Virus record (IMG/VR): IMGVR_UViG_2693429605_000008
Source: a virus
Taxonomy: Duplodnaviria > Heunggongvirae > Uroviricota > Caudoviricetes
Reading direction: 5' to 3' (one strand)
Length of the DNA stretch: 7,279 nucleotides
Shown here: positions 1-7,279 of the stretch, piece by piece
How positions within the stretch are numbered: the first letter of the stretch is position 1
Layout of the letters: every line of letters starts with the position of its first letter
The notes under the pieces: model-generated
Seen by the model: only the letters and a program-made list of their open reading frames with translations
The model's database searches: none
Told to the model about the DNA's origin: nothing
Translations under genes and position numbers: made by a program

Positions 1-705
1 ACCTCAGCCTTCATCAGTGGTAAGGCACCGGAAATCAAACCCTCGCCCGGCGGCAACACGCCATCGGGGCCGTCTGAAGATGCATCCATACGCACAATCT
101 CCCTGATGCCGACAGCCGGAGATGCTGCTGCGCAGGGCTGGACCATTAAGGACGGCGGAATTCAGTTGTCAGATGGTGTATTTAAGATCACCAAGCAGAG
201 CAATAAAACCTGGTCCCTGATGCATCCGGTGGATGACGCAATTACCCTGCTGACACAGGGCGGCAGACTGACCTGTAAGTTCCGCCTCTCAGGCGCACTG
301 ACCAACAATCAGTTCGGGCTGGGGATTTATCTGTATACGGACGCTCCCGTTCCTGATGGTGTGGCGATGACGGGTACCGGTAATCCGTTCCTGATGTCGC
401 ACTTCACTCAGACCACTGACGGCAGAGTGAATCTGATGCATCACAGGAAAGCCGGAAACACGAAGCTGGGGGAGTTCGGCGATTACGGTAACGACTGGCA
501 GACGCTGGAGCTGGTGTTCACCGCCGGCAGTGCCACGGTTACTCCGAAACTGAATGGAGTGGCTGGCCCGGCATTCCAGGTCATAAAAGACAGTCTGACA
601 CTGGGGCTGAATGCGCTGACGCTGACGGATATTACCAAAAATGCAGCGTATGGCGTTGAGATAGAAAGTCTGGTGCTGGAGATAAATGCACCGGCATCAT
701 CATAA
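1..705 (+). CDS. 3' portion of a larger ORF that enters from upstream (5'-truncated by the window edge). A Pro/Gly/Ser-rich linker is followed by a beta-rich C-terminal domain, putatively carbohydrate-binding or lectin-like. Possibly the C-terminus of a prophage NanS-p-type esterase or similar late-region cargo protein.
   Basis: Frame 1 is open from nt 1 with no stop until TAA at 703-705. There is no Shine-Dalgarno sequence before the internal ATG at 106, so the true start is probably upstream of the window. The linker reads EIKPSPGGNTPSGPSED. Position immediately upstream of the holin is where Stx-type prophages carry large cargo genes. Product identity is recalled, not searched. Confidence 0.55.
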   Translation, partial: TSAFISGKAPEIKPSPGGNTPSGPSEDASIRTISLMPTAGDAAAQGWTIKDGGIQLSDGVFKITKQSNKTWSLMHPVDDAITLLTQGGRLTCKFRLSGALTNNQFGLGIYLYTDAPVPDGVAMTGTGNPFLMSHFTQTTDGRVNLMHHRKAGNTKLGEFGDYGNDWQTLELVFTAGSATVTPKLNGVAGPAFQVIKDSLTLGLNALTLTDITKNAAYGVEIESLVLEINAPASS

Positions 706-789
706 AAAGTGAGCCAGTCAAATGGAAGGTATCGTTAAACTCACCGGTAGTGTCAGTGGGTCGTCTGAGATGCCTGCATGAGTTATCAG

Positions 790-821
790 AGCCATCAGTA
801 CTTAACTGGTGGCTTTTTTTA
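790..821 (+). terminator. Rho-independent terminator immediately upstream of the holin gene
   Basis: Stem AGCCATCAG (790-798) pairs with CTGGTGGCT (806-814): 9 bp including one G-U pair, with a 7-nt loop, followed by TTTTTTTATT. It sits 48 nt after the upstream stop and about 35 nt before the holin ATG. Confidence 0.6.
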
Positions 822-855
822 TTGTTGTCAGCTTCCGGATAACGGGAGACGGGGT

Positions 856-1071
856 ATGTACCAGATGGAAAAAATCACAACAGGTGTGTCATACACCACG
901 TCAGCGGTGGGAACGGGCTACTGGTTCCTGCAGTTGCTGGACAGGGTTTCCCCGTCTCAGTGGGCGGCAATAGGCGTGCTGGGGAGTCTGCTGTTTGGGC
1001 TGCTGACATATCTGACTAACCTGTATTTCAAAATCAGAGAGGACCGTCGTAAGGCTGCACGGGGAGAGTAA
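856..1071 (+). CDS. S: Class II holin / pinholin (phage 21 S21-like, E. coli EssQ-like), 71 aa, with two in-frame starts (Met1 and Met4)
   Basis: [71 protein letters not shown] has two TMDs and a charged C-terminus, closely resembling the S21 pinholin by recall. The six-frame ORF starts at ATG 778, but that extension would contain the terminator hairpin. GGAG at 845-848 precedes ATG 856. Confidence 0.9.
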
Positions 1072-1075
1072 TTCA

Positions 1076-1390
1076 ATGACTCAAAACTATGAACTGATTG
1101 TGAAAGGGATCCGCAATTTTGAGAATAAAGTTACGGTAACTTTAGCGTTACGGGACAAAAAACGCTTTGACGGTGAAATTTTTGACCTGGACATCTCGCT
1201 GGACCGTGTTGAAGGTGCCGCGCTGGAGTTTTATGAGGCAGCAGCCAGAAGGAGCATCAGACAGGTCTTCCTGGATGTTGCTGCCGGGTTATGTGAAGAG
1301 GACGAGCTGTTGCCAGAAACGCGCCCCTGTTCAGAGGCGCGGAATACCATAAAAATTAACAGTTCTGATAACTCGATTACGTGTTGTTAG
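1076..1390 (+). CDS. DUF1327-family protein (YdfR-like), function unknown, inserted between holin and endolysin
   Basis: 104-aa ORF with SD GGGGAGAG (1061-1068) overlapping the holin stop. The holin / ydfR / rrr order matches what I recall for the E. coli Qin prophage lysis cassette. Family assignment is from memory, not an HMM search. Confidence 0.7.
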   Translation: MTQNYELIVKGIRNFENKVTVTLALRDKKRFDGEIFDLDISLDRVEGAALEFYEAAARRSIRQVFLDVAAGLCEEDELLPETRPCSEARNTIKINSSDNSITCC

Positions 1391-1445
1391 CTTTTTGCAG
1401 TTGGCTTTCCAGTATCTTTCATTGGTAGCATCCTGATAAATATCC

Positions 1446-1979
1446 ATGAGCGCAAAAATCAAATACGGCCTGTCAGCTGCTGTTCTGGCGCTGATTGCTG
1501 CAGGCGCGTCTGCTCCTCAGATACTTGACCAGTTTCTGGACGAAAAAGAGGGTAACCACACAACGGCATACCGCGATGGTTCCGGCATCTGGACCATCTG
1601 TCGGGGGGCCACGATGGTGGATGGAAAACCCGTTTTTCCCGGTATGAAACTGTCGAAGGAAAAATGCGACCAGGTCAACGCCATTGAGCGTGATAAGGCG
1701 CTGGCATGGGTGGAGAAAAACATCAAAGTGCCATTGAGCGAACCCCAGAAAACGGGGATCGCGTCATTCTGTCCGTACAACATTGGTCCCGGTAAGTGTT
1801 TCCCGTCGACGTTTTATAAACGAATTAATGCAGGTGATCGCAGGGGAGCGTGTGAGGCGATTCGCTGGTGGATTAAGGACGGTGGCAGAGACTGCCGTAT
1901 TCGTTCAAACAACTGCTACGGTCAGGTATCCCGTCGTGACCAGGAGAGCGCGCTGGCGTGCTGGGGTATCGACAGATAA
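1446..1979 (+). CDS. R: Endolysin, glycoside hydrolase family 24 (T4/lambda-type lysozyme), SAR (signal-anchor-release) type
   Basis: 177 aa. The N-terminus YGLSAAVLALIAAGASAP is a weakly hydrophobic Ala/Gly-rich SAR-like segment. The catalytic region DEKEGNHTTAYRDGSGIWTICRG carries the E, D and T of the lysozyme triad. It pairs with a pinholin as in phage 21, and resembles E. coli RrrQ/RrrD by recall. Confidence 0.92.
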   Translation: MSAKIKYGLSAAVLALIAAGASAPQILDQFLDEKEGNHTTAYRDGSGIWTICRGATMVDGKPVFPGMKLSKEKCDQVNAIERDKALAWVEKNIKVPLSEPQKTGIASFCPYNIGPGKCFPSTFYKRINAGDRRGACEAIRWWIKDGGRDCRIRSNNCYGQVSRRDQESALACWGIDR

Positions 1980-2073
1980 GCAGAATATTTTGCTGAAAAA
2001 TAAGGCATGGCCACGCGGGCGGATAACATGAAATCCTGCGAACTGGCGAAACGTAAGTGAATAAAAGTAAAAA

Positions 2074-2108
2074 CCCCGTTTGTTGGCACCAAGCGGGGGT
2101 TTTGTGTT
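2074..2108. terminator. Bidirectional rho-independent terminator between endolysin and Rz
   Basis: CCCCGTTTG (2074-2082) pairs with CAAGCGGGG (2090-2098): 9 bp including one G-U pair, with a 7-nt loop TTGGCAC. It is followed on the + strand by GTTTTGTGTTT and preceded by AAAAGTAAAAA, which is a U-tract for the minus strand. Confidence 0.6.
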
Positions 2109-2178
2109 TCCTGACTCCGGAAAAGTCAAAGGAGAAAGTGTGTTTGATTTTAGCAAACTGATTCGGGAGATTCGAGTG

Positions 2179-2277
2179 ATGGCTGAAAAATTATCCACCT
2201 GGAAGTTCATTCTTATCTGGCTGGTGTTTGTGATTATGGCCTCCGGTTATTTCATCGGTCAGATACGCTGGTGGTGA
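2179..2277 (+). CDS. Small single-pass membrane peptide of 32 aa (45 aa if it starts at GTG 2140), function unknown
   Basis: [32 protein letters not shown] has one roughly 20-residue hydrophobic helix. SD GGGAGA (2165-2170) lies 8 nt before ATG 2179. The stop TGA (2275-2277) is 1 nt before the Rz ATG at 2279. An alternative start is GTG 2140 with GGAG at 2131-2134. Confidence 0.4.
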
Positions 2278-2278
2278 A

Positions 2279-2746
2279 ATGAACCGCGTACTGTGCGTGG
2301 TCATCATTGCCCTGCTGGTGGCCTGTGGTGCGCTTAGTCTGGGGCTGAATCATTACCGTGATAACGCCATTACCTACAAAGCCCAGCGCGACAAAAATGT
2401 CAGAGAACTGAAGCTGGCGAACGCGGCAATTACTGACATGCAGATGCGTCAGCGTGATGTTGCTGCGCTCGATGCAAAATACACGAAGGAGTTAGCTGAT
2501 GCGAAAGCTGAAAATGATGCTCTTCGTCGCAAGCTTGATAATGGTGGCAGGGTGCTCGTCAAAGGAAAATGCCCTGTGCCATCCTCAGCCGAAACCTCCA
2601 GCGCCTCCGGCATGGGCAATGATGCCACCGTCGAACTCTCTCCAGTTGCTGGACGAAACGTTCTCGGTATCCGGGACGGAATTATCCGCGACCAAACAGC
2701 ACTGAGAACGCTTCAGGAATACATCAGGACGCAATGCCTTCGATGA
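2279..2746 (+). CDS. Rz: Rz i-spanin (inner-membrane spanin subunit)
   Basis: 155 aa with N-terminal [26 protein letters not shown], then a charged coiled-coil-like periplasmic region. Same size class as lambda Rz, and Rz1 is embedded in it. Confidence 0.92.
2499..2705 (+). CDS. Rz1: Rz1 o-spanin (outer-membrane lipoprotein), wholly embedded in Rz in a different frame
   Basis: Signal peptide with lipobox MVAGC, followed by the Pro-rich segment [16 protein letters not shown] typical of Rz1. It lies entirely inside Rz (2279-2746). The exact start Met is uncertain (ATG 2499 or a downstream Met). Confidence 0.8.
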
Positions 2747-2919
2747 TAGCGATAATTTTACTCATCATCCTTCACATCTGGCTCTGTAGACAGGGTGGTG
2801 ATCACTTCTGGAGTGAATCCAGATTTAACATCTCATTGCTGATGCTTGATATTGAGCATCTTGCGCGCGGTAAGGGGCTGCGTTGAGATAAGAGCCAGTC
2901 ATCACAAACACCAGGATTT

Positions 2920-2947
2920 AGCCTCGCATTCGCGGGGCTTTTTATTG
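2920..2947 (+). terminator. Rho-independent terminator about 175 nt downstream of Rz
   Basis: AGCCTCGC (2920-2927) pairs with GCGGGGCT (2932-2939): 8 bp including one G-U pair, with a 4-nt loop ATTC, followed by TTTTTATT. Confidence 0.6.
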
Positions 2948-2964
2948 CAACAAAGGTAAAGACG

Positions 2965-3252
2965 ATGGATGAAGAATATCGTAAAGACCTGCAATTGTGG
3001 TTTGGCCTGACGCATGCGTCGTTCTGCGTGATGCCGAGAGTATTCATGGAGGCTATGCCGCAAGAATGGCAAGAGAAGATGGCGCAGTTGCTTTTTGAGT
3101 ATGGCGACACGATCAAAACGGATGTCTGCGGAGTTCACAGCTGTTTCGTTACTGCCAAAGACGGCAACAACCGCTTTATGAGGATGCCAGAAGATATTCT
3201 GAACTATCGTCATCCCCGGCGTGAGTTCATCGAATCATTTCTGAAGAAGTAG
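2965..3252 (+). CDS. Hypothetical protein, 95 aa (accessory ORF A)
   Basis: Plausible coding composition. The overlapping minus-strand ORFs (2802-3116, 2902-3213) have low-complexity, Cys/His/Arg-rich translations and are less plausible. Only a weak SD (AAAGG) precedes the ATG. No family recognised. Confidence 0.5.
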   Translation: MDEEYRKDLQLWFGLTHASFCVMPRVFMEAMPQEWQEKMAQLLFEYGDTIKTDVCGVHSCFVTAKDGNNRFMRMPEDILNYRHPRREFIESFLKK

Positions 3253-3345
3253 CCATTACAAAGTCTATCTGCGGGGGGCTTGATAAAGGTGCTTTCACCT
3301 CGCTTAGCATGGTATGTTCTGACTACCAACTTTTTGGGAGGACAC

Positions 3346-3570
3346 ATGGAACTGATAAATGGACGGCCAGGCAGAGATTTTATAGTGGGAACATATACCT
3401 ACTCAGAAATTAAAGATCTTAACTTCATGGCTAAGGAAGAGAAAAGAGCTCGTGAAGAGCTAAAGCATCGGGGTTACGAATTGGCGTATATCAAGGCGGA
3501 CTCTGAATGTAACGGGATGTTTGTCAGGGCGTACCGGGTCTATACTGACAAAGCGCCATCTAATGTCTAA
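3346..3570 (+). CDS. Hypothetical protein, 74 aa (accessory ORF B)
   Basis: SD GGGAGG (3336-3341) lies 4 nt before ATG 3346. The ORF-track start at 3280 is a TTG and is disfavoured. Mixed-charge sequence MELINGRPGRDFIVGTYTYSEIKDLNFMAKEEKRAREELKHRGYELAYIKADSECNGMFVRAYRVYTDKAPSNV. No family recognised. Confidence 0.5.
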   Translation: MELINGRPGRDFIVGTYTYSEIKDLNFMAKEEKRAREELKHRGYELAYIKADSECNGMFVRAYRVYTDKAPSNV

Positions 3571-3636
3571 ATATACCTCGGGCGGTTTTTTACGTTCATT
3601 ACCGTACGCAATTACAGCAGGCATTCATTGAGTGCC

Positions 3637-3645
3637 TGTGATAAT
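3637..3645 (+). promoter_or_regulatory. Putative extended -10 promoter element (TGTGATAAT) upstream of ORF C
   Basis: TGnGATAAT sits in the AT-rich 135-bp spacer between ORF B and ORF C, about 60 nt before the ORF C start. No good -35 hexamer. Sequence-only prediction. Confidence 0.25.
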
Positions 3646-3705
3646 GATTTATCAACGTGCTTGCAAACGGTATTCTAGACCTCCAATTATCCTAAGGAGG
3701 TTTTT

Positions 3706-4110
3706 GTGGTTAAAAATTTAGAATACATGAAGGGGATGCTTGAGGTATTTTTGAAAGCGAAAACTCCCTTTATATCTACAAAAGACTTAGCTAATGCGGG
3801 GTACGATATCTGCTCGAATGAAGGGATGTTTCATTATCTACTTCTTATTGAGCAAGGTTATATCAGTAATAAAGATCTAATAACGGATGACATAACTAAA
3901 CTGGGCTACATGCGCCATTGTGGCCATATGCTAGATATGGGTACCGACGTGCGACTATCTGCGCAGGGACAAGAATTCGCCCAGGCATTAAATGAACCTA
4001 CGGTTTTTGAGAAATTAAAGTCAATGAGCGATGCCCCTTTGAGTACAATCAAAGATGTTGGGCTGGAGTTAACGAAGGCCTATTTAAAGAAGAAATTTGG
4101 CCTCGAGTAA
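3706..4110 (+). CDS. Hypothetical protein, 134 aa, with an N-terminal winged-helix-like region; possibly DUF2513-like (accessory ORF C)
   Basis: Strong SD AAGGAGG (3694-3700) lies 5 nt before GTG 3706. The gene is visibly AT-rich compared with its neighbours. The motif EGMFHYLLLIEQGYIS looks like a wHTH recognition helix. The DUF2513 resemblance is recall only. Confidence 0.65.
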   Translation: MVKNLEYMKGMLEVFLKAKTPFISTKDLANAGYDICSNEGMFHYLLLIEQGYISNKDLITDDITKLGYMRHCGHMLDMGTDVRLSAQGQEFAQALNEPTVFEKLKSMSDAPLSTIKDVGLELTKAYLKKKFGLE

Positions 4111-4322
4111 AATTTCTACCCTCACGAGTTAAGTTGTTTTGTGATGGTTATTCGCAATGAATATCTCTAGCCACTGGCATTTGCTGGTGGTTTTTTTATG
4201 CGCATCCCTCGCGCACCACAAAGGGAGTCTTTCAGTAGTGATTCTGAATATCAGTGTGATAAACGTATTTGACAATCATTATCATTTTTGGTGGGTCCTT
4301 TCCGGCGATCCGACAGGTTACG

Positions 4323-4334
4323 GGGCGGCGACCT
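4323..4334. other. cosN: the lambda-type 12-nt cohesive-end sequence GGGCGGCGACCT, i.e. the terminase nicking site
   Basis: Exact match to the lambda left cohesive end as I recall it, with lambda right-end-like GTTACG immediately upstream. Distance to the Nu1 ATG (4512) matches lambda (nt 1 to nt 191) to within 1 nt. Confidence 0.85.
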
Positions 4335-4370
4335 CGCGGGTTTTCGCTATTTATGAAAATTTTCCGGTTT

Positions 4371-4490
4371 AAGGCGTTTCCGTTCTTCTTCGCCGTAACC
4401 TAATGTTTTTATTTAAAACACCCCCAGAAAAGAAAGGAAACGACAGGTGCTGAAAACGGGCTTTTTGGCCTCTGTCGTTTCCTTTCTCTG
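4371..4490. promoter_or_regulatory. cosB: terminase small-subunit binding elements (R3, R2, R1) with an intervening AT-rich IHF-type site
   Basis: CGTTTCC at 4375-4381, inverted GGAAACG at 4436-4442 and CGTTTCC at 4476-4482, with the AT-rich stretch TAATGTTTTTATTTAAAA (4401-4418) between them. The layout matches lambda cosB from memory. Confidence 0.7.
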
Positions 4491-4511
4491 TTTTTGTCCG
4501 TGGAATGAACA

Positions 4512-5031
4512 ATGGAAGTCAACAAAAAGCAGCTGGCTGACATTTTCGGTGCGAGTATCCGTACCATTCAGAACTGGCAGGAACAGGGAATGCCCGTTCT
4601 GCGAGGCGGTGGCAAGGGTAATGAGGTGCTTTATGACTCTGCCGCCGTCATAAAATGGTATGCCGAAAGGGATGCTGAAATTGAGAACGAAAAGCTGCGC
4701 CGGGAAGTTGAAGAACTGCGGCAGGCCAGCGAGACAGATCTCCAGCCAGGGACTATTGAGTACGAACGCCATCGACTTACGCGTGCGCAGGCCGACGCAC
4801 AGGAGCTGAAAAATGCCAGAGACTCCGCTGAAGTGGTGGAAACCGCATTCTGTACTTTCGTGCTGTCGCGGATCGCAGGTGAAATTGCCAGTATTCTCGA
4901 CGGGATCCCCCTGTCGGTGCAGCGGCGTTTTCCGGAACTGGAAAACCGACATGTTGATTTCCTGAAACGGGATATCATCAAAGCCATGAACAAAGCAGCC
5001 GCGCTGGATGAACTGATACCGGGGTTGCTGA

Positions 5032-5057
<26 letters not shown>
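4512..5057 (+). CDS. nu1: Terminase small subunit (lambda gpNu1)
   Basis: 181 aa. MEVNKKQLADIFGASIRTIQNWQEQGMPVLRGGGKGNEVLYDSAAVIKWYAERD... matches lambda Nu1 almost residue for residue by recall. Its 3' end overlaps the A start by 26 nt, as in lambda. Confidence 0.97.

Positions 5058-7279
<2,222 letters not shown>

Follow-up and report, generated by a model that had tools for sequence, protein, structure and literature searches.

A mobile unit of terminator-shaped hairpin and small membrane-peptide gene in temperate enterobacterial phages, with a predicted antisense RNA over the peptide start

Introduction

The described systems closest in design to the locus reported here are type I toxin-antitoxin (TA) pairs, phage morons, the accessory proteins of lysis cassettes and the small RNAs (sRNAs) of EHEC prophages. 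Type I toxins are small hydrophobic peptides of fewer than 60 aa, and the 45-aa peptide described below is likewise small and hydrophobic with a single transmembrane (TM) helix. In symE/SymR, the SymR promoter lies inside the first codons of symE and SymR runs over the symE start codon and Shine-Dalgarno (SD) sequence; the ~75-nt antisense RNA predicted here would likewise be promoted inside the first codons of its target and cover the start codon and the SD. The module showed no homology to Hok/Sok, Ldr/Rdl, Ibs/Sib, TisB/IstR, ShoB/OhsC, Zor/Orz, DinQ/AgrB or SymE/SymR in searches with Pfam, NCBIfam, PADLOC and Rfam. Morons (Juhala/Hendrix), such as bor and lom of lambda or the HK97 gp15 membrane protein, are additional DNA separating genes that are neighbours in related phages, and the module is additional DNA of this kind. 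The sRNAs of EHEC prophages (HnrS/EcOnc10-12, AsxR and AgvB) are 51-66 nt long, end at an intrinsic terminator, are encoded in lambdoid late regions and are often antisense to late genes (PMC4104026, PMC13502914).

The window, that is, the whole stretch of 7,279 nucleotides analysed here, belongs to a virus of the Caudoviricetes (IMG/VR record IMGVR_UViG_2693429605_000008). A previous reading of these letters, hereafter the original prediction, had drawn attention to a tiny membrane ORF between the endolysin and Rz genes. The present comparative analysis follows up that observation.

Results

Layout of the R-Rz spacer

The endolysin gene R ends at 1979 and Rz starts at 2279, which leaves a spacer of 299 nt (1980-2278) in a lysis cassette whose holin is of the S21 pinholin type and whose endolysin is of the SAR type. 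The neighbouring features are as follows.

1446..1979, plus strand: SAR-type endolysin R, upstream neighbour (PF00959, E = 3.7e-24; phrog_7 endolysin)
1980..2059: non-coding stretch 3′ of R, outside the mobile module and common to ant-type R-Rz gaps
2279..2746, plus strand: i-spanin Rz, downstream neighbour (PF03245, E = 1e-31)
2499-2705: o-spanin Rz1, embedded within Rz (PF06085, E = 3.8e-21)

The original prediction had described the spacer as a single 300-bp insertion. A spacer of nearly that length is present, but by sequence comparison it is a composite of an R-trailing segment (1980-2061), shared with the ant-type cassettes of 933W and Sakai Sp10, and a module at ~2060-2277 that alone is mobile. 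The stretch 1980-2065 is 84% identical to the Sakai Sp10 gap, and the R-trailing segment is also found in 933W and is recognisable in SPN3UB. In the other contexts of the module, this segment (1980-2059) was not conserved. Rz abuts the endolysin gene in the cassettes of Qin, where R overlaps Rz, and of mEp460, where the two genes are at most 196 nt apart; the module is missing from both of these otherwise similar cassettes.

Two further ORFs in this region were set aside. A 17-aa ORF (2008-2061) was rejected as coding since an indel breaks its frame in SPN3UB, and a 101-aa ORF on the minus strand (1905-2210) was treated as spurious because it covers the hairpin and non-conserved DNA. In other phages the R-Rz gap holds arrays of different small TM ORFs, and the lambdoid R-Rz junction is a hot spot where small membrane ORFs accumulate.

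The peptide gene

The plus-strand part of the module consists of a small gene with its initiation signals, and a second set of such signals is located inside the gene.

2129..2134, plus strand: Shine-Dalgarno AAGGAG (AGGAG core), 5 nt upstream of GTG
2140..2277, plus strand: 45-aa peptide gene, phrog_6632, GTG start and TGA stop
2165..2181, plus strand: internal initiation signals, with GGGAG at 2165-2169, 9 nt, and the ATG of codon 14 at 2179-2181

The comparison covered ~185 loci, and the counts given here are for 174 loci, 166 close loci, 54 unique close variants, 35 variants or 11 lineages. GTG occupied the aligned start position in 162 of the 174 loci, the ORF had 45 codons in 162 of the 174, and (A/G)GGAG was found at constant spacing in all variants. 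With codon-position entropies of 0.60/0.23/0.86, a pooled pN/pS of 0.30 and a median dN/dS of 0.17, these alignments indicate that the ORF is a real gene under purifying selection. The peptide matches phrog_6632 (PHROGs v4, unknown function) over its full length, residues 1-45 against positions 1-45 of 45 (E = 1.2e-29). When 1.84 billion representative proteins were searched with a profile, 41 clusters were obtained, all of 32-86 aa, and protein-level homologues down to 31% identity occurred in unrelated genomic contexts. That the ORF might be a chance frame in a non-coding spacer left by lysis-cassette recombination, for which its lack of annotation by PGAP in most genomes and of a Pfam/NCBIfam family would speak, is already refuted by the codon-position pattern with a dN/dS of 0.17, by start, SD, length and stop conserved in ~170 loci and by these distant homologues.

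Apart from phrog_6632, no match to the peptide was obtained in Pfam (E<=0.1), NCBIfam or PADLOC, and a literature search by peptide sequence, accession and phrog id gave no mention of it. The peptide had no match either in the Ribo-seq small-gene supplement for Sakai, a strain that may or may not carry the module. PGAP leaves the ORF unannotated in most genomes.

In the predicted protein, a conserved amphipathic stretch at the N-terminus (residues 2-21) is followed by a single TM helix and, at the C-terminus, by RWW. The helix spans approximately residues 22-41 (nt 2203-2262), where a 19-residue Kyte-Doolittle window reaches 2.0, and is flanked by five positive charges on its N-terminal side and one on its C-terminal side, from which an N-in/C-out topology is predicted by the positive-inside rule. 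The most likely role of the peptide is a membrane-active or toxic late function. The strong conservation of the presumed cytoplasmic helix, on the other hand, points to a particular partner and not to general damage of the membrane, and counts against the type I TA-like reading proposed below.

The original prediction had left the ORF at 32-45 aa, with a single TM helix and an end 1 nt before the Rz ATG, and had regarded it as doubtful should it not be conserved in related prophages. Both lengths can be read in the window, as 2140-2277 (45 aa) or 2179-2277 (32 aa), and the 45 codons shared by most loci speak for the gene; its length is now settled at 45 aa with a GTG start, while the internal start of the 32-aa form also looks functional. 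ATG14 is invariant in the close set and retained in all distant members but one. GGAG or GAGG lies 6-10 nt upstream of it in most lineages, and Glu10 is encoded by GAG in all 10 lineages with Glu there. A second product of 32 aa from the ATG at 2179-2181 is thus possible on the basis of these signals.

The TGA of the peptide gene (2275-2277) is separated by 1 nt from the ATG of Rz. At this junction TGGTGGTGA is an SD-like sequence for Rz, and the arrangement TGGTGGTGA-N-ATG was found in ~130 of the 166 close loci.

The hairpin and its flanking tracts

The 5′ part of the module has the shape of a bidirectional intrinsic terminator.

2060-2073: A-tract AATAAAAGTAAAAA 5′ of the hairpin, forming the 5′ limit of the module and a U-tract on the minus strand
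2074..2098: GC-rich hairpin of bidirectional intrinsic terminator shape, with a 9-bp stem (2074-2082/2090-2098) and a 7-nt loop
2100-2109, plus strand: T-tract TTTTGTGTTT on the 3′ side of the hairpin, the plus-strand terminator tail

In the window, the predicted folding energy of 2074-2098 is -16.3 kcal/mol on the plus strand and -12.4 kcal/mol on the minus strand, with z-scores of -1.4 and -0.9 that in a single sequence are not beyond chance; a terminator scan lists the hairpin as a plus-strand terminator. Across variants both strands fold, at mean energies of -19.8 and -17.5 kcal/mol, and double compensatory changes were detected by RNAalifold in 7 of the 11 hairpin pairs, which identifies the hairpin, at the level of the alignment, as a structure under selection. 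The A-tract was kept in 54/54 unique close variants and in 8 distant lineages, and the T-tract is also conserved. A GC stem, a 5′ A-tract, a 3′ T-tract and folding of both strands are accordingly all present, and a bidirectional terminator is predicted. The hairpin stands 35-45 nt upstream of the start codon in all 11 lineages examined. Since the plus-strand fold is the more stable in 28 of 35 variants, the hairpin probably also, or mainly, serves a plus-strand RNA.

The minus-strand promoter motif and the predicted antisense RNA

Two features were placed on the minus strand.

2147..2155, minus strand: candidate extended -10 element TGCTAAAAT, the reverse complement of 2147-2155, inside codons 3-6 of the peptide gene
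2062..2141, minus strand: predicted cis-antisense RNA of ~72-80 nt, placed from the geometry, with a predicted transcription start at ~2139-2141

Such an RNA would be complementary to the peptide start codon, the SD and the leader, and its 3′ end would be the hairpin with a U-tract. In its predicted fold the CU-rich 5′ part stays single-stranded and is followed by a U-tailed terminator. In a single sequence the motif is not unusual, TGNTAWAAT having at least one match in 76 of 200 shuffles of the window; it is through their conservation in relatives that both the hairpin and the -10 motif appear to be more than chance. TGCTAA(A/T)AT was invariant at the site in 166/166 close loci analysed. In the wider set, 9 of the 11 lineages had TGnTAnnnT at the equivalent position, down to ~35% protein identity, and exactly the promoter-defining positions were kept in lineages of only 31-48% identity; this agreement is not fully independent because the lineages are homologous, and part of the motif is forced by conserved Ser-Lys residues. 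Over homologous positions there were 9 matches in 209, vs 4 in ~4700 other positions. The distance from the -10 to the hairpin was held at 73-85 nt across lineages. The extended -10-like element and the hairpin with U-tracts on both strands, which the original prediction had read from one sequence, were thus both recovered.

Codon usage over the motif points in the same direction. Synonymous divergence was 0.19 in codons 2-12 vs 0.70 in codons 23-45. Within the close set there is no exception to AGC for Ser5, AAA for Lys6 or T as the third base of codon 4. Among distant lineages, all 5 that have Ser use AGC, and the 2 in which Ile replaces it use ATC. The amino acid of codon 4 varies (F/I/L/S), T at its third position being kept in 7 of 8 lineages, and the rare Leu codon CTT is used twice there. 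To judge from these alignments, conservation at 2147-2155 tracks promoter logic rather than codon logic.

No conserved -35 element was found for the minus-strand motif, and no plus-strand promoter between the hairpin and the SD. When a plus-strand RNA structure was sought as an explanation of the hyper-conserved block 2140-2165, RNAalifold gave the terminator hairpin only. Rfam 15, run on the window and six relatives at E<=1, placed no family on the module and returned only sub-threshold rimP-leader noise.

Three sRNA candidates were considered for the antisense RNA. HnrS/EcOnc10-12 was rejected: its place in Sakai Sp10 is 3′ of Rz, and the window contains no match to it. EcOnc15 maps to the Q-stx1A interval of Sp15, a prophage with the ant-type gap, and EcOnc22 to the I-J gap, where it overlaps an unrelated small ORF unit.

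Unity, mobility and distribution of the module

Conservation was sharply confined to the hairpin, SD and ORF (~2060-2277), and the flanks were unrelated. Most copies are found between an endolysin and a spanin gene with the TGA-N-ATG junction. The same layout is located behind four endolysin types (SAR-lysozyme, GH19, CHAP and a 138-aa endolysin) and upstream of Rz or DUF2514 spanins. The module was also found between the baseplate spike and wedge genes of the cultured phage SEN34, behind tail genes resembling K and J of lambda, and between head genes, adjoining a Mu-F-like head gene; distant members adjoin PrlF/YhaV, ParE, YafQ/RelB and HicB TA genes. Altogether, ~22 sampled loci, SEN34 and several distant members had baseplate, tail, head or TA contexts. 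From this distribution we conclude that hairpin, SD and ORF are one co-mobile unit in temperate enterobacterial phages.

Because it also occurs among baseplate, tail and head genes and TA pairs, the module is not lysis-specific, and because it stands outside lysis cassettes too, there is no obligate linkage to holin, endolysin or spanin genes. The TGA-N-ATG junction is likewise a feature of the lambdoid context and not of the module, since at the other sites Rz is missing and the gene that follows carries an SD of its own. The original prediction of an accessory lysis regulator translationally coupled to Rz has accordingly lost ground, the baseplate site of SEN34 and the tail, head and TA-island sites all being without Rz.

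By BLAST, the spacer matched 2007 of 5426 complete E. coli genomes, 871 of them nearly at full length. Its carriers include E. coli S88, 55989 and MS7163 as well as H-19B and many phages of the Stx1a, Stx2a and Stx2c types.

Discussion

The reading we prefer, to which we give about an even chance of being correct, is that of a type I TA-like module in which a membrane peptide and a ~75-nt cis-antisense RNA would have a bidirectional terminator in common within a late operon. The plus strand would encode a 45-aa inner-membrane peptide, transcribed only by read-through of the late operon because the module has no plus-strand promoter; in the window, Q-antiterminated transcription would run through S, R and the hairpin to the peptide gene. 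On the minus strand, the extended -10 in codons 3-6 would start a ~75-nt RNA near the GTG, fully complementary to the start codon and the SD of the peptide, which would stop at the shared hairpin with the A-tract as its U-tail. In the lysogen, stray transcripts of the plus strand would be halted at the hairpin, and any that leaked through would be kept from translation by the antisense RNA. Once the lytic cycle is under way, late transcription would be heavy enough to outrun the antisense RNA, allowing synthesis of the peptide and its insertion into the membrane. Firing of the minus-strand promoter, repression by the RNA and the action of the peptide are steps that we infer from the architecture.

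The original prediction of an antisense-controlled, type I TA-like moron peptide agrees with this architecture in the purifying selection on the peptide, the constant pairing of peptide gene and hairpin, the compensatory changes in the latter, the conserved -10 and the position of some distant members among classical TA pairs, but the module leaves no room for a promoter of the peptide itself. The predicted antisense RNA would also leave the codon-14 start uncovered, which counts against antisense control, and if the terminator-shaped hairpin stopped transcription efficiently, its presence within essential baseplate operons would be difficult to explain. A more specific version, which we put forward tentatively and rate at somewhat below even chances, is an undescribed "promoterless" type I-like family of ~215 bp that would hop among late-operon intergenic sites and borrow the transcription of the operon, the peptide being licensed only in lytic growth and the sRNA, possibly with the 32-aa isoform, silencing it in lysogens. 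Judged by the spacer BLAST, as many as one third of complete E. coli genomes would then carry such a module, with Stx1 and Stx2c phages among the carriers.

The strongest competing explanation dispenses with the antisense RNA, and although we consider it rather unlikely, several observations favour it. The module would be a small late membrane-protein gene with a strong initiation region behind a plus-strand terminator or mRNA-stabilising hairpin, codons 2-12 being conserved for a weak GTG start (AU-rich and unstructured) and for the internal SD, and the peptide would have an accessory role, for instance in timing lysis, modulating the spanin or holin, or excluding superinfection. The greater plus-strand stability of the hairpin in 28/35 variants, where wobble pairs are tolerated on that strand, is consistent with such a gene, as are the AU-rich start region, the conserved internal SD and ATG, the preponderance of copies between endolysin and spanin with TGA-N-ATG and the small TM ORF arrays in the R-Rz gaps of other phages. 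AU-richness leaves unexplained, however, that AGC is the only Ser codon used, to the exclusion of AGT, TCA and TCT, and that Leu at codon 4 is encoded by the rare CTT. The fixed and variable positions instead fit TG, T-12, A-11 and T-7 of a promoter while the codon 4 amino acid changes, the upstream A-tract is kept in every context, and the copies at baseplate, tail, head and TA-island positions argue against lysis-specific roles.

It is improbable, in our judgement, that the minus-strand RNA is real and acts mainly in trans as a prophage sRNA similar to HnrS, AsxR and AgvB, its CU-rich anti-SD stretch CUUUCUCCUUUG targeting host or phage mRNAs in the lysogen and its overlap with the peptide being incidental or secondary. 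The promoter and terminator evidence is the same as for the cis-antisense RNA, EHEC prophages encode many short terminator-ended sRNAs at late-region moron sites (PMC4104026, PMC13502914), and the single-stranded CU-rich 5′ part and U-tailed terminator of the predicted RNA would suit such a function. Yet conservation within the module is lowest in the middle of this RNA (2110-2127) and highest in the stretch complementing the peptide's own SD and start, the predicted RNA is always accompanied by a peptide under clear purifying selection, and no Hfq-CLIP peak was linked to the module.

The module is very common, yet mostly unannotated and without an assigned function. If the type I TA-like reading is true, the module would represent a new, unusually compact design of an RNA-controlled membrane toxin, dependent on the surrounding operon for transcription, and a concrete case in which an opposite-strand promoter shapes the first codons of a coding sequence. 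It would also constitute a late-expressed membrane peptide that may affect lysis, the timing of Shiga-toxin release or lysogen physiology.

Comparison with known systems

Among the sRNAs of EHEC prophages, none that we know of (HnrS, AsxR, AgvB) overlaps a membrane-peptide gene, and they differ from the module by their loci, HnrS being located downstream of Rz. The Rfam models for AsxR, AgvB and Esr41 had no match on the module.

The accessory proteins of lysis (S105/S107, S21 68/71, Mu releasin gp25 and P1 LydB) resemble the peptide in being small membrane proteins of the lysis cassette, and the peptide is in addition translationally juxtaposed to Rz; it differs from them by its lack of homology. 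As in holin/antiholin pairs, there are two in-frame starts, whose products would differ by a charged N-terminal extension, but these starts are 13 codons apart vs 1-3 in the pairs.

With morons the module has its sites in common (R-Rz, the K/I/J tail genes and baseplate genes) as well as the presence of a terminator, and the ant insert of 933W occupies the same R-Rz site. The classical order of promoter, gene and terminator on one strand, expressed from the prophage, is different from that of the module, where the terminator precedes the ORF; rather than having its own upstream promoter and downstream terminator, the module ends at the stop codon. The canonical promoter-to-terminator order exists only on its minus strand, for the predicted sRNA.

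Like type I TA loci, the module occurs in prophages, and some of its copies adjoin other TA pairs; the two nested in-frame starts recall the coupling of mok and hok. SymE, which is similar in its antisense geometry, differs in not being a membrane peptide. Unlike in type I TA loci, the peptide mRNA has no promoter of its own, and the DNA 5′ of the hairpin shows no relationship from one context to another. A further difference from type I TA loci is that the module is always co-directional within a phage late or accessory operon, its peptide gene standing directly behind a terminator hairpin.

Layout of the late region

The window is part of the late region of a lambdoid prophage, with the following arrangement.

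856-1071, S21-type class II holin
1076-1390, DUF1327/YdfR protein
1446-1979, SAR-type lysozyme (endolysin, R)
1980-2278, spacer between lysozyme and Rz (299 nt)
2060-2073, A-tract
2074-2082 paired with 2090-2098, hairpin with a 9-bp stem
2100-2109, T-tract
GTG 2140 (45 aa) or ATG 2179 (32 aa) to TGA 2275-2277, plus strand, peptide ORF
2279-2746, Rz, with embedded Rz1 at 2499-2705
downstream of Rz/Rz1, Nu1-like and A-like terminase genes

On re-checking, the statements of the original prediction on the sequence of the spacer, hairpin, ORF and -10-like element were all correct. Its proposed check, whether Rz abuts the endolysin in homologous cassettes, was also run: in cassettes free of the module (hairpin, Shine-Dalgarno (SD) sequence and peptide ORF), rrrQ overlaps rzpQ in Qin, and in mEp460 R ends and Rz starts inside a stretch of 196 nt. 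The spacer begins with 86 nt (1980-2065) that are a trailing region of the R gene outside the mobile module, common to the ant-type R-Rz gaps of 933W and Sakai Sp10. Its non-coding part just 3' of the endolysin stop (1980-2061) is approximately 84% conserved in these two ant-type cassettes and still recognisable in Salmonella phage SPN3UB. A 17-aa ORF at 2008-2061 was rejected as coding, the frame not being conserved.

A second terminator-like hairpin is located on the plus strand 3' of Rz (2920-2939). It is followed by a 95-aa ORF (2965-3252) that matches phrog_3527 only C-terminally (positions 139-230 of 233) and may be a truncated gene; in related prophages (L001) a KilA-N gene occupies its place.

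The peptide gene

About 175 loci were gathered for comparison from public genomes, phages and viral contigs. Of 174 loci, 162 had GTG and 6 had TTG as the aligned start codon, and 162 had an ORF of 45 codons; a Shine-Dalgarno sequence (A/G)GGAG was found 5-6 nt 5' of the start in all collected loci. Among 37 unique ORF sequences, the column entropy at the three codon positions was 0.60/0.23/0.86, the pooled pN/pS 0.30 and the median pairwise dN/dS 0.17. This comparison shows a genuine 45-codon gene and refutes the alternative of a spurious ORF. The peptide matched phrog_6632 (function not assigned) over all 45 profile positions (E=1e-29), whereas Pfam, NCBIfam and PADLOC scans gave no match, and PGAP annotates it only occasionally, as hypothetical protein WP_000459345.1. 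When 1.84 billion representative proteins were searched with a profile, only 41 clusters were returned, each of 32-86 aa; judged by these matches, the family is real but narrow. The peptide was absent from the small-gene supplement of the Sakai Ribo-seq study, and a search of the accessible literature retrieved no paper with its sequence, accession or phrog id.

The N-terminal segment is conserved, amphipathic and positively charged (SK-x-I-x-E-x-R-x-M-x-E-x-L-x-x-W-R/K-F) and is followed by a hydrophobic helix that varies, with RWW often found at the C-terminus. From the positive-inside rule we infer an N-in/C-out topology. Near relatives (the close set) invariably have ATG at codon 14, and all distant members but one keep it. 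The Glu10 codon is GAG in 10/10 lineages having Glu there, and in most lineages GGAG or GAGG is present 6-10 nt 5' of the codon-14 ATG. These features suggest a second, 32-aa product lacking the amphipathic N-terminus.

A mobile module in different late operons

In 84 unique modules the conservation profile had sharp limits: it was high from the A-tract through the hairpin to the T-tract, at the SD and along the ORF, and the flanks before 2055 and after 2278 were unrelated. The module was found behind SAR lysozymes, GH19, CHAP and a 138-aa endolysin, ahead of Rz-type or DUF2514-type i-spanins, and 3' of a P22-Ant-like gene. In about 22 sampled loci, including the cultured Salmonella phage SEN34 (annotated SEN34_23), it separated a baseplate spike gene (PF18352 with GpV apex motif) from the baseplate gene that follows. 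Further positions were after a lambda K-like tail gene, after a tail-tip J gene, in the gap from a Mu-F-like head gene to a scaffold-like gene, and adjoining the toxin-antitoxin genes PrlF/YhaV, ParE, YafQ/RelB and HicB. In the phage contexts examined, module and late genes were co-directional. By its distribution, the hairpin, SD and ORF are one mobile unit that is not lysis-specific. The spacer matched 2007 of 5426 complete E. coli genomes (nearly full length in 871) as well as many Stx phages.

In the Stx1 phage CP-1639 (L002 2016-2500) the module and Rz lie almost directly after stx1B, with two minus-strand hypothetical ORFs and no annotated holin or endolysin between stx1B and the module; the lysis cassette appears partly deleted. 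In module-carrying Salmonella and Citrobacter prophages (L005 700-2150, L015 1-830), the DNA upstream of the holin gene contains tRNA genes as well as repeated matches to the sRNA STnc100 (up to 89.6 bits).

An accessory lysis regulator coupled to Rz had been one of the two readings originally offered. The TGA of the peptide ORF ends 1 nt ahead of the Rz ATG, and the junction TGGTGGTGA-N-ATG, present with Rz in approximately 130 of 166 loci, gives Rz an SD-like sequence. In the baseplate contexts, however, the gene downstream carries its own AAGGAGG, and the peptide C-terminus differs in distant members. The coupling is therefore a property of the context, and this reading was weakened.

The R-Rz gap of lambdoid phages is also a hot spot for other tiny single-TM ORFs. 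Four lie in tandem in phage vB_EcoS-569R3 (L012 690-1176); the first is a variant of phrog_6632 whose C-terminus differs, and the last ends IRWW, followed by TGATATG and Rz. A 48-aa ORF is located between ant and Rz in 933W (L011 ~3421-3568, unannotated) and Sakai Sp10 (L177 3125-3271, ECs_1966), and in SPN3UB a 36-aa TM ORF overlaps the endolysin stop (L013 1562-1672). In an E. fergusonii prophage (L008 3736-3908), an unrelated small hydrophobic ORF upstream of the module ends VKWW, then TGATATG and an apparent spanin-start remnant, which suggests repeated recombination at a 'WW-stop-ATG' junction.

The hairpin and plus-strand transcription

In the window sequence alone the hairpin was not beyond chance (z-scores -1.4 and -0.9). 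Across 54 unique versions it was the only plus-strand structure supported by RNAalifold, with double compensatory changes in 7 of 11 pairs and invariant A:U pairs between A-tract and T-tract. It lies 35-45 nt 5' of the start codon in 11/11 lineages examined, eight of which have only 31-48% protein identity. These data mark it as a selected structure. The hairpin folds on both strands (mean energies -19.8 and -17.5 kcal/mol), and the plus-strand fold was the more stable in 28 of 35 variants, which argues that a function in the plus-strand RNA is also selected. The window has an extra G after the 3' arm (position 2099; CGGGGG vs CGGGG in nearly all relatives), slightly destabilising the hairpin (-16.3 vs -18.9 to -21.6 kcal/mol in the closest relatives).

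A simple scan and inspection found no promoter-like sequence between hairpin and SD, and the DNA upstream of the hairpin varies from context to context; the peptide would thus be transcribed only by read-through from the surrounding operon.

Conservation of a candidate antisense -10 element

The candidate minus-strand extended -10, TGCTAAAAT, is the reverse complement of 2147-2155. Such a motif in the window alone is not beyond chance, with at least one match in 76 of 200 shuffles. Synonymous divergence in the ORF rose from 0.19 (codons 2-12) through 0.55 (codons 13-22) to 0.70 (codons 23-45). Throughout the close set, Ser5 is AGC despite the six-fold degeneracy of Ser, Lys6 is AAA, codon 3 ends in T, and codon 4 is TTT or ATT, never TTC/ATC; Arg43, in contrast, is encoded by four different codons. 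The invariant bases are the minus-strand TG, T-12, A-11, A-8 and T-7 of TGCTAA(A/T)AT. Only -9 varies, a position of low information in the sigma-70 -10 element.

The distant lineages, the more telling comparison, have TGCTAAGAT (L179 and L187), TGCTAGAAT (L180), TGATAAACT (L182), TGATAGGAT (L185), TGCTAATGT (L186), and TAAGAT (L183) or TATGAT (L184), each of the last two with adjacent TG. AGC is kept for Ser in 5/5 lineages; an Ile in place of Ser is encoded by ATC, preserving the G of the minus-strand TG. The residue specified by codon 4 is F, I, L or S, yet the codon keeps its third-position T, the rare Leu codon CTT being used twice. TGNTANNNT occurred 9 times in 209 homologous positions vs 4 times in the other ~4700 on both strands of the same modules, counts that are not independent trials, as the lineages are homologous and Ser-Lys is conserved. 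Even so, the codon choices run counter to usage expectation and follow promoter logic. No -35 conserved across lineages was found, which is compatible with an extended -10 promoter. The candidate antisense promoter is supported by comparative evidence.

In all lineages examined, 73-85 nt separate the -10 from the far side of the hairpin, which predicts an antisense RNA of ~72-80 nt with its 5' end at ~2139-2141, ending at the hairpin and then UUUUUACUUUU. It would be complementary to the start codon and SD of the peptide, and would leave the codon-14 start uncovered. In one locus (L046 ~2475-2490, alignment columns 55-75) a tandem duplication of TCCTGAC (7 nt) between hairpin and SD lengthens the leader and the predicted RNA.

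Known RNAs

An Rfam search found no family on the module. HnrS (EcOnc10-12, 66 nt) was rejected as a counterpart; it maps downstream of Rz in Sp9, Sp10 and Sp12 and not in the window. Sakai Sp10 and Sp15 have the ant-type gap and lack the module. EcOnc22, also rejected, sits in an I-J gap beside a small ORF that is unrelated. This unit in the Sp15 tail I-J gap (L188 2192-2431, late-gene orientation) is unrelated to the module and of similar build: an A-tract and hairpin directly 5' of an SD and 39-aa ORF (MKINVMELFF...), with a second hairpin 3'. EcOnc22, listed by Tree et al. 2014 (Table S2) as an Hfq-bound sRNA with a Northern size of ~85 nt, maps to the strand opposite this ORF.

Proposed function

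With moderate confidence, we read the module as a type-I-toxin-antitoxin-like, moron-like unit in late operons, in which a bidirectional terminator is common to a membrane peptide and a cis-antisense RNA. The module would rely on the surrounding phage late operon for its plus-strand transcription. In the window, late transcription antiterminated by Q would pass the hairpin, and the peptide would be made with Rz and Rz1; in the lysogen, hairpin and antisense RNA would hold it silent. A less probable explanation is an ordinary late gene for a membrane protein, conserved at its 5' end for the sake of translation. That the module mainly makes a trans-acting sRNA seems improbable. Of the antisense control originally suggested, the architecture is supported by the comparative evidence and the function is a proposal. 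The module is widespread, uncharacterised and directly testable.

Type I toxins have a promoter of their own, and none was found for this peptide, nor does the module have homology to known families. Membership in type I toxin-antitoxin systems is for these reasons not claimed, the RNA and the toxicity being predictions. The likeness to these systems lies in the layout.

Follow-up and report, generated by a model that had tools for sequence, protein, structure and literature searches.

Single-gene cassettes punctuated by a conserved hairpin in a variable slot between the spanin genes and cos of a phage with a lambda-type cos

The interval between the Rz/Rz1 spanin genes and cos in the phage DNA analyzed here (the window, a single stretch of 7,279 nt) is best explained as one filling of a variable cargo slot that extends from the spanin genes to cos and the terminase genes in temperate phages of Enterobacteriaceae. 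The interval consists of three independent single-gene cassettes (ORFs A, B, and C) and a 50-aa ORF that came along with the Rz1 block, and a hairpin follows every ORF, in the order T1, E1, E2, T2 (Table 1), where T1 and T2 are intrinsic terminators and E1 and E2 are the two copies in the window of a 38–42-nt element, CCAUUA-CA-(variable 9–10-bp stem)-GA-UAAUGG. Each cassette represents a conserved, phage-restricted family that is found in the same slot of phages with unrelated terminases.

Layout and variability of the interval between Rz/Rz1 and cos

As a preliminary description of this DNA had claimed, bor is absent from the interval: a tblastn search with lambda Bor gave its best match (E = 0.8) inside a terminase gene, and no match in the window better than E = 0.7 was obtained with lambda Bor, YbcV, YbcW, and two small lambda ORFs, i.e., ybcV and ybcW, like bor, are missing between Rz/Rz1 and the lambda-type cos. 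The three plus-strand ORFs of 95, 74, and 134 aa listed in that description are present, the terminator at 2920–2947 is borne out by both a terminator scan and its predicted fold (−14.1 kcal/mol, z −4.0), and the AT-richness is evident from a GC content of 36%–44% over positions 3450–4350 as compared with 51%–57% in the terminase genes; the 50-aa ORF and the second terminator (−13.9 kcal/mol, z −4.9) had been missed. All ORFs of the interval point in the direction of the late operon, whereas bor of lambda does not.

Table 1. Features of the interval and its borders (window coordinates)
Feature	Position	Strand	Basis or remark
Rz i-spanin gene	2279–2746	+	Pfam Phage_lysis 1e-31
Rz1, embedded within the Rz gene	2499–2705	+	Pfam Rz1 3.8e-21
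50-aa ORF, hydrophobic N terminus, overlaps the end of Rz	2734–2886	+	RefSeq WP_001390467.1; phrog_11822 1e-37
Intrinsic terminator T1	2920–2947 (stem 2920–2939 plus T-run)	+	8-bp stem; terminator scan
ORF A, 95 aa	2965–3252	+	Large phage-associated domain family
E1, a-type, decayed copy	3253–3289	+	Covariance model R1, 44.2 bits, E 2e-10
ORF B, 74 aa from ATG	3346–3570	+	phrog_6100 1e-55
E2, c-type, intact	3609–3647	+	Covariance model R1, 47.7 bits, E 2e-11
ORF C, 134 aa, GTG start after AAGGAGG	3706–4110	+	Predicted winged helix, C-terminal helices
Intrinsic terminator T2, 3′ of ORF C	4169–4199 (stem 4169–4192 plus T-run)	+	10-bp stem; terminator scan
Right mosaic boundary, then left part of cos and cosN	4270–4334	+	Shared homology start
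cosN, GGGCGGCGACCT	4323–4334		Lambda-type

The flanks, which had been described as conserved, are so on the right, where positions 4270–7279 are 98.0% identical to lambda, and only half lambda-like on the left. Lambda Rz matches positions 2279–2737 at 60% amino acid identity (tblastn), and the sole stretch of Rz covered at the nucleotide level (blastn) is its 5′ part, 2342–2527, at 97%. Because the Rz gene loses its nucleotide-level similarity to lambda after 2527, the C-terminal half of Rz and Rz1 represent a different allele; homology returns only from 4270. The right breakpoint could be defined by comparison with lambda, DLP12, Qin, an Stx1 phage, and six other lambda-type phages: it lies at 4270, ∼50 nt to the left of cosN, rather than at 4322, and 4270 is also where the matches to DLP12, Qin, the Stx1 phage, Kati, PhiR70_1, PhiR11_1, YDC107_1, and PhiR46_1 begin (for the cosN sequence of lambda, see PMC12315714).

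On the left side, T1 forms the end of a block common to many lambdoid and P22-like phages, and mosaic joints are found at 2945–2948, where the match to Kati, PhiR70_1, and an ST131 prophage ends. The DNA of the 50-aa ORF is 92%–98% identical in HK620, epsilon34, Sf6, CUS-3, and others, with too few substitutions for a dN/dS estimate and an internal stop in one variant; it is a putative coding gene that is annotated in RefSeq.

The preliminary description had interpreted the interval as a cargo-exchange site. Among phages with ∼98% identical Nu1/A, we found at least six different Rz-to-cos contents (lambda, PhiR11_1, PhiR70_1, Kati, YDC107_1/PhiR46_1, and an ST131 prophage), so that, as in the definition of a moron, genes found at this map position in some members of a group of related phages are missing in others. 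Single genes are exchanged cleanly: in the ST131 prophage, homology to the window covers 2337–2948 and 3253–7279, and therefore only ORF A is replaced there. Since variability of this slot is well known and the exact arrangement of the window is found in 26 complete E. coli genomes, O104:H4 included, the cargo-exchange interpretation is correct but not new; an exchange of bor for other small genes amounts to ordinary mosaicism, which alone would change little. Recognizable genes in the same slot of other phages are few, namely, Rha and genes for an Acb2/Tad1-type protein and a Mom-like protein.

The genes of the interval

That the ORFs carry a coding signal is confirmed for ORFs A and B, which are under constraint with dN/dS values of 0.1–0.2 (0.12 for ORF A and 0.11–0.19 for ORF B, the latter against its homologues in the loci L011 and L015), and conservation of both length and residues persists in the ORFs down to 43%–50% identity. 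ORF A belongs to a domain family of 1444 clusters that has no Pfam model, with relatives in Vibrio and Pseudomonas phages and also in apparently virulent phages, e.g., Sashavirus, and constitutes a single-gene cassette with limits at 2948 and 3253. Its match to the C-terminal third of phrog_3527 raised the idea of a truncated gene, which we rejected because 45 homologue clusters keep the length of ∼95 aa and because ORF A does not resemble the Rha-family gene found at the same place in PhiR70_1. The longer relatives of ORF A have N-terminal extensions in which no informative Pfam domains were found, and a structure search with ORF A returned no match.

ORF B is preceded by the ribosome-binding site GGGAGG and has five homologue clusters, whose members always have lysis genes on one side and, on the other, a terminase of one of three types. 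The corresponding region carries no CDS in NC_018658 (the O104:H4 RefSeq record), and tblastn against phage records gave no match; ORF B is a real gene.

ORF C has 12 homologue clusters at 50%–96% identity (134 aa in 9 of the 12, 136–146 aa in the rest), encoded after spanin genes and before terminase genes. Its AF2 model has a pLDDT of 88.5 and an H-H-H-strand topology. The best Foldseek matches in the PDB are MarR-family folds, albeit weak ones (E 0.02, TM 0.3–0.46), and a search of the viral library likewise gave a weak winged-helix match (E 0.02). ORF C is probably a DNA-binding protein. The DUF2513 model, one of those that had been suggested for the ORFs, holds for ORF C as distant homology and fails as a direct match: ORF C has no Pfam match at E ≤ 1, and both ORF C and its closer relatives, which at ∼50% identity score 15.8–19.3 bits, stay below the DUF2513 gathering cut-off of 29.6 bits. 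A Klebsiella phage protein encoded in the same slot, QBP07719, does exceed this cut-off (47.7 bits), and alignment of the ORF C family to it by hhalign (98.5% probability, E 1.5e-15, 128 columns) connects ORF C to DUF2513 over its full length. A literature search for DUF2513 and for the RefSeq protein accessions yielded nothing relevant.

Searches of Pfam, NCBIfam, and PADLOC returned no significant family for ORF A, B, or C or for the 50-aa ORF, the PHROGs matches of the ORFs are to families of “unknown function” alone, and PDB sequence searches with ORFs A and C found nothing. The earlier guess of a relationship to DUF1398/YbcV has to be given up, since no ORF has such a Pfam match and the best tblastn match of YbcV has E = 0.73.

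A hairpin element at the cassette joints

The two copies of the element in the window differ in their state of preservation. E1 begins at the base right after the ORF A stop codon, and its predicted fold reaches only −7.3 kcal/mol (z −0.9); 33–40 nt of it are also found after the Rha gene in PhiR70_1 and before the ORF B homologue in L015. E2 is located 38 nt past the ORF B stop codon and 58 nt ahead of the ORF C start and folds at −17.2 kcal/mol (z −4.6), and 36 nt of it are ≥94% identical in 27 out of 31 phage records in which E2 occurs, including phi80, ZF40, and mEp390. The element pattern occurs twice in the window, as compared with no occurrence in 200 shuffles.

Across copies, the arms pair in 95.7% of cells, as against 28%–47% when the partners are slid, and 7 of the 16 pairs of the element have changed on both sides, as expected from compensatory substitution. 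Conservation of the outer arms is partly built in, because the IMG/VR and genome scans fixed those arms by pattern; the BLAST surveys alone were free of it. Among 35 distinct copies, 32 are more stable on the late-sense strand, and G.U pairs are responsible for the difference. The b-type copies show little or no such preference: one that was tested folds at −25.2 kcal/mol on the opposite strand and −22.2 kcal/mol on the late-sense strand, and six of them average −21.0 kcal/mol on the late-sense and −20.7 kcal/mol on the opposite strand. Greater stability on one strand due to G.U pairs fits an RNA, although a single-stranded DNA substrate would fit too.

The element is present in ∼200 phage records, including HK97, Sf6, phi80, ES18, ST64T, and Stx2 phages; the covariance model found no copy in lambda, DLP12, or Qin. 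In a pattern scan of IMG/VR, at least 95 among at least 120 matches listed form the hairpin. Among these hairpin-forming matches, at least 77 are preceded by a lysis gene and at least 39 are followed by a terminase gene, on the same strand, and the opposite arrangement was seen in none of the IMG/VR matches listed; the non-hairpin matches (25 among those listed) have no lysis/terminase context. Among the matches listed, the element is found in the lysis-terminase slot alone and always on the late-sense strand; it usually follows directly on a stop codon and sits at mosaic joints. For 55 of 113 copies, the preceding stop codon is 0–5 nt away from the start of the element, as compared with 12 of 554 random positions, and 80% of pairs of element contexts have neither flank in common.

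Some familiar functions can be set aside. E1 and E2 are not intrinsic terminators, as GAUAAUGG follows rather than a T-run, and the terminator scan, which calls T1 and T2, calls neither of them; nor is the element a standard sigma-70 promoter, its arms ATTACA and GATAAT, similar to −35 and −10 hexamers, being 22–26 nt apart. Rfam gave no gathering-threshold match in the whole window and nothing over E1 or E2 at E ≤ 10, and an earlier description of a conserved hairpin at cassette joints was not found in the openly accessible literature. A preprint on the Pas sRNA deals with a different interval, located upstream of the holin gene.

Expression, alternative readings, and related systems

The explanation that we favor, with moderate confidence, combines a filled slot with late-expressed passenger genes and with hairpins that serve both as mRNA signals and as homology for exchange. 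The genes of the interval would be passengers of the Q-antiterminated late transcript, which would read through T1, and as such we propose that they act in lytic growth as dispensable accessory functions, counter-defense roles being plausible for the gene set. On the late mRNA, the hairpins may be intercistronic processing or stabilizing signals, and, because they are conserved, we propose that they also offer 35–40 nt of homology for recombinational exchange of cassettes.

It is conceivable, if rather doubtful, that the hairpin constitutes an undescribed class of cis-element that punctuates cargo arrays, processes or stabilizes late mRNA, and serves gene swapping in hundreds of temperate Enterobacteriaceae phages. 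Were this true, the phages would possess a cassette system that resembles an integron but lacks an integrase, swapping single genes, some of them for counter-defense, between otherwise unrelated phages. The element provides a testable handle both on the clean exchange of accessory genes at one lambdoid position and on expression level within the late transcript, as well as a simple sequence marker for cargo genes in prophages. Because the slot elsewhere holds Acb2/Tad1-type and Mom-like proteins, the unnamed families adjoining the element, that of ORF A among them, are candidates for counter-defense or host-takeover functions.

The preliminary description had the ORFs expressed in the lysogen, and in its strict form this would make them morons like bor, with promoters of their own that are active in the repressed prophage and with a benefit to the lysogen. 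Bor itself is expressed in lysogens and occupies the same slot in lambda, the array is bracketed by T1 and T2, ORF C is AT-rich, and there are weak extended −10-like motifs before ORF B (TGGTATGTT, 3310–3318, retained as TGGTATGGT in L015) and before ORF C (TGTGATAAT, 3636–3644), the latter inside E2, so the element could carry promoter function. However, a sigma-70 consensus scan found 6 sites as compared with 3.8 ± 1.9 in shuffles, i.e., not above chance, and none of them directly upstream of an ORF; the ORFs run with the late operon, ORF A has relatives in apparently virulent phages, and no PADLOC defense model matches any of the ORFs. Lysogen expression is thus not borne out, and we regard the strict moron reading as unlikely. 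Observations that run against the explanation that we favor are the moron-like bracketing of the array by T1 and T2, the AT-rich composition of ORF C, which resembles that of acquired genes, the weak −10-like motifs, the decay of E1, the folding of b-type copies on the opposite strand, and the partly built-in conservation of the outer arms.

Alternatively, the hairpins could act as DNA, either as attC-like sites for a dedicated enzyme or as plain linker homology, such that gene-plus-element units move and the hairpins have no function as RNA. Their position at mosaic joints, directly after cassette stop codons, and their attC-like architecture, with conserved ends around a variable structured center, would suit such a role, but the CCATTA and TAATGG ends do not fit attC core sites, no recombinase gene lies beside the arrays in the loci examined, and G.U pairs favor one strand in 32 of the 35 copies; we consider this quite unlikely. 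Finally, that the interval is decaying filler whose ORFs are remnants without function or have arisen by chance, as might be read from the missing RefSeq annotation of ORF B, the missing Pfam, NCBIfam, and PADLOC matches of the three ORFs, and the decayed state of E1, is highly improbable, being contradicted by the substitution patterns of ORFs A and B, the conservation of length and residues, the confident model of ORF C, and the strong ribosome-binding sites of ORFs B and C.

The interval and its hairpins can be compared with known systems. The bor region of lambda and the lambdoid morons are reportedly the subject of work by Juhala et al. and by Hendrix et al., both from 2000. Like lambdoid morons, the window has non-essential genes at a fixed position of the late region that are absent in close relatives, with a base composition that deviates from the surroundings (here in ORF C) and with terminators of their own, T1 upstream of ORF A and T2 after ORF C (the moron definition is quoted in PMC2629481). 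Unlike them, it has no evident independent promoter, its genes follow the late-operon direction, and there is no Bor.

The lambdoid boundary sequences (“bsq”), said to have been described by Clark et al. in 2001, resemble the element in that they are short conserved sequences where mosaic modules meet; bsq7, which lies inside Rz, is where the homology of the window to lambda, HK97, and Sf6 starts (about 2342–2395). Such sequences are annotated in the Sf6 record AF547987, and in the portion of that record examined none of them corresponds to a hairpin element. Unlike bsq, the hairpin elements are intergenic, structured, and strand-specific, with covarying stems.

In integrons, attC is an imperfect inverted repeat directly 3′ of each cassette gene, with a variable structured center between conserved ends that contain the core sites RYYYAAC and GTTRRRY. 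The element shares the position directly 3′ of a cassette ORF and the variable structured center; it differs in its ends, CCATTACA and TGATAATGG, which do not correspond to these core sites, and in being shorter (38–42 nt). Neither an integron integrase nor attI was noticed in the annotated loci around the arrays.

In the PeSL cassettes described for T4-type phages (Arbiol et al., 2010; PMC2839356), a strong early promoter of the sigma-70 type is joined to a stem-loop that terminates transcription, whereas the element has no clear promoter or U-tract and belongs to the late operon of temperate lambdoid and P22-like phages. In both cases, small conserved intergenic stem-loop motifs are found in hyperplastic regions of non-essential genes, with gene replacements between the motifs, and the element, like PeSL, is located at the joints of insertion and replacement.

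Content and boundaries of the Rz–cos interval

The window represents the late region of a lambdoid prophage, and in the interval between Rz/Rz1 and cosN (2747–4322) it carries no bor, as the preliminary description had claimed: a tblastn comparison found nothing in the window that corresponds to lambda Bor, YbcV, YbcW or two small lambda ORFs (best E 0.7), and in the same comparison lambda Rz aligns at 60%. The three plus-strand ORFs (ORF A, B and C), the terminator T1 and cosN were likewise found as described; a 50-aa ORF that is annotated in RefSeq had been overlooked, and a second intrinsic terminator, T2, had not been mentioned.

Features of the window and of the interval between Rz/Rz1 and cosN
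Feature	Position	Remarks
Sialate-esterase-type gene, 3′ end		First in gene order
Holin gene
DUF1327/YdfR-type gene	1076–1390	Between holin and lysozyme genes
Lysozyme gene	1446–1979
Lysozyme–Rz gap	1980–2278	~300 bp
65-aa ORF	2080–2277	In lysozyme–Rz gap
Rz	2279–2746
Rz1	2499–2705	Embedded within Rz
50-aa ORF	2734–2886	Overlaps Rz end
T1	2920–2947	Terminator
ORF A	2965–3252	95 aa
E1	3253–3289	Hairpin element; R1 44 bits; decayed copy, folds at only −7.3 kcal/mol
ORF B	3346–3570	74 aa
E2	3609–3647	Hairpin element; R1 48 bits; intact copy, −17.2 kcal/mol, z −4.6
ORF C	3706–4110	134 aa
T2	4169–4192	Intrinsic terminator with T-run
cosN	4323–4334	GGGCGGCGACCT
Inverted repeat	4418–4497	Between cosN and Nu1
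Nu1	4512–5057
A	5032–6957
W		After A

The flanks, said to be conserved, are so only in part. On the left, nucleotide homology to lambda ends at 2527, inside Rz; the allele is therefore a different one for Rz1 and for Rz in its C-terminal half. The right flank is lambda-like, with homology restarting at 4270 rather than at cosN; this breakpoint is common to lambda, DLP12, Qin, an Stx1 phage, Kati, PhiR70_1, PhiR11_1, YDC107_1 and PhiR46_1, which puts the right joint at the left edge of cos. Homology to lambda, HK97, Sf6, HF4s and phi80 starts at ~2339–2342 inside Rz (window 2342–2395), and this start coincides with a “bsq7; boundary sequence” annotated in the Sf6 record (L150 1978–2025).

Outside the interval, the Pfam match of the DUF1327/YdfR-type gene covers only residues 1–79 of 104, and its counterpart in the E. 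coli O104:H4 prophage is annotated as a pseudogene, incomplete; the window gene may be a truncated copy. The gap between lysozyme gene and Rz is unlike lambda, the last 45 residues of its 65-aa ORF match phrog_6632, and several tiny hypothetical genes are annotated there in O104:H4. The long inverted repeat between cosN and Nu1 has weak sub-threshold Rfam matches; it lies inside a stretch 98% identical to lambda and therefore probably belongs to lambda cosB, not to an RNA gene.

Among phages whose Nu1/A are ~98% identical, the stretch from Rz to cos is filled in at least six different ways, which bears out the proposal of a cargo-exchange site. This slot holds bor, ybcV, ybcW and two small ORFs in lambda; bor and small ORFs in PhiR11_1; the 50-aa ORF, a Rha-family gene and ybcV in PhiR70_1; different small ORFs in Kati; different plus-strand genes in YDC107_1 and PhiR46_1; and, in an ST131 prophage, the 50-aa ORF and other DNA replacing ORF A, followed by ORF B and ORF C. 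Comparison with the ST131 prophage shows ORF A behaving as a cassette of one gene, joined to its surroundings at 2948/2949 and 3252/3253. Textbooks describe such variability between Rz and cos; the proposal of cargo exchange is therefore right without being new, and the earlier observation correctly describes mosaicism of an ordinary kind that had been catalogued before.

A prophage that occurs in E. coli O104:H4 and in a small number of other lineages is 99.9% identical to the interval, of which at least 80% is present in 30 of 5426 complete genomes and the whole in 26. The match to the O104:H4 prophage (L001) spans 2263–4363 at 99.3%, through cosN. Its Nu1/A-type terminase genes are only ~71% identical to those of the window, which is therefore not the O104:H4 prophage itself; cosN and cargo thus travel with two terminase/cosB types, recalling the packaging specificities of lambda and phage 21.

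ORF A, B and C and their relatives

ORF A has 45 homologue clusters, nearly all of ~95 aa, with identity down to 43% and a clear conserved motif, and differs from its homologue in phage HF4s by 9 synonymous and 5 non-synonymous changes (dN/dS 0.12). The ORF B family is very small (five clusters); all full-length homologues have the same length, and the gene is under purifying selection (dN/dS 0.11–0.19), with no RefSeq annotation in E. coli O104:H4 2011C-3493 and the ST131 strain examined. Nine of the 12 homologue clusters of ORF C are 134 aa long and the others 136–146 aa, at 50–96% identity. This conservation of length and sequence, together with the dN/dS ratios of ORF A and ORF B, shows all three to be real genes; the 50-aa ORF has too few substitutions to decide its coding status.

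None of the three has a significant match in Pfam, NCBIfam or PADLOC. The ORF A family is large (1444 clusters at 50% identity, E ≤ 0.001) and has no Pfam model; its members either stand alone or form the C-terminal domain of a longer protein, an N-terminal Lar-type zinc ribbon is present in 2 of 66 diverse members, and no structural match was found for the ORF A model (pLDDT 69). The AlphaFold model of ORF C, a confident one (pLDDT 88.5), has three helices, a beta wing and C-terminal helices, and its best structural matches, MarR-type winged-helix regulators, are weak (E 0.02). A protein of Klebsiella phage ST846-OXA48phi9.2, 30% identical to ORF C, passes the DUF2513 cut-off (47.7 bits), closer relatives scoring just under it. 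The ORF C family aligns with this protein over its full length at 98.5% probability, which identifies ORF C as a divergent relative of DUF2513, with a predicted winged-helix fold. DUF2513 has no assigned function, and the literature searched contained no paper on it.

Relatives of each ORF lie downstream of a spanin gene and upstream of terminase genes in phages with mutually unrelated terminases. Those of ORF B precede either DUF1441+GpA or Terminase_2 terminases; those of ORF C occur in Yersinia, Klebsiella and Pectobacterium phages or prophages and in one metagenomic phage; and those of ORF A occur in the P22-like phage HF4s and in Vibrio phage Seahorse, in the latter directly upstream of the small terminase gene. 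Further relatives of ORF A are found in phages that we take to be virulent, such as Sashavirus.

A hairpin element at cassette joints

Breakpoint mapping revealed two islands of similarity in the interval: 3254–3286 resembles PhiR70_1 just downstream of its Rha gene, and 3611–3646 resembles the Klebsiella phage just upstream of its DUF2513 gene. Both share one design (ATTACA, a hairpin, TGATAA), found twice in the window and in 0 of 200 shuffles, and always on the late strand in the loci fetched for comparison. The full element consists of CCAUUA-CA, a 9–10-bp stem with a 4–6-nt loop, and GA-UAAUGG (i.e., a 6-bp outer stem, a conserved 2×2 internal loop and a variable inner stem). Across 35 distinct copies, 95.7% of cells pair, compared with 28–47% when the partners are slid; both sides change in 7 of 16 pairs, 63 cells are G·U, and the late-sense strand folds better in 32 copies (means −19.2 vs −14.6 kcal/mol).

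With a covariance model of the element, R1, the window yields two copies and no more, E1 and E2; other loci yield further copies, which bracket cargo genes. Every ORF of the interval has a hairpin on its 3′ side: T1 after the 50-aa ORF, E1 after ORF A, E2 after ORF B and T2 after ORF C. In Sf6 (L150 2487–2540), the element sits exactly at the position of T1 (window 2887–2947). Ahead of T1 lies CATCACAAA, similar to the element arm CATTACAAA, so T1 and the element may share an origin.

An IMG/VR scan with the outer arms fixed matched at least 120 loci. Among the matches listed, 95 of 120 form a hairpin at −15 kcal/mol or better; in 77 of these 95 a recognisable lysis gene lies upstream, and in 39 a terminase gene lies downstream, in both cases on the strand of the element. 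None of the 95 shows the reverse arrangement. The 25 non-hairpin matches listed have no lysis or terminase context. Of 113 copies of the element, 55 start 0–5 nt past the stop codon of a same-strand ORF (random positions: 12 of 554), and among 94 distinct contexts neither flank is shared in 80% of pairs. BLAST with three sequence types returned 147, 31 and 31 phage records, counts that may overlap, including HK97, Sf6 (two copies), phi80, ES18, ST64T, many mEp phages and Stx2 phages; the element was not found in lambda, DLP12 or Qin. In 185,579 species-representative genomes, 13 hairpin-forming matches were all in Enterobacteriaceae, and 58 non-hairpin matches were scattered over other taxa. 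Besides the window, the element is present in comparison loci L003, L004, L005, L007, L010, L011, L015, L017, L018, L021, L022, L024–L026, L149 and L150, and in the 95 IMG/VR loci among the matches listed. It is strand-specific, limited to the lysis–terminase interval of Enterobacteriaceae phages, and located at mosaic joints.

Rfam has no family for the element, and it is not annotated in the curated records of phi80 and Sf6, although Sf6 has its “boundary sequence” inside Rz. No mention was found in the open-access literature searched. Lack of a U-tract rules the element out as an intrinsic terminator, and a spacing of 22–26 nt between its hexamer-like arms rules it out as a standard promoter.

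Expression, cargo and the possible role of the element

The ORFs had been proposed to be lysogen-expressed, for which we find nothing in the sequence: they are oriented with the late operon, unlike bor, and consensus promoter sites in the window are not commoner than in shuffled sequence, with none just upstream of any ORF. Two weak extended −10-like motifs, TGGTATGTT at 3310–3318, kept as TGGTATGGT upstream of the ORF B homologue in L015, and TGTGATAAT at 3636–3644, leave some room for the alternative, expression in the lysogen. The simplest reading is late transcription, in which Q-modified RNA polymerase from the late promoter would read through T1 and transcribe the ORFs.

Cargo genes ending at the element belong to at least 18 families, mostly without assigned function. 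The recognisable cargo comprises Rha (PhiR70_1 and phi80), DUF2560, a protein with an Acb2/Tad1 hairpin domain (PF24729, 3e-18) at IMG/VR locus L098, and the Mom-like DNA-modification protein gp36 of Pectobacterium phage ZF40 (L025; phrog_1384, 1e-39). The Acb2/Tad1 and Mom-like genes are counter-defence-type cargo in the same slot, and lytic-phase accessory or counter-defence functions fit the recognisable cargo better than lysogenic conversion; for ORF A, B and C themselves, this is only a hint.

Beyond the mosaicism itself, the analysis shows ORF B to be a real gene that lacks RefSeq annotation, places ORF C as a distant DUF2513 relative of predicted winged-helix fold, and identifies a structured, slot-specific hairpin element that marks cassette joints, the one result that specialists might not expect. 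The strand bias of the element, its fixed orientation and its position at gene 3′ ends point to a role in late mRNA. Its two stems and internal loop suggest a possible parallel to the sites between genes of phage T7 that RNase III processes. The conserved elements also provide 35–40 nt of shared sequence where the cargo differs. Clean swaps of single genes would be explained in this way; a similar role in gene replacement has been proposed for the PeSL cassettes of T4-type phages (PMC2839356).

Follow-up and report, generated by a model that had tools for sequence, protein, structure and literature searches.

Probable single-gene cargo cassettes and a conserved junction hairpin between the lysis and packaging genes of a lambdoid prophage

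Two small genes in the gap between the lysis and packaging genes of a lambdoid prophage, denoted ORF B and ORF C, are probably two independent single-gene late cargo cassettes and not a two-component system. The two would be unrelated and independently mobile, each with a junction hairpin on its left and a terminator on its right, moving between phages without the other and lying by chance in neighbouring slots of the gap. The gene pair itself is ordinary and of little import, and both genes are already in databases (WP_000240372.1, phrog_585, phrog_6100); it is the hairpin that merits follow-up.

The window, by which we mean the whole 7,279-nt stretch that was analysed (IMG/VR record IMGVR_UViG_2693429605_000008), follows the lambdoid order of P21-type holin, lysozyme and Rz/Rz1, then the gap, then the Nu1/A terminase, with the Nu1 start at 4512. 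A sequence-only reading of this DNA had described an AT-rich two-gene unit at 3280-4110 in an accessory site between the lysis genes and cos/terminase. The site was confirmed, as were both reading frames (3346-3570 and 3706-4110) and their two strong Shine-Dalgarno sequences, GGGAGG at 3336-3341, 4 nt ahead of the ATG at 3346, and AAGGAGG at 3694-3700, 5 nt ahead of the GTG at 3706. The G+C content of 3280-4110 was 41.4%, compared with 51.4% at 1-2746 and 54.8% at 4512-7279, and that of the first 120 nt of ORF C was 38.3%, in agreement with an earlier hand count of about 38%. Overall, the G+C content of the cargo genes was 40-44% against 51-55% in the flanks. The features of the gap, all on the plus strand, are as follows.

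2920..2949, plus strand: terminator-like hairpin AGCCTCGC-ATTC-GCGGGGCT, then TTTTATTGCA, after Rz/orf50; 8-bp stem with 6 G-C pairs, and a T-run
2965..3252, plus strand: ORF A, 95 aa, which comes first among the cargo genes and lies outside the interval of the sequence-only reading
3254..3288, plus strand: junction hairpin 1, CATTACAAAGTCTATCTGCGGGGGGCTTGATAAAG, a decayed copy that scores 25.0 bits (E = 5.6e-4) with covariance model R1
3346..3570, plus strand: ORF B, 74 aa, pI 7.8, phrog_6100 member
3575..3592, plus strand: remnant of the ORF B cassette terminator, ACCTCGGGCGGTTTTTTA, with its 5' arm lost, as judged from an alignment of homologues
3610..3646, plus strand: junction hairpin 2, an intact copy, AATTACAGCAGGCATTCATTGAGTGCCTGTGATAATG; R1 50.0 bits, E = 1.3e-11
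3679..3701, plus strand: possible Shine-Dalgarno-sequestering hairpin read from the sequence, in which ACCTCC (3680-3685) pairs with GGAGGT (3696-3701) across AATTATCCTAA
3706..4110, plus strand: ORF C, 134 aa, pI 5.9, divergent DUF2513 subfamily, phrog_585
4169..4200, plus strand: intrinsic terminator AGCCACTGGC-ATTT-GCTGGTGGTT, then TTTTTAT, which travels with ORF C
4323..4334, plus strand: presumed cosN cohesive-end sequence GGGCGGCGACCT, preceded by ...CCGACAGGTTACG

The terminator-like hairpin at 2920..2949, with CATCACAAAC ahead of it at 2899, is the left edge of the cargo gap. ORF A aligns solely to positions 139-230 of the 233-position phrog_3527 profile, and homology to phage HF4s spans 2880-3286 of the window and ends within junction hairpin 1. 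Since 4323..4334, which we take to be cosN by its match to the lambda ends, would be the end of the virion chromosome, ORFs A-C would lie at its extreme right end, and the phi80 annotation shows an analogous layout at the chromosome end. Nothing relevant came from scanning ORFs A-C, together with two small ORFs nearby, against PADLOC, NCBIfam and, directly, Pfam.

In a census by tblastn that covered every fetched locus, ORF B and ORF C were found together only where both were at least 99% identical to the window, which indicates one recent DNA block. This block was present in 35 of 5,426 complete E. coli genomes, nearly all at 100% identity (as in E. coli O104:H4), and about 13 additional E. 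coli genomes matched the 36-nt hairpin alone. ORF C homologues at 96, 86, 83, 66, about 50 and 30% identity were all without ORF B, the diverged ones having other neighbours or none, and ORF B homologues at 83% and 69% identity were all without ORF C, the next genes of the diverged ones being a 65-aa ORF and DUF6694. Each of the two genes has its own cassette boundaries. The earlier proposal was that ORF B and ORF C form one module (regulator/effector, toxin-antitoxin-like or anti-phage) co-expressed from the prophage, and it draws on the adjacency of the genes on one AT-rich strand, on the want of a known function for either protein and on the counterpoint to independence that the block, in 35 E. 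coli genomes, is intact at 100% identity wherever present. However, every diverged homologue lacked the partner gene, so the co-conservation that the sequence-only reading had asked about did not extend past one near-identical block, and the census largely refutes the module. The 135-nt spacer between the genes contains a terminator remnant and a junction hairpin, the relatives of ORF C travel singly with their own terminator, and a search of defence and toxin-antitoxin models with ORF B and ORF C gave no PADLOC match at E <= 1 and no relevant Pfam or NCBIfam match. A single module is thus very improbable, while a lineage-specific functional interaction of B and C is conceivable.

The junction hairpin has the consensus CATTA-CA-(variable stem)-GA-TAATG over 35-41 nt. 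Junction hairpin 1 lies directly 3' of the ORF A stop with a predicted folding energy of -4.3 kcal/mol, and that of junction hairpin 2 is -17.2 kcal/mol. At its base the stem keeps its sequence; further up it varies, with compensatory changes, and the structure includes an internal loop and G-U pairs. In a MAFFT alignment of 12 seed copies, 96% of positions were paired and 9 of 15 pairs showed compensatory changes; among 44 distinct copies in the A10 alignment, these values were 97.2% and 12 of 15, pair counts that are biased upward because A10 was fitted to the R1 model. None of 500 shuffles reached the observed value for the 44 copies on any of five measures, and slid controls gave 35-50%. 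The MAFFT seed alignment, whose seeds were picked by a folding-energy cut-off, and a sequence-only scan of IMG/VR are free of the A10 bias, and in the latter 26% of flank-motif matches folded at <= -12 kcal/mol versus 0.4% of shuffles. All strong matches were on the sense strand. A whole-window Rfam cmscan at E <= 1 gave only a chance mir-578 match at 4428-4490, and a literature search on boundary sequences and stem-loops in lambdoid phages did not find the junction hairpin described: the sRNAs of the Pas preprint (10.64898/2026.05.13.724894) lie near the Q and holin genes and not in the lysis-cos gap, and the subject of the Sf6 deletion paper (PMC5630979) is the nin region. The hairpin is, apparently, undescribed so far. 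We also considered it as an intrinsic terminator and rejected this, as it ends in GATAATG, the next bases are not T-rich and the terminator scan made no call.

Junction hairpins are placed after genes and at mosaic joints. Thirty-two of the 44 copies begin 0-12 nt past the stop of an ORF with 40 or more codons, compared with 7% of random positions, and in an unfiltered scan of two whole prophages the hairpin was confined to the lysis-packaging gap. Well-studied phages that carry it include phi80, mEp390 and ST64B. Hairpins coincide with mosaic breakpoints, and homology breaks on either side of them: in ORF C loci with unrelated upstream genes the shared homology starts exactly at junction hairpin 2, that of ORF B relatives begins at junction hairpin 1 (3254..3288), and E. 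coli genomes with other cargo share just the 36-nt hairpin, at 100% identity. As judged from these alignments, junction hairpin 2 bounds the ORF C cassette on the left. On the same kind of evidence, the terminator at 4169..4200 bounds it on the right, being kept in the loci L055, L056, L057, L061, L043 and L042, whose sequences diverge beyond it. Of the leaders, only the B-type and C-type resemble each other, and a conserved 95-nt leader common to all cargo types was not found.

As sense-strand RNA structures after stop codons, the hairpins would punctuate the late mRNA, most likely by processing or 3'-end stabilisation, and a role at the RNA level is suggested by their G-U pairs and by their strand specificity. 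The same 36-41 nt recur between otherwise unrelated neighbours, so the hairpin would also provide the shared homology where cargo genes get exchanged. The hairpin points to a previously unannotated late-mRNA signal and bears on the old question of why lambdoid mosaic joints fall where they do, and the 'linker sequence' idea becomes experimentally testable in phi80, mEp390 and ST64B. ORF B and ORF C are oriented as the late genes are, and neither has a supported promoter to itself; most likely, therefore, they are expressed from the late transcript, which Q antitermination would carry through the terminators on either side. From their genomic context, they are probably dispensable late accessory proteins.

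ORF B matched the phrog_6100 profile with E = 1.1e-55. Although it is left unannotated by PGAP in O104:H4, its dN/dS of 0.11-0.16 indicates purifying selection and hence a real gene. The AF2 model (pLDDT 85.7) shows a small alpha/beta fold of a beta-hairpin, a helix and three strands, with no significant PDB neighbour (best E = 0.74), and the protein query gave zero matches in 50,697 phage records. The terminator of the ORF B cassette, a remnant in the window, is intact in L027 and L028 as CCGCC-TCCG-GGCGG followed by TTTTTT.

ORF C, by profile comparison, is a divergent DUF2513 (PF10711) subfamily that the Pfam model misses. When searched directly against PF10711, whose gathering score is 29.6 bits, ORF C gave no match at E <= 0.1, and its relatives at about 50% identity scored 15-19 bits (15.8-19.3), below that cut-off. 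A profile search from ORF C, on the other hand, picked up over 100 proteins annotated as PF10711, the best at E = 1.9e-44, 43 of the 54 representatives that the ORF C profile retrieved matched PF10711, and hhalign of the subfamily against 23 DUF2513 proteins gave 99.5% with E = 1e-22 over 127 columns. The dN/dS of 0.08-0.20 indicates purifying selection. The winged-helix-like fold proposed earlier was borne out, since residues 1-85 comprise three helices and a beta wing that are superposable on solved domains and have MarR/PadR-like structural neighbours; the C-terminal extension, by contrast, is about 50 aa (three helices, residues 86-131) and not about 70 aa. The ORF C profile found nothing below E = 0.15 among PDB sequences, and, in line with the earlier failure to place ORF B or ORF C, neither protein belongs to a characterised family. 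Ahead of ORF C, the putative sequestering hairpin covers the Shine-Dalgarno AAGGAGG, and in L007 the same design precedes the ORF B homologue (CCTCCAACTCATTTGGAGG).

An alternative to late expression is that each gene is a classical moron with its own sigma-70 promoter in the lysogen, where GATAAT of the hairpin is the -10 element, with TG upstream for ORF C, and that the genes act in lysogenic conversion or superinfection exclusion like lambda bor. The Rz-cos site is a known moron location where lambda carries bor, ORF C has a terminator after it, the G+C content is low, and TGTGATAAT at 3637-3645 fits an extended -10, which relatives keep as TGCGATAAT or TGTAATAAT. The letters that had been read as promoter elements, TTGATA at 3280-3285 in junction hairpin 1 and TGTGATAAT in junction hairpin 2, are indeed present, but both are 3' arms of the conserved hairpin, neither has a usable -35 hexamer, and no sigma-70 promoter was called, the region holding 5 promoter-like sites versus 3.8 +/- 2.1 in shuffles, which is no excess. 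The hairpin was also rejected as a -35/-10 pair, as the ATTACA-GATAAT spacer is 22-23 nt and variable. Moreover, most hairpin copies lack the TG, and where the 5' arm changes the -10-like letters change with it (CATCA with TGATG), a sign of pairing and not of hexamer function. Packaging genes of the HNH and DUF1441 kinds, late genes themselves, also have the hairpin ahead of them, and the phi80 copy lies 3' of rha with no downstream gene on that strand. We therefore regard promoter-bearing morons as unlikely, and a weak extended -10 promoter at 3637-3645 for ORF C, with prophage expression, as possible.

The winged helix of ORF C and its MarR/PadR-like neighbours raise another explanation, that ORF C is a dimeric repressor that autoregulates through a duplex palindrome at 3611-3645, a 35-bp imperfect palindrome 60 nt upstream of the ORF C start that travels with the gene. 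However, the hairpin adjoins many unrelated genes without any DUF2513 gene, for which it was rejected as an ORF C operator, and Cronobacter DUF2513 loci are without the hairpin. The inner stem varies freely with compensatory changes, and G-U pairs imply a strand-specific structure that is unexpected of a duplex operator. The protein (pI 5.9) and its family (median pI 5.2) are acidic, with a net charge of -2 on the recognition helix (helix 3) and -1 on the wing. As the acidity and the recognition-helix charge make ORF C a poor fit to a classical DNA-binding regulator, binding of a protein or other ligand is more likely than a classical operator-binding repressor, and autorepression through the palindrome seems highly improbable. 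It is likewise improbable that DUF2513 proteins including ORF C are packaging or head-assembly accessory factors, a role that the recurrent position beside packaging genes in many prophages would suggest. The late-strand interval from the lysis to the packaging genes is where DUF2513 genes are found, but the packaging genes downstream are of at least five unrelated arrangements (Nu1/GpA, DUF1441/GpA, Terminase_2, HNH+Terminase_4 and a P22-like small terminase; cos, HNH-cos and headful types). The gene is also missing from most relatives of each phage type (35 of 5,426 E. coli genomes; the ORF C protein matches 3 of 50,697 phage records), the homologue in strain CT282 is interrupted by IS100, and Oceanobacter has a solitary chromosomal copy.

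Returning to the independent late cassettes, we compared the gap with known systems. Morons of lambdoid phages, a concept said to come from Juhala, Hendrix and colleagues, are promoter-gene-terminator units, e.g. lambda bor. The cassettes resemble them as single extra genes of atypically low G+C with their own terminator, present or absent at Rz-cos, and ORF C shows both the terminator (4169-4200) and the atypical composition. Unlike morons, they have no supported promoter and a conserved structured hairpin as the left boundary, and ORF B and ORF C run with the late genes, whereas bor runs against them. REP/BIME elements of E. coli and the RNase III processing hairpins between T7 genes are intercistronic or extragenic palindromes, and the 35-41-nt junction hairpins share with them the sense orientation just past stops and a conserved stem base below a varying, compensated upper stem with an internal loop. 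The junction hairpin differs in its sequence (CATTA-CA...GA-TAATG), in a stem shorter than is typical of RNase III substrates, in having no Rfam family and in its restriction to one short region of temperate enterobacterial phages.

Integron gene cassettes carry attC sites, and the gap is like them as a one-orientation array of single genes split by imperfect palindromes, in which the outer arms are conserved, the centre is variable and exchange breakpoints fall at the palindromes. In contrast to integrons, the gap has neither an integron integrase nor R/L box sequences, and ordinary homologous recombination over 36-41 shared bases can explain the exchange; the likeness is one of layout only. 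A bolder reading, which we hold only tentatively and consider rather doubtful, is that the gap is an organised cassette array with integron-like cargo shuffling, whose slots are delimited by a dedicated hairpin recognised by a specific factor. One candidate for this factor is an RNase or RNA-binding protein, which would act on the late mRNA gene by gene to cut or stabilise it; another is a structure-specific nuclease or recombinase, which would drive the exchange of cassettes. If so, phages would own an integron-like route for shuffling cargo such as ORF B and ORF C.

The uncharacterised family DUF2513 is widespread in phages, its place immediately ahead of the packaging genes is strikingly constant, and a full-text literature search for DUF2513 or PF10711 returned no paper naming it. 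ORF C aligns end to end with DUF2513/phrog_585, the three C-terminal helices included, has the common motifs F-H in helix 3, R-L-(T/S)-A-x-G-x-(D/E)-F after the wing and KKK at the C-terminus, and is similar in size (about 135 aa) and in prophage position ahead of terminase genes; it differs in that ORF C itself falls under the reporting level of Pfam. YjcQ (PF09639) is a distant relative.

The window runs through the late-region genes of a lambdoid prophage, with an accessory gap between the lysis and packaging genes, in the following order:

First in order: DUF6645 protein
778-1071: P21-type holin
Between holin and lysozyme: DUF1327/YdfR protein
1446-1979: lysozyme
2279-2746: Rz with embedded Rz1
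Between Rz and Nu1, about 1.7 kb: accessory gap
2965-3252, + strand: ORF A (95 aa)
3254-3288: hairpin 1
3346-3570, + strand: ORF B (74 aa)
3610-3646: hairpin 2
3706-4110, + strand: ORF C (134 aa)
4512-5057: Nu1
5032-6957: terminase A
Last in order, after terminase A: W

The lambda-type cohesive-end sequence GGGCGGCGACCT lies at 4323-4334, which places the gap genes at the far right of the virion chromosome. The IMG/VR contig 2695420373_000014 is identical to the entire window, and 3253-4160 matches the chromosome of E. coli O104:H4 2011C-3493, along with 30-odd further complete E. coli genomes, at 100% identity. The B-C block is rare among complete E. coli genomes (35 of 5,426). In the O104:H4 prophage, ORFs A-C are 99-100% identical to the window, whereas Nu1 is only 52% and terminase A 67% identical, so the packaging module has a history different from that of the cargo block; a mosaic joint lies at cos, as seen when window 4160-4512 is compared with L001:6908-7259 of the O104:H4 locus. 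A 71-aa ORF at 4157-4372 (+ strand), with a partial match to phrog_11159, spans the ORF C terminator (4169-4200) and cosN and is almost certainly not a gene.

ORF B and ORF C are real genes. Both were found together with their Shine-Dalgarno sites as the sequence-only reading had described them, and their pairwise dN/dS values against homologues are 0.11-0.16 and 0.08-0.20, respectively. The AT-richness reported there was also confirmed: 3280-4110 has a G+C content of 41.4%, whereas the sequences upstream and downstream have 51.4% and 54.8%; within ORF C, it is 38.3% in the first 120 nt, for which about 38% had been estimated, and 40.0% over the whole ORF. In the annotated O104:H4 2011C-3493 genome, ORF B (L001:6094-6315) was left out by PGAP despite purifying selection and a full-length PHROG match, and is a small gene missed by RefSeq annotation.

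ORFs B and C had been proposed to form a two-gene accessory system. To follow their co-occurrence, we collected relatives' loci from IMG/VR, GTDB genomes, metagenomes and GenBank phages and searched them by tblastn with every window protein. In this census, B and C occurred together only where each shared 99% identity or more with the window, and such co-occurring copies are one DNA block that spread recently. ORF C relatives were found without ORF B in Citrobacter (96% identity), comparison locus L043 (86%), Klebsiella (83%), Pectobacterium (66%), at about 50% identity, and in Klebsiella phage ST846-OXA48phi9.2 (30%), being preceded by unrelated small ORFs, a DUF2560 gene or directly by Rz. 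Likewise, ORF C is missing beside ORF B relatives at 83% and 69% identity; downstream of the 83% ones lie a 65-aa ORF and a DUF6694 gene. In E. coli CT282 (L198:2958-4900), IS100 (istA/istB) is inserted at the equivalent of window 3710, at the start of ORF C, and upstream of it ORF B and the hairpin homology are intact. A PADLOC search found nothing. The pair is not co-conserved beyond the block of at least 99% identity, an outcome that the sequence-only reading had itself named as refuting its proposal, and B and C are not a two-gene accessory system.

When ORF C loci with differing upstream and downstream genes were aligned, homology started abruptly at window 3610 and ended shortly past the terminator at 4169-4200, which gives a mobile unit of about 3610-4200. 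Homology of ORF B loci extends from about 3257 to a terminator just past the stop codon; loci L027 and L028 retain this terminator intact, whereas the copy in the window (3575-3592) lacks the 5' arm. Homology of the window to phage HF4s includes ORF A and stops at 3286. Thus, A, B and C are three single-gene units placed end to end, with joints at 3254-3288 and 3610-3646. Of the 233 positions of the phrog_3527 profile, ORF A covers just 139-230, and the HF4s homologue has 114 aa; ORF A appears to be either a truncated copy or the C-terminal domain of longer proteins occurring on its own. Leaders of the B type and C type are similar to one another (GGTAT..TCT.AC.TCCAA), unlike those of other cargo genes. 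At 3679-3701, the ribosome-binding site GGAGGT of ORF C has an anti-Shine-Dalgarno partner, ACCTCC, with which it can pair over a loop of 11 nt, and ORF B homologues have the same design (CCTCCAACTCATTTGGAGG, L007:~4975-4995); judged from sequence, this pairing may exert translational control.

The two joints share one element, CAT(T/C)A-CA, a variable stem of 9-10 bp, a loop of 3-7 nt and GA-T(A/G)ATG, which is the feature most worth following up and in which just two promoter-like motifs had been recognised. The letters of TTGATA (3280-3285) and of the "extended -10" TGTGATAAT (3637-3645) are present. However, a consensus scan called a promoter at neither site, the region held 5 promoter-like sites against 3.8 ± 2.1 in shuffled sequence, which is no excess, and the motifs are actually the 3' arms of the two hairpins. 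The 12 distinct copies from the first loci have folding energies of -10.8 to -19.5 kcal/mol, and in their MAFFT alignment 96% of positions were paired, with compensatory changes in 9 of 15 pairs, including CATTA/TAATG to CATCA/TGATG in the outer stem; none of 500 shuffles reached the observed pairing, and slid controls gave 32-47%. A covariance model found more copies, every strong one on the late-gene sense strand, and the frequent G-U pairs make the fold strand-specific. Over 44 distinct copies, 97.2% of positions were paired, 12 of 15 pairs had compensatory changes and 0/500 shuffles reached the observed value on any of five measures, counts that lean towards structure as the alignment was fitted to the model. 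As a check free of this bias, we searched IMG/VR with nothing but the flank letters (CATTACA, 21-31 nt, GATAATG), and 28 of the 106 unique matches folded at -12 kcal/mol or below, compared with 0.4% of shuffled versions. No Rfam family matched the hairpin.

In 32 of 44 copies, the hairpin started 0-12 nt past the stop of an ORF that lies on the same strand and has 40 or more codons, compared with 7% for random positions and 5/44 for the opposite strand. In an unfiltered model scan of the whole O104:H4 and ST846-OXA48phi9.2 prophages, it occurred only in the lysis-packaging gap, with two strong copies each. Genes downstream of it include DUF2513, the ORF B family, DUF2560, GemA, DUF551, the terminase-associated HNH and DUF1441. 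An identical 37-nt variant is present, unannotated, in phi80 (L199:2601-2637, 7 nt past the rha stop codon), mEp390, Pectobacterium phage ZF40 and many Klebsiella phages, and a more diverged, also unannotated copy in Salmonella phage ST64B. Further copies lie in two other comparison loci:

L003: 3603-3640, 3915-3951
L014: 1078-1113, 1273-1309, 1498-1532, 1854-1890

About 13 E. coli genomes share the hairpin alone with the window and have other genes on its flanks. The sense-strand restriction, the frequent G-U pairs, the location directly past stop codons, and the conservation of the base and CA/GA internal loop beneath a freely varying upper stem suggest an RNA structure whose base would be recognised by a factor, likely serving intercistronic processing or 3'-end protection of late mRNA. 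With 36-41 nt nearly identical among otherwise unrelated neighbours, the hairpin is also an obvious site for homologous exchange, which explains why mosaic breakpoints coincide with it; it may in addition have a dedicated DNA-level role in recombination. In ST846-OXA48phi9.2, a nearly perfect palindrome (L196:27797-27833), 10 nt past a DUF2513 stop codon, receives weak scores from the hairpin model on either strand (21.4 and 17.4 bits) and may be a symmetric variant.

As for the proteins, ORF B matches phrog_6100, a family without assigned function, end to end (E = 1.1e-55), and has a mere handful of homologues among 5.8 billion proteins; it is a rare orphan already present in PHROGs. Its AF2 model (pLDDT 85.7) predicts a beta-hairpin, a long helix and a three-stranded sheet, and no significant PDB neighbour of this model was found. 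In another element, the 60-aa chimera P0017 is a recombination joint within ORF B, in which 30 N-terminal residues (MNPAIKTAINIVGSQKKLGAACEVSQQAV) resembling a Cro/YdaS-type helix-turn-helix are joined to the C-terminal 30 residues of ORF B (YELAYIKADSECNGMFVRAYRVYTDKAPSNV). For ORF C, the PHROG match is phrog_585 (E = 3e-31), and a direct Pfam search gave no hit. A profile of its close relatives retrieved 218 cluster representatives in 1.84 billion proteins, 43 of 54 sampled ones matching PF10711 (DUF2513), and a further profile search found more than 100 proteins annotated DUF2513. With hhalign, the ORF C subfamily aligned to 23 bona fide DUF2513 proteins over 127 columns (99.5% probability, E = 1e-22), and ORF C is a new subfamily of this known, uncharacterised family, for which a literature search found no paper.

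B and C are most economically read as dispensable accessory proteins that are expressed late and act independently of one another. Both lie on the late strand, with no supported promoter and bracketed by terminators, which a Q-modified polymerase would read through. ORF C is acidic (pI 5.9; family median 5.2), with net charges of -2 in the recognition helix and -1 in the wing, which fits poorly with a classical operator-binding repressor. Its acidic surface, together with its constant site before at least five unrelated packaging-gene arrangements, argues against such a repressor and equally against a packaging-specific factor; our best guess, held with low confidence, is that ORF C binds a protein or other ligand. 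In contrast with the otherwise constant prophage site of the family, a solitary DUF2513 gene of Oceanobacter (L070:5001-5411) lies in a non-phage chromosomal context, flanked by genes for DprA and for a Sua5/YciO/YrdC-family protein.
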